Positions 1 through 64,000 of a stretch of DNA of 64,000 nt are shown piece by piece; the first letter of the stretch is position 1, and the number at the start of each line of letters is the position of its first letter. Both the position numbers and the translations under genes were made by a program. Source of the stretch: an uncultured Gammaproteobacteria bacterium (GTDB lineage Bacteria; Patescibacteriota; Microgenomatia; UBA1406; GWC2-37-13); assembly GCA_964387955.1 (NCBI GenBank), contig CAYLXX010000001.1, positions 11,993 through 75,992 on the forward strand, in the 5' to 3' direction. A model generated the notes under the pieces. It made no database searches. It had not been told where the DNA came from and saw only the letters and a list, made by a program, of their open reading frames with translations.

Positions 1-33
1 TCGAGTTTCAGTACCAATCTCCAAAGACTCGAT

Positions 34-588
34 CTATACAATTGACCCTCTGATAGGAGTAATCGGAAATGGTTGCGGAGAGGATGTGAACGTATTGTTT
101 CGTTTCGCGTCAACAACTTCATGAGATTGTTCAAGTTGCCACCAATCATTATTAGTAGTAAGAGAAGCAGTAAGTGCATGAAAGTATTGACCAATATTCG
201 TTCGTGCAAGTAGTGCTTGTGTTCTTTCAGCGATTTTTTCCTTAAGGCCGATTTGAGTCTCGGTATACAGTGCGTCATCAAATACTGGACCTTCATTAGG
301 TAATAAAACTTCAGTCACGTGCAGTTCTTGCTCATGGCCGTTAAATTGTACAGTTCCAACAACTTCATTTTTTTGAGCACCCTTAATAGCATTCAAAACT
401 ACATTAGCATCGGCTTTATTATTAAGAAAATCAGCCAGGAGCTTGTCGTTTTCTCGCTCTCCAGGTCGATCAACTACCGCAGCTTTATTTTGCCGATGAC
501 CAGGGATTCTACCGTGCTCAAGATAATCAGCCGTCGCGTGAACTTCTTCTGCTTCCAAGTGTGACCACCATGCTTTATCTGGACTCAT
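34..588 (-). CDS. hypothetical protein, no family recognised
   Basis: 184-aa ORF with ATG at 588. A TATAAA box lies 8 nt upstream on the minus strand (602..597). I cannot name any motif. Confidence 0.5.
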   Translation of the reverse strand: MSPDKAWWSHLEAEEVHATADYLEHGRIPGHRQNKAAVVDRPGERENDKLLADFLNNKADANVVLNAIKGAQKNEVVGTVQFNGHEQELHVTEVLLPNEGPVFDDALYTETQIGLKEKIAERTQALLARTNIGQYFHALTASLTTNNDWWQLEQSHEVVDAKRNNTFTSSPQPFPITPIRGSIV

Positions 589-632
589 AGTAATGGTTTA
601 TAATATGAATACTAATTTGTCAAGTTGAGATT

Positions 633-1685
633 ATGAAAATCCTATCTATAGATACGTCAGCCGATGAAACCTCTTGTGCCGTGACTACCGGTCGCAGGGT
701 AATTTCTCACATCGAATATTCCCAAATTTTGACCCATAAAAAATGGGGAGGTATTGTGCCTTCAATTGCCAAGCGTGCCCATGAGGAACGAATTGATATG
801 GTGGTTGAGGAAACAATTGTCAAATCAGGCTCAAAACTTGACGATATAGATTATTTTGCCGTGACGTATGGCCCAGGTCTGGCAATTGCTCTTGAGGTGG
901 GTATAAAAAAAATCAAAGAACTCGCTCAAGCATATAACAAATCTATTATTCCGGTCAATCATATGGAAGGACATATTTATTCATGTTTCGTGCAAAATAG
1001 TCAAGGCAACACAGCTTTTGACTTTGAGTTTCCGTATCTTGCTTTACTGGTATCGGGCGGACATACAGAACTTGTTCATTTTAAAAACCATGTTGAATAT
1101 GAGGTACTTGGTGAAACAACTGACGATGCCGCCGGGGAAGCACTTGATAAAGCAGGCAAACTATTAGGACTTGGTTACCCCGGCGGACCTGTAATCGAGA
1201 GACTAGCAGCCGATGTCAAACACGAAGACCGCTATGCATTTCCCCGGCCGATGATGAAATCCGGCAACCTGAAATTTTCTTTTTCCGGTCTAAAAACAGC
1301 TTTTTATTATCACCTTAAGAACATGAGCGAGGAAGATAAAATTGAGAACTTGAAATATTTAGCAAGTTCATTTCAAGAAGCGGTTTTCGACTCTATCATA
1401 AAAAAGACAGAAGATGCCATCAAACAAACGGGTATAAATCGATTAACTATAGGCGGAGGAGTAAGTGCCAATATATATTTAAGAAATCGAATGCGCAATT
1501 TAGTCAAAAAATATAGTGGCACAGTAATTTTTCCTCCTTATAAATATTTAACAGGCGATAATGCCGCTATGATTGGAGTCGCAGCTTTCTACAAAGCACA
1601 AAAAAATCTCTTTATACCTCCTGATGCGCATCTTGACCGAATACCAAGATTGTCGCTTAGCAATGCCGAATCTTTCCTGATATAA
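633..1685 (+). CDS. tsaD: tRNA N6-adenosine threonylcarbamoyltransferase TsaD (Kae1/Gcp family)
   Basis: 350 aa. N-terminus MKILSIDTSADETS, metal site NHMEGH, LLVSGGHTEL and GYPGGP are typical of TsaD. Confidence 0.9.
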   Translation: MKILSIDTSADETSCAVTTGRRVISHIEYSQILTHKKWGGIVPSIAKRAHEERIDMVVEETIVKSGSKLDDIDYFAVTYGPGLAIALEVGIKKIKELAQAYNKSIIPVNHMEGHIYSCFVQNSQGNTAFDFEFPYLALLVSGGHTELVHFKNHVEYEVLGETTDDAAGEALDKAGKLLGLGYPGGPVIERLAADVKHEDRYAFPRPMMKSGNLKFSFSGLKTAFYYHLKNMSEEDKIENLKYLASSFQEAVFDSIIKKTEDAIKQTGINRLTIGGGVSANIYLRNRMRNLVKKYSGTVIFPPYKYLTGDNAAMIGVAAFYKAQKNLFIPPDAHLDRIPRLSLSNAESFLI

Positions 1686-1692
1686 TAAGAGC

Positions 1693-2406
1693 ATGCTTTC
1701 GGTGAAAAAACTTACTGCAAAAGTGGGTAAAAAAACTATCCTTAAAGACTTCACTTTCAATTTCGAGAAAGGCAAAGTATATGCAGTGATGGGTCCGAAT
1801 GGATCTGGTAAATCTACTTTAGCATATGCCATTATGGGTCATCCTTCTTATACAATTAACGGTACTTCCAAAATGATTCTTGAGAAGAAAAATATTCTTG
1901 CTCTTGACGCCGAGAAACGAGCAAAACTAGGAATTTTTTTATCATTTCAAAATCCTCAATCTTTATCAGGCGTTAAAGTACGACAACTTTTGCAACTTGC
2001 TCTTCATGGCAAAAAAGATCCCTTGGCTCTACATAATGAAATTAAAAAATATGCTAAAGAATTACATATCAAAGACGAGCTACTGGAAAGATCTCTCAAT
2101 GACGGAGCTTCAGGTGGTGAAAAAAAGAAACTAGAAGTATTGCAAGCTGCTGTGCTCGATAAAAAGTTATTGATTTTTGATGAAGTTGATACTGGAGTTG
2201 ATGTTGACGCATTGAAGTCGATCTCCCAATTTTTACATAAATATAAAAAAAATAAAACCTACATTGTCATTACCCATTACAATCGTATTCTCCACTACTT
2301 AAAACCGGATTATGTATTAGTTCTTGTTGATGGACAACTTAAAAAGGTTGGCGACTCAAAATTAGCAAATCAGATAGAAAAAGAGGGTTATGGCAAATAC
2401 ACCTAA
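1693..2406 (+). CDS. sufC: Fe-S cluster assembly ATPase SufC
   Basis: Walker A GPNGSGKST, ABC signature GASGGEKKK, Walker B LLIFDEVDTG. First gene of a suf operon. Confidence 0.9.
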   Translation: MLSVKKLTAKVGKKTILKDFTFNFEKGKVYAVMGPNGSGKSTLAYAIMGHPSYTINGTSKMILEKKNILALDAEKRAKLGIFLSFQNPQSLSGVKVRQLLQLALHGKKDPLALHNEIKKYAKELHIKDELLERSLNDGASGGEKKKLEVLQAAVLDKKLLIFDEVDTGVDVDALKSISQFLHKYKKNKTYIVITHYNRILHYLKPDYVLVLVDGQLKKVGDSKLANQIEKEGYGKYT

Positions 2407-3787
2407 TTTAGACTTCGAATATAGATATGGTTTTTCGATGCAGGAAAACTACAAATTTAAAGCTCGTAAAGGGCTCAATGAAGCTGTAGTCAGACAAATT
2501 TCGGCCATGAAAAAAGAACCGAAATGGATGACTGATTTTCGACTCAAGTCATATAAAGTTTTTCTTGATAAAAAAATGCCCGACTGGGGAGCGGATTTAT
2601 CAAAAATTAATTTTGACAATATTTATTACTATATTAAACCGACCGAGGGACAAGCAGATAGCTGGGACAAATTACCTAAAGAAATCAAAGACACCTATGA
2701 CCGCATTGGCGTACCTGAAGCAGAAAAAAAATTTCTCTCAGGTGTATCTGCTCAATATGAGTCTGAGGTTGTGTATGAAAGTATCAGCAAACTGCTTACT
2801 AAACAAGGAGTAATTTTCTGCGATATGGATACAGCGCTTCGTAAGTATCCAGAGATAGTTAAAGAATATTTTGGTCACTTGATACCTCCTCATGACAATA
2901 AATTTGCAGCGCTTAATTCGGCAGTTTGGTCAGGTGGGTCATTTGTATATGTGCCAAAAGGTGTGCATGTCACTTTGCCTTTGCAAGCATACTTCAGAAT
3001 TAATGCCGAACGGTTTGGACAATTTGAAAGAACGTTGATTATTGCCGAAGAAGGAAGTAATGTTCATTATATTGAAGGGTGTACTGCGCCGATCTATACA
3101 ACTGATTCTTTGCATGCGGCAGTGGTGGAAATTTATGTCAAAAAGGATGCTCGTGTAAGATATACAACTGTGCAAAACTGGAGTAAAAATGTTTATAACT
3201 TGGTTACCAAACGTGCCAAGGCTCACGAAAACGCCATCATGGAATGGATTGACTGTAATCTTGGTAGCCAAGTGACAATGAAGTACCCAAGCGTGTATTT
3301 GATGGGCGAGGGGGCAAGAGGAGAAGTATTGTCTATTGCTTTTGCAGGAGAAAATCAACATCAAGATGCTGGTGCCAAAATGTTGCATTTTGCTCCAAAG
3401 ACTAAATCGAGAATTGTTTCTAAGTCAATCTCCAAAGACAACGGTCGAACTTCGTATCGTGGTTTAGTACAAGTTTTTCCGGGTGCTAAAGACTCATCGG
3501 TCTATGTATCATGCGACGCACTGATTCTTGATGAAAAATCTAGATCAGATACTTACCCATCAATGCGCATTAAAGAAAACGATGTCGAAGTGCAACATGA
3601 AGCAACAGTTGAAAAATTAGGAGAGGATAAATTATTTTATCTCATGTCTCGAGGCATGAGTAAAACCGATGCCGAAGGGTTGCTTGTAAACGGGTTCATT
3701 GACCCGGTCACTCGCGAGATTCCTCTTGAGTATTCGATTGAGTTAAATCGTTTGATCAAGCTGGAGATGGCTGGAAGTGTAGGATGA
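2390..3787 (+). CDS. sufB: Fe-S cluster assembly scaffold SufB
   Basis: 465 aa with SufB-like core (NTVQNWSKNVYNLVTKR, EATVEKLGEDKLFYLMSRG). Overlaps sufC by 17 nt. Confidence 0.9.
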   Translation: MANTPNLDFEYRYGFSMQENYKFKARKGLNEAVVRQISAMKKEPKWMTDFRLKSYKVFLDKKMPDWGADLSKINFDNIYYYIKPTEGQADSWDKLPKEIKDTYDRIGVPEAEKKFLSGVSAQYESEVVYESISKLLTKQGVIFCDMDTALRKYPEIVKEYFGHLIPPHDNKFAALNSAVWSGGSFVYVPKGVHVTLPLQAYFRINAERFGQFERTLIIAEEGSNVHYIEGCTAPIYTTDSLHAAVVEIYVKKDARVRYTTVQNWSKNVYNLVTKRAKAHENAIMEWIDCNLGSQVTMKYPSVYLMGEGARGEVLSIAFAGENQHQDAGAKMLHFAPKTKSRIVSKSISKDNGRTSYRGLVQVFPGAKDSSVYVSCDALILDEKSRSDTYPSMRIKENDVEVQHEATVEKLGEDKLFYLMSRGMSKTDAEGLLVNGFIDPVTREIPLEYSIELNRLIKLEMAGSVG

Positions 3788-4350
3788 AAAATTTCATTGA
3801 TTTAAATAAAACTAAAAAGAAAGCCCTCATTTTTGATGAACCAGGGGATTATGTGGTATTTTTTCATAACTTGTCTGGGACTTTTAGTGTAGATTTAGCT
3901 GCTAAAAATATCAATGTCGATATATATGGTTTATACACAGGGAAAAAAGATGACGTATTTACCATTGAGACAATACAACATCACCGAGCACCTCAATCAA
4001 CTTCTAATCTTCTTATAAAGGGAGTTTTTGATGATCAGTCGAAATTTCACTATCAAGGATTAATACGTATCGAAAAAACTGGTCAACAATCACATGCATA
4101 TCAAAAAAATCAAAACCTTATTCTTTCACCCAAAACATTTGTAGAATCTAAACCTTATCTTGAAATATTGGCCAATGATGTTTTCTGTACTCATGGTTCA
4201 ACAACTGGTAAACTCAATCAAGAGCACATGTTTTATCTGGAAAGTAGAGGGCTTGATAAAGATAAAGCTGAGGATTTGTTGGTTGAAGGTTTTATTAATG
4301 AAGTATATGAAAAAGTGAAAGAAAAAGTTCCCGGTTTTAAACCATCATAA
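3784..4350 (+). CDS. sufD: SufD-like protein, short form (C-terminal SufBD domain only)
   Basis: 188 aa. C-terminal THGSTTGKLNQEHMFYLESRGL parallels the SufB C-terminus. ATGA overlap with sufB. Confidence 0.75.
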   Translation: MKNFIDLNKTKKKALIFDEPGDYVVFFHNLSGTFSVDLAAKNINVDIYGLYTGKKDDVFTIETIQHHRAPQSTSNLLIKGVFDDQSKFHYQGLIRIEKTGQQSHAYQKNQNLILSPKTFVESKPYLEILANDVFCTHGSTTGKLNQEHMFYLESRGLDKDKAEDLLVEGFINEVYEKVKEKVPGFKPS

Positions 4351-4351
4351 T

Positions 4352-5596
4352 ATGTTAGATGTCAAAAAAATCAAAAAAGACTTTCCGATATTCAAAAGTC
4401 ATCCAGAGCTTGTGTATTTGGATTCAACTGCAACCTCACTGAAGCCTTATAAAGTGATACAGAAATTAAATGAATATTATGTGCAGTATAGCGCTAATAT
4501 TCATCGCGGTATTTACAAGATAGCCGAGCGCGCGACAGATGAATACGAAAAGGCGCGCTCCGAAATTGCTACATTTATCGGCGTCACAGATGCACGCGAA
4601 ATTATTTTTACCCGCAATGCAACCGAGTCTATCAATTTGGTAGCTTACAGTCTTGGCCGAGAAATTATTGATAATAAATCAGAAGTTGTAGTTTCTGTCA
4701 TGGAGCATCACTCGAATTTTGTACCATGGCAACAGTTGGCGTTTGAGAATGGAGCCGAGTTTAAAGTGATCGATGTTGACGACAATGGCGAATTATCTCT
4801 GGGAAAAACCGAACAAGAAATGATTAAATCGCTTGAGGCGATTGTCACGAAGCGAACCAAAGTTTTGGCACTAGTGCATGTTTCCAATGTTGTAGGCACT
4901 GTGAATCCAATTAAAGACATTATCAGAATTGCCAAAAAAATTAATCCTCACGTAATCACCGTTATCGATGGCGCACAAGCAGTGCCGCACATGAAGGTTG
5001 ACGTGAAAGATTTAGGCTGTGATTTTTACGTATTTTCCTCTCACAAAATGCTAGGGCCAACGGGCATAGGTATCTTGTGGGGGAAATATGAACTACTTGA
5101 GAAAATGTACCCATTTTTATACGGAGGTGAAATGATTTCTGAGGTAAAAATTGAAGAAACGTTGTTCAAAGAACCGCCGTATAAGTTTGAGGCAGGCACT
5201 CCTCATATAGCTGGTGCAATTGCTCTAGGAGAAGCAGTACGGTATTTGGAAGCAATTGGTATGGATGCAATTCATAAACATGAAGAAGAACTTTTTAATT
5301 ATGTGCATACAAAACTATACGATGAATTTGGCGGCGATTTAAAAATATTAGGGCCGCATTATAATAAAGCAGCTATTGCAGCGTTTGTTTTTGGGAAATA
5401 TCATCCACATGATATTGCCTACATTCTTGATGAACAGGGGATCGCGGTCCGGGCTGGGAATCATTGTGCCGGACCGCTCCATACCCGCTTTTCATTACCT
5501 GCTTCAACAAGAGCCAGCTTTTATGTATATAACGATACCGAAGATGTCGACGCGCTTATTGCTGGTTTAAAAAAAATAAAACATACTTTAAAGTAA
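4352..5596 (+). CDS. sufS: cysteine desulfurase SufS
   Basis: 414 aa class V aminotransferase. PLP-lysine region FSSHKMLGPTGIG and active-site loop RAGNHCAGPL. Confidence 0.9.
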   Translation: MLDVKKIKKDFPIFKSHPELVYLDSTATSLKPYKVIQKLNEYYVQYSANIHRGIYKIAERATDEYEKARSEIATFIGVTDAREIIFTRNATESINLVAYSLGREIIDNKSEVVVSVMEHHSNFVPWQQLAFENGAEFKVIDVDDNGELSLGKTEQEMIKSLEAIVTKRTKVLALVHVSNVVGTVNPIKDIIRIAKKINPHVITVIDGAQAVPHMKVDVKDLGCDFYVFSSHKMLGPTGIGILWGKYELLEKMYPFLYGGEMISEVKIEETLFKEPPYKFEAGTPHIAGAIALGEAVRYLEAIGMDAIHKHEEELFNYVHTKLYDEFGGDLKILGPHYNKAAIAAFVFGKYHPHDIAYILDEQGIAVRAGNHCAGPLHTRFSLPASTRASFYVYNDTEDVDALIAGLKKIKHTLK

Positions 5597-5597
5597 T

Positions 5598-5954
5598 ATG
5601 TCAATCTACCAGGAAATTATCCTCGATCATTACCATAATCCGCGCAATTTTAAATCTATTAAGGGAGCAACCAGTGAAACTAAAGTCAACAATCCTCTTT
5701 GCGGCGATATGATTTATATGCAGGTGCATGAAAAAAGCGGAGTTATCGAAGAAATTGCCTTTACGGGTGAAGGCTGCGCAATTTCCAAAGCCTCGGCCTC
5801 AATTCTCACGGAAAACGTGAAGGGAAAAAAAGTTTCAGACGTTAAGCAAATCAAAAGCGATGATGTTATCAAACTTATCGGCATTGAACTGTCTCCCAAT
5901 AGATTAAAATGTGCTTTATTGTCATGGGAAGCACTCATGAAAGTCCTCAAGTAG
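5598..5954 (+). CDS. sufU: SufU/IscU-type Fe-S scaffold or sulfur acceptor
   Basis: 118 aa. NPLCGD, GEGCAISKASAS and a C-terminal conserved Cys (RLKCALLSWEAL). Confidence 0.85.
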   Translation: MSIYQEIILDHYHNPRNFKSIKGATSETKVNNPLCGDMIYMQVHEKSGVIEEIAFTGEGCAISKASASILTENVKGKKVSDVKQIKSDDVIKLIGIELSPNRLKCALLSWEALMKVLK

Positions 5955-5964
5955 AATATAGCAT

Positions 5965-6243
5965 ATGGATACCAACGTCAAAATTAAAGATCCCCACAAT
6001 CCTTCAGGCCCAGTAGTTGTAAAAAATCTTAAAATTATAGTTGATCGGGACTTGTGTATAGGAGCGGCAACGTGTGTAGCCATAGCCCCGCAAACATTTC
6101 TACTTGACTCAGATGCCAAAGCTATTATTCTCGACACCGCAGATTTAGAGGCAGAAGATGTTATAGTCGATGCCGCCCGCGGGTGTCCCACAGCTGCTAT
6201 AATCATAGAAGATGATAAAGGCAACCGGATCTTCCCTAAATAA
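5965..6243 (+). CDS. single-cluster ferredoxin with three Cys (CxxAxxC...CP type)
   Basis: 92 aa. DLCIGAATCVAIAP plus RGCPTAAI. Only three Cys in total, the pattern of 3Fe-4S-type or 3-Cys ferredoxins. Confidence 0.75.
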   Translation: MDTNVKIKDPHNPSGPVVVKNLKIIVDRDLCIGAATCVAIAPQTFLLDSDAKAIILDTADLEAEDVIVDAARGCPTAAIIIEDDKGNRIFPK

Positions 6244-6397
6244 CATCAATGTTGCTCGAGAAGCTGTGCAGAATGCAGTTCAAACCAATCTCCGCGAATG
6301 TCCTTCGTGTGGAGAACTAACTCTCAAAGGTATGCCAGGAGGCCACGATGCCATCTGTAAAAATTGCGGTTACAAAGATCCTTGCTGTTATGATTAA
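6212..6397 (+). CDS. small zinc-ribbon protein (start uncertain)
   Basis: CPSCG...CKNCG double CxxC plus a C-terminal CCYD. The ATG at 6212 overlaps the ferredoxin end; an in-frame GTG at 6266 is an alternative start. The stop overlaps the greA ATG. Confidence 0.45.
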   Translation: MIKATGSSLNNINVAREAVQNAVQTNLRECPSCGELTLKGMPGGHDAICKNCGYKDPCCYD

Positions 6398-6845
6398 GAA
6401 AATAATTTTTACCAAAGAAGGGTTTGAGGATCTTCTTAAAGAGAAAAAAGAGCTTGATGACAATAGAATAGGAGCCGTTAAAGAACTCTCAATTGCACGA
6501 GATATGGGTGACCGGAGCGAAAATGCCTTTTACAAAACTGCTCGTCAAAAATTATCCGGTATTGATAGAAGACTAAGGGAAATTAATCGACTTGTTAGAT
6601 TAGCAGAGGTTGTTAAGCCCAATAATACCGGCGTTGTCGAAATTGGCACACATGTTGTTTTGCAATCCGATGGAGAAACTTTTAGATATTTGATTGTTGG
6701 AGATTATGAATCTGATCTTTCCAAAGGCAGATTGTCTTGCACATCACCTCTTGGTAAGTCTCTTATTGGTAAAAGGTCTGGGGAAACAATCTCACTGACA
6801 CTACCTAAAGGAGAAAAAACCTACACGATTGAGTCTATTAATTAA
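6390..6845 (+). CDS. greA: transcription elongation factor GreA
   Basis: MIKKIIFTKEGFEDLLKEKKEL coiled-coil N-terminus, DRSENAFY motif, C-terminal FKBP-like domain. I chose the ATG at 6390 rather than the track start at 6348. Confidence 0.85.
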   Translation: MIKKIIFTKEGFEDLLKEKKELDDNRIGAVKELSIARDMGDRSENAFYKTARQKLSGIDRRLREINRLVRLAEVVKPNNTGVVEIGTHVVLQSDGETFRYLIVGDYESDLSKGRLSCTSPLGKSLIGKRSGETISLTLPKGEKTYTIESIN

Positions 6846-7086
6846 GTTCAAAATGATCTGGTCCGACCATATGCATTGCCAATTCATGCACTTTGACTTC
6901 CTCCATTAGGTGTTGAGCGTATTCAGGATCGTTATACCTAAAAACACTCGTTAAAGCGCTGGCATAAATGCCCATTTTTCGGCACCAAAGCTCATACTCG
7001 ATATCAACTTTACCTTTGTCTGACCTGATATCAATAATTCTCTGGAGTTGATCATCAACCTGTTCATTTCTTTCTAACATAGGCAA
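6838..7086 (-). CDS. hypothetical protein
   Basis: 82-aa ORF convergent with greA, overlapping it by 8 nt at the stops. No motif recognised. Confidence 0.4.
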   Translation of the reverse strand: MPMLERNEQVDDQLQRIIDIRSDKGKVDIEYELWCRKMGIYASALTSVFRYNDPEYAQHLMEEVKVHELAMHMVGPDHFELN

Positions 7087-7120
7087 TTATATCAAACCCA
7101 CCAAACCTGTAAAAAATAAG

Positions 7121-7150
7121 TTGATTCTAGTGACAGTTTCTCCCTATAAT
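7121..7150 (+). promoter_or_regulatory. sigma70-like promoter for a leaderless oxidoreductase operon
   Basis: TTGATT (7121..7126), 18-nt spacer, TATAAT (7145..7150). The ATG at 7156 is only 5 nt downstream. Confidence 0.6.
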
Positions 7151-7155
7151 CAAGT

Positions 7156-8871
7156 ATGCATAAGTATTTGTGGAAAATAGGCGGTGAAGCAGGTTTCGGT
7201 ATCATGGTCTCGGGCCTTACTTTTTCCAAGATTGCAGTGCAATCCGGGTATCATATTTTCGATTACGCCGAATATCCCTCACTTATTCGCGGCGGACACA
7301 ATGCCTATGAGGTGCTTGTATCTGAACAAGAAGTCGGTGCTACCAAATGGGTCATTGATTTACTTGTTTGTTTAAATAAAGCAACTTTCGAGGTGCACAA
7401 ACATCGTTTAACTACCACCAGTATGGTAGTTTATGATCCTGAAGAGTTTGATTTTCAAGATAACTTCATCAAAATACACTTACCACTCCGTAAACTGCGC
7501 AAGGAATTTGAAATCATGCAAATGATGACTAATACCATTGCTCTTGGAGCTAGTTTGGCGCTTCTTGATTGTGATATCGAGATTTTGTATGAGCTTATTA
7601 CTAAGGAATTCGAAAAAAAAGGCCAAGAGGTCGTGGATTTTAATAAAAAATTAGCTCAAGCCGGATACGATCACATTAAAAATAACTATTCAGAACATAT
7701 TCAGCAAGTTCTAACGCCTCGACACGACAAACAGCAATTAGTCATGTCAGGAAACGAAGCATTTTCGCTAGCCTCAGTGATTGCCGATTGCCGATTTTAC
7801 TGCGCATACCCAATGACACCAACCTCAAATGTACTCACTACACTTGCCTCCTGGGAGCAAAAAACCAAAATGGTTGTTCGTCATGCCGAAGATGAAATCT
7901 CAGTGATTAATACAGCACTTGGAGCTTCGTTTGCCGGTGTACGAGCTGCAGTTGGTACTTCGGGCGGGGGGTTTGCCCTGATGGTAGAGGCAATTTCATT
8001 TGCGGGTGTAGCCGAAATCCCCATCGTTATATTTTTAGGACAAAGACCAGGCCCTGCTACCGGAATGCCTACCTGGACTGAGCAGGGGGAGCTTTTGTTT
8101 GCTTCACATGCAGGCCACGGAGAATTCCCAAAAATAGTTCTTGCTCCAGGAGACATCTACGAAATGTTTGAGTTGACTGCGCGCGCGTTTGATCTGGCCG
8201 ACATATACCAAACGCCGGTAATAATCTTGGGAGATAAATTTATCTGTGAGTCACATAAAAGTCATCCCAAAGATGAGTTGGTGACATTTGCTTCCAATCA
8301 TAAGCATAATCGAGGCAAAAATATTACAGAAGTTTTTTCGGATACCTATCTGAGGTATCAGGTAACTGCCGACGGTATATCCGAAAGGTTAATTCCCGGC
8401 TTAAAAGGGCACTTTTATCAAGCCAATTCATATGAACATTTAGAAGATAGTCACACTACTGAGGCAGCCCAACCACGCAAGCAACAAGTGGATAAACGTA
8501 ATCAAAAATGGCTTACATACACTGCCAATCATTTCCAAAAGCCTAAAGTTTACGGGGATTTAAGAAGCGCTGATACAGTTTTTGTATCTTGGGGAGGCAA
8601 TAAAGGCCCCATACTGGAAGCCCAAAAAGAACTACTTATGAAAGGACACCAATCGGCCTATATCCATTTCACTCATGTGTACCCGCTTGATGAAAAAAGT
8701 ATTGCTCCAATATTTGCCGACAAAAAACGCTATATTTTAATCGAGAATAATTCCCACGGGCAATTTGGCCAACTTTTGCGTATGCATACAGGGATAAATA
8801 TTAAAGAAAAATTACTAAAGTACGATGGCCGACCATTTTGTCCAGAAGAAATTATCAAATACGTTCTATGA
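7156..8871 (+). CDS. 2-oxoacid:ferredoxin oxidoreductase, fused gamma-alpha subunit
   Basis: 571 aa. The N-terminal POR gamma-like domain (GGEAGFGIMVSG) is followed by an alpha domain (GNEAFSLASV...CAYPMTPTS). Confidence 0.85.
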   Translation: MHKYLWKIGGEAGFGIMVSGLTFSKIAVQSGYHIFDYAEYPSLIRGGHNAYEVLVSEQEVGATKWVIDLLVCLNKATFEVHKHRLTTTSMVVYDPEEFDFQDNFIKIHLPLRKLRKEFEIMQMMTNTIALGASLALLDCDIEILYELITKEFEKKGQEVVDFNKKLAQAGYDHIKNNYSEHIQQVLTPRHDKQQLVMSGNEAFSLASVIADCRFYCAYPMTPTSNVLTTLASWEQKTKMVVRHAEDEISVINTALGASFAGVRAAVGTSGGGFALMVEAISFAGVAEIPIVIFLGQRPGPATGMPTWTEQGELLFASHAGHGEFPKIVLAPGDIYEMFELTARAFDLADIYQTPVIILGDKFICESHKSHPKDELVTFASNHKHNRGKNITEVFSDTYLRYQVTADGISERLIPGLKGHFYQANSYEHLEDSHTTEAAQPRKQQVDKRNQKWLTYTANHFQKPKVYGDLRSADTVFVSWGGNKGPILEAQKELLMKGHQSAYIHFTHVYPLDEKSIAPIFADKKRYILIENNSHGQFGQLLRMHTGINIKEKLLKYDGRPFCPEEIIKYVL

Positions 8872-9722
8872 AAGTACACAAAGATTTATCAGGTTATCCC
8901 GGCACTTGGTGTCCTGGATGTGGTGATTGGGCGATAAGTTTATCCATAAAAAAAGCTTTCACTGAACTGGGGCTTGATCCATCGGGAGTGTTTGTAGTCT
9001 TTGATATAGGCTGTTCAGGCAACATGAATGATGTTTTAAATGCGTATGCTATGCACTCGCTCCATGGTCGCTCGATTCCGCCGGCAGTCGGCATGAAGCT
9101 TGCCAATCACAAAATGAACGTTGTCGTTATCGGCGGCGATGGAGGAATATTTGGTGAAGGTGGTAACCATTTCTTACACGCTTGTCGAGGCAACCACGAC
9201 ATAACAGTCATCGTACATGACAACAGTGTTTATGGCTTAACAACGGGCCAAGTCGCGCCGACTGCCGAGAAAGGTTTTGTATCCAAGTCTACCCCAGAAG
9301 GAATCATCGAAATACCAATTAATCCATTGACTCTTGCTATCACATCCGGCGCCACATATGTGGCTCAGGCGTTTGCAGGCGACTCGAAACAAGTTACTGA
9401 CTTAATCAAGCAAGGCATGCACCATAAGGGATTTTCTTTTATTAATGTTTTACAGCCGTGTGTAACGTTTAATCCTATCAATACGTATCAATACTACTAT
9501 GATAGGATATATCAGCTTCCGAAAGAGCATGAAGCTGGCTCATACGAGAAAGCAGTTCTCGAGTCATTTAAAATGAATGAAGAAAAATATCCTTTAGGAG
9601 TTGTCTATCAAGCATTTAAACCAGCATATCATGAACAAGTCGAAGAGTTGTCACCTGAGAAAACATTGGTTGAACGACCCATGTATGAAAATTGGCGTGA
9701 ATTAATTGAGGAATTTGGGTGA
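8868..9722 (+). CDS. 2-oxoacid:ferredoxin oxidoreductase, beta (TPP-binding) subunit
   Basis: WCPGCGDWAI and GGDGG TPP-binding motifs. The ATG at 8868 forms an ATGA overlap with the alpha-subunit stop. Confidence 0.85.
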   Translation: MKVHKDLSGYPGTWCPGCGDWAISLSIKKAFTELGLDPSGVFVVFDIGCSGNMNDVLNAYAMHSLHGRSIPPAVGMKLANHKMNVVVIGGDGGIFGEGGNHFLHACRGNHDITVIVHDNSVYGLTTGQVAPTAEKGFVSKSTPEGIIEIPINPLTLAITSGATYVAQAFAGDSKQVTDLIKQGMHHKGFSFINVLQPCVTFNPINTYQYYYDRIYQLPKEHEAGSYEKAVLESFKMNEEKYPLGVVYQAFKPAYHEQVEELSPEKTLVERPMYENWRELIEEFG

Positions 9723-9737
9723 TATAGTATATAGAGG

Positions 9738-9766
9738 TTGACAGTTAGCAATACATTTGTTATACT
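9738..9766 (+). promoter_or_regulatory. sigma70-like promoter for leaderless lon
   Basis: TTGACA (9738..9743), 17-nt spacer, TATACT (9761..9766), then 7 nt to the ATG at 9774. Confidence 0.65.
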
Positions 9767-9773
9767 GCTAATT

Positions 9774-12233
9774 ATGGCATTCTTAGTTAAATCTTCATCT
9801 AATCAAACTTTGCCTATAGTCGCTGTCCGTGAGGGCATTGTTTTCCCCAATACCGAGAATATGTTAGTCTTTGGCCGCAAGAAAAGCATTGATGCAGTCA
9901 ACGACGCTCTTCAAAAAGACAAAAAAATAGTCCTTGTGATGCAGAAAAACCCTACGCTCGATGACCCTCAACCAAATGATTTATTTAAAATTGGCGTCAT
10001 TGCCACTATAGAGAAGACTGTGTTGGGCGATAAGGGTGAGGTGAATGCCTTAGTGAAGGGTAAGGAGAAAGTCGAAATAATTGAATTCACCAAGGAGACA
10101 CCATTTTTTATAGGTACTGTACAACCAGTTGACGATGAAGATATAGATACCGAAGAAATACAAGCCATGGTGAAACATATTTCTTCCCAAGTCAAACGGG
10201 CAATTAATTTAGGCAAACCGGTTGATTTCGTTTTCCTCATGAATATTTTAAATATCGGCTCAGCCCGTGATTTTTCGTATCAGGTAGCGATGGTACTTGA
10301 TCTGAAAGGTCAAGAGCGACAAGGACTTCTTGAAGAAGGCGGTTTGAAGAAAAGATTGACGCTTGAGGTAGATTATATCAATAGAGAAATAAAAATTCTC
10401 GAAATTGAGCAAAATATTTCGGCCAAAACTCAGCAAAAATTTGAGCGAGGCATGAAAGAGACATTTTTACGTGAAAAAATGAAAACTATCGAAGAAGAAT
10501 TGGGCGGCGAAGGTGAGGAAAAAGAATTAGATGAGTATGATAGCAAAATTCGTGCGGCTCACATGCCCAAAGATGTCGAGGAAAAAGCCTATAAAGAATT
10601 AAAGCGGCTTACCCAGATGTCTCAATTCAATCCAGAAGCTTCATATATTCGTACCTACCTTGATTGGCTAGTTGAATTGCCATGGGCCATACCTACCGCA
10701 ACTGCCATTGATATCAAAGAAGCCGAAAAAGTCTTAGACGAGGACCACTTTGGACTTAAAAAGGTCAAAGAGCGCATTCTTGAGTATCTTGCAGTCGTCG
10801 AACTTCGTAAACTCAAGGAAAAAACTGGCGCCAAAGATCTCAAAAAGAAAAAAGAGCAACAACCAACAATTTTGTGTTTCATCGGGCCTCCTGGAGTCGG
10901 TAAAACATCTCTTGGCCGCTCAATCGCTCGCGCACTGGGTCGAAAGTTTGTAAAGATTTCACTCGGCGGTATACGTGACGAAGCCGAGATTCGCGGTCAT
11001 AGACGCACCTATGTCGGTGCACTTCCTGGACGAATTGTACAAGGTATTAAGCAAGCAGGCACAAAAAATCCTGTTTTTATGCTTGATGAAATTGATAAAG
11101 TCGGTAAAGATTACCGTGGCGATCCCACAGCCGCTCTTCTTGAAACCTTAGATCCTGAGCAGAATCACTCATTTTCAGATCACTATCTTGAAGTGCCGTA
11201 TGATTTATCAGAAGTATTTTTTATAACTACTGCCAATATTTTAGATACGATTCCCGAAGCCTTGCTGGATAGACTTGAGGTTATACACTTTGCCGGTTAT
11301 ACGGAAGACGAAAAGTTTAATATCGCCAAAAATTACTTGGTTAGAAAACAGACTGAAGCGCATGGATTATCCACAGAGGACCTTAAAATTACAGATGAAG
11401 CCTTGAAACTTATGATTCGCCGTTATACACGCGAAGCAGGCGTACGTAACTTAGAGCGACAGGTTGCAACAACTGCCCGTAAAGTGGCCCGAGAGATTCT
11501 TGAAGAAGTTAAAGGTGGTAAAAAATATATCAAAAAAAACGTGACTGAGACTACAGTACCGAAATATCTTGGACCATACAAGTATTCCTCTTCTATGCTT
11601 GAAGAGAAAAATGCCGTAGGTATTTCTACCGGGCTGGCGTGGACACAAGCAGGCGGAGATATACTATTTATTGAAGTTGCTATTATGCCGGGTAAAGGAC
11701 AATTGGTTCTTACCGGGCAGCTTGGCGATGTGATGAAAGAGTCGGGCCAAGCTGCCCTCTCCTATGTGAGGTCAAAATGGAATCAATTTGGACTATCTGA
11801 GAAATTTTTCCAAAAAATAGATATTCATGTCCATGTTCCAGAAGGCGCTGTGCCTAAAGATGGACCATCGGCAGGTCTTGCAATAACTACCGCTATGGTT
11901 TCTGCCCTTACCAAAACTCCCATCAAGCGTGATGTGGCGATGACAGGCGAAGTTACTCTGCGCGGTCGAGCACTTGAGATCGGTGGAGTCAAAGAAAAAG
12001 TTATTGCAGCCCATAGAGCCCAGATTAAAACGATTATTTTACCTCTGGAGAATAAAAAAGATCTCGAAGACATACCTAAATATGTCCTTGACGATTTACA
12101 TTTCGTATTTGTTAGCCATGTGGACGATGTATTGAAAGTAGCCTTAGCGTATGCTCCCAACAAACCGCATTTTCCATTACTCACAAGACAATTCGCTACT
12201 ATAAAAAAAGAAGAAAACGGTTTACACAACTAA
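9774..12233 (+). CDS. lon: ATP-dependent Lon protease
   Basis: LON N-domain, Walker A GPPGVGKTS, Walker B MLDEIDK, catalytic PKDGPSAG. I chose the ATG at 9774 because the track TTG at 9738 is the -35 box. Confidence 0.9.
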   Translation: MAFLVKSSSNQTLPIVAVREGIVFPNTENMLVFGRKKSIDAVNDALQKDKKIVLVMQKNPTLDDPQPNDLFKIGVIATIEKTVLGDKGEVNALVKGKEKVEIIEFTKETPFFIGTVQPVDDEDIDTEEIQAMVKHISSQVKRAINLGKPVDFVFLMNILNIGSARDFSYQVAMVLDLKGQERQGLLEEGGLKKRLTLEVDYINREIKILEIEQNISAKTQQKFERGMKETFLREKMKTIEEELGGEGEEKELDEYDSKIRAAHMPKDVEEKAYKELKRLTQMSQFNPEASYIRTYLDWLVELPWAIPTATAIDIKEAEKVLDEDHFGLKKVKERILEYLAVVELRKLKEKTGAKDLKKKKEQQPTILCFIGPPGVGKTSLGRSIARALGRKFVKISLGGIRDEAEIRGHRRTYVGALPGRIVQGIKQAGTKNPVFMLDEIDKVGKDYRGDPTAALLETLDPEQNHSFSDHYLEVPYDLSEVFFITTANILDTIPEALLDRLEVIHFAGYTEDEKFNIAKNYLVRKQTEAHGLSTEDLKITDEALKLMIRRYTREAGVRNLERQVATTARKVAREILEEVKGGKKYIKKNVTETTVPKYLGPYKYSSSMLEEKNAVGISTGLAWTQAGGDILFIEVAIMPGKGQLVLTGQLGDVMKESGQAALSYVRSKWNQFGLSEKFFQKIDIHVHVPEGAVPKDGPSAGLAITTAMVSALTKTPIKRDVAMTGEVTLRGRALEIGGVKEKVIAAHRAQIKTIILPLENKKDLEDIPKYVLDDLHFVFVSHVDDVLKVALAYAPNKPHFPLLTRQFATIKKEENGLHN

Positions 12234-12234
12234 T

Positions 12235-12483
12235 ATGGAGATTCCAGCAGGCTGGTCGCTCAAGGATAACACCATAGAGAAAGAATTTACATTTAAAAAC
12301 TTCAAAGAGGCTCTCGATTTTGTCAATAAAGTAGGGGAACTTGCAGAGTCAGTTAATCATCACCCCGATATTTTTCTTCATAATTGGCGCAATGTTACTC
12401 TTTCATTAACCACTCACAACGCAGGACATCTTACAGAAAAAGATACGATATTAGCTGAGAAAGTTAATGTCTTAAACCCGTAA
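12235..12483 (+). CDS. pterin-4-alpha-carbinolamine dehydratase / DCoH family protein
   Basis: 82 aa with FKNFKEALDFVNKVGELAE..NHHPD, the family pattern. Confidence 0.8.
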   Translation: MEIPAGWSLKDNTIEKEFTFKNFKEALDFVNKVGELAESVNHHPDIFLHNWRNVTLSLTTHNAGHLTEKDTILAEKVNVLNP

Positions 12484-13464
12484 CTTAAGAAAAATTCCTC
12501 TAAACTTGTGAGCAGTGTTATAGAGTTTATATAAAGTTGAGTTAATCACAAGGTCATAGCTGCCGACAAATTCTACAAATTCAGTGCCGTAACCTTCTTT
12601 AAATCTTGTAAACCCTGACCAAGGATTTTTTTGGTCATATGAAGCGGGGAGAGAGCCCCACATGTCAAATGTTTTAGCACCTAATTTTTTGCCAAGTAGA
12701 ATTGTTTCCCACATGATGAGGTTTGAGGCCATCAAATTACGGTGAAGATCTGAAGTACCGCCATACGGGTAATACAAGACGTCGTTAAAGTGAAAAAGTT
12801 CATAAGCGGCTAGGGGAGTATTTTCATAATAGGCAATGAGAATATGGGCAATATTTTTTTTCATACTTTCCCACACTATCTTGTGATAATGGTGATTATG
12901 ACCGTGATATTTTTGTCTTTTGGTAGTTTCGAAATACAATTTCGCAAATGTTTCAAAGCCTTTGTCGTTTGATTCTTCACGTACAACAACGCCTTTTTTT
13001 TGAGCAAGTTTAATATTGTATCGTGTTTTTGATTTACAATTTTTTAAGAGTATTTCTTCGGAAGGTGCCAAATCGAGCATTTGGGTCCAAGCCGGAAAAA
13101 GAGGATGAGATGAAGTAACAAGTCCAGCTGGAATTGCATGTTTAAAATCCTGTTTTTTAATATATGGTTCAAGTTTCACGAAGATTGCTTGCTCTTTTTT
13201 GGCTATATCTTTTATAAACTCGAGTGCGTCTTGAGTGGGAAATTCGGATCGGGGTACGTAGCCTATGGTGTAGTGGGTATAGGGGATTTTGTGAAATGTC
13301 ATCTGGTTAACATGTTGCAATGTATCCCCTTTGAATTCCCCTATTCGCAACACTTTTATTCCAAGAGCTCTTTTGGATTCTCCCCACTCCCACGACTGCA
13401 CCGGATTGACAGAAACTTCATTAAACTCTGTAGGATTGAAATCGTCGGGAATAATTTTTATCAT
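12472..13464 (-). CDS. FemAB-family peptidoglycan interpeptide-bridge aminoacyltransferase
   Basis: About 330 aa with two GNAT-like halves. The C-terminal NLIMWETILLGKKLGAKTFDMWG resembles FemX/FemAB. The ATG at 13464 forms an ATGA overlap with the upstream GT4 stop. Confidence 0.7.
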   Translation of the reverse strand: MIKIIPDDFNPTEFNEVSVNPVQSWEWGESKRALGIKVLRIGEFKGDTLQHVNQMTFHKIPYTHYTIGYVPRSEFPTQDALEFIKDIAKKEQAIFVKLEPYIKKQDFKHAIPAGLVTSSHPLFPAWTQMLDLAPSEEILLKNCKSKTRYNIKLAQKKGVVVREESNDKGFETFAKLYFETTKRQKYHGHNHHYHKIVWESMKKNIAHILIAYYENTPLAAYELFHFNDVLYYPYGGTSDLHRNLMASNLIMWETILLGKKLGAKTFDMWGSLPASYDQKNPWSGFTRFKEGYGTEFVEFVGSYDLVINSTLYKLYNTAHKFRGIFLKLRV

Positions 13465-14564
13465 ACGTTTTTGATCACTTTTAACGTCTGCTCGGCGCAC
13501 TTGTTCCATGAATAGAGAGCAGTACGATCCTTACCTTTTTTGATTAGTTCATTGCGTAATTTTTTATTTTTTAAAGATTCAAGGTCCTCGACTAAACCAT
13601 GAGGTTTCTCAGGATCAAAATAGACACACGCGTCTCCTCCAACTTCGGCCAGACTTGAAGTAAACGATGAAATAACTGGGCAACTATACGACATCGCCTC
13701 AAGTAATGGTACCCCAAATCCTTCATACAATGATGGCAAGACAAAGCAATAAGCATTTTTGTATAGAGTGACTACATCTTCATCTGGTAAGTAATTGGAA
13801 AAAATAATCTGATCAGTTAGTCCACTCTTTTGAGCTTTATCAAAAATCGAGTCATACAACCAACCTTTTTTACCTACAATTACCAGTTTCATATTCTGAT
13901 TTTCTTTATGAAATTTTGTGAAAGCCTCAATGAGCACGGGTACATTTTTTCTCGGTTGTAAAGTTCCTACGTACAATATATATTTTTCTTTTTTCAGATT
14001 GAATTTAGAACTTACTTTCGACCAGGGAGTTTCGCCGACGGTTTTTTTTTCGAAGCCATTGTAGACCACCGTAATTTTATTTGGCGGCACTTGATAAAAT
14101 TTCATCAGGTCCTTTTTGGTATTTTCAGATACTGCAATCACTTGTTTGGCATGATCGACTGAATATTTCGTCCAATTTTTAAGTTTGAATAAATCTTTTT
14201 TTAAAAATTCATCTGGGTAATAAAAATAGGCTAGATCATGAATGGTGACGATCAATGGCACAGGGCAAAATCGCGGCGAGTAATGCGCTGGTGAAAAAAA
14301 CGCATCAATTCCCCGGATAAAGTTAAGATTTAATGGTAAAAAAAATTGACTCCAAAGTTTGGGTCCTTTAACAACTTTATATTTATAGAACTCGTTTTCT
14401 TTTGGTAAATCTTCATGGGGTGATTCGCGCAGATAAACATTAAATTGTGTTTGGTTGTTCGCTCTATTTTGAAAATAAGACAGTAGATTATATGTATAGA
14501 CCGAGACTCCGACTTTTTGTTCGACATTGGCATCATTGCCGTCAACTCCGATTACCATAGACAT
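13461..14564 (-). CDS. glycosyltransferase family 4
   Basis: GT-B fold signature PSLYEGFGVPLLEAMSYSCPVISS. The start is ambiguous between 14594, 14564 and 14558. Confidence 0.8.
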   Translation of the reverse strand: MSMVIGVDGNDANVEQKVGVSVYTYNLLSYFQNRANNQTQFNVYLRESPHEDLPKENEFYKYKVVKGPKLWSQFFLPLNLNFIRGIDAFFSPAHYSPRFCPVPLIVTIHDLAYFYYPDEFLKKDLFKLKNWTKYSVDHAKQVIAVSENTKKDLMKFYQVPPNKITVVYNGFEKKTVGETPWSKVSSKFNLKKEKYILYVGTLQPRKNVPVLIEAFTKFHKENQNMKLVIVGKKGWLYDSIFDKAQKSGLTDQIIFSNYLPDEDVVTLYKNAYCFVLPSLYEGFGVPLLEAMSYSCPVISSFTSSLAEVGGDACVYFDPEKPHGLVEDLESLKNKKLRNELIKKGKDRTALYSWNKCAEQTLKVIKNV

Positions 14565-15666
14565 TTTCAAAAATACTAATAAGCTGCTTGGCAAAATGCT
14601 TTCCCGAAAATTCCTCAGCTCGTTTATAACCTTTGTTAATTAAAGCTTTTCGCAGTTTTTCATTTAAGTAGAGTTTAGTCAATGCTTTCTCAATGTCTTT
14701 TTCAGATTCGGGATCAAATAGTACACCATAGCCGTCGGCGATTTCTTTCAGCGATGAAGTGTTTGAGGTTGCTACTGGACATCCATACGCCATAGCCTCT
14801 ACCACAGGGTACCCAAATCCCTCATAAAGAGAAGGATAGATGAAAAATAAAGCATTTTGATATAGTTGAGATAGTTGCTTATCTTCTGCATAGCCTAAAA
14901 ACTTGATATTCTGCGCTGTATTTGATGGTAATTCTTCTCCCCAGCCCTGCGCGCCAACAATATATAGGTCAATTGGTAACTTGGCATCTATAAAAGCATT
15001 AATGAGTCGCTTGATATTTTTTCTTGGCTGCAAAGTACCGACTGTCAAGATGTATGGTTTATCAGCGATCTTTTTTTCCTCTGGAAAAACGGTAACTTCG
15101 ACAGCAGGATAAACCACCACCAGTTTATTTTTAGGAATTTTAAGGAGTTCTTCCACATCTTCTCTCGTTGCATGTGAGTCACAAATAATGAGATTACTCT
15201 CTTTTCGCACATAATCTAATTTCCTTTTTTGGTTAGCTACGATATTCGCACTGATTTGCATCCTACTTAATTTAAATTCAGTAGTGTCGTGTGATGTTTC
15301 AGGAAATCTAAACGCCGCTAAATCATGAATGGTGGTAATTTTTTTGGCTTTAGCAGTAGGAGGCTCGGTCCAATCAGAAGTGAAAACTATATCGACATCG
15401 CCCACAAATCGTTCGATAGGTAGTTTGTGCCATTTATTCCACAAGAGATCAAGTGCTGTGGGAGGTAGGGGAAATTGGCGCAGTGTATGTTTTTGGATGA
15501 TGAGTTTGCGTATTTTCTCTGGAATGGGTTTTCTGAGAGATGAATAAAAAAACACATATCTATTTTTATCGTCATATTTGATCAAAGATTCAACTAGGTT
15601 TTGTGTATAGCGAGCAACTCCAGTGCCTTGATAGGAAAGTTGTGAAATATCGATGGCAATTTTCAT
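14542..15666 (-). CDS. glycosyltransferase family 4
   Basis: PSLYEGFGYPVVEAMAYGCPVATS motif. 374 aa. Confidence 0.8.
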   Translation of the reverse strand: MKIAIDISQLSYQGTGVARYTQNLVESLIKYDDKNRYVFFYSSLRKPIPEKIRKLIIQKHTLRQFPLPPTALDLLWNKWHKLPIERFVGDVDIVFTSDWTEPPTAKAKKITTIHDLAAFRFPETSHDTTEFKLSRMQISANIVANQKRKLDYVRKESNLIICDSHATREDVEELLKIPKNKLVVVYPAVEVTVFPEEKKIADKPYILTVGTLQPRKNIKRLINAFIDAKLPIDLYIVGAQGWGEELPSNTAQNIKFLGYAEDKQLSQLYQNALFFIYPSLYEGFGYPVVEAMAYGCPVATSNTSSLKEIADGYGVLFDPESEKDIEKALTKLYLNEKLRKALINKGYKRAEEFSGKHFAKQLISIFENVYGNRS

Positions 15667-16853
15667 GATTTCCTAATTGTGCGGTACACAACTTCCAACT
15701 GTTTGGAAATTGCTCCCCAACTGTAATTGGCTTTTACATGTTCAAAAGCATTTTTTCGAAGTCTTTCATATAATTTTCTGTCGACTAAGATTTTCTGGAT
15801 CTGGTTGACAAATTCCTCTGCATTGTTGGCCACCAAAACTTGTTGATTATTGGTTACTTGCAATCCTTCGATACCTGTTTGAGTAGAAATAACCGGTAAA
15901 CCAGAAGCCATAGCTGTTAAAATCTTTAGTCTAGTACCACCTGGCCCGTAAATGGGCGCAATAAATAAGGTACTTGATTCATAAAAATGCTCGACTGATT
16001 TGACATCATTGGGTTTGATATCAACGATCTCTACATTATTATGACTTTTGAGTCGCGCCGCTTTTTGACCTGCGATGACTACTCGACAATCGGGCAATCG
16101 TTTTTCCAGGAGTGGGTAAATTTTTTTAGTCAAATATTCAGCCGCTTCGATATTTTGCAGCCAGGAAAAATTACCCATGAAAAGAAGTGTTGGTTTATCG
16201 AAATTTTTTTTAGGAAACGGCCAAATAAACATTTCATCTGCTGCACCATTGGGGATAACGACTGTGGGAATATCGGGTTCGACTTTGGTAAGAAGATTTT
16301 TATCGGCCTGCGAAACTGTCGCGACCATACTTGCCTTTTTCCAGTACAGGCGCTCCCAATATTTAAGCTTAATTATGTCATGATAAAATAAAGGTCGCAC
16401 CAAAAGCGACAATGAATCAACAAAATGTTGATAGACTTTGTACTCAATTGTTTGTTCAACAAGAAGTGTCGGGACTGCGGTTTTGGGTAAATGCGGCATT
16501 ACATAAAATGTTTCTGCATGGATAACGTCAAAATACTCTTCTTTAAGAAGCCTTTCGAGAAGATTTTTTGCTTCCTCAGAAAAGTTGCGAACAACAAGAA
16601 AAGGTTCGGCAGTCAGCGTGGCTTTGGCAATAATGCTTGGCTGCCAAGGTTTGCCAGGGCGCTTACATAAATAGACTTTATTACAAAAAGCTTTGAGGTA
16701 TGAGGCGTATTTTTTTTCAGCGGGATCTTTGTATAAGGCGATCAACGTAATTTCGTGATTTTTGCTTAAGTTACGGAGCAGATTAAGTGTCCGAATTTGT
16801 CCGCCAGATGCTGGAGGATAGGGTAGGTACGGCGTCAGCATGAGAATCTTCAT
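15663..16853 (-). CDS. glycosyltransferase family 4-like (GT-B)
   Basis: 396 aa. N-terminus PYLPYPPASGGQIRT and C-terminus GGTRLKILTAMASGLPVIST. ATGA-type overlap with neighbours. Confidence 0.75.
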   Translation of the reverse strand: MKILMLTPYLPYPPASGGQIRTLNLLRNLSKNHEITLIALYKDPAEKKYASYLKAFCNKVYLCKRPGKPWQPSIIAKATLTAEPFLVVRNFSEEAKNLLERLLKEEYFDVIHAETFYVMPHLPKTAVPTLLVEQTIEYKVYQHFVDSLSLLVRPLFYHDIIKLKYWERLYWKKASMVATVSQADKNLLTKVEPDIPTVVIPNGAADEMFIWPFPKKNFDKPTLLFMGNFSWLQNIEAAEYLTKKIYPLLEKRLPDCRVVIAGQKAARLKSHNNVEIVDIKPNDVKSVEHFYESSTLFIAPIYGPGGTRLKILTAMASGLPVISTQTGIEGLQVTNNQQVLVANNAEEFVNQIQKILVDRKLYERLRKNAFEHVKANYSWGAISKQLEVVYRTIRKS

Positions 16854-18319
16854 AGCTTGAACAAGGCGAATTTGTCGTTCTCAAACACTACCTGAAAATC
16901 TGTTTCTCGCTTAACAGCGGCAATGACATCGCCATTCATGGTCACAAAATAATTGTAGCCTTTGGTTTTGAGTTCAGGCAAGCTTTTAAAAACAGCTGGT
17001 GCTCCGCGGCGATCAGCTAAATAAAGCAAGGTAGTATCCCCAGTCGTATCTGTGACAATCAAATCAGAGCGAGTAGTGAGAGTATTGATGATACGGGCGA
17101 TATTGACCTGATCGCCGCCATAACTATAGTTGTCCTTAATTCTCTGATAAGACACGACCATCGAAAAAAGCATAATGGCAAAAATCGCAGGATACAATAC
17201 AAGAGGAGGCAAAAAAGTTCGAGGCACGCTCAGTACGAGTGAAACACCTACACCAACAAATATAGCAATCGCCGGGAAAATGAGAGTTTGATAATACTCA
17301 TGCTGGACATTGCCTCCTTGAAAAACGAAAACATATAGCATAGAAGCCGCTAAAATAAAGTGCAAAAATAATCGTTTCTGTTTGACCAAAACGCCAAGTA
17401 TGAAAAAAACTGTCGTAAATCCGCCAAGAATCAAATTATTAATTCTTTCAAAAAAGATCCAGCGAAAAAAAGCCGGTCTGAAAAAAATATTTTGCAGTCC
17501 TTGAGGTGTATTAACACTTGTGATCAACCAATCAGAGGCCGGTACTCCTTCTGGATAGGCGCTGATATACTTTCTCCAAAGCAGTAAAGGTACAATCGAT
17601 ACGAGAGCAAAAATATAAGTTCGAAAATCTTTTACAAGCCCCAACTTGAATTTTTTATAAAAAAGGTACGCAAGCACTAATCCAAAAAATATCGTTGTCG
17701 GCTTCACAAGCAGTGCCGCCGAAAAACATACCGCAGCCAGTATCATAAAAACTGTATCTTTGAGGAAAGTTTTTCTGTCGTCGAAGGCCACTTTATACAT
17801 GAGAAATATTGCCACAAACGCCAGCATCGTCGCCATGCTCTCAGGGAGCACAATCCGTGAATAAAATACAAAAAACGGGAATAATGAGTAGGTGAGCGCT
17901 CCTGCAATTGCAGCTTTACGATCGACCTCTTCTTTTAAAAAATAATACACAATGGCGATGATGATAAGCGACGATACAGCAGTAACTAGTCTTCCCCACA
18001 CATGTACTTCGTAGAACGGGAATAGCTTATAAAGAAAGCCAAATATGGCGTTATATAGTGGGAATTCGACAAAGCGCAAGCCTTGAGGGTTGTCTTTGCC
18101 AGTCTCAATCGGCGACACGTCATCATACTGAGGTTTTAGCAAATTAAAGCCATCACGGGCAAAATTACGCGCGACTGCGGCTGTATCTGATTGTCGCCAG
18201 GAGTGGAAATCTGTCAGTGGTTTATTGATTTGGTAAAGACGGGCGGCGAGGGCAACAACGAGGATAATTGTCAAAATAAATATATCTATTCTGTTGAATC
18301 GTTCTGACTTTTTTTTCAT
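16850..18319 (-). CDS. PMT/ArnT-like (GT39/GT83-type) polyprenyl-phosphate-sugar dependent membrane glycosyltransferase
   Basis: 489 aa and multi-TM. The first loop, DFHSWRQSDTAAVARNF, is typical of this GT-C family. Confidence 0.7.
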   Translation of the reverse strand: MKKKSERFNRIDIFILTIILVVALAARLYQINKPLTDFHSWRQSDTAAVARNFARDGFNLLKPQYDDVSPIETGKDNPQGLRFVEFPLYNAIFGFLYKLFPFYEVHVWGRLVTAVSSLIIIAIVYYFLKEEVDRKAAIAGALTYSLFPFFVFYSRIVLPESMATMLAFVAIFLMYKVAFDDRKTFLKDTVFMILAAVCFSAALLVKPTTIFFGLVLAYLFYKKFKLGLVKDFRTYIFALVSIVPLLLWRKYISAYPEGVPASDWLITSVNTPQGLQNIFFRPAFFRWIFFERINNLILGGFTTVFFILGVLVKQKRLFLHFILAASMLYVFVFQGGNVQHEYYQTLIFPAIAIFVGVGVSLVLSVPRTFLPPLVLYPAIFAIMLFSMVVSYQRIKDNYSYGGDQVNIARIINTLTTRSDLIVTDTTGDTTLLYLADRRGAPAVFKSLPELKTKGYNYFVTMNGDVIAAVKRETDFQVVFENDKFALFKL

Positions 18320-18329
18320 ATCGGCAATG

Positions 18330-19877
18330 TCATTTTTCCAATTTTTTGGATTTTTGAGTAAGGAGAGTCGTGCTCACTCCAGTATATAAACCTGCAACCA
18401 GCCAGAAGTTATAAGCGACTTTAGAGGCCTCAAAAACATCGATATACAAAGCATTGATAAGCAGCGCGATCACTCCAAAAATAAATCCCTTAAAAATTAG
18501 TCGTTCCTCTGCTTTTAAGCCCTTGGATGCTATGCGTACAAAATTACAGATAGAAAATAGTATCCATAAAAAGATGCTTGTACCAACAAGTCCTGTTTCT
18601 CCTAGCCAGCGTAAGAAATCATTATCTGTCGCCTCGGTAATCGATGATGGGCCGGAGCCGAATACCGGATTATACAAGAAAGCGCCCATGGCTCGCGGCC
18701 ACTCGATTTGCAGGCGGGTAGCACATGAAATATCACAGAGAACACTTTTCTCGGGTTTGATAAATTTAGCAATTTCATTGGCTCTTTTTTCGATTTCCGA
18801 GCCATTGAAAGGTTTACCGCTTCGCTTAGCTTCCTCAACTGCTTCATGTATGGCAGCTGCCTTAATTTCATCGGGAGTAGCAGGCGTGCTATTGGCAGTA
18901 CTATTCTTGGTAATAACTTGTCCGATAATCGGTACTTCATTGAGGTTGTAGCCGCCGGCAGGTAATTCTTTGGTGGAAATTTTTTGGCCAATTTGAGTGG
19001 AGCCGGTTGACTCATTTACATAGACTGTTTTTATTTGGAACAAACTCTGAAAACGCTTTAACATGTCTCCGGTAACCAAAGTTAAAATTACGGTCAAAAC
19101 GAGCACCGCGACAAACATCTTGAATTTTCTTGAGTAAAGTAAAAAAGTGTGTACTGATATAAGGTAGGCGGCAAACGAAGATCGAGCCGCTGTAAATAAC
19201 AAAACGATGATACTTAAAACAAATGTCACAAAGTAACGAACTTGATTGTAAGCAAAATAAAATCCAAGCAGAATGGGCATCGAAAATGTGAGGTACGCAG
19301 CTAAATCAAAATGGCCTCCAAACGTTGAGTTGATGCGGTCTTCTGGATTGAGTATCAGTAATCGTCCGTCAACATAAGCCGGGTTCATCGACTGGATTGA
19401 AGGAAAAGCTAGGAATTTTTGTCCAAAGCCGTAGAGTACCACAAGCAGTATCGTGACCAGATACCACTTCATATACTGCTTAAAATGGTCATCTGTGATA
19501 ACTGCGCTTGAGGCGATAAAAAAGATCACCATATACTGTATGCGGCGGAAACTATGGAGCAGTCCGATGCTGCTCACCGGAATCGTATTTTGGCCATAGT
19601 ACCCGACTATGTACGATGTAAAAACAGCTCCCCAAAACAAGAGAATTGGAATCATAAATTTCGTATTCAGCTTAATTTTTCGTCTGGCCCATTGGATCAA
19701 AAAAATTATCGACATGATCGCTGGCAAAAGATCGTCGATTCTGATATGTATATATGTGTATTCGACGTGCTTAATAGGAAATTTAGGCAAAAGGGAGATA
19801 AGCACGATAAATGCCAAGAGCGAAATGTGGATTAAATTGTCATCAAGCCAGTGTAGCCACTTTATAAGCTTCTTCAT
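18330..19877 (-). CDS. O-antigen ligase / Wzy_C-domain membrane protein
   Basis: 515 aa and polytopic. Contains a TAARSSFAAY motif and a soluble insert of about 130 aa before the last TM helices. Confidence 0.65.
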   Translation of the reverse strand: MKKLIKWLHWLDDNLIHISLLAFIVLISLLPKFPIKHVEYTYIHIRIDDLLPAIMSIIFLIQWARRKIKLNTKFMIPILLFWGAVFTSYIVGYYGQNTIPVSSIGLLHSFRRIQYMVIFFIASSAVITDDHFKQYMKWYLVTILLVVLYGFGQKFLAFPSIQSMNPAYVDGRLLILNPEDRINSTFGGHFDLAAYLTFSMPILLGFYFAYNQVRYFVTFVLSIIVLLFTAARSSFAAYLISVHTFLLYSRKFKMFVAVLVLTVILTLVTGDMLKRFQSLFQIKTVYVNESTGSTQIGQKISTKELPAGGYNLNEVPIIGQVITKNSTANSTPATPDEIKAAAIHEAVEEAKRSGKPFNGSEIEKRANEIAKFIKPEKSVLCDISCATRLQIEWPRAMGAFLYNPVFGSGPSSITEATDNDFLRWLGETGLVGTSIFLWILFSICNFVRIASKGLKAEERLIFKGFIFGVIALLINALYIDVFEASKVAYNFWLVAGLYTGVSTTLLTQKSKKLEK

Positions 19878-20751
19878 ATGTTTGAATTAGATACAGGTTT
19901 TTGGTTGTTCTACCGACCAAAATCGCTATCCTTGCCTTTAATTGTAGCATAAATTTCAGGATAACAAAAGCAAGCGGACTATAGTGTTTTTTATAAAAAA
20001 ATAGGAGCCCTTTATACACTTGGAGGATAGGGTAGGTGCGATTACTTGAGGCTGCTCCCAAGTGGATAAAATGAGCTTCAGGATAGAAATATGTGCGTAA
20101 ATGCTGTTTGTGAGCTCGATAGAGAAGGTCAACCTCCTCCATATACATGAAAATATCAGTGTCAAAGCCTCCAAGGGCCTCAAAATGGCTTTTTTTGGTC
20201 AAAATACAGGCGCCTGAGACCCATTCGGCAGGAGTAGCTGTATCTGGCGAATTGCGTGTCCAGCCTCGTTTATCACCTTGAAGGAAGATAAATGCCAACA
20301 CTACCGGTAGTGTAAAAAAGAGGCCTCTTGAGGCTTGAGGGGTCATGTCTTTGTTATACAGCTTGCCTCCAACAAAATGGATGGTTGTTTCATGCTCCCT
20401 GTAGTAGGTTAGAAGTTTGTCGATGGCGTCATCGAGCACAACTATATCGGTGTTTAACAGGAGAATATACCCACCTTTGGCGAGTTTGACTGCCTCATTA
20501 TTGCCTTTGCCAAACCCGATATTGTGCCTATTTTCTACCAGATGAATCTGGGTGTATTTTTTGGCAAGCTCAGTGATCGCCTTCTGCGTGCCGTCGGAGG
20601 AGGCATTGTCAAAGACTATAATCTCGTACGGCACCGAAATACGGGATTTGACGATTGACTGCAGACAATCGAGCGTGATCGTGCGTGTATTGAAAGATAT
20701 AATAATGATCGATAAAACAGGTTGCGACATATTTGAATCAGGTACCTTCAT
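19843..20751 (-). CDS. glycosyltransferase family 2
   Basis: LSIIIISFNT, FDNASSDGT and a DxD-like region, a GT-A fold. 302 aa. Confidence 0.8.
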   Translation of the reverse strand: MKVPDSNMSQPVLSIIIISFNTRTITLDCLQSIVKSRISVPYEIIVFDNASSDGTQKAITELAKKYTQIHLVENRHNIGFGKGNNEAVKLAKGGYILLLNTDIVVLDDAIDKLLTYYREHETTIHFVGGKLYNKDMTPQASRGLFFTLPVVLAFIFLQGDKRGWTRNSPDTATPAEWVSGACILTKKSHFEALGGFDTDIFMYMEEVDLLYRAHKQHLRTYFYPEAHFIHLGAASSNRTYPILQVYKGLLFFYKKHYSPLAFVILKFMLQLKARIAILVGRTTKNLYLIQTYEEAYKVATLA

Positions 20752-20760
20752 CTATTATAA
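20732..20760 (+). promoter_or_regulatory. sigma70-like promoter for tRNA-Met
   Basis: TTGAAT (20732..20737), 17-nt spacer, TATAAT (20755..20760). The tRNA starts at 20778. The promoter lies inside the 5-prime end of the opposite-strand GT2 gene. Confidence 0.5.
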
Positions 20761-20777
20761 TAAAAGGAGAAAAAATA

Positions 20778-20852
20778 GCCATCGTAGCTCACCGGCAGAG
20801 CAGGCGTTTCATAAGCGCTTGGTAGACAGTTCGATTCTGTCCGATGGCACCA
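20778..20852 (+). tRNA. tRNA with CAU anticodon (elongator Met, or Ile2 if lysidine-modified), encoded CCA
   Basis: Hand-folded cloverleaf. Acceptor GCCATCG/CGATGGC, D stem GCTC/GAGC, anticodon stem GGCGT/GCGCT with loop TTCATAA, T arm GACAG-TTCGATT-CTGTC, discriminator A, CCA at 20850..20852. Confidence 0.85.
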
Positions 20853-21552
20853 GTAATCTGCGATTTCTAAAATAGACTATATTCTCGCGTAACATTCTGA
20901 AGAGATGAGTCGGCCGAAAAAATCTCGATGTTCCTATAATTCGCTTATAGTGATGTACAGGTACTTCTTTGAATAATGCATGTTGAGATGCAAGTTTTTC
21001 AACTAATTCCAGACAAATAGTGCCAGATAATGATCGGAGAGAAATTTGTTTAATTTTGGCTGCACGAATTAACCTAAAGTCACAATCGACGTCACGAATT
21101 GGTAAATGATATAGTCGATGCACAAACCAGTTATATATCGCCCCGATGAATTTGCGTACCAATCCGTCGGATCTACCAATTTTGTAACCGTTTACGACAT
21201 CGACTTTGCCAGAGATTTTTTTTACCAACTGGATAATTTCTGTCATATCATACTGCCCATCGCTGTCTGTATAGAAAATCCATGCATAGCTACAATTCCT
21301 AAAACCTGTTTGCAAAGCTCCGCCGTAGCCTCTGTTTTTGGGGTGAGTGATAACTCTGAGACGAGAATATTGATTTTTTAAAAGTGCGAGAATAGCAGCC
21401 GTTTTTTTATCAGATCCATCATCTACCAAAATGACTTCAAACTGTTTGGCAACTGTGGGCAAAATTGCATACGTTTTGGCAACAATATAGGGGATAATTT
21501 CGCCGTCGTTATAAACCGGGAAAAAAACCGACAAACTTGGTAATTTTTTCAT
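20809..21552 (-). CDS. glycosyltransferase family 2, polyprenol-phosphate sugar synthase-like (DPM1/GtrB-like)
   Basis: SVFFPVYNDGE, LVDDGSDKKT and YTDSDGQ motifs. The last 44 nt overlap the tRNA on the opposite strand. Confidence 0.75.
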   Translation of the reverse strand: MKKLPSLSVFFPVYNDGEIIPYIVAKTYAILPTVAKQFEVILVDDGSDKKTAAILALLKNQYSRLRVITHPKNRGYGGALQTGFRNCSYAWIFYTDSDGQYDMTEIIQLVKKISGKVDVVNGYKIGRSDGLVRKFIGAIYNWFVHRLYHLPIRDVDCDFRLIRAAKIKQISLRSLSGTICLELVEKLASQHALFKEVPVHHYKRIIGTSRFFRPTHLFRMLRENIVYFRNRRLLVPSDRIELSTKRL

Positions 21553-21555
21553 ATA

Positions 21556-22713
21556 TTAACTGACAAAATAACCGCGGGTAAACAGGGTAATGACAAAAAA
21601 CATAAGCAATATTGACACGATAAAATAGGCTATTTTACCAAGTAAGGGTTTGTTTGACAAAAATAGAGCAACTGTAAGAAAAAAGGGATAGACATGGAGT
21701 CCATACCGCGGCATACCCTGAAATGTACCCGTGAGTGAAGGGATAATAATCGACAACAGAAAAAATACCCAATACGAAGAACGAATTTTTTTAAACGACC
21801 AAACCAGAAAAAATGTGTACATTTCCACCATAAACGCTTCTAGGAATGCGACCCAATAAAAAAGATTAAAATGCGGGTGAAGAACAAGGATTTTGAAATA
21901 GCGCCACACTACTTGGAGAGGAAACGTGACTTTATCCTGGTGCCAAATTTTCATGTTGCTGAAAACTTGATTCCAATCACCAAACGCTAGATTGGTATAA
22001 ATTAAGTAACCTACGAAAGTTAGAGGAATAAGAACAACCCAGAATATTTGTGACCAGAATATTTTCTGAGGAGAAATTTTGTGTTTGATAACTGTTATTG
22101 TTGAGACAGCGAAAATTTGGCGGGTGGTTTTTTTATCAAATATATATTCAAAGATTAAAAAAAACATGAGAGCGAGTCCGTTGAGGCGAGTAAGCGTGGC
22201 CAGCGCTCCAAACAAACTGGCAAAAAAATAATTTTTCTTACGGCCAAAATAAAGACACAACGTAGCAAACAAGAAAAAAGTACTGTCGTTGTAAGCTGCG
22301 CCATAAAACATCGACGTAGGAAAAAGAATGACAATTAAAAAGAGAAGTCCAGTCAATTTTGGCACTACATCGACTTTAAGCAGTTTAATAATCACCGCCA
22401 GCGTCGTCAAAAATGCCGCATTAGAAACTAATTGTGCATCAACAACAATAGGATACGAAGTATATGGATCAAGCCAGCGTATAAGAAGCGGGTAGAGAGG
22501 AAAAAAAGCGTTTTCGAGCGAGTGATATGTACCTTGTGCGATTGACATGTAAATCATGCCGTCAAAATTACCAAAAATCCAGAGTAGATACGGAAAATGC
22601 AGGCCAAAATGAGTGATGGGAGTAAATGCTTCTTGAAGAGGGAGAAGTGGAACTGCCAGAAGCGCAAACAGGATGACAAGAATTTTCCAGGCAATAAAAA
22701 AAGCGACTACCAT
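21556..22713 (-). CDS. PIG-V-like integral membrane mannosyltransferase family protein
   Basis: 385 aa and polytopic. FGNFDGMIYMSIAQGTY...NAFFPLYPLLIRW resembles the PIG-V family signature. Confidence 0.6.
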   Translation of the reverse strand: MVVAFFIAWKILVILFALLAVPLLPLQEAFTPITHFGLHFPYLLWIFGNFDGMIYMSIAQGTYHSLENAFFPLYPLLIRWLDPYTSYPIVVDAQLVSNAAFLTTLAVIIKLLKVDVVPKLTGLLFLIVILFPTSMFYGAAYNDSTFFLFATLCLYFGRKKNYFFASLFGALATLTRLNGLALMFFLIFEYIFDKKTTRQIFAVSTITVIKHKISPQKIFWSQIFWVVLIPLTFVGYLIYTNLAFGDWNQVFSNMKIWHQDKVTFPLQVVWRYFKILVLHPHFNLFYWVAFLEAFMVEMYTFFLVWSFKKIRSSYWVFFLLSIIIPSLTGTFQGMPRYGLHVYPFFLTVALFLSNKPLLGKIAYFIVSILLMFFVITLFTRGYFVS

Positions 22714-23277
22714 CTAGTCTTTAAGAGGCGTCCAGAATTCGATACCGATTGAATTCCAGGGAATTCGTTGTTCATCTGGATTATGGGCATTAAAGGTCTC
22801 GTTGACAAAGTAAAATAACTCAATTGGCTTATTGGTGAAATTGGCTGAGCCGTGGGCAACACCTTTGGGAATATACAAAAAATGCGATGCTGTCCCGCCC
22901 AGATTGATTCTCATAGTTTGATTGAAGGTTTTGGAAGCTTTTCTCACGTCCCACAATCCAACAAACAAATGTGAGTGAGGCGGTACGTACCATATCTCAT
23001 CTTGTTTAAAATGTATATGCCAGGCTTTAATCGATCCGGCAAAAACGCGGGTTCTGTTGATTTGTGCTATTTTGAAGCCTGGGATGGAGTCAAGTTCCCC
23101 ATTTTCCTTGAAGCGCATAATTTCTGAGAAATCACCTTCATCACCGACGTAGTTTTTAAGGGTAACAATTTTAACATCTTCGATAATTGGTTTAGAAGAA
23201 TAATCTTGCGTGTAGATTTTGGGTTGAACGCTCTCATCAATATCCTCAAGCGATAAGTGTTTAGCCATATGGGACAA
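22714..23277 (-). CDS. dTDP-4-dehydrorhamnose 3,5-epimerase-like cupin (RmlC family)
   Basis: 187 aa. GDFSEIMRF, KAWHIHFKQDEIWYV and PKGVAHG match the RmlC cupin core. Confidence 0.7.
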   Translation of the reverse strand: MSHMAKHLSLEDIDESVQPKIYTQDYSSKPIIEDVKIVTLKNYVGDEGDFSEIMRFKENGELDSIPGFKIAQINRTRVFAGSIKAWHIHFKQDEIWYVPPHSHLFVGLWDVRKASKTFNQTMRINLGGTASHFLYIPKGVAHGSANFTNKPIELFYFVNETFNAHNPDEQRIPWNSIGIEFWTPLKD

Positions 23278-23306
23278 TTTTATGATACCTTAGAGTCGTT
23301 GTCAAA

Positions 23307-25523
23307 CTAATGTTCATCATGAGTACAGTCGACACAGTAGACTGCGCCCATTTTATCCTTCATAACTGTTTTTTCTTTCATTTCCATAGACGGATCGTCG
23401 GGTTTGGTCATTTTTCCGGTGTCGCGACTAACTGGAATGGTTTCTTTACTGACTGTAACCGTTTGAACATTTTCTGTGCCTTTTATCAAGTACTCAAAAC
23501 GCGTTGGACAATTGGCTGTGCCATCGGGATTTTTACCGGCAGGCATACCGGTGTCGGTACAAACTTGCATACCGACAACGCCTTCGGGTTTAATTGGCCA
23601 TAGGTCTGGCTGGTTTTTAAGTATATATTTCATTGTTCTGTGCCAGATTGGAGCAGCGCCGGTAACACCTGAAGTGAGGTACGGGTTCATCGGACTATTG
23701 TCATTGTTCCCAACCCAGACTGCTGTTAAAAAATTGGGAGTGTACCCGATTGTCCAGTTATCTTTTTTATCATCGGTTGTACCGGTTTTCACGGAGACTG
23801 CTTTACCTGGTATGACAAGAAATGAGCCATCTCCAAAAGCAGCAGTGCGGGCATTATTGTCAAGCAGAATATGAGAGATCAGGTATGCTGTTTCTTGAGA
23901 GATAACAGGTTTGCCGCTGATCCCTAAAAAGTTAGGGCTTTTCAATGGTTGCCGGATATCTTTGATATAGTTGGGGTCTTTAAATTCATACAATACTTTG
24001 CCAGTTTTATCCTGGACTTTGAGGATCTCAACCACCGGCTTGGGAATACCTCGATTGGGGAACATTGAATATGCTTGAGCAAATTCTGTCATACGTACTT
24101 CTCCACCTCCAAGCGTAAGAGAAAGACCATAATTTTGCGGATCAGTAAACGTCTTGATACCGGCAGCCGATGCCGAAGCAATAAACTCGGGGACCCCATT
24201 CATCTGGAGCATTTTGACTGCAGGAATATTGTACGAATTACCTAGTGCAAACCTGAGTTGAACTGGACCATGGAATTTACCGTCATAATTGACCGGGCAA
24301 TACGATTGCGGCCCGCCCTTGAAACAAGTTGGCGCATCAAGAAAAACCGATGCCGGAGTAACCAGTTTGCGATCGATACCAACAGCATAGTTTATGGGTT
24401 TGATCGAGCTTCCTGGTTGTCTGAGTGCTGTTGTAACATTAAAGGCCCCTGAGGGTGTCGCAAAATAGTCAACTGATCCAACCATCGATAAAATCTCACC
24501 AGTTGATGGGCGAGTGACTAATATGGCACCATTGGATACTTTGAGATTTTTGACTTTATCTAGTTCTTCACGCAGAATTTTTTCGGCTGCTTGCTGAGTA
24601 TCTAAGTCAAGAGTAGTTGTAACTTTTAAGCCGCCTTCTTCGACAACCTGAGCTCCGTATTGTTCTTCAAGTTTACGTTTGACATAAAATACAAAGTGAG
24701 GCGCTTTGATATCGGCAGATAAAGTGGCAATTTGCAGTTTATCGTTGATAGCTTTTTCATAGGTTGCTTGATCAATGTACTTTTGATCATGCATTGCCTT
24801 TAGAACATTATTACGCCGTCTGATTGCTAGATCAGGATTGTCATAGGGAGAATACAATGTCGGCGCTTGAGGCAAGCCTGCCAGAAGCGCTGCTTGACTC
24901 AATTTAAGTTTATTGGCCGGTTGGTTAAAGTACGCATTAGCCGCGGCTTCGATGCCATAGTTAGCCCCGCCATATGGTACTTGATTAAGGTATAACTCAA
25001 GAATTTGATCTTTGGTGAAAACTTGTTCGGTCCAGATGGCCAGTATAATCTCGCGGATCTTGCGCCTGACAGTTCGTTCAGGCGAAAGAAGGGCAGACTT
25101 GACCAGCTGTTGCGTAATGGTCGATCCGCCTTGGAGACCTCGTCTCAGAATCATATCTTTGACTGCTCGAGCAATGCCGCCGACTACAGATATGCCTCCA
25201 TGGCGGTAAAAATCCTTATCTTCGATCGATATAGTCGCCTCTTTCACATACGGCGGTAAATCGTTGATATTGATAGCGGTCCGATTTTCTTCTTTAAAAA
25301 CATCATAGAGCAGTTTGCCGTTCCTGTCGTAAATGTGAGTTGATAAAGGAATGGTATTGTAATTCTTTAGAGTGTAAGGAGAAGGAAGTTTATAAAAAAT
25401 CGCAAAATATATAAAAATTAAGGCGACGGCTCCTAAGCCTGCCAGAACTTGTGTTTTTCGAGCATTATGCTTAAAAAAGTGTTTAATTTGTGGCAATTTG
25501 GGGATTTTAAGATGATATTTCAT
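23307..25523 (-). CDS. class A penicillin-binding protein (transglycosylase/transpeptidase)
   Basis: GT51 motifs EDKDFYRHGG and GGSTITQQL. Transpeptidase motifs SSIK (SxxK), SYN and KTGTT. N-terminal TM anchor. Confidence 0.9.
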   Translation of the reverse strand: MKYHLKIPKLPQIKHFFKHNARKTQVLAGLGAVALIFIYFAIFYKLPSPYTLKNYNTIPLSTHIYDRNGKLLYDVFKEENRTAININDLPPYVKEATISIEDKDFYRHGGISVVGGIARAVKDMILRRGLQGGSTITQQLVKSALLSPERTVRRKIREIILAIWTEQVFTKDQILELYLNQVPYGGANYGIEAAANAYFNQPANKLKLSQAALLAGLPQAPTLYSPYDNPDLAIRRRNNVLKAMHDQKYIDQATYEKAINDKLQIATLSADIKAPHFVFYVKRKLEEQYGAQVVEEGGLKVTTTLDLDTQQAAEKILREELDKVKNLKVSNGAILVTRPSTGEILSMVGSVDYFATPSGAFNVTTALRQPGSSIKPINYAVGIDRKLVTPASVFLDAPTCFKGGPQSYCPVNYDGKFHGPVQLRFALGNSYNIPAVKMLQMNGVPEFIASASAAGIKTFTDPQNYGLSLTLGGGEVRMTEFAQAYSMFPNRGIPKPVVEILKVQDKTGKVLYEFKDPNYIKDIRQPLKSPNFLGISGKPVISQETAYLISHILLDNNARTAAFGDGSFLVIPGKAVSVKTGTTDDKKDNWTIGYTPNFLTAVWVGNNDNSPMNPYLTSGVTGAAPIWHRTMKYILKNQPDLWPIKPEGVVGMQVCTDTGMPAGKNPDGTANCPTRFEYLIKGTENVQTVTVSKETIPVSRDTGKMTKPDDPSMEMKEKTVMKDKMGAVYCVDCTHDEH

Positions 25524-26944
25524 GGTTTGGGGAATAATACTGCCGCTTTGGAAATTTTACCTTTGGTCGAGGCAATAATTTTGGCCGAAGTTTGCGGGAG
25601 GAATGGTTCTAGGTGATAAGCCGCAATGCGAATCTTTATGATTGTTGCAATAAGAAAATCTTTTCTTTCATCAGGTGTTTTTTTCCACGGCACAAATTCG
25701 TCGATCTCTCGATTGAGGCGCTTCAAGTGATACCAGACACGTTCCACTGCTTTGTTAAGTTCATAACTTTCGAAAAGTTTCACAAATTCTGGTTCTAATG
25801 TAATTTTTTTGTCATCGTTGATAACAATTCCGTCTTTTTCGGCAATAGTCGTGATACGGACAACGAGGTTGCCTAGTTCGTTGGCAAGCTCGGAGTTGTA
25901 AATCTCAAGCATACGGGTATCGGAGAAATCACCGTCATCAAACGGAGAGATTTCGCGAAGTAGGTAATAACGCACTGCATCTACGCCCCATTGTTTAACA
26001 AGAGCAAAAGGATCGATGACATTGCCTAACGTTTTGGACATTTTTTGACCATTGGCAGTTATATATCCATGCACAAAGAGCGCTTTTGGTAATTCGAGGC
26101 TGGCGGATATGAGGAAAGCCGGCCAGTACACTGCATGAAAGCGGATGATACCTTTGCCGATGGCATGCATATCCGCCGGCCACCATTTCTTGTATTGTGC
26201 CTCATCCCAGCCATAGCCTACGCCTGATTGGTAGATATTTAAGGCGTCAAACCAGACATACATACGCTGGGTATCATCACCTGGTACTGGTACACCCCAA
26301 TTTTTGGCCCGCTCGTTGGTGCGCGAAATACTTATGTCGTGCAGTGGTTGCTTGAGAAACCCCAAAACTTCATTCTTGCGAGATTCGGGATAAATTTTTA
26401 AAGTATCAGTAGAAATCAATTCAACGATATGTTTATGATATTTTGAAAGTTTAAAAAAATAATTCGTTTCTTTGACTTTTTCCAGTTTTTTACCTGGATG
26501 CTCAAAACATTCGCCTTTCTCGTTTAATTCATCTGGAGTATAAAATGCCTCACAGCCGACACAGTAGAGTCCTTCGTACTCTTTTTTATATATATCACCG
26601 TGTTTGGCACATAATTCCCAAAGTTTTTGACTCGATGGAAAATGCTGTTTTTGGTTGCTGCCTTTTTGGAAGATATCAAATTTGATATCGAGTGTTTTAG
26701 CTAATTCCTCAAATTTTGTAGCGTACTGATCGACAAATTCCTGCACTGGCACATGCGCCTCTTCAGCGGCGTGAACATTTTTGAGGGCATTTTCGTCGGC
26801 ACCCGACAATAAGCGCACTTCCTTGCCTTGCAATTTCTCAAACCGAGCGATGGCATCGGCTTGAACAAACTCAAGCGCGTGGCCGATATGGGGGGCGGCG
26901 TTAACGTACGGAATGGCGGTGGTGATATAAAATTTTTTATTCAT
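25520..26944 (-). CDS. metG: methionyl-tRNA synthetase (short form)
   Basis: HIGH motif PHIGHALE, KMSKT motif, Cys knuckle CVGCEAF. I chose the ATG at 26944 (MNKKFYITT). Confidence 0.9.
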   Translation of the reverse strand: MNKKFYITTAIPYVNAAPHIGHALEFVQADAIARFEKLQGKEVRLLSGADENALKNVHAAEEAHVPVQEFVDQYATKFEELAKTLDIKFDIFQKGSNQKQHFPSSQKLWELCAKHGDIYKKEYEGLYCVGCEAFYTPDELNEKGECFEHPGKKLEKVKETNYFFKLSKYHKHIVELISTDTLKIYPESRKNEVLGFLKQPLHDISISRTNERAKNWGVPVPGDDTQRMYVWFDALNIYQSGVGYGWDEAQYKKWWPADMHAIGKGIIRFHAVYWPAFLISASLELPKALFVHGYITANGQKMSKTLGNVIDPFALVKQWGVDAVRYYLLREISPFDDGDFSDTRMLEIYNSELANELGNLVVRITTIAEKDGIVINDDKKITLEPEFVKLFESYELNKAVERVWYHLKRLNREIDEFVPWKKTPDERKDFLIATIIKIRIAAYHLEPFLPQTSAKIIASTKGKISKAAVLFPKP

Positions 26945-27242
26945 GGGAGTGATTTTTTTTAAGTAAAAATGCAATTCCAATTATAACCGATAGGAGGAGC
27001 GCTGTGTTTAGTATCTGAAGACCCACTAAATAGTTAATAGTAAGAAAGGTAAAAACACTGCAAAAACCCAATAGACTATATTTAAAAGGAAATAATAACT
27101 GGATTAAAAAAAACGCGGCCAATGAGACAGCAGAGATCAATCCAAAAACTACCAAGTCGTTAGTCGGCGGTACGACCAGAATGACACAAATCGACGCCGC
27201 GATACAGCCCAATCCAGCGGCTCCTAAGATAATTTTTTTCAT
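26937..27242 (-). CDS. small membrane protein, hypothetical
   Basis: 101 aa with three predicted hydrophobic helices. Confidence 0.5.
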   Translation of the reverse strand: MKKIILGAAGLGCIAASICVILVVPPTNDLVVFGLISAVSLAAFFLIQLLFPFKYSLLGFCSVFTFLTINYLVGLQILNTALLLSVIIGIAFLLKKNHSHE

Positions 27243-27245
27243 GCG

Positions 27246-27551
27246 TTATAGATCTATTTTTTTATGGATTTTATCGACTCGAAGCAGTTTGACTATCGCG
27301 TAGATTACTATAGCTACAATCAGGAAATCTATTAAAACACTTAAAAAATGGCCATAGAGCACTTTTGCCTTACCAATCGGAAAATATTCTTTCTCAAGGC
27401 CTTTGGTTCTTCCTAATACGAAACTCAACAGAGGGTAGATGATATCTGTGACCAGTGAGGTAACGACCTTGGAAATAGATGTACCTAATATGAACCCTAC
27501 TGCTAGGCCAATTACTCCTTGTTCGCGAATGAAGTTATAAAACCCTTTCAT
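27246..27551 (-). CDS. mscL: large-conductance mechanosensitive channel MscL
   Basis: FIREQGVIGLAVGFILG N-terminal signature and two TM helices. 101 aa, so shorter than typical. Confidence 0.8.
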   Translation of the reverse strand: MKGFYNFIREQGVIGLAVGFILGTSISKVVTSLVTDIIYPLLSFVLGRTKGLEKEYFPIGKAKVLYGHFLSVLIDFLIVAIVIYAIVKLLRVDKIHKKIDL

Positions 27552-27626
27552 ATAAGGTTATTATACAAAAAAATAGCAGGAACCGGTACTAGATATTATA
27601 GGTCTTATATGTTATAATCTTCCTCA

Positions 27627-28064
27627 ATGAATGAATTTGATAAGGTTTCAGATCCGCATCTAATCTATCAAGAGAATCTTCTTAAAGTACTCCGTGTAGA
27701 GTTGCCACAAATTAGTGACCCAGCAGGAGTAGCTAATCTGATGTATGAGGTAAGTCAGTTTGCAGGGAAGGAAGGAACGCAGGCCTTCAATCACATTAGA
27801 TTATCAATACGTAATACTTATTATCATGATGGGAACTGTAATGAAGATAGGCAAGAATTGCAAGATAAAATAGATCAAAGCTTACTTGACGACCCAAAAA
27901 AGCAATATTACACCATGCGTGAAATCTGGTTGGCATGTATTCAGCGTATGGAAGTGCTTTTCGGAGGCGATCCCGACGCCGAAATTTTAACTTTCAATTT
28001 TATTAATGGCAAATTTTATGAGCATCTTTTGGAATCCAATTTACTCCCTGAAGATAGAGGTTAA
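27627..28064 (+). CDS. hypothetical protein
   Basis: 145-aa ORF. An extended -10 (TGtTATAAT, 27610..27618) lies 8 nt upstream of the ATG. No motif recognised. Confidence 0.5.
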   Translation: MNEFDKVSDPHLIYQENLLKVLRVELPQISDPAGVANLMYEVSQFAGKEGTQAFNHIRLSIRNTYYHDGNCNEDRQELQDKIDQSLLDDPKKQYYTMREIWLACIQRMEVLFGGDPDAEILTFNFINGKFYEHLLESNLLPEDRG

Positions 28065-28074
28065 TAATCTATTC

Positions 28075-28103
28075 TTGCATCTTTTTGAGCTATCCTTTAT
28101 AAT
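28075..28103 (+). promoter_or_regulatory. sigma70-like promoter for rpsO
   Basis: TTGCAT (28075..28080), 17-nt spacer, TATAAT (28098..28103), then 11 nt to the ATG at 28115. Confidence 0.55.
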
Positions 28104-28114
28104 TTCCCTTATAT

Positions 28115-28396
28115 ATGGCAACAGCAAGCACAGCATTACCAGATGATAAGCAGAAACTTATGGACATGTTCGCCCAGAAAAAAGGCGATACAGGCTCACC
28201 TGAAGTTCAGGTAGCCCTTCTTACTCATAAAATCATGAAGCTCACTGGACATCTTGGTGAGAACAAAAAAGACAATCATTCACGCCGCGGTTTATTAAAA
28301 GTTATTGCCAAAAGGCGCCGCATCATCAACTATCTGCAGAAGCTTGACGAAAAACGTTACAAAGAACTTCTGGGTAAGTTGGACCTTAAAAAATAA
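28115..28396 (+). CDS. rpsO: 30S ribosomal protein S15
   Basis: GDTGSPEVQVALLT, HSRRGLL and a KRRRIINYL pattern. Confidence 0.9.
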   Translation: MATASTALPDDKQKLMDMFAQKKGDTGSPEVQVALLTHKIMKLTGHLGENKKDNHSRRGLLKVIAKRRRIINYLQKLDEKRYKELLGKLDLKK

Positions 28397-28506
28397 TAAT
28401 TTCGAGAGTTTGGAAATAGGTATATCTAGAGAGATTAGAGAGTTATCCGTTATAACTAGCTGATTCCTCTAAATAACCCCCGCCGACTCTCCTCAATACA
28501 AATAGT

Positions 28507-30588
28507 ATGAAAAAAACAGAGAAAACTCTTGATATCGATGGATCGAAACTTACGTTACAATTTGGAAAATTAGCTCAACAGGCCACCACTTCATGTTTCG
28601 CTCGTATGGGTGATACCTGTGTTTTAGTCACTGTTACAGTGGGTAAAATGCGTGATGACCTAGATTATTTTCCACTTCAGGTTGAATACGCCGAGAAACT
28701 TTATGCAGGCGGACGTATCAAAGGTTCCCGCTGGGTTAAACGCGAAGGCCGACCTTCAGATGAGGCGATTTTAACCGGTCGTTTGATCGATCGTGGTATT
28801 CGTCCATTATTTCCTAAAGATTATCGACGCGATGTCCAAATTATCATCACATTGATGTCAGTTGATGGCGAGAATTCACCAGATATTTTGAGTGCCATTG
28901 CTGTATCAGCTGCCTTACATGTATCTCCGATCCCATGGGACGGACCAATAAGCACAATTCGTGTTGGTCATGTGAAAACTGAAGAGAAGAACTCTTTTGT
29001 GATCAACCCTTCTGAGGAAGAAAATAAGTTCTCAGAGCTTGATCTTATTGTGACTTCATCCAAGGATAAAGTCATGATGATCGAGGCCGAAGCACTTGAA
29101 TTTGATGAGCCAACAGCACTAGAAGCCATCAAATATGCCAAAGAAGCCAATGGCAAAATTATAGATTTCATGGAGTCACTGCGCAAAGAAATCGGTATGG
29201 ACAAAGAGACTGTGCCAGCTCCTAAGATCGATGATAAATTGAAGCAGATTCTTAAAAAAGACTTTGTCAAGCAATTGAATCAACTTATTGATCAAAAAGC
29301 CGAGAAGGAATTTGAAGATCGTGATGCACTCGATGCAGTCGTCAACGAAGTTCATGAACTTCATAAAGACACATATGACTCAAAAGTCATTATGCAAGCA
29401 ATTGACTATATGACAAAGCAGATGATTCGTGAAAGAATCTTGAAGACTAAGAAAAGACTTGATGGCCGTGGACCAGAAGATATTCGTCCATTATCAGCTG
29501 AGGTCTCAATTTTACCTCGTACCCATGGATCAGCTATTTTCCAGAGAGGCGACACTCAAGTTCTCTCGATTGCCACACTTGGTGCTCCAAGACTTGAGCA
29601 AATGATCGAAGGACCAGAAGGTGAAGAGGCCAAGACCTACATGCATCACTACTACATGCCTCCATATTCAGTCGGAGAAACAGGTAGAGTCGGTACACCA
29701 TCTCGTCGTGAGATTGGCCACGGTGCTCTTGCTGAAAAGGCGATTGAGCCGGTTTTGCCATCAATCAAAGAATTTCCTTATGCTATCCGAGTTGTGTCTG
29801 AAGTATTATCCTCCAACGGATCAACTTCCATGGCTTCAACTTGTGGATCAGCCTTAGCTCTGATGGATGCTGGAGTACCAATCAAGAAGCCTGTTGCAGG
29901 TATTGCTATGGGTATCATGTCCAACTCAGATGAGGATTATCTTATCTTGACTGACATCATGGGAGTCGAAGACTTCTCTGGTGAAATGGACTTTAAAGTT
30001 GCCGGTACTAAAGACGGCATCACAGCCATTCAACTTGATGTTAAAAACAAAGGTTTAACAGACAAAATGATCGCGGAAGTTCTTACCAAAGCCAAAGCTG
30101 CACGACTCAAGATCCTTGACGTTATGGTGGCTGCGTTGGATAAGCCTCGTCAGCATGTGTCTAAGTTTGCACCTAAGGTTGTTGTGATTTCACCACCTCA
30201 AGATAAAATCGGTGAGATTATCGGCCCAGGGGGAAAGAATATTCGTAATCTTATTGCTCGAACTGAAACCGACATCAATGTCGCCGATGATGGTAAGGTC
30301 ACCATCAGCGGACTTGACCAAGACAAAGTTCAAGCTGCAGTTGATCACATCGAGAGCATCACTCGCGAACTTGAACCTGGAGAAGAATTCGAAGGTATAG
30401 TCAAAAAGATCATGCCTTTCGGGGCCTTCGTTGAAGTATTACCAGGTAAGGAAGGTTTGGTCCACGTGTCACGTATGGGTAAAGGATTCGTCAAAGACCC
30501 CAATGACGTCGTGAAAGTCGGACAAACAGTCAAAGTCAAAGTCAACGAGATTGATAATCAAGGCCGAATCAATCTTGCGATGATTTGA
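28507..30588 (+). CDS. pnp: polyribonucleotide nucleotidyltransferase (PNPase)
   Basis: Two RNase PH domains, a KH domain (IGPGGKNIRNL) and an S1 domain (GIVKKIMPFGAFVEV). 693 aa. Confidence 0.95.
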   Translation: MKKTEKTLDIDGSKLTLQFGKLAQQATTSCFARMGDTCVLVTVTVGKMRDDLDYFPLQVEYAEKLYAGGRIKGSRWVKREGRPSDEAILTGRLIDRGIRPLFPKDYRRDVQIIITLMSVDGENSPDILSAIAVSAALHVSPIPWDGPISTIRVGHVKTEEKNSFVINPSEEENKFSELDLIVTSSKDKVMMIEAEALEFDEPTALEAIKYAKEANGKIIDFMESLRKEIGMDKETVPAPKIDDKLKQILKKDFVKQLNQLIDQKAEKEFEDRDALDAVVNEVHELHKDTYDSKVIMQAIDYMTKQMIRERILKTKKRLDGRGPEDIRPLSAEVSILPRTHGSAIFQRGDTQVLSIATLGAPRLEQMIEGPEGEEAKTYMHHYYMPPYSVGETGRVGTPSRREIGHGALAEKAIEPVLPSIKEFPYAIRVVSEVLSSNGSTSMASTCGSALALMDAGVPIKKPVAGIAMGIMSNSDEDYLILTDIMGVEDFSGEMDFKVAGTKDGITAIQLDVKNKGLTDKMIAEVLTKAKAARLKILDVMVAALDKPRQHVSKFAPKVVVISPPQDKIGEIIGPGGKNIRNLIARTETDINVADDGKVTISGLDQDKVQAAVDHIESITRELEPGEEFEGIVKKIMPFGAFVEVLPGKEGLVHVSRMGKGFVKDPNDVVKVGQTVKVKVNEIDNQGRINLAMI

Positions 30589-30621
30589 TTTTAGTGTTTT
30601 CTCCCTATACAATGATTTGAT

Positions 30622-32739
30622 ATGGGCAGAAGAAAGAAGGGATTACTACGTCTTCCTTTTTTAACAATCAACAGAAACACGATCTTTAATATCTTTGGCT
30701 TTGCACTTATAGCCATAGGTATCATTACTGGTCTGTCTTTTTTGCAGTTATTCTCCAATTCTGAGCAAGGCGCGATGCTCAACCAAATCAATCAAGAACT
30801 TGTCGGCCGTTTTGGTGGCTTTGCTCTGTTTGTGCCTTTCCTCATAATCTTCGTTGCTGGACATTTTTTTAATACTAAAAAACTTAAATTCATCAAGCTC
30901 AATCTGACGATTGGTACTGCGCTAATTTTTGTCAGTATGTTGGGATTTTTCAGAGCGGGAGCTTGGGGAAAAATGATTTACGAGAGTTTGGTGAGCGATT
31001 TTTCACTTTTAGGAGCGATCATTATATTGAGTATTACTTTTATAATCGGACTGATTTTGTTTCTTGATACCTCAGTCGATGTTTTCGCGCTTTTTATCTG
31101 GAATATGGTCAAGCCGGCGTTTGGAGGCAGTAAAAATAGTAAAGAAAAGGATAAAAAAGTGGAAAAAGAAGACAAAGGCCGCTTTATTTTTGATGAGGGT
31201 AAAAAAGACAAAAAATCACCTGGTCCGACTACACCTGTGCCTATTGCTGCGACTGCCAATGCTACTCAAGCGCCAAAGGGTATGGAATTTAAATCAATTA
31301 CTGCTAGTAAAATGACGACCTGGATTTATCCGCCGCTTAATTTACTTCAGGAAGTAGCGCAAAAAGAGGCGATGCGCGGAGATGTGCAAAAAAACGCCGA
31401 TACTATCGAAAAAACATTGGACAGCTTCGGTATACGCGCCCGAGTGTCTGAGGTGAATAAAGGACCGACAGTGACTCAATATGCATTGGCAATCACCATG
31501 GGTACGAAGTTGTCCAAGATTACTGCCCTTGGAAACGATCTAGCTCTTGCTCTTGCGGCGCCGACTGGACAAGTACGTATAGAGGCGCCGATTCCTGGCC
31601 GCTCGCTTGTGGGAGTCGAAATTCCAAACATAAAATCTGAAATTGTGACGCAAAAACGTCTATTATCTTCGCCTATCTTCACACAAAATCCAGATCCGCT
31701 TCTTATTCCGTTGGGACTTGATGTATCGGGTGAGCCACAAGCTGCGTCTATCCAAAAGATGCCTCATGTTCTCATCGCCGGTACCACTGGTTCAGGTAAG
31801 TCTGTACTTCTCAATGCCTGGATAACCACGTTCTTATTCCGTACCAAACCTGATGAAGTGCGCTTAATTCTTGTTGATCCAAAACGTGTTGAACTCACTC
31901 AATATAACGGCATGCCCCATCTTTTAACTGACGTTATAGTCGAGCCGGAAAAAATTATTTCCGCTTTACGTTGGGTAGTAGCTGAAATGGAGAACCGCTA
32001 CAAGGAATTCTCCAAAGCGGGAGTACGTAATATAGAGGGCTTTAATGAGATAGATGGAGTTGAAAAAAAACCTTTTATTGTTTTCGTCATCGATGAGTTG
32101 GCAGATTTAATGATCTTTGCCCCGGGAGATGCAGAAGAACTAATTACCCGTATTGCTCAAATGGCTCGTGCGACAGGCATACATCTTATTCTGGCTACTC
32201 AAAGACCATCGGTTGATGTTATTACTGGTCTCATGAAGGCTAACATTCCGACACGTATTGCTTTTAATGTGTCATCCATGATTGATTCACGCGTTATTAT
32301 CGATATGCCAGGAGCTGAAAAATTATTAGGTAAAGGAGATATGTTATATCTACCGCCTGATCAGGCCAAACCCCGACGTATTCAAGGCCCGTTCATAACA
32401 GAACATGAGGTAAATGATCTGGTGAAATTCCTTAAATCACAAGTGCCTGAGGTTCATTACACTGAAGAAATTACTCAACAAGCAACTGGATCGATGGGAA
32501 CATTGATCGGTACACAATCTGCCGGTGGCAGTACTGACCCATTATTTAACCAAGCAATTGACGTGATATCACAGTTTGATAAAGCATCAGCCTCACTTCT
32601 GCAAAGAAGACTTAAAGTAGGCTATGCACGTGCTGCGCGGCTTCTTGATGAACTCGAGGCTGCTGGTTACGTCAGCCCTGCAGAAGGCTCGAAGCCGCGC
32701 GAGGTTATTAAGCGCATGTCTGCCGAAGATAAGGGTTGA
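30622..32739 (+). CDS. ftsK: DNA translocase FtsK/SpoIIIE
   Basis: N-terminal TM helices, Walker A GTTGSGKS, Walker B FVIDELADL, gamma winged helix LLQRRLKVGYARAARLLDELE. Confidence 0.9.
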   Translation: MGRRKKGLLRLPFLTINRNTIFNIFGFALIAIGIITGLSFLQLFSNSEQGAMLNQINQELVGRFGGFALFVPFLIIFVAGHFFNTKKLKFIKLNLTIGTALIFVSMLGFFRAGAWGKMIYESLVSDFSLLGAIIILSITFIIGLILFLDTSVDVFALFIWNMVKPAFGGSKNSKEKDKKVEKEDKGRFIFDEGKKDKKSPGPTTPVPIAATANATQAPKGMEFKSITASKMTTWIYPPLNLLQEVAQKEAMRGDVQKNADTIEKTLDSFGIRARVSEVNKGPTVTQYALAITMGTKLSKITALGNDLALALAAPTGQVRIEAPIPGRSLVGVEIPNIKSEIVTQKRLLSSPIFTQNPDPLLIPLGLDVSGEPQAASIQKMPHVLIAGTTGSGKSVLLNAWITTFLFRTKPDEVRLILVDPKRVELTQYNGMPHLLTDVIVEPEKIISALRWVVAEMENRYKEFSKAGVRNIEGFNEIDGVEKKPFIVFVIDELADLMIFAPGDAEELITRIAQMARATGIHLILATQRPSVDVITGLMKANIPTRIAFNVSSMIDSRVIIDMPGAEKLLGKGDMLYLPPDQAKPRRIQGPFITEHEVNDLVKFLKSQVPEVHYTEEITQQATGSMGTLIGTQSAGGSTDPLFNQAIDVISQFDKASASLLQRRLKVGYARAARLLDELEAAGYVSPAEGSKPREVIKRMSAEDKG

Positions 32740-32775
32740 CATATGAAAATTTTTTCCCTACTATAATCTCAAGTT

Positions 32776-32952
32776 ATGATTATTCAAGATCAAGAAGTTT
32801 CGCTGACACGAGTCTTTATCATTGTTGGAGTCATTTTGTTTATCTCATCTGTTATTTATACGACTCTTCTTATAGGGAAGTTAGTAGCCCTCAAAAGAAT
32901 CAATAAAAGTAGCTACGCTGCCCCGCATATGGTCATTCCTCCCACTCATTAA
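32776..32952 (+). CDS. 58-aa single-pass membrane protein (below the ORF-track cutoff)
   Basis: Hand translation gives MIIQDQEVSLTRVFIIVGVILFISSVIYTTLLIGKLVALKRINKSSYAAPHMVIPPTH. TTGACA at 32736 and TACTAT/TATAAT at 32759..32767 lie upstream. Confidence 0.4.
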   Translation: MIIQDQEVSLTRVFIIVGVILFISSVIYTTLLIGKLVALKRINKSSYAAPHMVIPPTH

Positions 32953-33015
32953 TTTCTTACTCATCTCTTATTTGTTTCTATCTCAGCTATTATATTGTCC
33001 ATCCATACTATACCT

Positions 33016-33339
33016 ATGGATGCAGCACTTTGGTTAGGTTTAGGACTTATTGCAGGCGGAATTGTATCATTATTCTATGATGATTCTCTTCTGGCTACAG
33101 CGAGAAATATTGTATTTGGAGCAGTTGGATCGATAGTAGGAGGCGGCTTAATAACTACCTGGGATCATGGGCGTTTACCTACTTTGGACTTTTATTTTTA
33201 CAGCATAATATTCACGTTCATGGTATCTTTGGCCATGATAAGTGCCATCAGAGCTCGAGTGGTTATCATGCGTCAGGATTTTACACCGCTTAAAAAAGAG
33301 CTTATAGATGAAGAGTCAGATACATTAATCACTACTTAA
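33016..33339 (+). CDS. GlsB/YeaQ/YmgE (transglycosylase-associated) family membrane protein
   Basis: Gly-rich TM helices LGLIAGGIVS and GAVGSIVGGGLI. I prefer the ATG at 33016 over the track TTG at 32995. Confidence 0.6.
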   Translation: MDAALWLGLGLIAGGIVSLFYDDSLLATARNIVFGAVGSIVGGGLITTWDHGRLPTLDFYFYSIIFTFMVSLAMISAIRARVVIMRQDFTPLKKELIDEESDTLITT

Positions 33340-34318
33340 GATATTTTTTAATATTAGCTTCGTGTTCTGCCGAAGTACGCGCATAATGAATTCTTCCTTG
33401 AGAATCTGTGATATAAAAAAGGTAGGGAGTATTGGCATCGGCATCCACTACTGCATCAATTGAAGCTAATCCTGGGTTACAAATTGGACCAGGCGGCAAT
33501 CCAGTATTGATGTATGTATTGTAAGGGGATTTTATTTTTAGATCATCGAGGCTAAGATCTTTTTTCCACCACGATTTTTCATCAGGCTGGTATCCTAGAG
33601 CATATTGGACCGTAGCATCAATTTGGAGCGGCATATCCTCTTTTAATCTTCTCAAAAGGATACTAGCAATTTGCTGTTTTACTACTGGAGTTCGTGCCTC
33701 TCGCTCGACAAGCGAGGCTAAGGTTATGACTTCTTGCTTAGTGAATCCGAGTTTTTTGGCTTTTACTTCATGTTGCGCATCGTACTTGGTATCAAAATTA
33801 TTATTCATGATGCTAATAATTGATTCAGCAGTGGCCAGTCGCGGTATAAGATATGTATCTGGGAATAAATACCCCTCATCTGACTTGCTGATAAATTCTG
33901 ACTCGGGTATTTCGAAATTTTGCGATATAACTTGGGCAACTTCTTCTTTGCGTAATCCCTCAACAATTGTCACCCAGATATCTACTGTACCATGTGTTAA
34001 TGCATTGGCAACTTCATAGGCACTCATGGCTGGTGAAAGTCTAAAGTCTCCTGCTTGAATTTTTTTTTCAATGCTCAATTCCTTCACAACTAGATAAAAA
34101 ACCACGCGATTTCTGATAAATCCTTCATTATGCAAGTTGCGAGCAATGGTAGTTAAGCCATCGCCTTTGTTAATGACAAAAATTTTGGCCGATTTTGATG
34201 TCGCATCAGGTGGCAATGTCCCTTCTTTATAAATTAAAAAGCCACCAATGGCAACAATTATGATAAAGATAATGAGAATCAATAATCTTTTGCTGCTTTT
34301 CATATTACTCGATGTCAT
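33332..34318 (-). CDS. mltG: endolytic murein transglycosylase MltG (YceG family)
   Basis: N-terminal TM helix. LASLVEREA and the LQIDATVQYAL catalytic region. Confidence 0.85.
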   Translation of the reverse strand: MTSSNMKSSKRLLILIIFIIIVAIGGFLIYKEGTLPPDATSKSAKIFVINKGDGLTTIARNLHNEGFIRNRVVFYLVVKELSIEKKIQAGDFRLSPAMSAYEVANALTHGTVDIWVTIVEGLRKEEVAQVISQNFEIPESEFISKSDEGYLFPDTYLIPRLATAESIISIMNNNFDTKYDAQHEVKAKKLGFTKQEVITLASLVEREARTPVVKQQIASILLRRLKEDMPLQIDATVQYALGYQPDEKSWWKKDLSLDDLKIKSPYNTYINTGLPPGPICNPGLASIDAVVDADANTPYLFYITDSQGRIHYARTSAEHEANIKKYLK

Positions 34319-35567
34319 ATATTGGGAAATTTTCGAGAGTTATCTCGGCTTCTTTAATACGATAATGATCTTTGGCATGTAATTGCATAATCGGCTCGTT
34401 TTTGGATATTTTTTCATCGAGCCGTTTATGAAGAAGTATACCCGCATACTTATCAGCGGGAGCTCCCAAAAGTTTAGCTACAGTATTGAGGTTATAATTA
34501 TCGATAGCTTTTATTTTACCAGACTTTTTTGCTTTCACTTCCCGGATCATAGCGCGAGTTTTTAATGTTGTTGATGAAATTTCGGGTGATCCGCCTTGTG
34601 CTTTCACTATTTCTCTAAATTTTTTCAGTGCTCGTCCATCGGCGAGAATTCGGCGCGCTTCGTCCTCGCCGTTTTTCTTCTGATGACTATCTTCATAGCA
34701 AATATCCAACAATTTACCGGCCAGTCTGAGAGCTTTTGCTTCAAGCCGCAGAGGCCGATCTTTTGTTTGTTCAAGTACACTAAGTACGTCGCGGGCCTCA
34801 AGATATGGACCGACACCAGAGCCGGCAGGCTCCAAAGTTTCGTTGATATCGACAATAACTCTCATGCCAAAATGTTGCCCAATGGCCTTAAATTTTTTGG
34901 CGACTTTCTCGGCCATCTCAAAGTGGTGAATTTTCATAGTTTTACCAACAGGAATATCAAGCACCAGATGATTGGTGGAAACAGCCACTTTTTTGGCCAT
35001 GATCGAAACAATAATTTTATCAAATGATTCAAACATGAGAGGTGCTTCGACACGAATAATAATATCATCGGCAGGAGCCAGACCCAAGTGACCGTTCCAG
35101 ACGATACAGCCGCCCACATCATCGATCATTTTATAGATTTGTTTCGGCGTAAAATTGACATTGGCGACAAGCTCCATCACATCGGCCGTGCCTGCCGGAG
35201 TCGTAATTGCTCGAGAAGATGTTTTGGGGATAGTAAAACCGGCCGCCGCAATAATAGGCACAATAATCATTGTTGTACGAGTACCCGCAACGCCGCCGGT
35301 TGAATGTTTATCTGCGACAACGCCTTTGAATTTGAGTTTAGTGCCGGTTTCCACCATGGCTTTGGTGAAATAGAAAAGTTCTTTACTGCTATAGCCCTCT
35401 TTGAATGATGAAGCGACAAAATAAGTAGTCAGCACATCGCTTAGTTTCTGATGCGTGATTTCATCCATAAGAGCATAAATTTCTTTGTACGTCAATTCCT
35501 TGCCCAACAATTTTTTTTGGATAGATTTTATTGCCTCCAAATGTTTTGATCCCTCAGCATCATTCAT
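34305..35567 (-). CDS. AMP phosphorylase-like / thymidine phosphorylase family protein
   Basis: DKHSTGGVAG and KTSSRAITTPAGTADVMEL resemble archaeal-type AMP phosphorylase. 420 aa. Confidence 0.75.
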   Translation of the reverse strand: MNDAEGSKHLEAIKSIQKKLLGKELTYKEIYALMDEITHQKLSDVLTTYFVASSFKEGYSSKELFYFTKAMVETGTKLKFKGVVADKHSTGGVAGTRTTMIIVPIIAAAGFTIPKTSSRAITTPAGTADVMELVANVNFTPKQIYKMIDDVGGCIVWNGHLGLAPADDIIIRVEAPLMFESFDKIIVSIMAKKVAVSTNHLVLDIPVGKTMKIHHFEMAEKVAKKFKAIGQHFGMRVIVDINETLEPAGSGVGPYLEARDVLSVLEQTKDRPLRLEAKALRLAGKLLDICYEDSHQKKNGEDEARRILADGRALKKFREIVKAQGGSPEISSTTLKTRAMIREVKAKKSGKIKAIDNYNLNTVAKLLGAPADKYAGILLHKRLDEKISKNEPIMQLHAKDHYRIKEAEITLENFPIYDIE

Positions 35568-35572
35568 ATTTT

Positions 35573-37198
35573 TTAGGTATTTGTGTAAACTTCAAAAATT
35601 CTCTTCTGATAATATTTAACTTTACTAAAAATTTTAGCCAAAAAGGCGATTTCGCTTATATTGAAGACCCAGGATAAAAATAAATACAGTCCAAAATAAA
35701 CTACCGAAATGATAAGTAGTAGAAGAAATACATTAATTGTTCGAGTCGTATCAAGTATCAATCCATCCAGCAGCCGCTCCAAGTAATACGCAAAGATACA
35801 AGAAATCATAGTTATCAGGGCCATTTTGGTAGTTTGTTTAAGAAGTAGGTAAATGCTGAACCCTTTAATACGTTTATAAAGCAGTCCAAGAAGCAATATA
35901 ACTTGCAGTGTCATCGATACCGAAAATGATAGGGCTAGTGACCAGACAGGTAACTTTAACACGACCACAAAATACAAACTTAACAATGCGTTGACTGTGA
36001 TGGAGATAACGCTGATATAAAATGGGGTTTTGCTGTCAAATAACGCGTAAAAACAACGAGTTATAAAATAATACACCGAGTGAAATGGTATCGACAATGC
36101 AAAAAAAGATAACGTCACTGCAGTTTGAACCGTAGCATTCCAATCGAATTTATCACCTCCGAAGAAAAAACGCACAATCGGAGTACGTGCAAAAATGAGA
36201 ATTCCCATGATCGGAATCGTGAAGAAAAATAAATTCAAGATAGATTTCACAATAATTTCTCTAAATTCATCCAGCTTTTTTTCCTGAAATAGCTCGGTCA
36301 AATAAGGCAGAGACGCTTGGCCAAACGCTATTCCAAGTACCGACACAGGCAGTAGTTGTAAATGTTGCGCAAGGTAAAATACGGTGTAAGCTCCTGAACC
36401 AATTAAAGTAGTTAAGGTAAGATCGATGGTGGCTTCGATTTGGGCCACGATTACAGTCACAACTCGAGGGATTGCAACTCTAAAAAAATCTATAACGACA
36501 TTAAAATTAATAACAAAAAACTTGTAATCAAGATTGGCCACGGTAAGAACCGGCAGTTGAATAGCAAAAAAAACAAATGCGCCAATTACCACTCCCAGAA
36601 CAGGCGCAAGTAAATACAAAGATTTGGCGAAAAAAAGTGTCACCACTATAATGGCCACGTTATAGAGAATTGGAGCGAGTGAGGGAATCAGAAATACTTT
36701 ACGCGCTTGGCTGATTCCCGATAAAAATGTGCCAAATATAAAAAAAGGTAACTGGCCAATAAGTAATATTTGTGAATAAAAAACCACTTGATCAATTTTT
36801 TCCTTGGAGAAACCAGGAGTTATCAATGTCATAATTTGAGGCATTAGGAATGTTAGTAGAACGATTGAAGCAAACAGAAGCGACATAATGACATTCATAA
36901 TCGAGGAAATATTAATGCTTTGTTGTTCTTTGTCTTTCTGGTAGCGAATATAAAACGGTATAAGTGAAGTGGTGAGAGCGCCAGTAATCAAGATCTCAAA
37001 AATGAGATCCGGTATCCTAAAAGCAGCAAAAAAAATATCGAGCTGTTCCTTATTGAAATAACCGGCAAATATCCTATAGCGTGCAAAGCCAAACAAGCGC
37101 GAGATGACGACCATGGCCGAAATGATGAGTGTTGAGGATAATAAACTCGTCTGTTGAGAAAAGAGTATTTGACGCGTTCTTCTGAAAAAGTGCAGCAT
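35573..37198 (-). CDS. murJ: lipid II flippase MurJ (MviN)
   Basis: 541 aa with about 14 TM helices. FGFARYRIFAGYF and AFRIPDLIFEILI N-terminal MurJ motifs. Confidence 0.85.
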   Translation of the reverse strand: MLHFFRRTRQILFSQQTSLLSSTLIISAMVVISRLFGFARYRIFAGYFNKEQLDIFFAAFRIPDLIFEILITGALTTSLIPFYIRYQKDKEQQSINISSIMNVIMSLLFASIVLLTFLMPQIMTLITPGFSKEKIDQVVFYSQILLIGQLPFFIFGTFLSGISQARKVFLIPSLAPILYNVAIIVVTLFFAKSLYLLAPVLGVVIGAFVFFAIQLPVLTVANLDYKFFVINFNVVIDFFRVAIPRVVTVIVAQIEATIDLTLTTLIGSGAYTVFYLAQHLQLLPVSVLGIAFGQASLPYLTELFQEKKLDEFREIIVKSILNLFFFTIPIMGILIFARTPIVRFFFGGDKFDWNATVQTAVTLSFFALSIPFHSVYYFITRCFYALFDSKTPFYISVISITVNALLSLYFVVVLKLPVWSLALSFSVSMTLQVILLLGLLYKRIKGFSIYLLLKQTTKMALITMISCIFAYYLERLLDGLILDTTRTINVFLLLLIISVVYFGLYLFLSWVFNISEIAFLAKIFSKVKYYQKRIFEVYTNT

Positions 37199-37240
37199 AT
37201 TACCAGATAATTATACCCTAATATTACAGTTTTTTTCTCC

Positions 37241-37269
37241 TTGACAATAGGATAAATATGGCGTTAAAT
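37241..37269 (+). promoter_or_regulatory. sigma70-like promoter of the dcw cluster (Pmra)
   Basis: TTGACA (37241..37246), 17-nt spacer, TTAAAT (37264..37269), then 8 nt to the mraZ ATG at 37278. Confidence 0.6.
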
Positions 37270-37281
37270 GGTTGTATATGG
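37258..37281 (+). promoter_or_regulatory. three ATGG direct repeats at an exact 10-nt period (candidate MraZ operator)
   Basis: ATGGCGTTAA / ATGGTTGTAT / ATGGTG start at 37258, 37268 and 37278. They overlap the -10 box and the mraZ start codon. Confidence 0.35.
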
Positions 37282-37673
37282 TGTTTTTTGGAGAATATGA
37301 AGTATCCTTCAGCGCACCAGGAAGGATAGTTCTACCCAAAAAACTCAGAGAACTTTTAAAAGGCAATGTATTTGTACTCAGCCGAGGTTTTGACACATGT
37401 CTTACCGGATATGATCGGGATGACTTTGAGTCACGCGCCTCTGAGCTTTTACAAGTATCACTCCTTGAGAAAGAGAACCTTGATAAACGGCGGTTTGTAT
37501 TTTCGTCGGCATCCTATCTTGAAATTGATGATCAGGGTAGATTTGTCATACCCAGATCACTTTTGCAATATGCAGTTCTCGAAGGCAAAGTCATGATCGT
37601 TGGCGTGGGGGACCACTTTGAGATTTGGAAAAGCAGCAAATGGATTGATCATATGAAGAAAATTACAGTTTAA
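37278..37673 (+). CDS. mraZ: transcriptional regulator MraZ
   Basis: N-terminus FFGEYEVSFSAPGRIVLPKKLRE and a second repeat DDQGRFVIPRSL (two SpoVT-AbrB-like halves). Confidence 0.9.
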   Translation: MVFFGEYEVSFSAPGRIVLPKKLRELLKGNVFVLSRGFDTCLTGYDRDDFESRASELLQVSLLEKENLDKRRFVFSSASYLEIDDQGRFVIPRSLLQYAVLEGKVMIVGVGDHFEIWKSSKWIDHMKKITV

Positions 37674-37674
37674 C

Positions 37675-38526
37675 ATGCATACACCAGTACTTTTAGAACA
37701 AGTTATAGAGGCTTTAGATATCCAAGAAGGAGGCACGTATATTGACGCGACAATCGGAGAAGGAGGACACGCGAGGAAAATTCTCGAAAAGCATGGGAAA
37801 GTGCTGGGAATTGATTGGGATGGAGATCAGATAAAAAAATTACAGACATCTCTCTCAAGTCCCGACATCAAATTGGTTGTAGGAAATTTTGCAGATATTG
37901 AAATGATTGCCAAAAAGCAAAAATTTTTTCCGGTTGATGGAATTTTGTTTGATCTGGGGTTATCGATGGGTCAGTTGGCCCAATCCGGAAGAGGTTTTTC
38001 GTATAAGTATGATGAGGAACCACTTGATATGAGAATTGATACAAGAACACAAGTTACTGCAGCAGAAGTGCTTAATACTGCATCGCAAGAGGAGTTATAT
38101 GATCTCTTGGCGCGATTTGGTGAAGATGTACACTCAGAAATAATTGCCAAAGAGATAGTAAGACAAAGAATTCGCGCAAAGTTTGCAGTAGTCGGCGATG
38201 TAACGCAATTAATTCACCAAGTTTTGGGGAGATGTAAAGTCGGTCATTACCATAACACCAACAACACAGCCAGTCGAGTTTTTCAGGCTCTTAGGATGCA
38301 AGTTAATCATGAGTCAGAAAATCTCAAAAGCGGATTGGTAGGAGCAGTCAACACGATCAAAGAAGGTGGGAAAATAGCTGTTTTGACATTTCACTCAGTA
38401 GAAGACCGTATTGTCAAACAATTTATCAAAAATAATAATTTAAAATATACAGAAATTCTTGTGAAACACAAATCGCCCAAATCATTTGAAAAATCGGCCA
38501 AGTTGCGAGTTTTTACAAAACAATGA
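37675..38526 (+). CDS. rsmH: 16S rRNA (cytosine1402-N4)-methyltransferase RsmH
   Basis: HTPVLLEQV, DATIGEGGHA, DLGLSMGQL, FHSVEDRIVK. Confidence 0.9.
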   Translation: MHTPVLLEQVIEALDIQEGGTYIDATIGEGGHARKILEKHGKVLGIDWDGDQIKKLQTSLSSPDIKLVVGNFADIEMIAKKQKFFPVDGILFDLGLSMGQLAQSGRGFSYKYDEEPLDMRIDTRTQVTAAEVLNTASQEELYDLLARFGEDVHSEIIAKEIVRQRIRAKFAVVGDVTQLIHQVLGRCKVGHYHNTNNTASRVFQALRMQVNHESENLKSGLVGAVNTIKEGGKIAVLTFHSVEDRIVKQFIKNNNLKYTEILVKHKSPKSFEKSAKLRVFTKQ

Positions 38527-38807
38527 AAGGATTATTTAAACAAACTATCTGGTTTATATTTATGTTTTTGGTTATGGCTAATGCCTACCTCTTTATTAAT
38601 GGGATGAAAATGTCTCATGAAATCAATCAATACGAGTCTCAAATACAGGCCATACATAAACAAAACCTTGATCTTGAAAAAAAAGCTTACTTGGCAGAAT
38701 CCCTCACCTATGCGACCTCTATGGCTGCCCAATTGCAATTTACTAAAAAACTCACTCCCATGTATTTGCAAGACAAAGCGTTTGCCAAAAATACTATAGA
38801 GTATTAG
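38523..38807 (+). CDS. ftsL: FtsL-like cell division protein
   Basis: 94 aa. Single N-terminal TM helix followed by a coiled coil, in the canonical position between rsmH and ftsI. Confidence 0.7.
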   Translation: MKGLFKQTIWFIFMFLVMANAYLFINGMKMSHEINQYESQIQAIHKQNLDLEKKAYLAESLTYATSMAAQLQFTKKLTPMYLQDKAFAKNTIEY

Positions 38808-38808
38808 T

Positions 38809-40470
38809 ATGGTAAAAATTAGACTGCTTTTTCTTTTCTTCCTGGCACTTTTTGTAGCCGTCTGTGTCAAACTTTTTTTTATCCAAGTGATTGCCTCAAA
38901 CGCCAAAACAACAGATTATGTCTCGTCCCAAAAACTTACTCCAGAAAGAGGAAAAATATTTGATCGACTCGGAGTTCCACTGGCAATTAATCAGACCACG
39001 TATAGATTATTTGTTGAGCCTAAAAAAATTGAATCTAAAGACGATTTAATTGCCAAAATTGACGATGTTTTGCATATAGGCGAGGCGACGCTTGAATCGC
39101 GCATTGATATGAGTAAAGACTGGGTTTCTGTCAAAACCGATATTGATCAGGCAACCAAAGAAAAACTCCAGAAAAAAATTCCAGTTGGGATAGGTTTTGA
39201 TGAAGATCCTAAACGATTCTATCCCGAAGCATCGTTATCTGCTCATATTCTGGGATTTGTAGGCAAAAATAGTAAAGGCGACAATGTGGGATATTTTGGC
39301 ATTGAAGGATTTTACGATCAGGAATTAGAAGGCCTGGCGGGTTTTCTTAAATCTGAGCGGGATCTTCTTAATAGGCCGATATTTTTCGGGGTGCAAGAGC
39401 GGGTAGAATCGCAAGATGGCCGAGATTTGTATTTGACGATTGATTCGGCTGTGCAGGCGATTGTCAAAAAGAAACTACAAGCAGCTCTGGAAAGTTATCA
39501 AGCACAGGAGGGGTGCGTGATTGTGGCCGACCCCTATACTATGGAAATAATTGCTCTGTCCTGCTTGCCCGATTTTGACCCTGATACCTATTATTCGTTT
39601 GACGAAAAATATTTCAAAAATTCAAGCATTTCCAATCTCTACGAGCCAGGATCGACATTTAAACCGTTGATTGTCGGCGCAGCCTTGAAGGAAAAAGCCA
39701 TTTCTCCAGATGAAATATATGATGAACAAGGTCCGGTGAAAATTGGAGAATATAAGATACAAACATGGAATAACCAATATGAAGGGAAAATAAATATCAC
39801 TCGAATTCTTGAAAAATCGTCCAATGTCGGTATGGTATATGTCGGAAAAAAATTAGGCAACGATAAATTATATAAATACATCCAAAATTACGGATTTGGT
39901 AAAACAACTGGTATAGATTTGCAGGGCGAGGAAGGTGGCTACTTGAAAGCTAAAAAATTGTGGTACCCGATAGATTTTGCAACTGCTACGTTTGGCCAGG
40001 GAATTGCAGTAACTCCAATTCAGATGGTACGGGCATTTTCGGCGCTTATCAATGGCGGCAACTTACTTAAACCCTATATAGTCAAAAAAACTGTCGATGG
40101 TGACGTTGTCAAAGAGCGCCAACCTCAAGTAGAGCGGAAAATTTTAGACGAGAAAACATCGGCTATCATTAAAAAAATGCTAGTATCAACTGTCGAGCAC
40201 GGAGAATTTCAGTGGGTTAAACCCAAAGGGTACATAATGGGCGGTAAAACTGGCACTGCCCAGATTCCAATCGCCGGTCACTATGATCCCAACAAAACCG
40301 TCGCTTCTTTTATAGGATTTGCTCCAGCTGATAAACCCAAATTTATTGCCCTTACAGTGTTGAAAGAGCCCAAGTCTTCGATATGGGGTTCAGAAACTGC
40401 GGCGCCTTTATTTTTTGATATAGCCAAAGATCTTATGGTCTATTACAACATCCCGCCAGATCAAAATTAA
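38809..40470 (+). CDS. ftsI: class B penicillin-binding protein FtsI/PBP2
   Basis: TM anchor, dimerisation domain, STFK (SxxK), SSN and KTGTA motifs. Confidence 0.9.
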   Translation: MVKIRLLFLFFLALFVAVCVKLFFIQVIASNAKTTDYVSSQKLTPERGKIFDRLGVPLAINQTTYRLFVEPKKIESKDDLIAKIDDVLHIGEATLESRIDMSKDWVSVKTDIDQATKEKLQKKIPVGIGFDEDPKRFYPEASLSAHILGFVGKNSKGDNVGYFGIEGFYDQELEGLAGFLKSERDLLNRPIFFGVQERVESQDGRDLYLTIDSAVQAIVKKKLQAALESYQAQEGCVIVADPYTMEIIALSCLPDFDPDTYYSFDEKYFKNSSISNLYEPGSTFKPLIVGAALKEKAISPDEIYDEQGPVKIGEYKIQTWNNQYEGKINITRILEKSSNVGMVYVGKKLGNDKLYKYIQNYGFGKTTGIDLQGEEGGYLKAKKLWYPIDFATATFGQGIAVTPIQMVRAFSALINGGNLLKPYIVKKTVDGDVVKERQPQVERKILDEKTSAIIKKMLVSTVEHGEFQWVKPKGYIMGGKTGTAQIPIAGHYDPNKTVASFIGFAPADKPKFIALTVLKEPKSSIWGSETAAPLFFDIAKDLMVYYNIPPDQN

Positions 40471-41198
40471 GTTGCAGTAATATCTGCCACAATAGCCATA
40501 TGGTCGCTTACTCCATCGATAACCCGAACATTGGTTACATGATAACCTGGAGTTGTAAATAAGCCATCAACCAATCGCACTAAATTTTTTACCCGATGAA
40601 GGGAAGGATCAAGTGTCGTTGTGATGTGCGCTGGAATATTATCTTGGTATTTTTTGGCAATTTTTTCCCAGACATCTCCTCCGCGAGGTGCATTAAAATC
40701 ACCGCATAATACAAAATCATCAATATGCTTCAGTTTTTCCATCATTTGAGTAAGTTCTTGATGTTGGAGAGGTGTCGACTGGCCATTGGGAGTCCAAGTG
40801 AAATGGGTAGTGATAATATGATATGTGTGGTTTTTATGATGAATTTGAGCCATCAACAGTACTCGATTGGTAGAATTGGGATCGCGATTGAATTTAGGTA
40901 TTCTTTCACTTGAGCCAACGTAGTAAATAGTTTTGAAGTTGATGTCGGAAAGCTTACTAAAAATAGCCACGCCATATTGAGCGCCAATGGTAAGATGCGA
41001 TCCACCTTCTTCATTATCAACATCAATATGCATAGTTGGAACATAGAGTCCTTCCATATGCCACTCATTTTTTAACTTAGTTACATCATGATCGTTGACC
41101 TCTTGCAAACAAACTACGTCTGGCGACTCTTTCTGAATATATGGTATGACATGATCAAGGTGGTTGCTACCCTCGATATTTAAGCTAATAAGTTTCAT
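40467..41198 (-). CDS. endonuclease/exonuclease/phosphatase (EEP) family protein
   Basis: MKLISLNIEG..VVCLQEV N-terminus, GDFNAP, C-terminal SDHMAIV. 243 aa. Confidence 0.75.
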   Translation of the reverse strand: MKLISLNIEGSNHLDHVIPYIQKESPDVVCLQEVNDHDVTKLKNEWHMEGLYVPTMHIDVDNEEGGSHLTIGAQYGVAIFSKLSDINFKTIYYVGSSERIPKFNRDPNSTNRVLLMAQIHHKNHTYHIITTHFTWTPNGQSTPLQHQELTQMMEKLKHIDDFVLCGDFNAPRGGDVWEKIAKKYQDNIPAHITTTLDPSLHRVKNLVRLVDGLFTTPGYHVTNVRVIDGVSDHMAIVADITAT

Positions 41199-41203
41199 GA
41201 AGT

Positions 41204-41521
41204 TTAGCTAAAACCTCCCAGAAGATAGAGAACAAGTCCGATAATTAATGCGATGATGACAATATTACTAAAACCAGCAACAGCGATAATCCCAAAAAAT
41301 GCTAGAAGCCAAATAATAAGTAATACGCCTGCGATTTCTCTAAAAGGGCTGGGCAAAATGCCAATAAGCCATAAAATAACTCCAAAAATTAATATGTCGT
41401 ATAAGCTAATTGCTTTACCAAACAGGTTAAAAAGCACCATATCGGTGATCGGAAAAACCGGCAGATTAAGGTAGCCGAGTAACCACAAAATGATCAAAAC
41501 GGCAAGTAGAAGTGTGAGCAT
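41204..41521 (-). CDS. small membrane protein with a repeated (I/L)(I/L)WL(L/I)G motif
   Basis: 105 aa. VLIILWLLGYL, GVILWLIGIL and VLLIIWLLAFF repeats. A TATAAT box (41533..41528) lies 6 nt upstream of the ATG. Confidence 0.5.
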   Translation of the reverse strand: MLTLLLAVLIILWLLGYLNLPVFPITDMVLFNLFGKAISLYDILIFGVILWLIGILPSPFREIAGVLLIIWLLAFFGIIAVAGFSNIVIIALIIGLVLYLLGGFS

Positions 41522-41553
41522 ATCTATATTATACCAGATGTTATAATATAACT

Positions 41554-42786
41554 ATGATACGGAAGCTCAAAAATCTGGGTCATCTTATTGAGGCTATTGT
41601 TGCATCCATTTACTATAAATATCCAAGTAAGCGATTGAAGGTAATTGGAGTAACCGGCACAGACGGTAAAACGACCACAACTTCACTTATTTATCATATT
41701 CTGAAATCTGCCGGAAAAAAAGTTTCGATGATTTCCACTGTCTATGGAAAAGTCGGCAATGAAGTATATGACACTGGTTTACATACCACTACACCCGGCG
41801 CTTTTTTAGTACAGAAATTGCTTAAAAAAAGCGCCGACTCAGGCGATGAGTATTTTATTCTTGAGACAACATCGCATGCACTGGATCAAAATCGCATTTT
41901 TGGCGTCCATTTCGAAATCGGTATTATTACCAATATCACTCACGAGCATCTCGATTATCATAAAACATATGAAGCATATGGCATGACAAAAGCTGCCTTG
42001 CTTCTTGAATCCAAAACAGCTCTTCTTAATCGTGACGATCAATCGTATGACATTCTTCGTCGCACCCTGGCTGCGAATCATAAAGGTTATCAAACATATG
42101 GCCTCAAAAAAGATGCTGATTTTAAAATAGATTTGAGTAAAAAATTAGATATGCCAATTGCCGAGTTTAATAAATATAATTTCTTGGCAGCATACGCTGT
42201 AGCTTGGCTGCTTGGACTTGATGAAAAACATATTTTGCAAGGCATAAAAACCTTTAAGCTTCCTCCCGGAAGAATGGAAACGGTCTATGATGGTAAATTC
42301 AAAGTGATCGTCGATTTTGCACATACCCCCAACTCCATTTTGCAGGCTTTAAAAACAGTCAGAACACAATTGGGCAAGCAGGGCCGTGTCATACACGTTT
42401 TTTCTTCGGCAGGTTTACGAGACACCTCTAAGCGCCCGCTCATGGGAGCAGCTAGTGCTATGTATGCCGATGTAGCCATATTGACTGAGGAAGATTATCG
42501 TACCGAAGATCCAAAAGAGATTAACGAACAAATTGCTCAAGGCCTTATCAAGAAGAATTTCCAATACATTCCACCTCAATACCTTAAAAATATTTCCAAA
42601 AAAAAATATACGATTGTGATTGACAGGCAACGAGCAATTAAACGGGCAATTGATATTGCCGCGGAAGGGGACATAATAATCACCACAGGTAAAGGTCACG
42701 AACAAAGTTTAGCCCGCGGGACCCAAGAATATCCCTGGGATGATCAAGAAGCTGTCAGAAAAATTTTAAAACTAAGTAAAAAATAA
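41554..42786 (+). CDS. murE: UDP-N-acetylmuramoyl-L-alanyl-D-glutamate ligase MurE-like, lacking N-terminal domain 1
   Basis: P-loop GVTGTDGKTTT already at residues 32-42, DFAHTPNS, TGKGHE. The region aligned to the DNPR motif reads EDYR (42490..42501). Confidence 0.75.
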   Translation: MIRKLKNLGHLIEAIVASIYYKYPSKRLKVIGVTGTDGKTTTTSLIYHILKSAGKKVSMISTVYGKVGNEVYDTGLHTTTPGAFLVQKLLKKSADSGDEYFILETTSHALDQNRIFGVHFEIGIITNITHEHLDYHKTYEAYGMTKAALLLESKTALLNRDDQSYDILRRTLAANHKGYQTYGLKKDADFKIDLSKKLDMPIAEFNKYNFLAAYAVAWLLGLDEKHILQGIKTFKLPPGRMETVYDGKFKVIVDFAHTPNSILQALKTVRTQLGKQGRVIHVFSSAGLRDTSKRPLMGAASAMYADVAILTEEDYRTEDPKEINEQIAQGLIKKNFQYIPPQYLKNISKKKYTIVIDRQRAIKRAIDIAAEGDIIITTGKGHEQSLARGTQEYPWDDQEAVRKILKLSKK

Positions 42787-42789
42787 ACG

Positions 42790-43521
42790 ATGTATAGATA
42801 TGATGACCAATTAAAAGTATTTCATTCAACTCTTCTTGATGATACACATCATCTTTCAGGTTTTGGTACTCGCATGACAGGCGATGGACGAAAACGATCG
42901 ACGCTCATAAATTTTTTCGAAGTGAATGATGTTCCATACAAATCTCTCATTATTCCCGATCAAATTCATTCAGCTAACATTGAGTTAATCCCACCAGAAG
43001 GCGATGTTATACGTGTCATTGATACAACCGATGGTGTTGTAACTGTGGAAGATAATCTGGCACTCTCTGTTGTAACTGCAGATTGTGTACCTATCATTTT
43101 TTCCGATAAAAAAAACGGCGTAGTGGGTATTTCTCATCAAGGTTGGCGCGGTACACTGAAACGGCTAGCTACTCATATGATTGATAAAATGGTAGAAATG
43201 GGAGCAGATATCAGAGAAATTAATGTGGCCATAGGTCCTGCGATTGGTGCCTGTTGTTACGAAATGTACGGCGACAGACTTTATGAATTTTTAGCAGAAT
43301 TTGAAGAAGTCAAAGATACGATGCTTGTTATGAGAGGAGGAAAAACTCATTTGAGTTTATTGTTTCTTAATTATTATCAGCTTCTTAAAAAGGGTCTTGA
43401 TAAAAACCATATTGATTTTTTTCCTTTTTGTACAAAATGCGATGCCGACCGTTTTTTTTCGTTTCAAAGAGACAATACGCAACGCTATGGAGAAATGTTC
43501 AGTTATATTATTAAAGTATGA
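42790..43521 (+). CDS. pgeF: YfiH/PgeF (DUF152, laccase-domain) peptidoglycan editing factor family
   Basis: DQIHSANI, TADCVPI, HQGWRG and ACCYE motifs. Confidence 0.8.
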   Translation: MYRYDDQLKVFHSTLLDDTHHLSGFGTRMTGDGRKRSTLINFFEVNDVPYKSLIIPDQIHSANIELIPPEGDVIRVIDTTDGVVTVEDNLALSVVTADCVPIIFSDKKNGVVGISHQGWRGTLKRLATHMIDKMVEMGADIREINVAIGPAIGACCYEMYGDRLYEFLAEFEEVKDTMLVMRGGKTHLSLLFLNYYQLLKKGLDKNHIDFFPFCTKCDADRFFSFQRDNTQRYGEMFSYIIKV

Positions 43522-44933
43522 ATATAAAAGCAGTTAACAACATATTTTTAGTCGGCATCAAAGGTGCGGGCATGGCCAATATTGCTTTATTTCTCAAAGA
43601 TATGGGCAAACATGTGGTAGGAAGCGATTTGAGTGAAGAATTTATTACTGACAACGTTTTAGCCAAGAGGGGAATAGAAATATTTAATTCCTTTAATGGA
43701 GAAGTGGTTCCTCAAGAGACCGATCTTCTTGTATATTCAGCCAGTCATGGAGGTATTAGTAATCCACAAGTTAAAGAGGCTCAAAAAAGAGGAATACATG
43801 TTATGCACCAGGCGCAGTTTTTAGGTGAAATTATGAGCCTGTTTGAAAAAAGCATTGCAGTCTGTGGCACCCACGGTAAAACAACAACTGCAAGCTTACT
43901 GGCTTTTCTCTTAATGAAACTAAATGTCCAACCAAGCTATATTGTAGGTACATCTGGCTTTAACGACGTTCCTGGTGGGGGATATGCTGGTAAACAATAT
44001 TTAGTCCTCGAAGCCGACGAGTATGCTGTTGATCCGCCTGTTGATACCACACCAAAACTCCAATTTTTTCACCCTCAATATGCAATTTGTACCTCAATCG
44101 ATTTCGATCATCCTGACGTCTATAAAGATATCGAAGAGACAAAATCAACCTTTAAAGATTTTTTTAAAAAAATAAAGCAGAAATTAATTATCTGTGCTGA
44201 TGATGAAAATTGCTTGGAAATTACTAAATCGCTACCGGTGGATTCATATATAACCTTTGGTTTCTCTCCTTACTCTCAGTTTATGGCGTCTAATGTTGTC
44301 ACAGTCAATGACACTACCTTGTTTGATGTTACCCGCGACGGCGTGAGTGTCGGCAGTTTCAGTACAAAACTGGTAGGAGACAAAATGATCGGCAATGTGA
44401 CTGGCGTAATTGCCAGTTTAGTTAGTCTAGGCTTTGATCCAGAGTTAATTCATACTCATTTGAATGAATTTAACGGTGCCAAACGCCGCTTTGAGCACGT
44501 TGGATCTGCCGGCGGAGTCGAACTGTATGATGATTACGCACATCACCCACATGAGATAGAAGCCACCTTAGAGGGAGCACGAGCACGCTTTGGAGATAGA
44601 CCGATTCATGTTATTTTTCAACCACACACGTTTTCACGTACTGAAGCATTAAAAGAAGAGTTTGTCGATGAACTTTCCCATGCCGATGAGGTGTATATTG
44701 CTCCTATTTTTGCCTCTGCGCGTGAAAATCCTCAGGGATTTACTATCACATCACAATCCTTAGTTGATATCGCCAAGAAAAAAGGCTACAAACATATTCA
44801 GACATTTAATACAACAGATGAACTCGTAAAGCTGCTTAAAAAAAATAGTTCAGGCAATGAAGTGATTTTTACTATGGGTGCAGGCGACGTGTATAAGATG
44901 AAAAATGATATAATTAGGACATTTCATGGATGA
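43518..44933 (+). CDS. murC: UDP-N-acetylmuramate--L-alanine ligase MurC
   Basis: GIKGAGMANIA N-terminal Rossmann motif, P-loop CGTHGKTTTASL, DDYAHHPHEI. Confidence 0.9.
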   Translation: MNIKAVNNIFLVGIKGAGMANIALFLKDMGKHVVGSDLSEEFITDNVLAKRGIEIFNSFNGEVVPQETDLLVYSASHGGISNPQVKEAQKRGIHVMHQAQFLGEIMSLFEKSIAVCGTHGKTTTASLLAFLLMKLNVQPSYIVGTSGFNDVPGGGYAGKQYLVLEADEYAVDPPVDTTPKLQFFHPQYAICTSIDFDHPDVYKDIEETKSTFKDFFKKIKQKLIICADDENCLEITKSLPVDSYITFGFSPYSQFMASNVVTVNDTTLFDVTRDGVSVGSFSTKLVGDKMIGNVTGVIASLVSLGFDPELIHTHLNEFNGAKRRFEHVGSAGGVELYDDYAHHPHEIEATLEGARARFGDRPIHVIFQPHTFSRTEALKEEFVDELSHADEVYIAPIFASARENPQGFTITSQSLVDIAKKKGYKHIQTFNTTDELVKLLKKNSSGNEVIFTMGAGDVYKMKNDIIRTFHG

Positions 44934-45864
44934 ACTAGAGAAATCATTACGGAGTGTTTTAAGTCACCCCAAGGTCGAACGCAACAAAAATATTTCGCCT
45001 TACTTTACACTTCGCACCCAGACTATAGCTGAACTGTATACCGAAGCCCGTACCAAAGACGATCTCATTCAGATTATCAAAATTGCCCATCAATATCAGG
45101 TTCCCCTTCTGGTTTTGGGAGGTGGCTCAAATATTGCAGTAACCAAAGATATCATCAAAGGTATCGTCGCCCGCAATTTTTATTTTAAAAAGGAAATAGT
45201 GGCGGATACGCCTGAATACACTGACATGCTGTTTTCGTCGGGATATCCGATTGCTCGAGTAGTGTCCGAAACGGTACAAGCAGGCTTAGCGGGTTTTGAA
45301 TATCATTTGGGTTTGCCAGGGACCATAGGCGGCGCACTTTATATGAATTCGAAATGGACCAAGCCAGTTTCATACTGCGGTGATAGTTTGCTGTACGCTG
45401 AATTAATTACTCCAGCAGGCGAAATTCGCCGGGAAGAGCGAGACTATTTCCAATTTGCCTATGATTACAGTATTCTCCAAAAAACCAAGGAAACTGTGCT
45501 TGAGGGAGTTTTTCGTCTTGTTAAAAAAGATCCGGCATTGCTTAAAAAAATTTCAGAAGAAGCCCACGATTACCGAAAAAAAACACAGCCTTTTGGCGTG
45601 GCCACAAGCGGTTGTTTTTTTCAGAATATTTCTCCAACTGATACCCATGGCGATCCTGAGACTTCAGCCGGCTACTATATTGATCATGCAGGTCTAAAAA
45701 ATACTCAGATTGGAGACTTTATTGTGTCTGATAAACATGCTAATTTTATAATCAATCGCGGTCAAGGTAAGCCAGAAGACCTCTTAAAGCTTGTTTCTGC
45801 GATCAAAGAAAAAGTGCACACAACTTATGGAGTTACTTTAAAAGAAGAAGTTATAGTATTATAG
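44926..45864 (+). CDS. murB: UDP-N-acetylenolpyruvoylglucosamine reductase MurB
   Basis: FAD-binding LGGGSNI, GLPGTIGGALYMN, C-terminal MurB domain. Confidence 0.9.
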   Translation: MDELEKSLRSVLSHPKVERNKNISPYFTLRTQTIAELYTEARTKDDLIQIIKIAHQYQVPLLVLGGGSNIAVTKDIIKGIVARNFYFKKEIVADTPEYTDMLFSSGYPIARVVSETVQAGLAGFEYHLGLPGTIGGALYMNSKWTKPVSYCGDSLLYAELITPAGEIRREERDYFQFAYDYSILQKTKETVLEGVFRLVKKDPALLKKISEEAHDYRKKTQPFGVATSGCFFQNISPTDTHGDPETSAGYYIDHAGLKNTQIGDFIVSDKHANFIINRGQGKPEDLLKLVSAIKEKVHTTYGVTLKEEVIVL

Positions 45865-45870
45865 TCTTTT

Positions 45871-47196
45871 ATGGAAGATGCCTATATTATTACCGGCGGC
45901 CGACCTCTCAAAGGAGAAGTTAAACTCTCAGGCGCCAAGAATGTCGCTCTCAAAACTATTATTGGCGCGCTTTTGTTTGATTCCGAAGTCTACCTAGAAA
46001 ATATACCTCAAATCAATGATGTGCAAGAATTGCTGACTCTTATCCGCAGTCTAGGAGCAGAAACCGAATTTACCTCTGCTAATACACTTAAGCTCGATGG
46101 ACGGATGCTGCGTAATAATCGCTGTGATTTTTTACATGCCGAAAAAATTCGCACTTCATTTCTTTTGTTTGCACCGCTTCTTTACAAATTCAAATCTGCC
46201 CAAATTCCCAATCCTGGCGGTTGTCGCATAGGTGCCAGGCCAATTGATCGGTCAATTGAGGGCCTGACTCATCTGGGTGTCCAAGTGGCCTATGACTCAA
46301 CTACAGGGTACTATAATGCGCAAATGACTTCTTCTCCCAAAGGTAGCTATAAATTTGACAAACCTTCGCATACAGGAACAGAGCTTCTTATTATGATGTC
46401 GGTTTTTGCACAAGGCGAAGTGACTCTCGAAAATGCCGCTCTCGAGCCTGAGATTGATGATCTGATTGCTTTCCTTAACCAAGGTGGCGCAGATATTAGG
46501 CGAGACGGCGCACGAATTAGGATTAAAGGTGTACAAGCTCTCAAGCAACTTAAGCCATATGCAATTTCTTCAGACAGAAACGAAGCTGTTACATATGCAC
46601 TGCTTGGAATTATCACGCAAGGTGATGTAACAGTGGGACCGATTGCAGAGCCCGATATTAAAGAGTTTATATCAACAAGTAAAAAAGCCGGCATAGGCGT
46701 CGAAAAAAAAGACGATCATCACTTCAGATTTTTTTATCAAGGTACATTAAAAGCAGTGAGCATTACTACAGGGCCGCATCCTGGCTTTATGACCGATTGG
46801 CAGCCGCCTTGGTCAGTGCTCATGACTCAAGCACAGGGTGAATCTATTATCCAAGAAAGGGTCTACGAAAATCGTTTCTCTTGGGTTGACGAGTTGCGCA
46901 AGCTAGGTGCTGATATAGAATTTATTAAGGTGCCAGTACATGACCCTAAGGAATTTTTCTTCTTTAATTTTGACCCTGCAAAAAAATATAATCAAACAAT
47001 CCGTATTCGCGGCCCTCAGAAGTTACATGAAGGCGTATTGCACATTACTGACTTACGAGCGGGTGCCACATTAGCCTTGGCAGCTTTTACAGTCGCTGGC
47101 GAATCGTATATCGACGGCGCCTCAATACTTGAACGAGGATACGAAAAATTTGTGGAAAAAATCCAAGCGCTTGGCGGAGAAATAAAAAAAGTTTAA
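45871..47196 (+). CDS. murA: UDP-N-acetylglucosamine 1-carboxyvinyltransferase MurA
   Basis: KLSGAKNVALK, active-site loop PGGCRIGARPID, DLRAGATLALAA. Confidence 0.95.
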   Translation: MEDAYIITGGRPLKGEVKLSGAKNVALKTIIGALLFDSEVYLENIPQINDVQELLTLIRSLGAETEFTSANTLKLDGRMLRNNRCDFLHAEKIRTSFLLFAPLLYKFKSAQIPNPGGCRIGARPIDRSIEGLTHLGVQVAYDSTTGYYNAQMTSSPKGSYKFDKPSHTGTELLIMMSVFAQGEVTLENAALEPEIDDLIAFLNQGGADIRRDGARIRIKGVQALKQLKPYAISSDRNEAVTYALLGIITQGDVTVGPIAEPDIKEFISTSKKAGIGVEKKDDHHFRFFYQGTLKAVSITTGPHPGFMTDWQPPWSVLMTQAQGESIIQERVYENRFSWVDELRKLGADIEFIKVPVHDPKEFFFFNFDPAKKYNQTIRIRGPQKLHEGVLHITDLRAGATLALAAFTVAGESYIDGASILERGYEKFVEKIQALGGEIKKV

Positions 47197-48455
47197 GATT
47201 TGGTAACGACTTCTTGTTCTTGTCGTATTTTTAAAATCGAATTAGCAGGTAGGGCATCATAGACGACACTCCCTGGGTAAATATTTGAGTTGGCGCCGAT
47301 TGTTACTCCTGGCATAAACGTGGTATTGATCCCGCAGAAAACATTTTTAGCGATAATTGCACCCAATTTGCGTCTCGATGTCGGTATTTTTTTATCAGGT
47401 AGCTTCATGGAAACAGGTTGACCATCAATACGTAAGTTGGCAGTTGATGTACCGTAACTCGGGTTAACATTCTCCTCAAGAACTGAGTCATTGAGATAGT
47501 TGTGATGCAATTTGCACCCAGTGCCTACATAACTGCGACTAATTTCAGATGAAAAACCTATAGTAACATCATGTTCAACCATAGAATTTCTGATTAACGA
47601 GTGCTGGCCGATTTTAGAATTTTTTCCTATATAAGAAGGTCCGACAATCGCCGCAAAGTCATGGATTACTGCACCTTCATCGATATACACTTCCCCTGTA
47701 ATCGAAGCTTTTGGCGACACCTGGGCGGTGGGTGAGGTATATGATTTAATTGTTGTCTCCAAAATGAGCTGCATTACGTCAAGCACGTGGTAACTATATT
47801 TGAGCTTTTTCCAATTTCCAGTGTATCTTATAAAAGACACAGATTGCTGTTCCATAAGTTTATTTAAGGCTTGTTCATAGGTATCATCAGCATCCTGCTC
47901 TGTCTGTTTTAAAAGGGAAAAGAAAGCCACCGGTTTAGAAAAATAATGTGCAGTCAGAATCAATAAATTGCTTGGCTCTTCGCCTGGTTTAGGTTTCTCG
48001 ACGATGCCGGTTGCACGCTCGCCGTCAATTTTAAGGTATCCACCTGGAAAAGGTTCAGTGAGCTCGATACCAGGGACAACTGCATAAGCAGACTGTGCCT
48101 TTTCAAGGATTAATCTTAACAAATTATCATCAACAAGGTCAGCGGCGCTTTTGACTATAATCGACCGATCGCCAATTTCCTGCTCAATGGTAAGAAGAGC
48201 ATCGGCCATGCCTTGCGGCTGGGTTTGTTTTTTTGTCTGTATATTGAGCCCTTCGAGCTTAAAATAAGACAACCATTCATGGTTTATGTCTGAAGTGACG
48301 ATAAGAATATCTGTTAGCCCTACTCGTTTAGCCATCTCTAAGTTATACTGAATTAAGGGTTTGCCACAGAAGGGGAATAACGTTTTGTTAGGTGCAAGTG
48401 GGGCAAAGTTCTTGTTATTGCCTCCGGCTATAAAAACAAGCAATGGTGTATTCAT
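47193..48455 (-). CDS. sugar-1-phosphate nucleotidyltransferase with a C-terminal left-handed beta-helix (GlmU-like / archaeal-type bifunctional)
   Basis: N-terminal NTP-transferase fold (FIAGGNNKNF..PFCGKPLI). The C-terminus carries hexapeptide repeats (IGKNSKIGQHSLI, GVTIGANSNI). Confidence 0.65.
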   Translation of the reverse strand: MNTPLLVFIAGGNNKNFAPLAPNKTLFPFCGKPLIQYNLEMAKRVGLTDILIVTSDINHEWLSYFKLEGLNIQTKKQTQPQGMADALLTIEQEIGDRSIIVKSAADLVDDNLLRLILEKAQSAYAVVPGIELTEPFPGGYLKIDGERATGIVEKPKPGEEPSNLLILTAHYFSKPVAFFSLLKQTEQDADDTYEQALNKLMEQQSVSFIRYTGNWKKLKYSYHVLDVMQLILETTIKSYTSPTAQVSPKASITGEVYIDEGAVIHDFAAIVGPSYIGKNSKIGQHSLIRNSMVEHDVTIGFSSEISRSYVGTGCKLHHNYLNDSVLEENVNPSYGTSTANLRIDGQPVSMKLPDKKIPTSRRKLGAIIAKNVFCGINTTFMPGVTIGANSNIYPGSVVYDALPANSILKIRQEQEVVTKS

Positions 48456-48520
48456 ATCTATAATGTACCATTATTATACATAAAGTGGCATTTTTTACTA
48501 TCATAAGATAAAATTACCCT

Positions 48521-49492
48521 ATGAAAAAAGTAACAGTTTTAGGCGGTGGTACAGGCTCTTACGTAGTTTTGTCCGGCCTAAAAGAACGCTCAAACATCGA
48601 TTTGGCAGTAATTGTGAACATGATGGATTCGGGTGGCTCCACTGGCCGTCTTCGAGACCAGCTGGGTGTCTTGCCTCCAGGAGATCTGAGGCAATGCCTC
48701 GTTGCCCTGTCTGACGCACCGCTCCTTTGGCGCGAACTTTTCCTCTATCGATTTGAGCAAGGTGATCTTAAAGGCCATAACTTCGGCAATATTTTCTTGT
48801 CTGCCCTCGAAAAAGTGAGTGAAAACTATGATGAAGTGATGGAGACCGTAGAGTATGTCTTGAAAATCAAAGGCCAAGTTATCCCTGTTACATTTAGTAA
48901 GACGAATTTGGCAGTGGAGTATGAAAGCGGGCGAGTACTTAAGGGAGAAACCAATATTGACGAAAATAACTTCGAGCAAAGTCGTATCATAAAAGCCTAT
49001 TTAGAACCCCAGATTGAAGCCAACCCCAAGGCAATTAAGCGCATACTTGAATCAGATGTCATCATCGTTGGGCCTGGAGATCTCTATACAAGTATTATTC
49101 CGATTCTTTTGGTGAAAGGTATACGAGACGCGGTTTTGCAAAGTAAAGCCAAAATTATCTATATTCTTAACCTCATGAATAAAATGGGACAAACCGTTAA
49201 TTACAAAGGCAATGATTACCTACATGATATTGAGCATTATTTAGGCAATCAGCCAGATGTGACAGTGGTCAATAAAGGCGATATTCCAACCGATATTTTA
49301 AACTGGTATAAAAATCACGATGAATATCCAGTTGAAAATGATCTACAATTAAATGGATATAGGGGTGAAGTAGCCGAAGGAGACCTTGTTGATAAACATC
49401 AATTTCCCAAAACTACTTCTGATCTTTTGACTCGAAGCATCTTGCGACATGACTCGAAGAAACTGACCGAATTACTTGTGAAGCATATTTAA
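48521..49492 (+). CDS. YvcK/GlmR (CofD-like, UPF0052) family protein
   Basis: GGGTGSYVVLSGLK, DSGGSTGRLRD, PPGDLRQCLVALS, VGPGDLYTSI. Confidence 0.85.
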   Translation: MKKVTVLGGGTGSYVVLSGLKERSNIDLAVIVNMMDSGGSTGRLRDQLGVLPPGDLRQCLVALSDAPLLWRELFLYRFEQGDLKGHNFGNIFLSALEKVSENYDEVMETVEYVLKIKGQVIPVTFSKTNLAVEYESGRVLKGETNIDENNFEQSRIIKAYLEPQIEANPKAIKRILESDVIIVGPGDLYTSIIPILLVKGIRDAVLQSKAKIIYILNLMNKMGQTVNYKGNDYLHDIEHYLGNQPDVTVVNKGDIPTDILNWYKNHDEYPVENDLQLNGYRGEVAEGDLVDKHQFPKTTSDLLTRSILRHDSKKLTELLVKHI

Positions 49493-49495
49493 ATC

Positions 49496-49846
49496 ATGTT
49501 AAAAAAGCATACCATCTCCATAAAACACGCTTTTGACGGTATTGCTTACGCATTTAAAACACAGCCAAATTATAGAATCCATTTCGCCTTATCAATCCTG
49601 GCACTGATATTGGGCTGGTTGGTGAAAATTTCGTCTAGCGAATTTCTTGTAATTGTCGTGATGATTTTTATAGGATTGTCTCTGGAAACTGTCAATACTG
49701 CGATCGAGCAAGCCACAGATGCGATAGATACAAGTATCCGTGAAGATATCAGGATAGCTAAGGATGTATCAGCTGGTGCAATGCTGCTTTTTGCCATCGG
49801 CGCCACGATAATTGCTGCTATTATTTTTATTCCTAAAATTATTTAA
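49496..49846 (+). CDS. dgkA: diacylglycerol kinase / undecaprenol kinase DgkA family
   Basis: 116 aa with three TM helices. ETVNTAIE and AKDVSAGAML motifs of prokaryotic DAGK. Confidence 0.8.
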   Translation: MLKKHTISIKHAFDGIAYAFKTQPNYRIHFALSILALILGWLVKISSSEFLVIVVMIFIGLSLETVNTAIEQATDAIDTSIREDIRIAKDVSAGAMLLFAIGATIIAAIIFIPKII

Positions 49847-49849
49847 ATC

Positions 49850-50887
49850 ATGGCGCTCTATTTTTTTACCACTATTGTCTCTTTCTTGATTCACTTTATA
49901 CTCATCGTGCCATTTATTAACTTCTTATATCAAATGAAGCTTCAGCGAGCTAAACAGCAGACAAGAGATGCATTTAATAAGCCGACGCCAATTTTTGATA
50001 CGCTTCATAAGCATAAATCTGGTACTCCAGTAGGCGGAGGCATACTCATTGTTGCTGTTACATCGCTTCTTTTTATTTTTTTCCTTTTTTTTGCGATGGT
50101 TTTTAACTACCCGGTGATTTCCAACTATCAGTCGATTATCGCCGAAATCAAAATTATTCTGTTTTCCTTTGTAAGCTTTGCCTTTCTTGGTGTGTATGAT
50201 GATCTGAGTAAAATTTTCTTCTGGAAACAGCAGTCATTTTTTGGCATGAGACTGCGGCATAAGCTAATTATTCAAGTAATTTTGGCTCTTATTATTGCCT
50301 ACTGGATCTATTCTGAACTTAAAATTGACATCATCAATGTACCTTTCTTTGGCGTTTTTGAGATTTCGTGGCTGTATATATTTTTTGCAGCGTTTGTTAT
50401 CGTGGCGTTCTCAAATGCTGTAAATATTACCGATGGCCTGGATGGGCTTGCATCAGGCGCCTTAATGATTGCACTTCCCTGTTTCTGGATTATTGCCGCC
50501 TCGATTATCGACACGCCTACTTCACTTTTTATAGGAGTGTGGCTTGGGGGACTAATCGCCTTCTTATATTTTAATGTGTACCCTGCTCGTATATTTTTGG
50601 GTGATGCTGGTGCACTGTCTTTTGGAGCGACTTTTGCTGTTATAGGACTCATTTTGGGCAAAACGTTTGCGCTTCCTATTATAGGAGGCCTTTTTGTCTT
50701 GGAGGTGGGGAGCTCCTTTATCCAGCTTGCCGCCAAACGATTTTGGCATCGCAAAATTTTTCCAGTAGCTCCTTTTCACCTCTTTTTACAAATGAGAGGC
50801 TGGGAAGAACCCAAAGTCGTTATTAGACTATATATTATCTCCATCATTTTTGCCTTCATTGGACTGACCATAGCCTTCATGAAGTAA
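49850..50887 (+). CDS. mraY: phospho-N-acetylmuramoyl-pentapeptide transferase MraY
   Basis: GTPVGGG, NAVNITDGLDGLA, FLGDAGALSFG. About 10 TM helices. Confidence 0.95.
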   Translation: MALYFFTTIVSFLIHFILIVPFINFLYQMKLQRAKQQTRDAFNKPTPIFDTLHKHKSGTPVGGGILIVAVTSLLFIFFLFFAMVFNYPVISNYQSIIAEIKIILFSFVSFAFLGVYDDLSKIFFWKQQSFFGMRLRHKLIIQVILALIIAYWIYSELKIDIINVPFFGVFEISWLYIFFAAFVIVAFSNAVNITDGLDGLASGALMIALPCFWIIAASIIDTPTSLFIGVWLGGLIAFLYFNVYPARIFLGDAGALSFGATFAVIGLILGKTFALPIIGGLFVLEVGSSFIQLAAKRFWHRKIFPVAPFHLFLQMRGWEEPKVVIRLYIISIIFAFIGLTIAFMK

Positions 50888-50905
50888 ACGTGCTAAAATT
50901 AGCAC

Positions 50906-52240
50906 ATGAATCCTGTCATCGAAGATCTTAAAAAGCAATACAACGGTAAAAAAGTCTTAGTTGTCGGATTGGGTTTACTAGGAGGCGGTATGGGAGTGGC
51001 GGGATTTTTTGCAGGCCTCGGGGCCGACGTGACAGTCACCGATCTTAAAGGCGAAGAAGCATTACAAGACTCCATAAATCAACTTAAAAAATACAACATC
51101 AAATACATACTCGGTCGGCATGTGATTGAGAGTTTTGTAACCTCTGATTTGATATTTAAAGCTCCCAAAATGCGCTGGGACGCGCCCGAAATAGTTGCAG
51201 CAATTGAAAAGGGGATTCCGGTAGACATGGAAATATCGTTTTTTTTGAGGCATTGTCCTGCTCAAGTTATTGGCGTAACAGGTACACGCGGTAAATCAAC
51301 TACGACTCAAATGATTTATGAAGTTTTAAAGAATACCTCTTCTGCTCCAGTTCATATCGGTGGCAATATGCCTCATATTTCGACCGTGAATTTGCTAGAA
51401 GATATACAACCACTTGACACTGTAGTTCTTGAGGTTTCATCCTGGCAGTTGTCGTCTATGCACCGACACAAAATTTCTCCTCACATAGCGGTCTTTACGT
51501 CATTTTATCCTGATCATCTTGACTACTATAAAACTCTTAATGAATATTTATATGATAAAGAAGCCATCTATATGTATCAGAAACCAGAGGATACCTTGGT
51601 AATTAGTAAACAAGCCAAAAGCGCTATACAAGATCAAAGATTTCCGGCCAATGTCATTGAGTATAGTATGGCCGATTTCCCTCTGCGGCTGGAGCGTTTG
51701 AAAGGCGATCATAATATCGAAAATGCTGCGGCCGCCCTTAAGGTCACTCAAATTTTGCAAATCGATGAGGCCAAGGCGGACGCCATTATCGCCTCTTTTC
51801 GCGGTCTCCCCTATCGATTACAGCAAATTCGCAGAATTCATGATGTGACTTTTATAGATGACACAACTTCTACTACTCCAACTGCGACAGTGAAGGCTAT
51901 CGAAGCTTTGTCTGATAAGCCGATTGTGCTGCTACTTGGCGGGAATGCCAAAAATTTACCTTATGAGGAGCTTTTTAGTGCTCTTGAGAAAGTAAGCTTC
52001 ATTGTGCTTCTCCAAGGCACATTTACGAATCAAATTCAGGAGAAACTAGAGGTCAGATTTGCAGCCAAAATTACCAGAGCTTATGAAGACTTAAAACGGG
52101 CAGTTGAAATTGCTTACGAAAAGGCCTCAGAGTTGGGGGATTCATATGTGGTTCTTTCACCAGCAGCCACCTCTTTTTCGATGTTCAAAAACGAATTTCA
52201 TAGAGGGGACGAGTTTGACCGCATTGTAGGGGAGTTATAA
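50906..52240 (+). CDS. murD: UDP-N-acetylmuramoylalanine--D-glutamate ligase MurD
   Basis: N-terminal Rossmann motif VVGLGLLGGG, P-loop GVTGTRGKSTT, GDHNIENA. Confidence 0.9.
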   Translation: MNPVIEDLKKQYNGKKVLVVGLGLLGGGMGVAGFFAGLGADVTVTDLKGEEALQDSINQLKKYNIKYILGRHVIESFVTSDLIFKAPKMRWDAPEIVAAIEKGIPVDMEISFFLRHCPAQVIGVTGTRGKSTTTQMIYEVLKNTSSAPVHIGGNMPHISTVNLLEDIQPLDTVVLEVSSWQLSSMHRHKISPHIAVFTSFYPDHLDYYKTLNEYLYDKEAIYMYQKPEDTLVISKQAKSAIQDQRFPANVIEYSMADFPLRLERLKGDHNIENAAAALKVTQILQIDEAKADAIIASFRGLPYRLQQIRRIHDVTFIDDTTSTTPTATVKAIEALSDKPIVLLLGGNAKNLPYEELFSALEKVSFIVLLQGTFTNQIQEKLEVRFAAKITRAYEDLKRAVEIAYEKASELGDSYVVLSPAATSFSMFKNEFHRGDEFDRIVGEL

Positions 52241-52241
52241 T

Positions 52242-53357
52242 ATGAAGCGACTATCAGCACGGCCAGAAGAGCCCAAAAAACAAAGTCTATTTCGACTGCT
52301 CTTTTTTTTACCAATACTACTGTCTGTCATCGGTTTATTTTTTGTCTTTGAAGCCTCATCTGTGCGAGCTTTCTCAGAATACGGCGATAGTTTTAGGTAT
52401 CTTAAATTGCAATCGCTTTGGATAGTTATTAGCATTTGCGCCATGATTTTTTTCTCTTTTTTTGATTATAAAAAACTCTATTATTTAGCCTTTCCACTTC
52501 TTGCAGTTATCCTAGTGATGTTGGTGGCAGTACTTATACCTGGGATTGGTTCTCAAGCAGGAGGGGCACGCAGATGGATTGATCTTGGTTTTTTTTCACT
52601 GCAACCGACTGAATTTGCCAAAATGGCAACTATTATTTATCTATCTTCGTGGTTTGTCAATTACGAGAAGCACCGTTTTTTCTCTTTTTTTCTTTTACTT
52701 GGATTCATGATGTTTCTTATTATTTTGCAGCCTGATATGGGTACGGCACTTATCTTGTTTTGTGTGAGCGTTGTACTCTATTATTTAGCCGGTGTGCAGT
52801 TATATTACCTTGTTTTTTTTCTGCCGTTATCTTTTGTGGCATTTCTTGCACTCGTAAAAGTTTCTCCGTATAGATTCAAGCGCATTCTGGCCTTTTTTAA
52901 CCCGGCACTTGATCCCCAAGGAGTCACGTACCACATCAACCAAATTCTTATTTCACTAACCAATGGGGGATTGTTTGGTCAAGGATTTGGTGCTTCACGT
53001 CAAAAGTATTTGTTCTTGCCCGAAGCTCACACTGACTCAATTTTTGCAATTATTGGGGAAGAGGTTGGGTTTATCGGGAGCTTACTTCTGATTGCCGCGC
53101 TCGGATTTCTTGTGTATCAGATATATAAAGTTGCCTCAAGATCTCACGATCGATTCGGGTTTCTTCTAGCAGGAGGCGTGTTTGCACTTTTTAGTCTGCA
53201 AATTATTATCAATCTTTCGGGAATGGTTAATCTATTACCTTTAACTGGTGTACCTCTACCTTTTATCTCATACGGAGGCTCAAATCTTCTCACTTCGTTT
53301 ATCCTTATCGGTATTGTTTTGAATATCGCCAAAAAAAATAAGATTAAAACAGTTTGA
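52242..53357 (+). CDS. ftsW: SEDS peptidoglycan polymerase FtsW
   Basis: LQPTEFAKM, EAHTDSIFA and LPLTGVPLPFISYGGS motifs, in the dcw position after murD. Confidence 0.9.
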   Translation: MKRLSARPEEPKKQSLFRLLFFLPILLSVIGLFFVFEASSVRAFSEYGDSFRYLKLQSLWIVISICAMIFFSFFDYKKLYYLAFPLLAVILVMLVAVLIPGIGSQAGGARRWIDLGFFSLQPTEFAKMATIIYLSSWFVNYEKHRFFSFFLLLGFMMFLIILQPDMGTALILFCVSVVLYYLAGVQLYYLVFFLPLSFVAFLALVKVSPYRFKRILAFFNPALDPQGVTYHINQILISLTNGGLFGQGFGASRQKYLFLPEAHTDSIFAIIGEEVGFIGSLLLIAALGFLVYQIYKVASRSHDRFGFLLAGGVFALFSLQIIINLSGMVNLLPLTGVPLPFISYGGSNLLTSFILIGIVLNIAKKNKIKTV

Positions 53358-53368
53358 TACAATACTCT

Positions 53369-54070
53369 ATGCATCTTAAAATAGTTTCTTGGAATATTTG
53401 GATAAGCAAACACGTTCCCGAGGTAATAACCCAATTAAAAGAATTAAATCCTGATATTATCGGTTTGCAAGAGGTTATAGAAATTGCAGGTAATAACGCA
53501 GCTGATCAGATTGCAAACAAACTTGGTTACCATTACATGTTTTGTAAAGCTTTTACATCTGACAGACATACGCCAGTTCGCACCATAGGTAACGCCATTC
53601 TTTCAAAAATGCCTCTCGAGAAAATCTCCTGTGTACTTTTAAGTGATTTAGATCATTACAACGGTACACATACAACAGAACCGAGATCAGTTGGCCTGGC
53701 GACTTTGAGTAATACAGATTTAACAATTGGTACAACTCATTTAGGTTACACAAAAGATATGGTCGCCAGTGACTCACAAAAAATACAAGCAAAAACACTT
53801 CTTCAAGCAATTCCCGATAAAAAATTTATACTCATGGGTGATTTTAATTCATTACCAGATAGCGAAATTGTTACGACCATCGAAAAAAAACTAATCAATA
53901 TTAACAACGATGGCTCTATTCCGACTCGTTTGAATGAACACGATGCACCATATGATAAAGTAAGAATTGATTATTTTTTTGTAAGCCATGACATACAATA
54001 TTCCAATTTCATAGTCTACCCAACTCAAGCATCTGATCACACTCCTATATCGGTCGAGATTGAGATATAA
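53369..54070 (+). CDS. endonuclease/exonuclease/phosphatase (EEP) family protein, second copy
   Basis: MHLKIVSWNIW..IIGLQEV, MGDFNS, C-terminal ASDHTPISVEI. Starts 12 nt after the ftsW stop; the track TTG at 53354 would overlap it. Confidence 0.75.
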   Translation: MHLKIVSWNIWISKHVPEVITQLKELNPDIIGLQEVIEIAGNNAADQIANKLGYHYMFCKAFTSDRHTPVRTIGNAILSKMPLEKISCVLLSDLDHYNGTHTTEPRSVGLATLSNTDLTIGTTHLGYTKDMVASDSQKIQAKTLLQAIPDKKFILMGDFNSLPDSEIVTTIEKKLININNDGSIPTRLNEHDAPYDKVRIDYFFVSHDIQYSNFIVYPTQASDHTPISVEIEI

Positions 54071-54078
54071 TTAAAGCT

Positions 54079-55185
54079 ATGAAACTACTTATTACAGGCG
54101 GCCATGTTACTCCGGCCCTCGCTTTTATTGATGATGTTTTGGAGAAAAATCGACTGAAACCACAGCACATGGTTTTTGTAGGCAGAAAATATGTCTCATC
54201 AAAAGAAAGAGAACTTTCATTCGAGTATCAGGAGATTCAGAATCGCAAAATTAAATTTATTCATTTAGTAGCTGGTCGATTTACGCGCACTTTTTCTTTA
54301 CAAACTATCCGTAATTTACTGCTGGTGCCGATTGGATTTGTCAGAGCTTGGCAGATAATCTCTAAAGAAAAACCGTATGCTATCTTGTCATTTGGCGGCT
54401 ACATCGCTTTGCCGATCGCGTTTGCTGCATTCATACGCAGAATACCAGTATATACTCATGAGCAAACGCTGGTACCTGGTTTGACCAATAAGATTATCGG
54501 CCGATTTGCTCGTAAAGTATTTGTCTCTTTTCCTCAAACAGTAAAGTCGTTTCCTCGCCAAAAAACTATTTTATCTGGTAATCCTGTAAGGCAATATGTC
54601 TTAAGCGTTGAGAAAGCGGCCTTCACTATCAATAAAAACCGGCCAGTTATTTATGTTACCGGTGCCTCAACAGGATCTCATAGTATCAATGCTCATATCG
54701 AGCACTTGCTCCCTGATTTGTTACAGCACTACGTCGTTATCCATCAATCTGGCAATATGAAAGAATATAAAGATTTCGATAGATTAAGTGTTATGAGAGA
54801 GTCATTAGCGCCAGAGTTAAGAAAAAATTATTTTCTACGGACTCATTTTTTAACTGAGGAAATTGGACACGTCTATAAACTAGCAGATTTGGTCATATCG
54901 CGCTCGGGAGCCAATACAATCATCGAGCTAGTTGCTCTCAAAAAACCCTCGATTCTCATTCCGCTCCCTTGGTCGGCTTACAACGAACAGGAATTACAAG
55001 CGAAACTGCTCCAAAAAGCAGGTGTAGGCGAAATTTTTAACCAAAGAGACAAAAGTGAGAAATTGGCCGACCTTATAGCAATGGTGATGATGAATCTTGA
55101 AGACTATAAAAAAAATTTCGCCTCATTAAAAGACCTTTATAACCCACATGCCGCAGAAATCATCGCCAAACATATCCTTCGTTAA
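54079..55185 (+). CDS. murG: undecaprenyldiphospho-muramoylpentapeptide beta-N-acetylglucosaminyltransferase MurG
   Basis: ITGGHVTPALA G-loop, GASTGSHSIN, RSGANTIIEL, and the GT28 fold order. Confidence 0.9.
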   Translation: MKLLITGGHVTPALAFIDDVLEKNRLKPQHMVFVGRKYVSSKERELSFEYQEIQNRKIKFIHLVAGRFTRTFSLQTIRNLLLVPIGFVRAWQIISKEKPYAILSFGGYIALPIAFAAFIRRIPVYTHEQTLVPGLTNKIIGRFARKVFVSFPQTVKSFPRQKTILSGNPVRQYVLSVEKAAFTINKNRPVIYVTGASTGSHSINAHIEHLLPDLLQHYVVIHQSGNMKEYKDFDRLSVMRESLAPELRKNYFLRTHFLTEEIGHVYKLADLVISRSGANTIIELVALKKPSILIPLPWSAYNEQELQAKLLQKAGVGEIFNQRDKSEKLADLIAMVMMNLEDYKKNFASLKDLYNPHAAEIIAKHILR

Positions 55186-55870
55186 AATACTGTTTTTTTT
55201 GGGAGTGTGTGTATTTGGCCTTGCCGGGTATTTCTTTGTTAAAACATACTTTAAAGTTCAGATCATCCAAGTTCATGAAGAAGGCAAAAGCCACCTATTA
55301 CATATAAGAGGTATTGATGCCATTTCAGACTACAATCTTATTTTATCAAGTACTTCCAAACTAGCCAACTTTTTAAAAGCAAGCAATCCCACGATTAAAT
55401 CAATAGAGATTAAAAAACAATTACCCAACCAAATTACTATTATTTTATCGTTTTATAGACCTTTTGCATCACTTAAAGGCGATCGAGGCTATTTCATAAT
55501 CAGCTCAGATGGGACAATTTTATCAACTTCAAAAGACCCCAGCTCCGTTCTTCCACAAATAACGTACTATCAGCTATTGAGCATGTCTGAGTATAAAGTA
55601 GGTAACAAGCTTGATTTTGATGATATTAAATCAGCTTTAACATTTCTCCAATCCTCTCTTGATTTAGGATTGAAAACCTCTAAAATTGAAATTATTGGTT
55701 ATCATATGATAGCATTATATGCAGATAAAGAGAAAATCATCTTTAGTCAGGAAAAAGATATAAACACTCAAAAGTATCAATTTGAGACAATTATCAAAGA
55801 GTTTAGAGCACAAAACAAATCATTTAAGAGTTTGGATGTACGATTCGACAAACCAGTAGTGGTATTTTAA
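55148..55870 (+). CDS. ftsQ: cell division protein FtsQ/DivIB (POTRA-containing)
   Basis: N-terminal TM helix followed by a POTRA-like beta domain, in the position between murG and ftsA. Overlaps murG by 38 nt. Confidence 0.7.
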   Translation: MPQKSSPNISFVKILFFLGVCVFGLAGYFFVKTYFKVQIIQVHEEGKSHLLHIRGIDAISDYNLILSSTSKLANFLKASNPTIKSIEIKKQLPNQITIILSFYRPFASLKGDRGYFIISSDGTILSTSKDPSSVLPQITYYQLLSMSEYKVGNKLDFDDIKSALTFLQSSLDLGLKTSKIEIIGYHMIALYADKEKIIFSQEKDINTQKYQFETIIKEFRAQNKSFKSLDVRFDKPVVVF

Positions 55871-55875
55871 AAAAA

Positions 55876-57150
55876 ATGACAGATCAACTTATTTGTGGAA
55901 TAGACATAGGTAGCTCAAAAGTGGCGACAGTCGTGGGCGTCGAGTCAAAAGATCAAGCTGAGATACGAATTATCGGTTTTAACACCACGCCTTCCAGAGG
56001 GGTAAAAAAAGGGCTGATCGTAGATATCGATCAGGTAACTGGTTCAGTCGAAGAAAGCGTCGAAAAAGCCGAGCGCATGGCTGGTCATAAAATCACCAGA
56101 TCATATGTCTCAGTGGGCGGGCCGCATATTTCCTCTATTAACTCGCACGGAGTTGTGGCAGTCTCAAATCCTCAGTCTGAGATCGTAGCCGCCGATGTGG
56201 CCAGAGTGATTGAGGCGGCGCGAGCCATTTCGCTCTCAAGCACCCGACAAATTATCGAAGTCTCACCTCGTGAATATAGTGTCGACGGTCAATCTGGTAT
56301 CAGGAATCCAGTAGGTATGAGTGGGGTCAGACTCGAAGCAGACACACATATTATTACTGCTTCCTCTACTAATTTAAAAAATATTGAGCGCTGCTTCGCG
56401 GATTTAGGTATTGCTAATAATGGGTTTATTTTTGCAGGTTTGGCATCGGCCGAAGCTGTTTTAAATGATACAGAAAAAGACTTAGGCGCAGTACTTGTGG
56501 ATGTCGGTGCTGGCAAAATTGATGTCTGCATTTTTGTTGAGGGATCACTTTCTTATTCTGCATCTATTCCTATTGGTGCTAAGCATATAACAAACGATAT
56601 TGCCGTTGGGCTGCGAGTATCACTTGAGTCAGCCGAAAGAATTAAATTGTATTTAAGCAAACGCGCTCATCTGGCCGATCAATTCCAAAAAAAGAAAACC
56701 TATGAGGGAATTGATCTTAAAGATCTGCATATTCCCGAATCTTTGGGAGATGTTACTGCCAAAACCATTATTGAGGGCATTATCGGGCCCAGACTTGAAG
56801 AAATATATAGTTATATTGATGAAGAAATCGAGAAAAGTGGTTTTGAGAAACAAATTCCATCAGGGATCATTCTTACTGGCGGTGGCTCACTCACTATCGG
56901 TATGGTTGAGGCCGGTCGCAAATATGTTGGATTACCCATTCGAGTAGGTAAGCCGGAGCGAGCTACCGGTCTTGTCGATGAAATTATCGATCCGCAGTTC
57001 GCTACTACTATCGGCTTGATTTTTTACGGTAGCAGACATATAATGAAGGATCAGACTGGATCAAAAGATTTCAACGAAATTATCAAAAATTTCTCACTGA
57101 TGAAATCTTTTTCCAAGGTGAAAGATCTAGTCAAACAATTTATTCCTTAA
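55876..57150 (+). CDS. ftsA: cell division protein FtsA
   Basis: Actin-fold phosphate loops GIDIGSSKV and [16 protein letters not shown]-terminal amphipathic tail. Confidence 0.9.
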
Positions 57151-57151
57151 A

Positions 57152-58318
57152 ATGTTAGTCAAACCACGAGCCGGACAAGCTGCAAAAATCAAAGTCATTG
57201 GTGTAGGGGGCGGCGGCGGTAATGCCATATCTTCTATGATTGCAGAAGGCGGCATTCCAGGAGTCGAATTTGTGGCCGTCAATACCGATGCCCAAGCTTT
57301 ACTCCATAATAAAGCCGGTTTAAAAATCCAGATAGGAGATAATCTTACCAAAGGATTGGGTTCGGGTGGAGATCCAGAAATTGGTCGAGAAGCAGCCGAA
57401 GAATCACGCGAGAAACTAAAAGACGAAATTAGCGGCGCTGATATGGTATTTATTACGGCAGGCGAAGGCGGCGGCACTGGAACAGGCGCCGCGCCTATTG
57501 TTGCAGAAGTCGCTAAAGAAACAGGTGCACTTACCGTCGCGGTTGTCACCAAACCATTTGATTTTGAAGGAGTTAAGCGTAAACACGCCGCCGAAGAAGG
57601 CACTCTCCGACTCAAAGACAAAGTTGATACACTGATCGTTGTACCGAATCAGAGAATTTTGGGAGTGATTGATAAAAAAACTCCTATCCTTGAAGCCTTT
57701 AAGAGAATCGACTCAGTTTTACACCAAGGAGTAAAAGGAATTGCTGAGTTAATTACGTTGCCAGGATTGGTAAACGTGGATTTTGCCGATGTGAGAACCA
57801 TTATGAGTAATGCCGGCACAGCTCTTATGGGTATTGGTTCAGGTAGCGGTGAGAAACGAGCCCTGCAGGCTATCAAACAAGCTATTTCATCGCCACTTCT
57901 TGATACATCGATTGAAGGCGCAAAGGGAATTCTTTTTAATGTGGTCGGCGGTGATGATCTCTCAATGGTGGAAATCGATGAAGCGGCCAATATTATCGCC
58001 AAAGTAGTCGATCCCGAAGCCGATATCATCTTTGGTGCTGCAGTTGACCCGAAATTAACCGACGAGATCAGGATAACTGTTGTAGCCACTAAATTTGACG
58101 AATCCAAACTCAATTTATTTAGATATAAAAAAGAAAATAAGCGCGAAGAACATATAGTTGATGAGGGGAGCAATGAGCAGGAAATCACTGCTTCCACATT
58201 GCTTGATGAAGAGGAGAACGATCTTGACGTTACCCGCAATGCCGAAGATACACTCAAAGAATATGACGATCTTGATATACCTGCATTTTTGCGTAATGAT
58301 AAGAAGCGATTTGAATGA
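57152..58318 (+). CDS. ftsZ: cell division GTPase FtsZ
   Basis: GVGGGGGNA, tubulin signature [13 protein letters not shown]-terminal peptide DIPAFLR. Confidence 0.95.
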
Positions 58319-58346
58319 TGCTTCTTCTCCTGATACAATGTGATTT

Positions 58347-61145
58347 ATGTTTACTCAGTCTGATGCCCAGGTAGACTTTCCTAAACTTGAAGAAGGCATA
58401 CTCTCATTTTGGCAAAAAAATAAGACATTCGAGAAGTCACTTGAGTTACGAAAAGATGCCAAAAAATGGAATTTCGTCGATGGCCCTCCTTTCATCACTG
58501 GTCTTCCTCACTACGGTACTTTACTTTCGAGTATCCCCAAAGACGTGTTTCCCAGGTTTTGGACAATGAAAGGGTATTATGTGAGACGTGTTTGGGGTTG
58601 GGATGTACACGGTCTTCCCGCAGAAAATAAAGTTGAGGTCAAACTTGGGCTTAAGAGTAAGAGAGACATAGAAGAAAAAATCGGTGTCAAAAAATTTATC
58701 GAAGAATGTAAAAAATATGTTAGCGAAGTCTCCGGTGAGTGGGAGTGGTATGTTGATCACATTGCCCGCTGGGTAGATTTTAAAAATGCCTACAAAACCA
58801 ATGATCTCTCGTACATGGAGTCAGTGATGTGGGTATTTAAGCAAATGCATGAGAAAAACCTGATTTACAAAGGCCTGCGTGTATCTTTGTATTGTCCTCA
58901 CGATTCCACGCCTATCTCCAACTTCGAAGTAGCCATGGATGCCGATAATTACAAAATGGTTACCGAAATGGCAACAACCTATAAATATAAACTGCTCGGA
59001 GAAAAAGACACGTATCTACTTGCCTGGTCGACTACTCCTTGGAATAAAATTGCTACACCAGCACTGGCTGTCAATCCCCAACTCGAGTATGTGAAAGTCG
59101 AAGAACATGGTGAGAAATATATACTGGCTAAAACTACTTTAAAGATGTTGAGATCTGAAAAACCAAAAATTCTTGAAACTTTCAAGGGTGAAAAATTGAT
59201 CGGAGCCGAGTTTGAACCCCACTATGATTTTTACACAATTGACCCTGGTAAAAAAGCCTTCATAGTTATTGGCGGAGATTTCGTGACAGCCGAAGAAGGA
59301 ACAGGCATCGTGACCATTGCAGCCTATGGAGAAGAGGACTTGGCTGTCATGAAAAAAGAAAATATCCAGATTGTCTTGCATGTTGATGATGAGGGAACTA
59401 TTTTGCCGCATGTACCTAAATTTGGCGGCATGTATTACCTTAAGGCCAATAAAGCAGTTGATGAAGATTTAACAGGAAGAGGACTGGTGTATAAAGAGGA
59501 AGAATACACCCATAGTGTACCTACATGTTGGCGCTGTCACACACGATTGTATTATGCACCGCAAGATGCTTGGTATGTGAATATCCAAAATCTCAAAGAT
59601 CAACTAAAAAAAACCAACGAACAAGTGAATTGGTTCCCGCCTCATTTTAAACACGGCCGATTTTTGAAAAGTTTAGAAGCAGCCCCTGATTGGTGTATTT
59701 CACGCAGCCGTTATTGGGGTTCACCTGTACCTGTGTGGGAATGTGAAAACGATCATCAATTTGTGCCAGGATCAATAGCCGAACTCGAAAAAGCCTCTGG
59801 TAAAAAAATAGCCGATCTTCATAAACCAGAAATTGACGAAGTGGTAGTTATGTGTAAGGAATGTGGTAAACCTGCTCAACGAGTGAAAGAGGTTCTGGAT
59901 AGCTGGATTGAAGCTGGCTCTGCCCCGTATGCTGAACGACATTATCCGTTTGAGAACAACAATTTACAAGATTTTTTTCCGCCAGATTTTATTGTTGAAT
60001 ACACCGGTCAAATAAGGGCTTGGTTTTATGTCCTCCACGTTTTAGCCAATGCCATTTTTGAGTCGAATGCTTTTAAAAACGTCATTGTTACCGGAGTAAT
60101 TCTAGGGTCAGACGGCCGTAAAATGAGTAAAAATTACGGCAATTATCCAGATCCCAAAATGATGCTTGAGAAATATGGTGGTGATGCTTTGCGTTTGTAT
60201 CTTCTAGGAAGTTCGGTCATGAAAGGCGAGGATATACTAATTTCAGAAGAGGAATATCGTAATCAACTCAAGACATTACTTATTCCTATAACTAATATCT
60301 ATAAATTTTTTGCAACCTACGCCAATGCCGACAAGTGGGAACCTCAAACCGAGATTCAGGTAAAAAATATTCTTGATGTCTGGATTATTTCCAAGCTGCA
60401 CTCTTTGATAAAAAATGTTACGAAAGCGCTTGAGAATTACGACACTATAACTGCAGTCTCGCAACTGACTATCTTTATCGACGACATGTCCAAGTGGTAT
60501 ATTCGCCGTAGCAGATCGCGAGTGGGTATGCAGGCAGAAAATGACGCCGATAAAAACGAGTTTTATAGTACTTGCTATGTTGTACTTAAAACATATTCCC
60601 AGATTCTGGCGCCGATAGCTCCCTTCATGAGCGAATTTTTGTATCAACATTTAACAGATGATGAATCTGTGCATTTGACCAATTGGCCAGAGTATGATGA
60701 CTCATTGATCGACGCATCTCTTGAGCAAATGATGGACCAAGCCCGCAAAGCAGTAGAAGAGGGTCATGCTAAAAGGAAAGAAGAAAAAATCAAAGTACGT
60801 ATGCCCATGAGACTTCTCGAGTGGAAATCAGAACAGGATTATAAGAGTATGAGCCCTGAAATTTGGAATATTATTCTGGAAGAGCTTAATGTAAAAAATA
60901 TTAAAGTAGGCGCTATCAGATATCCTGCCATTGAAGTGAAAGTGACTGACGAAGAACTACAGCATGAAGGAGACTTGCGTGATCTGATACGAAAAATTCA
61001 AGAAGAGCGAAAAAATTTAGGCTACACCATCGACAAGAAAATATCTCTCATTATCCCCAAAGATTTCGCAAAAGACACCGATTTTATTAAAAAACGCGTT
61101 CTTGCTGTAGACATCAAAGTCGGCGAAAGTCTCTCGGTTGAGTGA
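58347..61145 (+). CDS. ileS: isoleucyl-tRNA synthetase, type 2 (eukaryote-like)
   Basis: DGPPFITGLPHYGT (HIGH region), CP1 editing domain, KMSKN loop followed by YGNYPDP. 932 aa. Confidence 0.85.
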   Translation: MFTQSDAQVDFPKLEEGILSFWQKNKTFEKSLELRKDAKKWNFVDGPPFITGLPHYGTLLSSIPKDVFPRFWTMKGYYVRRVWGWDVHGLPAENKVEVKLGLKSKRDIEEKIGVKKFIEECKKYVSEVSGEWEWYVDHIARWVDFKNAYKTNDLSYMESVMWVFKQMHEKNLIYKGLRVSLYCPHDSTPISNFEVAMDADNYKMVTEMATTYKYKLLGEKDTYLLAWSTTPWNKIATPALAVNPQLEYVKVEEHGEKYILAKTTLKMLRSEKPKILETFKGEKLIGAEFEPHYDFYTIDPGKKAFIVIGGDFVTAEEGTGIVTIAAYGEEDLAVMKKENIQIVLHVDDEGTILPHVPKFGGMYYLKANKAVDEDLTGRGLVYKEEEYTHSVPTCWRCHTRLYYAPQDAWYVNIQNLKDQLKKTNEQVNWFPPHFKHGRFLKSLEAAPDWCISRSRYWGSPVPVWECENDHQFVPGSIAELEKASGKKIADLHKPEIDEVVVMCKECGKPAQRVKEVLDSWIEAGSAPYAERHYPFENNNLQDFFPPDFIVEYTGQIRAWFYVLHVLANAIFESNAFKNVIVTGVILGSDGRKMSKNYGNYPDPKMMLEKYGGDALRLYLLGSSVMKGEDILISEEEYRNQLKTLLIPITNIYKFFATYANADKWEPQTEIQVKNILDVWIISKLHSLIKNVTKALENYDTITAVSQLTIFIDDMSKWYIRRSRSRVGMQAENDADKNEFYSTCYVVLKTYSQILAPIAPFMSEFLYQHLTDDESVHLTNWPEYDDSLIDASLEQMMDQARKAVEEGHAKRKEEKIKVRMPMRLLEWKSEQDYKSMSPEIWNIILEELNVKNIKVGAIRYPAIEVKVTDEELQHEGDLRDLIRKIQEERKNLGYTIDKKISLIIPKDFAKDTDFIKKRVLAVDIKVGESLSVE

Positions 61146-61159
61146 GCTATAATTAGCAG

Positions 61160-62191
61160 ATGGGAATTGCTTTGCCTTCTTTACTACTCTTCATTTTCGG
61201 TGCTTTTACCCTTCTTGGAGTTAAACCCGAGCTCTTTTTCAATCAAATCATTTTTTTTGTAATAGGAATAGGTCTTTATTTTTTTATTAAAAAAATGGGA
61301 TCGCACTTCTTCCGGATAAATGTGGGTTTTTTTTATTGGTTCTTTATTATTCTCCTTGTGGCTACTTTTTTAATCGGTATTGAAGCAAAAGGTTCTAAAC
61401 GCTGGATCGATCTCATATTTTTTAATTTTCAGGCCTCTGAGTTTTTTAAAGTATTTTTTTTACTGTATTTTGCCGATTACTTTTCTAAAAATAGATTGTA
61501 CGGTGACCAATTTCAGGCGTTTCTAAAAAGTTTACTAATTGCAGGAGTGCCAATTTTTATCATCTTTAAGCAGCCTGATTTAGCAACTGCGCTTACATTT
61601 ATCTGCATGTATGTTGTCTTATTGCTTTTTTCCAAAGTTCCAAAAGCGTATATTATCAATGTCGCTATCGTGACGATGTTTATATTGCCGCTGTTTTTTT
61701 TCCTGTTAAAAGATTACCAAAAAGCCCGCATTGTCGGCTTTCTTAATCCGCATGTTGATCAACTGGGAACTTCTTATAATATGACTCAAGCGATCATCGC
61801 AGTCGGTTCGGGTCAGTTTTTTGGCAAGGGGCTAGGTGCTGGTACACAATCAGGCCTCCATTTTCTCCCCGAAAACCACACCGATTTTGCCTTTTCTTCT
61901 CTTGTTGAACAATTTGGCTTTGTCGGAGGAGGGATCGTGATCTTGTTGTATGGTTTGCTGGCCTATAATTTTATAAAAAAAATTATCACGTATTTTTATG
62001 ATAGGAGTGAAGAGGGGAGATTTAAATTTTTGTTTACTTTGGGTTTTTTCACTTTTTTCGTGTTCCAAGTGTTGGTGAATATAGGTATGAATGTGGGGCT
62101 ATTGCCTATTGCTGGTATTACTCTGCCTCTTATTTCCTACGGCGGCTCATCGCTTGTAACCTGGGCCATTGGTCTGGCACTTCTGCCTTAA
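61160..62191 (+). CDS. rodA: SEDS family protein RodA-like
   Basis: FQASEFFKV, ENHTDFAFS, GITLPLISYGGSS. A TATAAT box (61148..61153) lies 6 nt before the ATG. Confidence 0.8.
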   Translation: MGIALPSLLLFIFGAFTLLGVKPELFFNQIIFFVIGIGLYFFIKKMGSHFFRINVGFFYWFFIILLVATFLIGIEAKGSKRWIDLIFFNFQASEFFKVFFLLYFADYFSKNRLYGDQFQAFLKSLLIAGVPIFIIFKQPDLATALTFICMYVVLLLFSKVPKAYIINVAIVTMFILPLFFFLLKDYQKARIVGFLNPHVDQLGTSYNMTQAIIAVGSGQFFGKGLGAGTQSGLHFLPENHTDFAFSSLVEQFGFVGGGIVILLYGLLAYNFIKKIITYFYDRSEEGRFKFLFTLGFFTFFVFQVLVNIGMNVGLLPIAGITLPLISYGGSSLVTWAIGLALLP

Positions 62192-62206
62192 AACGATCCT
62201 ATAATA

Positions 62207-62235
62207 TTGCAAAATTCTGACTTTTTGGCTATAAT
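62207..62235 (+). promoter_or_regulatory. sigma70-like promoter preceding a long untranslated leader
   Basis: TTGCAA (62207..62212), 17-nt spacer, TATAAT (62230..62235). The next credible start codon is about 280 nt downstream at 62521. Confidence 0.5.
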
Positions 62236-62334
62236 ATAAGCTTAGCAGTATTGCTTTCTTCAGCCACGATAGATGCCTTCTGGCCCCGGAAATCAATAGG
62301 GTTTTGCACCTTGATAAAACTAGGATGCTGCCTT

Positions 62335-62389
62335 AAGTGAAAGAGGCTAAAGGAGGGTATAATCTGCCTTTCTCTATTCTCTTTCACTT
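62335..62389 (+). promoter_or_regulatory. 11-bp perfect inverted repeat (hairpin) in the leader
   Basis: AAGTGAAAGAG (62335..62345) pairs with CTCTTTCACTT (62379..62389). An inner AAAGG/CCTTT pairing partly sequesters an AAGGAGG-like element and a TATAAT. Confidence 0.5.
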
Positions 62390-62520
62390 TAGTTGAATTG
62401 AAGCTTAAAAGAGCCTAGATTCACAACTTTCCTTTTGAAGGGATGAGGGCGGCCTCCAAACGGAAAATAACAGTGAAAGCGAACCTGGTAGTTAGCTCGA
62501 GGAAACGAAAGGAGACTAGT

Positions 62521-62871
62521 ATGGAAGAACTTACAGTACTAACCCCAAGTTATGATCGTCCGGTTATACATGTGCCGTTTGACGGTCAATTCGACACGAC
62601 ATTAGCTCGTTCGAAGGATACTACACTTCGTGCGATAGGTCGTTGGTCAGGCGAGAGCGGTGTCATCAATGTGACATTTCAGCTCAGAGCTTCTGATTTC
62701 CATATGGTGTCTGGGAAGCGCATCAACGTCAGAAAGATGCCACAACCCAAAGACCCGCGGCCGGTAACAAGTTACGGACGAACCACTCAAAGAGGAAACT
62801 TGAAGATGAGACTCAAGCCTGGTATTTACCAAGTTTGGTTCCATTCTCCAACAGACGAGATTGACGATTAA
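62521..62871 (+). CDS. orphan protein X1 (116 aa), no family recognised
   Basis: ATG at 62521 preceded by AAAGGAG (62508..62514). An in-frame ATG at 62443 would add a K/R-rich 26 aa but lacks a spaced SD. Lys/Arg-rich C-terminal half. Confidence 0.55.
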   Translation: MEELTVLTPSYDRPVIHVPFDGQFDTTLARSKDTTLRAIGRWSGESGVINVTFQLRASDFHMVSGKRINVRKMPQPKDPRPVTSYGRTTQRGNLKMRLKPGIYQVWFHSPTDEIDD

Positions 62872-62923
62872 AGTAAAGGACGAGCCGCCCTCTCCTTTTA
62901 CTTCTATGATAAGGAGTGAAGTA

Positions 62924-63316
62924 ATGTCTCAAACGACCTTGGACTACCAAGTCAAACTTTGGTGTTCTGATTGCCAAAAAAACGTCATAGTCACCAAGCC
63001 TGTAGGTTTGAAACACAATGCATATGTTGAGAAAGCCAATTGCCCAATATGCAATAGCTTTTATCCTTTGTCGGAGATCGCATGCCCGGACTGCCAATGC
63101 ACCACCATAGAAGCCTGGACACTCTGCAAAGGTCAATTAAGCCATGCACATTCTGAGCGAAAGCTTACTCACCAAGTAACTTTACCTACGAGCGTCGACC
63201 TATCTCACCATATTCGCCGTATCGAGATAGCAATGGTACTTATAGTCTTAGTGCTCCTGGCTCTCATAGCCTGGCTCGCTGCACAAGTTGCGCAAGGAGG
63301 TTTCACTGTTCCGTGA
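62924..63316 (+). CDS. orphan protein X2 (130 aa): Cys-rich zinc-ribbon N-domain with a C-terminal transmembrane anchor
   Basis: ATG at 62924 preceded by AAGGAG (62911..62916). CSDC, CPIC and CPDC plus two more Cys. TM segment IAMVLIVLVLLALIAWLAAQVA lies near the C-terminus. Confidence 0.6.
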   Translation: MSQTTLDYQVKLWCSDCQKNVIVTKPVGLKHNAYVEKANCPICNSFYPLSEIACPDCQCTTIEAWTLCKGQLSHAHSERKLTHQVTLPTSVDLSHHIRRIEIAMVLIVLVLLALIAWLAAQVAQGGFTVP

Positions 63317-63436
63317 TTCAAGGTGTGAGAGAGAACGTATTTTCTAAATATCAGATGGCATCTGGCAGTTGATTGCCATTGCAATCGCTCGTGGCCCAAT
63401 CAGCCCCAGAAATCCTTTGATATAAATACCTTCTCC

Positions 63437-63489
63437 TCTCACTTTTTAGGCTCAACTACGGTTGATTCCAGAAAGTGAGGATTTTTATT
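63437..63489 (+). terminator. possible intrinsic terminator after the orphan cassette
   Basis: TCTCACTTT (63437..63445) pairs with AAAGTGAGG (63472..63480), 8 WC plus 1 GU, followed by ATTTTTATT. The 26-nt loop is atypical. Confidence 0.3.
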
Positions 63490-63515
63490 GAAAATTGAAG
63501 GTTTTCAGGTATAAT
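63488..63515 (+). promoter_or_regulatory. sigma70-like promoter for rplU-rpmA
   Basis: TTGAAA (63488..63493), 16-nt spacer, TATAAT (63510..63515), then 8 nt to the ATG at 63524. Confidence 0.55.
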
Positions 63516-63523
63516 GTATACAT

Positions 63524-63829
63524 ATGAAATTAGCGGTTATTAAAACTGGTGGCAAACAATACTTAGTCCAAGAGGCCGATGAAATCGTCGTTGATATGCT
63601 GGAAGGCAAAAAAGACGAAAAAATCGAGCTGGAAACCTTGGCACTTATTGACGAAGAAACTGTCAAATTAGGCGACCCAGCTCTTAAAGAAGCTGTCACG
63701 GCCACAATTGTCGATCATATTAAAGGCGATAAAATCCGCGTGGCTAAATTTAAATCCAAAGTGAGATACCGTAAAGTTAGAGGGTTTCGTCCTCGACTGA
63801 GCAAACTTAAAATTGGTACAATAAAATAA
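63524..63829 (+). CDS. rplU: 50S ribosomal protein L21
   Basis: MKLAVIKTGGKQYLV and the C-terminal KRKVRGFRP-like basic region. Confidence 0.9.
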   Translation: MKLAVIKTGGKQYLVQEADEIVVDMLEGKKDEKIELETLALIDEETVKLGDPALKEAVTATIVDHIKGDKIRVAKFKSKVRYRKVRGFRPRLSKLKIGTIK

Positions 63830-63832
63830 GCT

Positions 63833-64000
63833 ATGGCACATACAAAGGCCCAGCGGGCCGTACGAGGAAATAGAGATTCACGATCCAAAAGACTTGGCGT
63901 CAAGATTTTTGGCGGTCAAGCTGTGATTCCTGGTAATGTAATTATCCGTCAAAAAGGCTCCAAAGTGCGCGCCGGAGACGGTGCTCTTCTCTCCAAAGAT
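63833..64000 (+). CDS. rpmA: 50S ribosomal protein L27 (3-prime partial at the window edge)
   Basis: Hand translation gives [48 protein letters not shown]. It runs off the window. Confidence 0.9.

Follow-up and report, generated by a model that had tools for sequence, protein, structure and literature searches.

A probably acquired two-gene operon at the rodA–rplU junction of a Roizmanbacteria-like CPR bacterium

What are two genes of no recognizable family doing between rodA and rplU, and how did they come to be there? In a Roizmanbacteria-like (CPR) bacterium, the rodA–rplU junction carries a 1.3-kb insert with two genes, here called X1 and X2, which we examined within a 64-kb stretch of DNA (hereafter, the window). 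The original prediction for this locus was a laterally acquired accessory module, a reading that our junction, family, and Shine–Dalgarno (SD) tests all favored. We consider it likely, for the acquisition as well as for the anatomy, that the 1.3 kb was gained recently and forms a self-contained accessory operon of two genes. The locus would then show, cleanly and with well-defined boundaries, how a Roizmanbacteria-like CPR genome recently took up new genes; X1 and X2 add two new singleton protein sequences, and the acquisition would be a fairly ordinary one that involves no new principle.

The insert and its junction in relatives

The two co-directional open reading frames (ORFs) that had been proposed are present on the + strand, X1 at 62521..62871 (116 aa) and X2 at 62924..63316 (130 aa), spaced 52 nt apart without overlap. 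They lie within a segment of ~1,300 bp (62192..~63487, + strand) that extends from the rodA stop codon to the native rplU promoter. We regard this segment as an insertion because close relatives have rodA–rplU gaps of 30–38 bp and an identical rplU promoter: the gap measures 35 bp in L103 (RodA identity 78%), 30 bp in L101 (75%), and 38 bp in L104 (65%). The blastn alignment with L101 ends at window position 62189 and restarts at 63502, two points that are separated by 12 nt in L101, and comparison with close relatives resolved the insertion point to about a dozen bases. The native rplU promoter (TTGAAA-16-TATAAT, 63488..63515, + strand; 11/12 in a consensus scan) lies outside the insert and forms its right boundary; it is of the leaderless type, and the block TTTTCAGGTATAAT is identical in the window, L101, L103, and L104. 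Both L101 and L102, which come from the same sample as the window (SRR9179563), are without the insert. A Logan contig from an independent assembler (L001, 1,780 bp) covers both junctions and differs from the window by two SNPs located elsewhere; it is the sole second copy and probably derives from the same read set.

The ileS–rodA–rplU synteny is kept in 87 related loci (84 with a measurable rodA–rplU gap plus the three closest relatives), and X1 and X2 were found in 0/87 of them, the check on junction conservation that the original prediction had put forward. Across the 84 loci, the median gap was 65 bp and 68 had gaps of ≤200 bp; other cargo (gap >400 bp) was present in 13. The cargo seen at this junction in relatives included Phd/YefM-ParE (L010), a P450, a Y1 transposase, surface proteins, and orphan ORFs, along with fillers containing no ORF (1,040 bp in L003 and 840 bp in L079) and palindromic, MITE-like elements (L002 and L093). 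The rodA–rplU junction is a recurrent insertion hotspot in the Roizmanbacteria-like group.

Neither the ORF list nor protein-family searches yielded an integrase or transposase gene in the insert, no integrase was found from 58 kb to the window end at 64 kb, and no tRNA gene accompanies the insert. The degenerate direct repeats once read on both flanks did not hold up: our search for att sites, target-site duplications, and terminal repeats returned only 10–12-nt matches, and the best local alignment between the flanks was equalled by 9/300 shuffles for direct repeats and by 24/300 for inverted repeats. Since the repeats were within shuffle range, att sites and target-site duplications at the flanks were rejected.

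Translation signals, composition, and the predicted transcript

Both genes are preceded on the + strand by SD sequences that can be read directly at the predicted positions: AAAGGAG at 62508..62514 with a 6-nt spacer for X1, and AAGGAG at 62911..62916 with a 7-nt spacer for X2. In our survey of the 62 presumptive genes in the window, the predicted anti-SD duplex energy had a median of −1.1 kcal/mol; the value for X1 was the strongest of all (−11.8 kcal/mol) and that for X2 was −8.3 kcal/mol. AAGGAG at a working distance occurred only in X1 and X2 and other starts were leaderless or coupled, bearing out the claim that SD-led starts are rare here, and greA (AGGAGG-N5-ATG at 6337) was the sole native gene with a comparable SD. 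The hypergeometric probability that X1 and X2 would both be among the 3/62 SD-bearing genes by chance is ~0.0016. A −10-like box lies within 20 nt of the start in ~25/62 window genes, and among 519 genes from Roizmanbacteria-like loci such a box was present in 50% and a 5-mer SD core in 1.3%, indicating that SD sites are rare in the lineage as well as in the window. We found no publication that dealt with leaderless translation among CPR bacteria when we searched the literature. The host would presumably be able to translate X1 and X2 because greA is also SD-led. The contrast between SD-led and leaderless starts suggests a simple way of marking foreign genes where CPR genomes are leaderless.

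The GC content of X1 (0.47) and X2 (0.46) exceeds that of the other genes (0.394 ± 0.027) with z scores of +2.9 and +2.6, the modest rise that had been estimated by hand. Codon-usage log-likelihood z scores of −4.6 for X1 and −4.3 for X2 were the two lowest among 62 genes, and the tetranucleotide z of the cassette was 2.4. By GC and codon usage, X1 and X2 are the most atypical genes within the window. The GC gap amounts to just ~7 points, and codon statistics are noisy for short genes.

The insert is predicted to be a complete transcription unit comprising a promoter, a leader, X1, X2, a 3′ hairpin, and a terminator. In line with the expectation that the cassette has its own −35/−10 promoter and a long leader, a consensus scan identified a putative sigma-70-type promoter (TTGCAA-17-TATAAT, 62207..62235, + strand; 10/12), whose use we infer. 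The promoter is similar to host promoters. Because no ATG lies within leaderless distance of it, the cassette transcript is predicted to be leadered, with a 5′ leader of ~280 nt (62242..62520, + strand) whose extent follows from where the promoter and X1 lie. Taken as a whole, the leader has an unexceptional fold (z −1.7), and no Rfam model matched it with the cutoff relaxed to E ≤ 10. Within it, a hairpin at 62332..62392 (+ strand; inverted repeat I1, 26-nt arms) has a folding energy of −27.5 kcal/mol (z −4.7, equalled in 0/200 shuffles) and is weaker on the minus strand (z −3.8). An SD-like AAGGAGG and a TATAAT are buried within this hairpin, and its 3′ arm has an alternative partner at 62472–62483 (inverted repeat I6). 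The hairpin and the alternative pairing, seen in a single sequence that offers no covariation, are suggestive of a riboswitch or attenuator.

Directly 3′ of the X1 stop, a weak intercistronic stem-loop (62871..62903, + strand; inverted repeat I7) was no better than shuffles (z −1.45). Dyad symmetries had also been predicted downstream, and there the structures are stronger: a long imperfect hairpin of 114 nt (63327..63440, + strand), a candidate structured 3′ UTR directly after the X2 stop, reaches −42.6 kcal/mol (z −5.7, equalled in 0/200 shuffles; minus strand z −3.5). It is followed by an intrinsic terminator-like hairpin with AUUUUUAUU (a U-run) at 63437..63489 (+ strand; inverted repeat I2), in which the hairpin itself (63437–63480) has −20 kcal/mol (z −4.0); this terminator runs up to the rplU −35 element. 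The 3′ hairpin matched no Rfam family, and Rfam searches of the whole window at the gathering score and of 62100–63600 at E ≤ 10 gave only sub-threshold miRNA and snoRNA noise. In six relatives with junction gaps of 158–1,040 bp (above the 65-bp median), Rfam identified only tRNAs elsewhere. An integron attC in the 3′ hairpin was rejected by inspection, as its ends (GAGAGAGAAC...CCTCTC) are unlike R″ (RYYYAAC) and R′ (GTTRRRY); the single RYYYAAC/GTTRRRY-like pair has its members 4 nt apart and lies inside the terminator loop.

The X1 and X2 proteins

Co-directional ORF pairs of at least 116 and at least 130 aa arose in 4/2000 shuffles, and the universal coding signature (R1 and G1) was highest in the called frames of X1 and X2. 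At E ≤ 1, Pfam, NCBIfam, PHROGs, and PADLOC provided no family for either protein beyond sub-threshold or generic zinc-ribbon matches, and no toxin or antitoxin match; a known housekeeping family was found for neither. A PDB sequence search gave no significant match, and both tblastn against phages and plasmids and scans of IMG/VR were empty. The only homologue retrieved for X1 was the same locus, both in 5.8 billion word-indexed clusters and in an exhaustive HMMER search of 1.84 billion representatives; X2, searched by word index only, likewise retrieved the same locus alone from the 5.8 billion clusters. In these searches neither protein had a homologue that would point to a donor. Two extra HMMER matches of X1 (P0003 and P0004) were discarded as spurious because their scores added up many short stretches aligned to repeats of giant or repetitive proteins. 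We also rejected a frameshift fusion of X1 and X2: upstream of the X2 ATG the frame stays open for just ~38 codons, and an SD of its own precedes X2.

The X1 product (116 aa) is a basic orphan protein (pI 9.7) with no Cys and a predicted all-beta fold of nine strands. The NCBI annotation gives it 142 aa from a start at 62443, and we favor the start at 62521 because of the position of the SD. Single-sequence AlphaFold2 modeling produced one confident model of five (pLDDT 74.3, pTM 0.64). The best Foldseek neighbors of this moderately confident model in PDB and BFVD were SIAH1, the TRAF-like domain of USP7, TRAF5, and a Fadolivirus protein, with TM scores of 0.47–0.59 and probabilities up to 1.0, all at E ≥ 2e-3. 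No Pfam MATH or Sina match was found for X1 at E ≤ 1.

The X2 product (130 aa), also an orphan, contains eight Cys and a C-terminal transmembrane helix. Its cysteines are arranged as CxxC at 14–17, 41–44, and 55–58 plus C60 and C69, a pattern predicted to form one or more cytoplasmic zinc ribbons. The hydrophobic helix at ~94–123 (24–30 residues) was modeled by AlphaFold2 with pLDDT 91–93, the remaining model being poor (overall pLDDT 55), and only 7–9 residues follow it, so that X2 is predicted to be tail-anchored. Pfam matches to DZR, DZR_2, Zn_ribbon_6, and DUF7836 were all below the gathering score (10–14 bits vs. 25–27), and a weak PADLOC match aligned residues 13–62 with positions 205–254 of the HEC-08 profile (E 3e-4). 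The proposal of a membrane-anchored zinc-finger protein with a small basic partner agrees with the three CxxC pairs and the helix at 94–123 in X2 and with the pI of X1. We suggest that X2 would be a membrane protein whose zinc-ribbon domain faces the cytoplasm, and that it would probably recruit, or be regulated by, X1 as a soluble basic beta-sandwich protein.

Origin and possible roles

Strain-specific genomic islets are accessory genes placed between core genes at hotspots and exchanged via flanking homology. The insert resembles such islets in lying between core genes of conserved synteny (87 loci), in being absent from close relatives, in its atypical composition, and in sharing its junction with unrelated cargo in 13/84 relatives. 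It is unlike them in being tiny (1.3 kb, two genes) and free of mobility genes, tRNA, and flanking repeats, in carrying cargo without any homologue, and in retaining a way of initiating translation that is not the host's own. An SD-using bacterium or phage may have been the donor, the operon inserting so cleanly that the rodA stop codon on one side and the leaderless rplU promoter on the other were left intact. As at other integration hotspots, the conserved flanks would most likely have recombined to let it in, and the operon's signals would still be unadapted to the leaderless and coupled style of the host.

Several other explanations for the locus have to be weighed against this acquisition. 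CPR genomes often contain orphan genes, and X1 and X2 may be native, lineage-specific genes (fast-evolving, born de novo, or ancestral and lost in relatives) that involved no lateral transfer. The frequency of such orphans, the host-like promoter of the cassette, the variability of the junction in 13/84 relatives, and greA as proof that the host uses SD sites are all compatible with this explanation. However, de novo birth from AT-rich intergenic DNA would not yield genes with GC raised by 7 points, the two worst codon-usage scores among 62, and two perfect SDs where the lineage has 1.3%, and ancestry requires independent losses in 87 loci, including three relatives with intact 30–38-bp gaps; we find a native origin quite unlikely. 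It is similarly improbable that the ORFs are chance or dying frames within a decaying mobile-element remnant or a locus for a structured non-coding RNA. The ORFs do have strong RNA or DNA hairpins on either side, the codon usage fits the host poorly, the lack of homologues means that purifying selection is not demonstrable, and fillers without ORFs (L003, L079) and MITE-like palindromes (L002, L093) occupy the same junction elsewhere. Against this stand the rarity of such an ORF pair in shuffles (4/2000), the optimal spacing of both SDs, the R1/G1 coding signature in the called frames, the compact all-beta model of X1 (pLDDT 74 without an alignment), the regular CxxC pairs and hydrophobic helix of X2, and the absence of an Rfam family match.

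The source is a metagenome-assembled genome with an insert whose composition is unlike its flanks, and foreign reads might have been joined between rodA and rplU to give a chimera or contaminant, particularly as the sole second copy (L001) is short (1,780 bp) and probably from the same read set. Such an artifact would need two joins placed exactly at the rodA stop and the rplU −35 with the flanking elements left intact, the joins are free of any repeat that might cause misassembly, and the Logan assembly reproduces both junctions, which makes a chimera very improbable. Least credible in our assessment is the earlier suggestion of an anti-sigma-like or signaling pair, with X2 as a zinc-binding membrane anti-sigma and X1 as its partner. 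The cytoplasmic Cys/His-rich domain of X2 followed by one transmembrane helix is superficially ZAS-like, but the defining features fail: X2 has no zf-HC2 match, no H-x3-C-x2-C (the nearest being about H31-x8-C40-x2-C43), and no extracytoplasmic sensor domain in the 7–9 residues after the helix, whereas X1 is predicted to be all-beta with no Sigma70_r2 or r4 match at E ≤ 1, and the adjacent genes are rodA and rplU, not a sigma factor gene.

For a recently acquired operon at a hotspot, context and architecture would allow a small conflict or addiction-type pair (phage exclusion, defense, or toxin–antitoxin-like), a role that is our best guess, though we hold it to be rather unlikely. A toxin or defense function was among the initial suggestions, and it found support in context and in none of our tests. 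Like type II toxin–antitoxin and two-gene defense modules, X1 and X2 are small, adjacent, co-directional, self-contained, and hotspot-borne, a bona fide Phd/YefM-ParE occupies the same junction in L010, and one product (X2) is a small membrane protein. Unlike type II toxin–antitoxin modules, the pair gave no toxin or antitoxin match and no detectable DNA-binding antitoxin fold, and its genes are 52 nt apart and non-overlapping.

The nearest structural neighbors of the X1 model belong to the MATH/TRAF/SIAH beta-sandwich (E ≥ 2e-3, from a single-sequence model), and eukaryotic SIAH/TRAF proteins also join zinc fingers to a beta-sandwich; unlike in these proteins, the putative zinc fingers here belong to a second, membrane-anchored protein whose gene follows that of X1. 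It is conceivable, if doubtful, that X1 and X2 represent an unseen two-protein membrane system of conflict (phage exclusion, defense, or addiction) that combines a tail-anchored zinc ribbon with a MATH-like beta-sandwich and that a CPR episymbiont captured from its host or a phage. Its expression would be SD-led in a cell whose other mRNAs are translated as leaderless ones. If this were true, SD sites would be a usable marker of recent transfers into leaderless CPR genomes.

In X2, as in double zinc ribbon (DZR/zinc_ribbon) membrane proteins, the CxxC knuckles come in pairs and one transmembrane helix lies after them, but the X2 matches are under the gathering score and, unlike in those proteins, no extracytoplasmic domain follows the helix. 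HEC-08, a PADLOC defense system, has an N-terminal HEPN (DUF3644) RNase whose Rx4-6H motif is essential for defense, and the X2 match falls in its C-terminal zinc-finger-like part, not in the HEPN effector (bioRxiv 10.1101/2024.01.29.577857). Unlike HEC-08, X2 is a predicted tail-anchored membrane protein that lacks a HEPN domain and has no room for one in 130 aa. The sequence R-ASDF-H does occur in X1, yet X1 is predicted to be all-beta, whereas HEPN is helical.

The rodA-rplU junction

The firmest result of our analysis is that the window holds about 1,300 extra bases (62192..~63487) between the rodA stop codon and the native rplU promoter, both of which were left undamaged. The neighbours of this cassette are housekeeping genes (pnp, ftsK, greA, ftsQ, ftsA, ftsZ, ileS, rodA, and rplU), and the loci that RodA searches retrieved from genomes and metagenomes kept the order ileS-rodA-rplU; many of the matched MAGs are labelled Candidatus Roizmanbacteria, Microgenomates, or Patescibacteria, and window RodA was 49–58% identical to most. 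In loci holding both rodA and rplU, the gap between them had a median of 65 bp (≤200 bp in 68 of 84), and none of the 84 encoded X1 or X2, the two orphan ORFs of the cassette. A protein search with RodA recovered three closer relatives (78, 75, and 65% identity) with gaps of 35, 30, and 38 bp, respectively, and in all three the spacer consisted of a -35 element right after the rodA stop, the block TTTTCAGGTATAAT, and 7–8 nt to the ATG. We base the insertion on these short gaps, on the common block, which is present exactly in the window at 63501–63514, and on the nucleotide alignment with L101 (one of the closer relatives), which ends at 62189 and restarts at 63502, with 12 nt between in L101.

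An assembly chimera is an unlikely source of the insert: it would require two joins, one falling precisely on a stop codon and the other on a promoter -35 element, and both junctions are reproduced in an independent Logan assembly. That contig (L001; 1,780 bp), which holds the sole further copy of the cassette, runs across both junctions and shows two SNPs relative to the window (62072 and 62254); its sample, SRR9179563, is shared with the L101/L102 relative. Alone among the features originally described, the degenerate direct repeats on both flanks were not confirmed: the flanks have only 10–12-nt matches, the best flank-to-flank alignment being equalled by 9 of 300 shuffles.

Roizmanbacteria have received insertions at this junction repeatedly: the gap exceeds 400 bp in 13 of 84 relatives, with different cargo each time. 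Cargo at the junction includes a Phd/YefM-ParE toxin-antitoxin pair with a 256-aa uncharacterised protein (L010, 7017–8977), a cytochrome P450 (L011, 4015–5389), a Y1 (IS200-like) transposase with an uncharacterised protein (L039, 6948–8511), two large surface-type proteins (L034, 4538–8023), and a family of small (136–158-aa) signal-anchored orphan proteins (L043, L046, L047, and L057). Other gaps hold filler: 1,040 bp in L003 (2294–3334; no ORF >54 aa), 840 bp in L079 (putatively ORF-less), and palindromic MITE-like elements with the common core CCGAATCGG in L002 (1830–1988; ends TGTCATTCTGG...CCAGAATGACA) and L093 (2559–2791). Rfam matched zero families at these four filler junctions. Several cargo starts (e.g. 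in L010, L034, and L039) lie just 3' of AT-rich -10-like sequences and, unlike X1 and X2, none of those inspected was preceded by a Shine-Dalgarno (SD) sequence. We class the cassette as a further example of something familiar, the orphan islet at a hotspot of integration, with one instructive peculiarity, its foreign translation signals.

Signals and origin of the cassette

The original prediction described a leaderless, SD-poor background, correctly, since for most window genes the start either follows a TATAAT-like box at a distance of 5–11 nt or is coupled to the gene before it. Among 519 genes of Roizmanbacteria-like loci (L002–L096), 50% had a -10-like hexamer in the last 20 nt before the ATG and just 1.3% a 5-mer SD core; the lineage appears overwhelmingly leaderless or coupled. 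In a 62-gene survey of the window, the sole native SD-led gene was greA (6348–6845; AGGAGG-N5-ATG), and each remaining combination of AGGAG and a start was internal to a longer gene.

Both cassette ORFs were found exactly where predicted, X1 at 62521..62871 (116 aa) and X2 at 62924..63316 (130 aa), as were their SD sites: AAAGGAG at 62508–62514 (6-nt spacer; predicted anti-SD duplex -11.8 kcal/mol) and AAGGAG at 62911–62916 (7 nt; -8.3 kcal/mol). The median predicted duplex energy was -1.1 kcal/mol across the 62 presumptive genes, and X1 and X2 alone among them carry AAGGAG at working distance. Their translation would follow the SD route, which the host evidently possesses, as greA uses it.

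The unit is self-contained and runs from promoter through a ~280-nt leader with hairpin, SD-X1, a 52-nt spacer, SD-X2, and a 114-nt hairpin to a terminator. The proposed promoter (TTGCAA-17-TATAAT, 62207–62235) held up as a consensus match; transcription would begin near 62242, or read through from rodA, which is without its own terminator. The strong leader hairpin (62332–62392; -27.5 kcal/mol, z -4.7) buries an SD-like AAGGAGG. The predicted downstream dyads correspond to strong folds at 63327–63440 (114 nt; -42.6 kcal/mol, z -5.7) and 63437–63480 (-20 kcal/mol, z -4.0), the latter terminator-like, followed by AUUUUUAUU; it abuts the -35 element of rplU and would insulate that gene. The window contains 10 copies of the 8-mer AGTGAAAG (2.7 expected; 10 reached by 0 of 100 shuffles), seven of them elsewhere and three in the leader (62336, 62381(-), and 62472). 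The leader copies provide the arms of the hairpin and an alternative partner for pairing, an arrangement that might constitute an attenuator-like switch.

X1 and X2 scored lower in codon-usage log-likelihood than any other of the 62 genes (z -4.6 and -4.3), and their GC contents were 0.47 and 0.46, against 0.394 +/- 0.027 in other genes (40.0% for the window). By tetranucleotide distance, the 1.33-kb segment ranked within the top 2% of segments of equal length. This atypical composition and codon usage, with SD-led, leadered signals that the lineage hardly uses, points to probable acquisition from an SD-using donor with little later adaptation. At its core the original prediction saw the cassette as a laterally acquired accessory module, a view that the refutation tests proposed with it support. 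The strongest tetranucleotide deviation of the window lies not in the cassette but inside the PNPase gene (pnp, 28507–30588), at 28500–29600 (L1 distance 0.42; mean 0.26).

X1 and X2 as genes and proteins

Indirect evidence favours X1 and X2 as real genes: just 4 of 2000 shuffled versions of the insert yielded two ORFs of such length, each is preceded by an optimally spaced SD, the first codon position is richest in purines and in G in the called frames, and X1 gives a compact model and X2 a confident helix alongside paired cysteines (details below). NCBI annotates X1 from 62443 (142 aa); the SD supports a start at 62521, as does the Logan call.

X1 is presumably cytoplasmic, since it is basic (pI 9.7), Cys-free, and without a signal peptide. 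One single-sequence model gave a compact, nine-strand all-beta fold (pLDDT 74.3, pTM 0.64; the other four models near 50), with MATH/TRAF/SIAH-type sandwiches as structural neighbours in PDB and BFVD (TM 0.47–0.59, all E >= 2e-3), a likeness without sequence support that we treat as a lead only. X2 has eight cysteines (six in three CxxC pairs), a Cys/His-rich N-terminal region with zinc-ribbon matches, all sub-threshold, and a predicted helix at 94–123 (pLDDT >90). Because positively charged HHIRR precedes the helix and 7–9 residues follow it, X2 is predicted to be tail-anchored with a cytoplasmic zinc-ribbon domain. PADLOC matched X2 to HEC-08 (E 3e-4) within the zinc-finger part of that protein, but HEC-08 is defined by a HEPN RNase domain, required for defence, which the match does not reach. 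The remaining homology searches for X1 and X2 found nothing beyond the cassette locus itself; two extra matches in an exhaustive X1 search were additive matches to short repeats of repetitive proteins.

X2 would enter the membrane, and X1 would be its working partner on the cytoplasmic side. Among possible roles, that of a conflict or addiction-type accessory pair ranks first, at a low probability, because the hotspot carries a toxin-antitoxin pair elsewhere and the cassette combines a small soluble with a small membrane protein. The anti-sigma-like role also suggested originally fails, its defining features (a sigma partner, an HxxxCxxC motif, and an extracytoplasmic domain) being absent.

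Differences around ileS

The ftsZ-ileS-rodA slot holds two very different IleRS types among close relatives. Window IleS (58347–61145) was 78% identical to that of L101 (2178–4979; RodA 75%) and just 37% identical to that of another close relative, L103 (494–3484; RodA 78%). Identity was 30–50% (mostly 31–38%) to most Roizmanbacteria loci and 60–62% to L052, L054, L059, L078, L095, and L097; these values look like the outcome of a distant xenologue having replaced ileS in situ. L101, the closest same-sample relative, also carries an extra 369-aa gene (1065–2174; weak Sigma70_r2/r4 matches) between ftsZ and ileS, which are 28 bp apart in the window (58319–58346), a second presence/absence difference from L101 within a few kb of the cassette.

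Follow-up and report, generated by a model that had tools for sequence, protein, structure and literature searches.

The window analysed here, a 64,000-nt stretch of DNA, carries towards its right-hand end a 1.33-kb segment lodged between rodA, which ends at 62191, and rplU, which starts at 63524. This segment is a complete transcription unit, comprising a promoter, a long untranslated leader, two SD-led orphan genes (X1 and X2) and an intrinsic terminator, and it is followed by the native promoter of rplU (Table 1).

Table 1. Features of the segment between rodA and rplU, in positions of the window
Feature	Position	Strand	Details
Genome-specific insert, 1.33 kb	62192..63523	+	between rodA and rplU
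Insert promoter TTGCAA-17-TATAAT	62207..62235	+	TTGCAA 62207-62212, TATAAT 62230-62235; predicted start near 62242
Untranslated leader, ~279 nt	62242..62520	+	stops in every frame; all six codon scores negative
5' pyrimidine segment UUGCUUUC	62251..62258	+	predicted partner of the third octamer region (62475-62482), P = 0.93
Hairpin P1, 23 bp, 5-nt loop UAAUC	62332..62392	+	-26.5 kcal/mol; 12 + 2 + 9 bp
Possible internal -10 box (GGGTATAAT)	62358..62363	+	spans the P1 loop; would start transcription near 62370 (inferred)
Third AGTGAAAG copy (AGTGAAAGCGAA)	62472..62483	+	complementary to 62377-62388 at 11/12 positions
SD AGGAG, 6-nt spacer and X1 ATG	62510..62523	+	AGGAG at 62510-62514; outside the folded leader domain
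X1, 116-aa orphan, predicted all-beta	62521..62871	+	codon score +0.12
X2, 130-aa orphan	62924..63316	+	CxxC motifs, C-terminal hydrophobic helix; SD AGGAG 7 nt before ATG
Intrinsic terminator of the insert	63437..63490	+	hairpin, then AUUUUUAUU
Native rplU promoter	63488..63515	+	TTTTCAGGTATAAT 8 nt before ATG; kept at the insert's right edge

We examined the synteny of this region by locating rplU, which was found in 39 of 41 related genomes, and mapping IleRS, RodA, X1, X2 and L21 onto its flanks. The gene order ileS-rodA-rplU is retained in 21 relatives, drawn from the same genus and from many genera of the family and order. In 18 of these, the same genus among them, rodA and rplU are separated by a mere 27-93 nt, and the spacer usually contains TTTTCAGGTATAAT 6-8 nt before the rplU ATG. 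Neither X1 nor X2 is found at the rodA-rplU locus in any of the 21. The shortness of this spacer in the relatives, taken with the surviving rplU promoter (11/12 in a consensus scan and 11.9 bits on a matrix trained on the promoters of this genome), identifies 62192-63523 as an insert specific to this genome. Its GC content of 0.45-0.50 exceeds the genome mean of 0.40, and a search for paralogous copies in the same genome found none, leaving it single-copy. The insert and both of its junctions recur in an independent Logan assembly, on a 1,780-nt contig of SRR9179563 (L009) that differs from the window by two SNPs, one in rodA (62072 T>G) and one in the leader (62254 C>T); by exact-protein look-ups, this contig from the same organism is the sole other public trace of the organism.

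With an empty orthologous site in the relatives, its own promoter and terminator, and an atypical composition, with a GC of 0.46-0.47 against 0.40 and an SD use unlike that of the host, the insert has the properties of a horizontally acquired autonomous gene cassette. It finds a parallel in the phage 'morons', which are autonomous promoter-gene-terminator units: like them, it is compact, is equipped with its own promoter and terminator, lies between conserved neighbour genes, and has a composition and translation signals unlike those of its host. Unlike them, it sits in a bacterial chromosome devoid of phage context, and comparison of the insert with phage and plasmid collections returned no match. 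Direct repeats at the borders were considered as possible insertion scars and dismissed, the best border match (62216-30 with 63437-52) being equalled in 41 of 500 shuffles.

The translation signals of the insert are best viewed in light of how genes are expressed in the rest of the genome. A -10 box terminating 4-12 nt upstream of the first start codon is found at 31% of the 506 long ORFs, as opposed to 5% of control ATGs, such that the tight apposition of promoter and ATG, noticed earlier within the window, extends genome-wide. The host promoters conform to an extended -10 profile (T-TG-n-TATAAT) in which a -35 signal is all but missing, and SD cores are not enriched, being found at 8.7% of long-ORF starts vs 9.4% of control ATGs and at only 12% of 251 tight gene junctions. 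Judging from these sequence patterns, the host appears to run largely on leaderless mRNAs. Many genes within its apparent operons also have their own TATAAT just upstream. X1 and X2, both of which are preceded by canonical SDs, are atypical for this host. With genes called in a rough manner, the non-coding gap of 329 nt upstream of X1 ranks at approximately the 95th percentile of the genome, and the leader does stand out by its length, as had been proposed. The original prediction also placed a TTGCAA-17-TATAAT promoter ahead of the leader; it is present, matching the consensus scan at 10/12 positions and scoring 11.8 bits on the genome-trained matrix, for which the median of the training promoters is 9.5, and it equals the best promoters of the genome in quality. 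RNA polymerase would accordingly be expected to start near 62242.

The two genes of the insert are orphans. Under a codon model trained on this genome, each of them scores positively in its own frame and in no other; a search of 5.8 billion proteins recovered only X1 and X2 themselves, and a HMMER search with X1 against 1.84 billion representatives yielded X1 itself and two artefacts from highly repetitive proteins. Pfam, PHROGs and PADLOC profiles gave nothing above their cut-offs, X1 having no Pfam match and the zinc-ribbon Pfam matches of X2 all falling below them. Single-sequence AlphaFold predictions render X1 as an all-beta sandwich, the best model having a pLDDT of 74 and the others about 50, and a comparison of the model with PDB folds produced no match at E <= 0.001; a weak resemblance to the TRAF/MATH-like fold (TM about 0.5) is not significant. 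The terminator that closes the unit is canonical, its hairpin (63437-63480; -20.0 kcal/mol, z = -6.2, 0 of 200 shuffles) being followed by a U-run. A type I toxin mRNA, which would call for a small hydrophobic toxin ORF (<60 aa) and an antisense RNA that overlaps it or lies nearby, was also considered and set aside: X1 (116 aa, all-beta) and X2 (130 aa) are a misfit for such a system, and no minus-strand promoter in the insert region scores above 5.7 bits on the genome matrix.

The region between the promoter and X1 had been described as some 280 nt without a credible ORF, and both the sequence and the codon scores bear this out; the stops and negative scores in all six frames likewise rule out a pseudogene. 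Between the promoter and the ATG at 62443 there are only the trivial frames MPSGPGNQ-stop and MLP-stop, neither of which is preceded by an SD, and the first credible SD-led start is indeed the one assigned to X1 at 62521. Translation from the ATG at 62443, which had been named as an outcome that would undo the idea of a leader, would lengthen X1 at its N terminus by 26 residues, basic in character, encoded in the last 78 nt. The reading frame does stay open from this codon, and in a genome that is not reliant on SDs the missing SD at 62443 is weak evidence. However, the extension has a codon score of -0.12 vs +0.12 for X1, it is the start at 62521 that has a canonical AGGAG, spaced by 6 nt, and even a start at 62443 would leave about 200 nt of the leader, all repeats included, non-coding. 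We regard this upstream start as highly improbable. In a separate observation, a CUG (62364) lying 7 nt beyond a perfect SD-like AAAGGAGGG (62348-62356) begins a frame of 10 codons (L/M-PFSILFHFS-stop); we found no signs that this frame is translated.

The one robust structural element of the leader is the hairpin P1, in which the SD-like element occupies the 5' arm, a TATAAT box spans the loop and the CUG frame runs through the 3' arm. It was first noticed as a perfect 11-bp hairpin with an inner pairing of AAAGG with CCTTT; both pairings are present, and they prove to be parts of a longer, 23-bp hairpin. Its outer arms, AAGTGAAAGAG (62335-62345) and CTCTTTCACTT (62379-62389), are perfectly complementary, and a perfect 11-bp inverted repeat arose in none of 300 dinucleotide shuffles of the leader. 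As a whole, P1 has a z-score of -5.6, with 0 of 200 shuffles as stable. Read from the minus strand it attains only -19.9 kcal/mol, the sense strand being 6.6 kcal/mol more stable because of G-U pairs, a bias that fits an RNA-level feature and hints at selection on the RNA. The octamer AGTGAAAG recurs once more, as had been pointed out, at 62472-62479. A repeated octamer alone can be attributed to chance (it is present in 166 of 300 shuffles), but the recurrence of a stem octamer is not so readily obtained (1 of 300). With AGTGAAAG/CTTTCACT occurring 48 times in the 1.06-Mb genome, the leader is the only place where three copies fall within 160 nt (144 nt here). Both the P1 hairpin and the three-octamer cluster exceed chance.

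Such a cluster might be read at the level of DNA, the three AGTGAAAG boxes then being operators for a protein that regulates the promoter or promoters of the insert rather than pairing partners in RNA. Its uniqueness in the genome would be in keeping with this, as would the perfect 11-bp arms, which are identical when read on either DNA strand, and the placement of the boxes on both sides of a possible internal promoter. Against it, the centre-to-centre distance of the inverted copies, 45 bp, would be uncommon in an operator, the insert encodes no regulator gene, and the inner stem relies on G-U pairs, which are meaningful only in RNA. Operators of this kind thus strike us as extremely unlikely.

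We next consider the fold of the leader as a whole, using the ensemble predicted for the transcript 62242-62560. In these thermodynamic predictions, which ignore proteins, ribosomes and folding kinetics, P1 has a pair probability of 0.97 in the full-length leader, and the whole-leader fold reaches -85.2 kcal/mol, with z = -1.9 on both strands. Pairing of 62251-58 with 62475-82 closes the leader into a predicted domain spanning 62242-62491. The leader SNP of the second assembly falls within this 5' closing helix, where it turns a predicted G-C pair into G-U; as one data point, it is compatible with the helix. The SD of X1 is predicted to pair in part with the start of the X1 coding sequence.

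The original prediction had seen in the repeats the layout of a mutually exclusive switch. In such a scheme a ligand, protein, tRNA or ribosome would shift the segment CUUUCACU (62381-88) between the copies of AGUGAAAG, thereby controlling X1-X2. The competing complementarity on which this idea was founded is real: the alternative helix is complementary at 11 of 12 positions, and the scheme can also draw on the sole cluster of its kind in the genome, with its three copies in 144 nt, on the rarity with which a stem octamer recurs in shuffles (one of 300), on the G-U pairs that favour the sense-strand hairpin, and on the AAGGAGG-like element 7 nt before the CUG (62364) of the 10-codon frame through the 3' arm. 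The exchange itself fares poorly. The alternative helix (62377-88 with 62472-83), a duplex of -12.1 kcal/mol, has P = 0.000 in the full leader and becomes populated (P = 0.85) only in a transcript starting near 62370; blocking the 5' arm of P1, or freeing its 3' arm, costs about 22 kcal/mol (from -87.6 to -65.1). The mean unpaired probability of the SD and AUG is 0.53 in the full transcript vs 0.48 in that from 62370. Given that the alternative helix is unpopulated and the accessibility of the SD unchanged, no expression platform is visible. Moreover, the sequence has no real U-run 3' of P1, and therefore neither state makes a canonical terminator.

In the classical riboswitch and attenuator platforms, too, one leader segment is complementary to two others, as CUUUCACU is here. 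However, unlike them, this leader has no conserved aptamer recognized by Rfam and no homologues, its alternative helix falls short of P1 by about 14 kcal/mol and stays unpopulated, and neither of its states masks the SD or builds a terminator. The genes downstream are orphans rather than metabolic or transport genes. Together with the lack of any conservation in the genomes searched, these points make a cis-regulatory switch improbable in our estimation. A leader-peptide attenuator was likewise rejected: the short ORFs are without SDs, the SD-like element precedes only the CUG frame, and no canonical terminator follows P1.

No recognizable RNA family had been discerned in the leader by eye, and systematic searches concur. 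At gathering thresholds, the only Rfam match in the entire window is a tRNA at 20778-20849; relaxing the cut-off to E <= 10 over 62100-63560 added three chance matches to miRNA and snoRNA families, far below their gathering scores, and an ARAGORN scan for tRNA and tmRNA returned nothing. Comparison of the leader DNA with 61 relatives and 400 genomes of the phylum yielded chance matches of at most 31 nt. The original prediction had named a lack of conservation of the pairings in homologous loci as grounds for refutation, and this lack is seen in the most extreme form, the entire stretch being missing from the rodA-rplU spacer of the 21 relatives; a riboswitch is recognized as a conserved element upstream of homologous genes with covarying pairs, and here there are no homologous loci in which to see one. 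With no homologues at hand, the missing covariation is not evidence against function. The emptiness of the orthologous site in the relatives does exclude a housekeeping RNA such as 6S, RNase P or SRP.

These results also bear on the idea of a stand-alone small RNA, transcribed from 62242 independently of X1, with its 3' end at P1, beyond P1, or past the 5'-3' closure near 62491. Such an RNA would be served by the strong promoter and by a predicted domain that leaves out the SD. Nevertheless, no terminator lies between the promoter and X1, the whole-leader fold departs little from expectation (z = -1.9), the region is neither conserved nor present in the relatives, which excludes a housekeeping RNA, and ARAGORN detects no tmRNA. 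Hence, a small RNA of this sort appears very unlikely.

The outer stem of P1 was pursued beyond the relatives by scanning genome, metagenome and viral collections for AAGTGAAAGAG-N20-45-CTCTTTCACTT with exact arms. The 47 genome, 63 metagenome and one viral hits include none with the interior or the context of P1. Instead, the scan brought to light a widespread set of long hairpins whose arms are built of tandem AGTGAAA(A/G) units; further copies of this unit precede the hairpins, and TTTCACT units follow them. Such hairpins are common in the Pyrinomonadaceae and also in a single Saprospiraceae MAG, with several copies per genome (loci L043-L086 and L088-L149, e.g. L047:3901-3956, L068:7324-7384 and L084:3685-3744), and ten of the loci, when scanned, had no Rfam match. 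The one hairpin checked for its context lies between convergent genes, and these elements are for this reason probably bidirectional terminators. They share with P1 the outer stem AAGTGAAAGAG...CTCTTTCACTT, with its purine-rich 5' arm and U-rich 3' arm, but differ in having other interiors, without homology to that of P1, and flanking T-runs or more units; furthermore, P1 is inside a transcription unit rather than at the end of a gene.

This resemblance feeds the main rival to our own reading, in which P1 would be a terminator-like hairpin, relic or leaky, left over from the donor DNA or the insertion event, with X1-X2 being transcribed mainly from a downstream start. The candidates for this start are the GGGTATAAT box (near 62370) and a weak TTGAAT-17-TAGATT at 62395-62423 (near 62430), and the functional leader would then measure only 90-150 nt. 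On the genome promoter matrix, the internal -10 box reaches 8.6 bits, close to the training median of 9.5, in a host whose promoters need no -35; the AAGTGAAAGAG...CTCTTTCACTT hairpins of other phyla look terminator-like, the checked case between convergent genes included; and the inner stem of P1, with its weak U-rich tail, was itself flagged as terminator-like by a scan. However, no real U-run comes after the hairpin, the upstream promoter has the better score (11.8 bits), and TTGAAT-17-TAGATT matches at only 8/12 positions, below the scan threshold. We consider a relic terminator unlikely, while giving it the first place among the alternatives.

In the interpretation we favor, with a probability of roughly 0.55, the leader is a structured 5' UTR that was brought in along with a foreign two-gene unit, its hairpin being either constitutive, as a stabiliser or damper, or a passenger. 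Under this proposal, a small and self-contained unit would have been acquired recently between rodA and rplU, with 62242-62520 as its untranslated 5' leader. P1 would form once transcribed and thereafter stay formed, with the polymerase reading through it; the rest of the leader would pack around it, the third copy of AGUGAAAG pairing with the 5' end, while the SD of X1, lying outside the fold, would be used directly by ribosomes. At most, P1 and the 5'-3' closure would then stabilise or dampen the mRNA in a fixed manner, and they could equally be passenger sequence from the donor. The mechanism is most likely constitutive rather than one of sensing. Two findings count against this interpretation: the genome-unique cluster of three octamers, which would not be predicted of a plain passenger leader, and the clearly greater stability of P1 on the sense strand.

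The closest parallels to the leader are found among the structured 5' UTR stabilisers, such as the leader hairpin of ompA (E. coli), the aprE leader (Bacillus) and the STAB-SD of cryIIIA. Those leaders, like the present one, are long and combine a stable hairpin with an SD-led gene; also common to both is a purine tract resembling an SD, placed ahead of the real one. Known stabilisers are located at the 5' end itself or very close to it, and the STAB-SD is unpaired. In contrast, P1 begins approximately 90 nt from the predicted start. A stabiliser specifically of the STAB-SD type was rejected, AAAGGAGGG being about 107 nt from the predicted start and paired within P1.

A bolder version of the regulatory view would hold the approximately 250-nt domain (62242-62491) to be a lineage-specific regulatory RNA, either a new sensor or a switch operated by ribosomes or proteins through the three AGUGAAAG/CUUUCACU segments. 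This we deem very improbable; if true, an operon of foreign origin with SD-led genes would be under the control of this RNA domain, in a small genome that otherwise works almost wholly with leaderless mRNAs. As a candidate regulatory RNA, the leader matters little: it comes from a single genome, has neither relatives nor a known family, and is predicted to affect neither the SD nor termination. More instructive is its context, in which a foreign unit, equipped with canonical SDs and preceded by a long leader, resides in a host of about 1 Mb that is largely leaderless and unenriched in SDs. Should it be expressed, the insert would be a natural test of how the ribosome and RNA polymerase of this host handle leadered, SD-dependent messages.

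Finally, two observations touch on how the insert may have come to occupy this site. When the insert promoter and the rplU promoter are anchored at their -10 boxes, 14 of 29 flanking positions are identical, a level that 1.8% of promoter pairs reach, and an alignment by eye of the two promoter regions (62207-62240 and 63488-63520) matches about 24 of 35 positions with one gap. This likeness in sequence is suggestive, and no more than suggestive, of the rplU promoter having been duplicated at the insertion. In addition, the three relatives outside the short-spacer majority (L019, L023 and L036) have longer rodA-rplU spacers, of 137-240 nt, and that of L036 contains a long GC-rich inverted repeat (CCACCCCCTGCCCCCTCCTTAGTAAAGGAGGGG ... 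CCCCTCCTTTACTAAGGAGGGGTTGGGGTGG). These longer spacers and the inverted repeat raise the possibility that the rodA-rplU site may be prone to small insertions.
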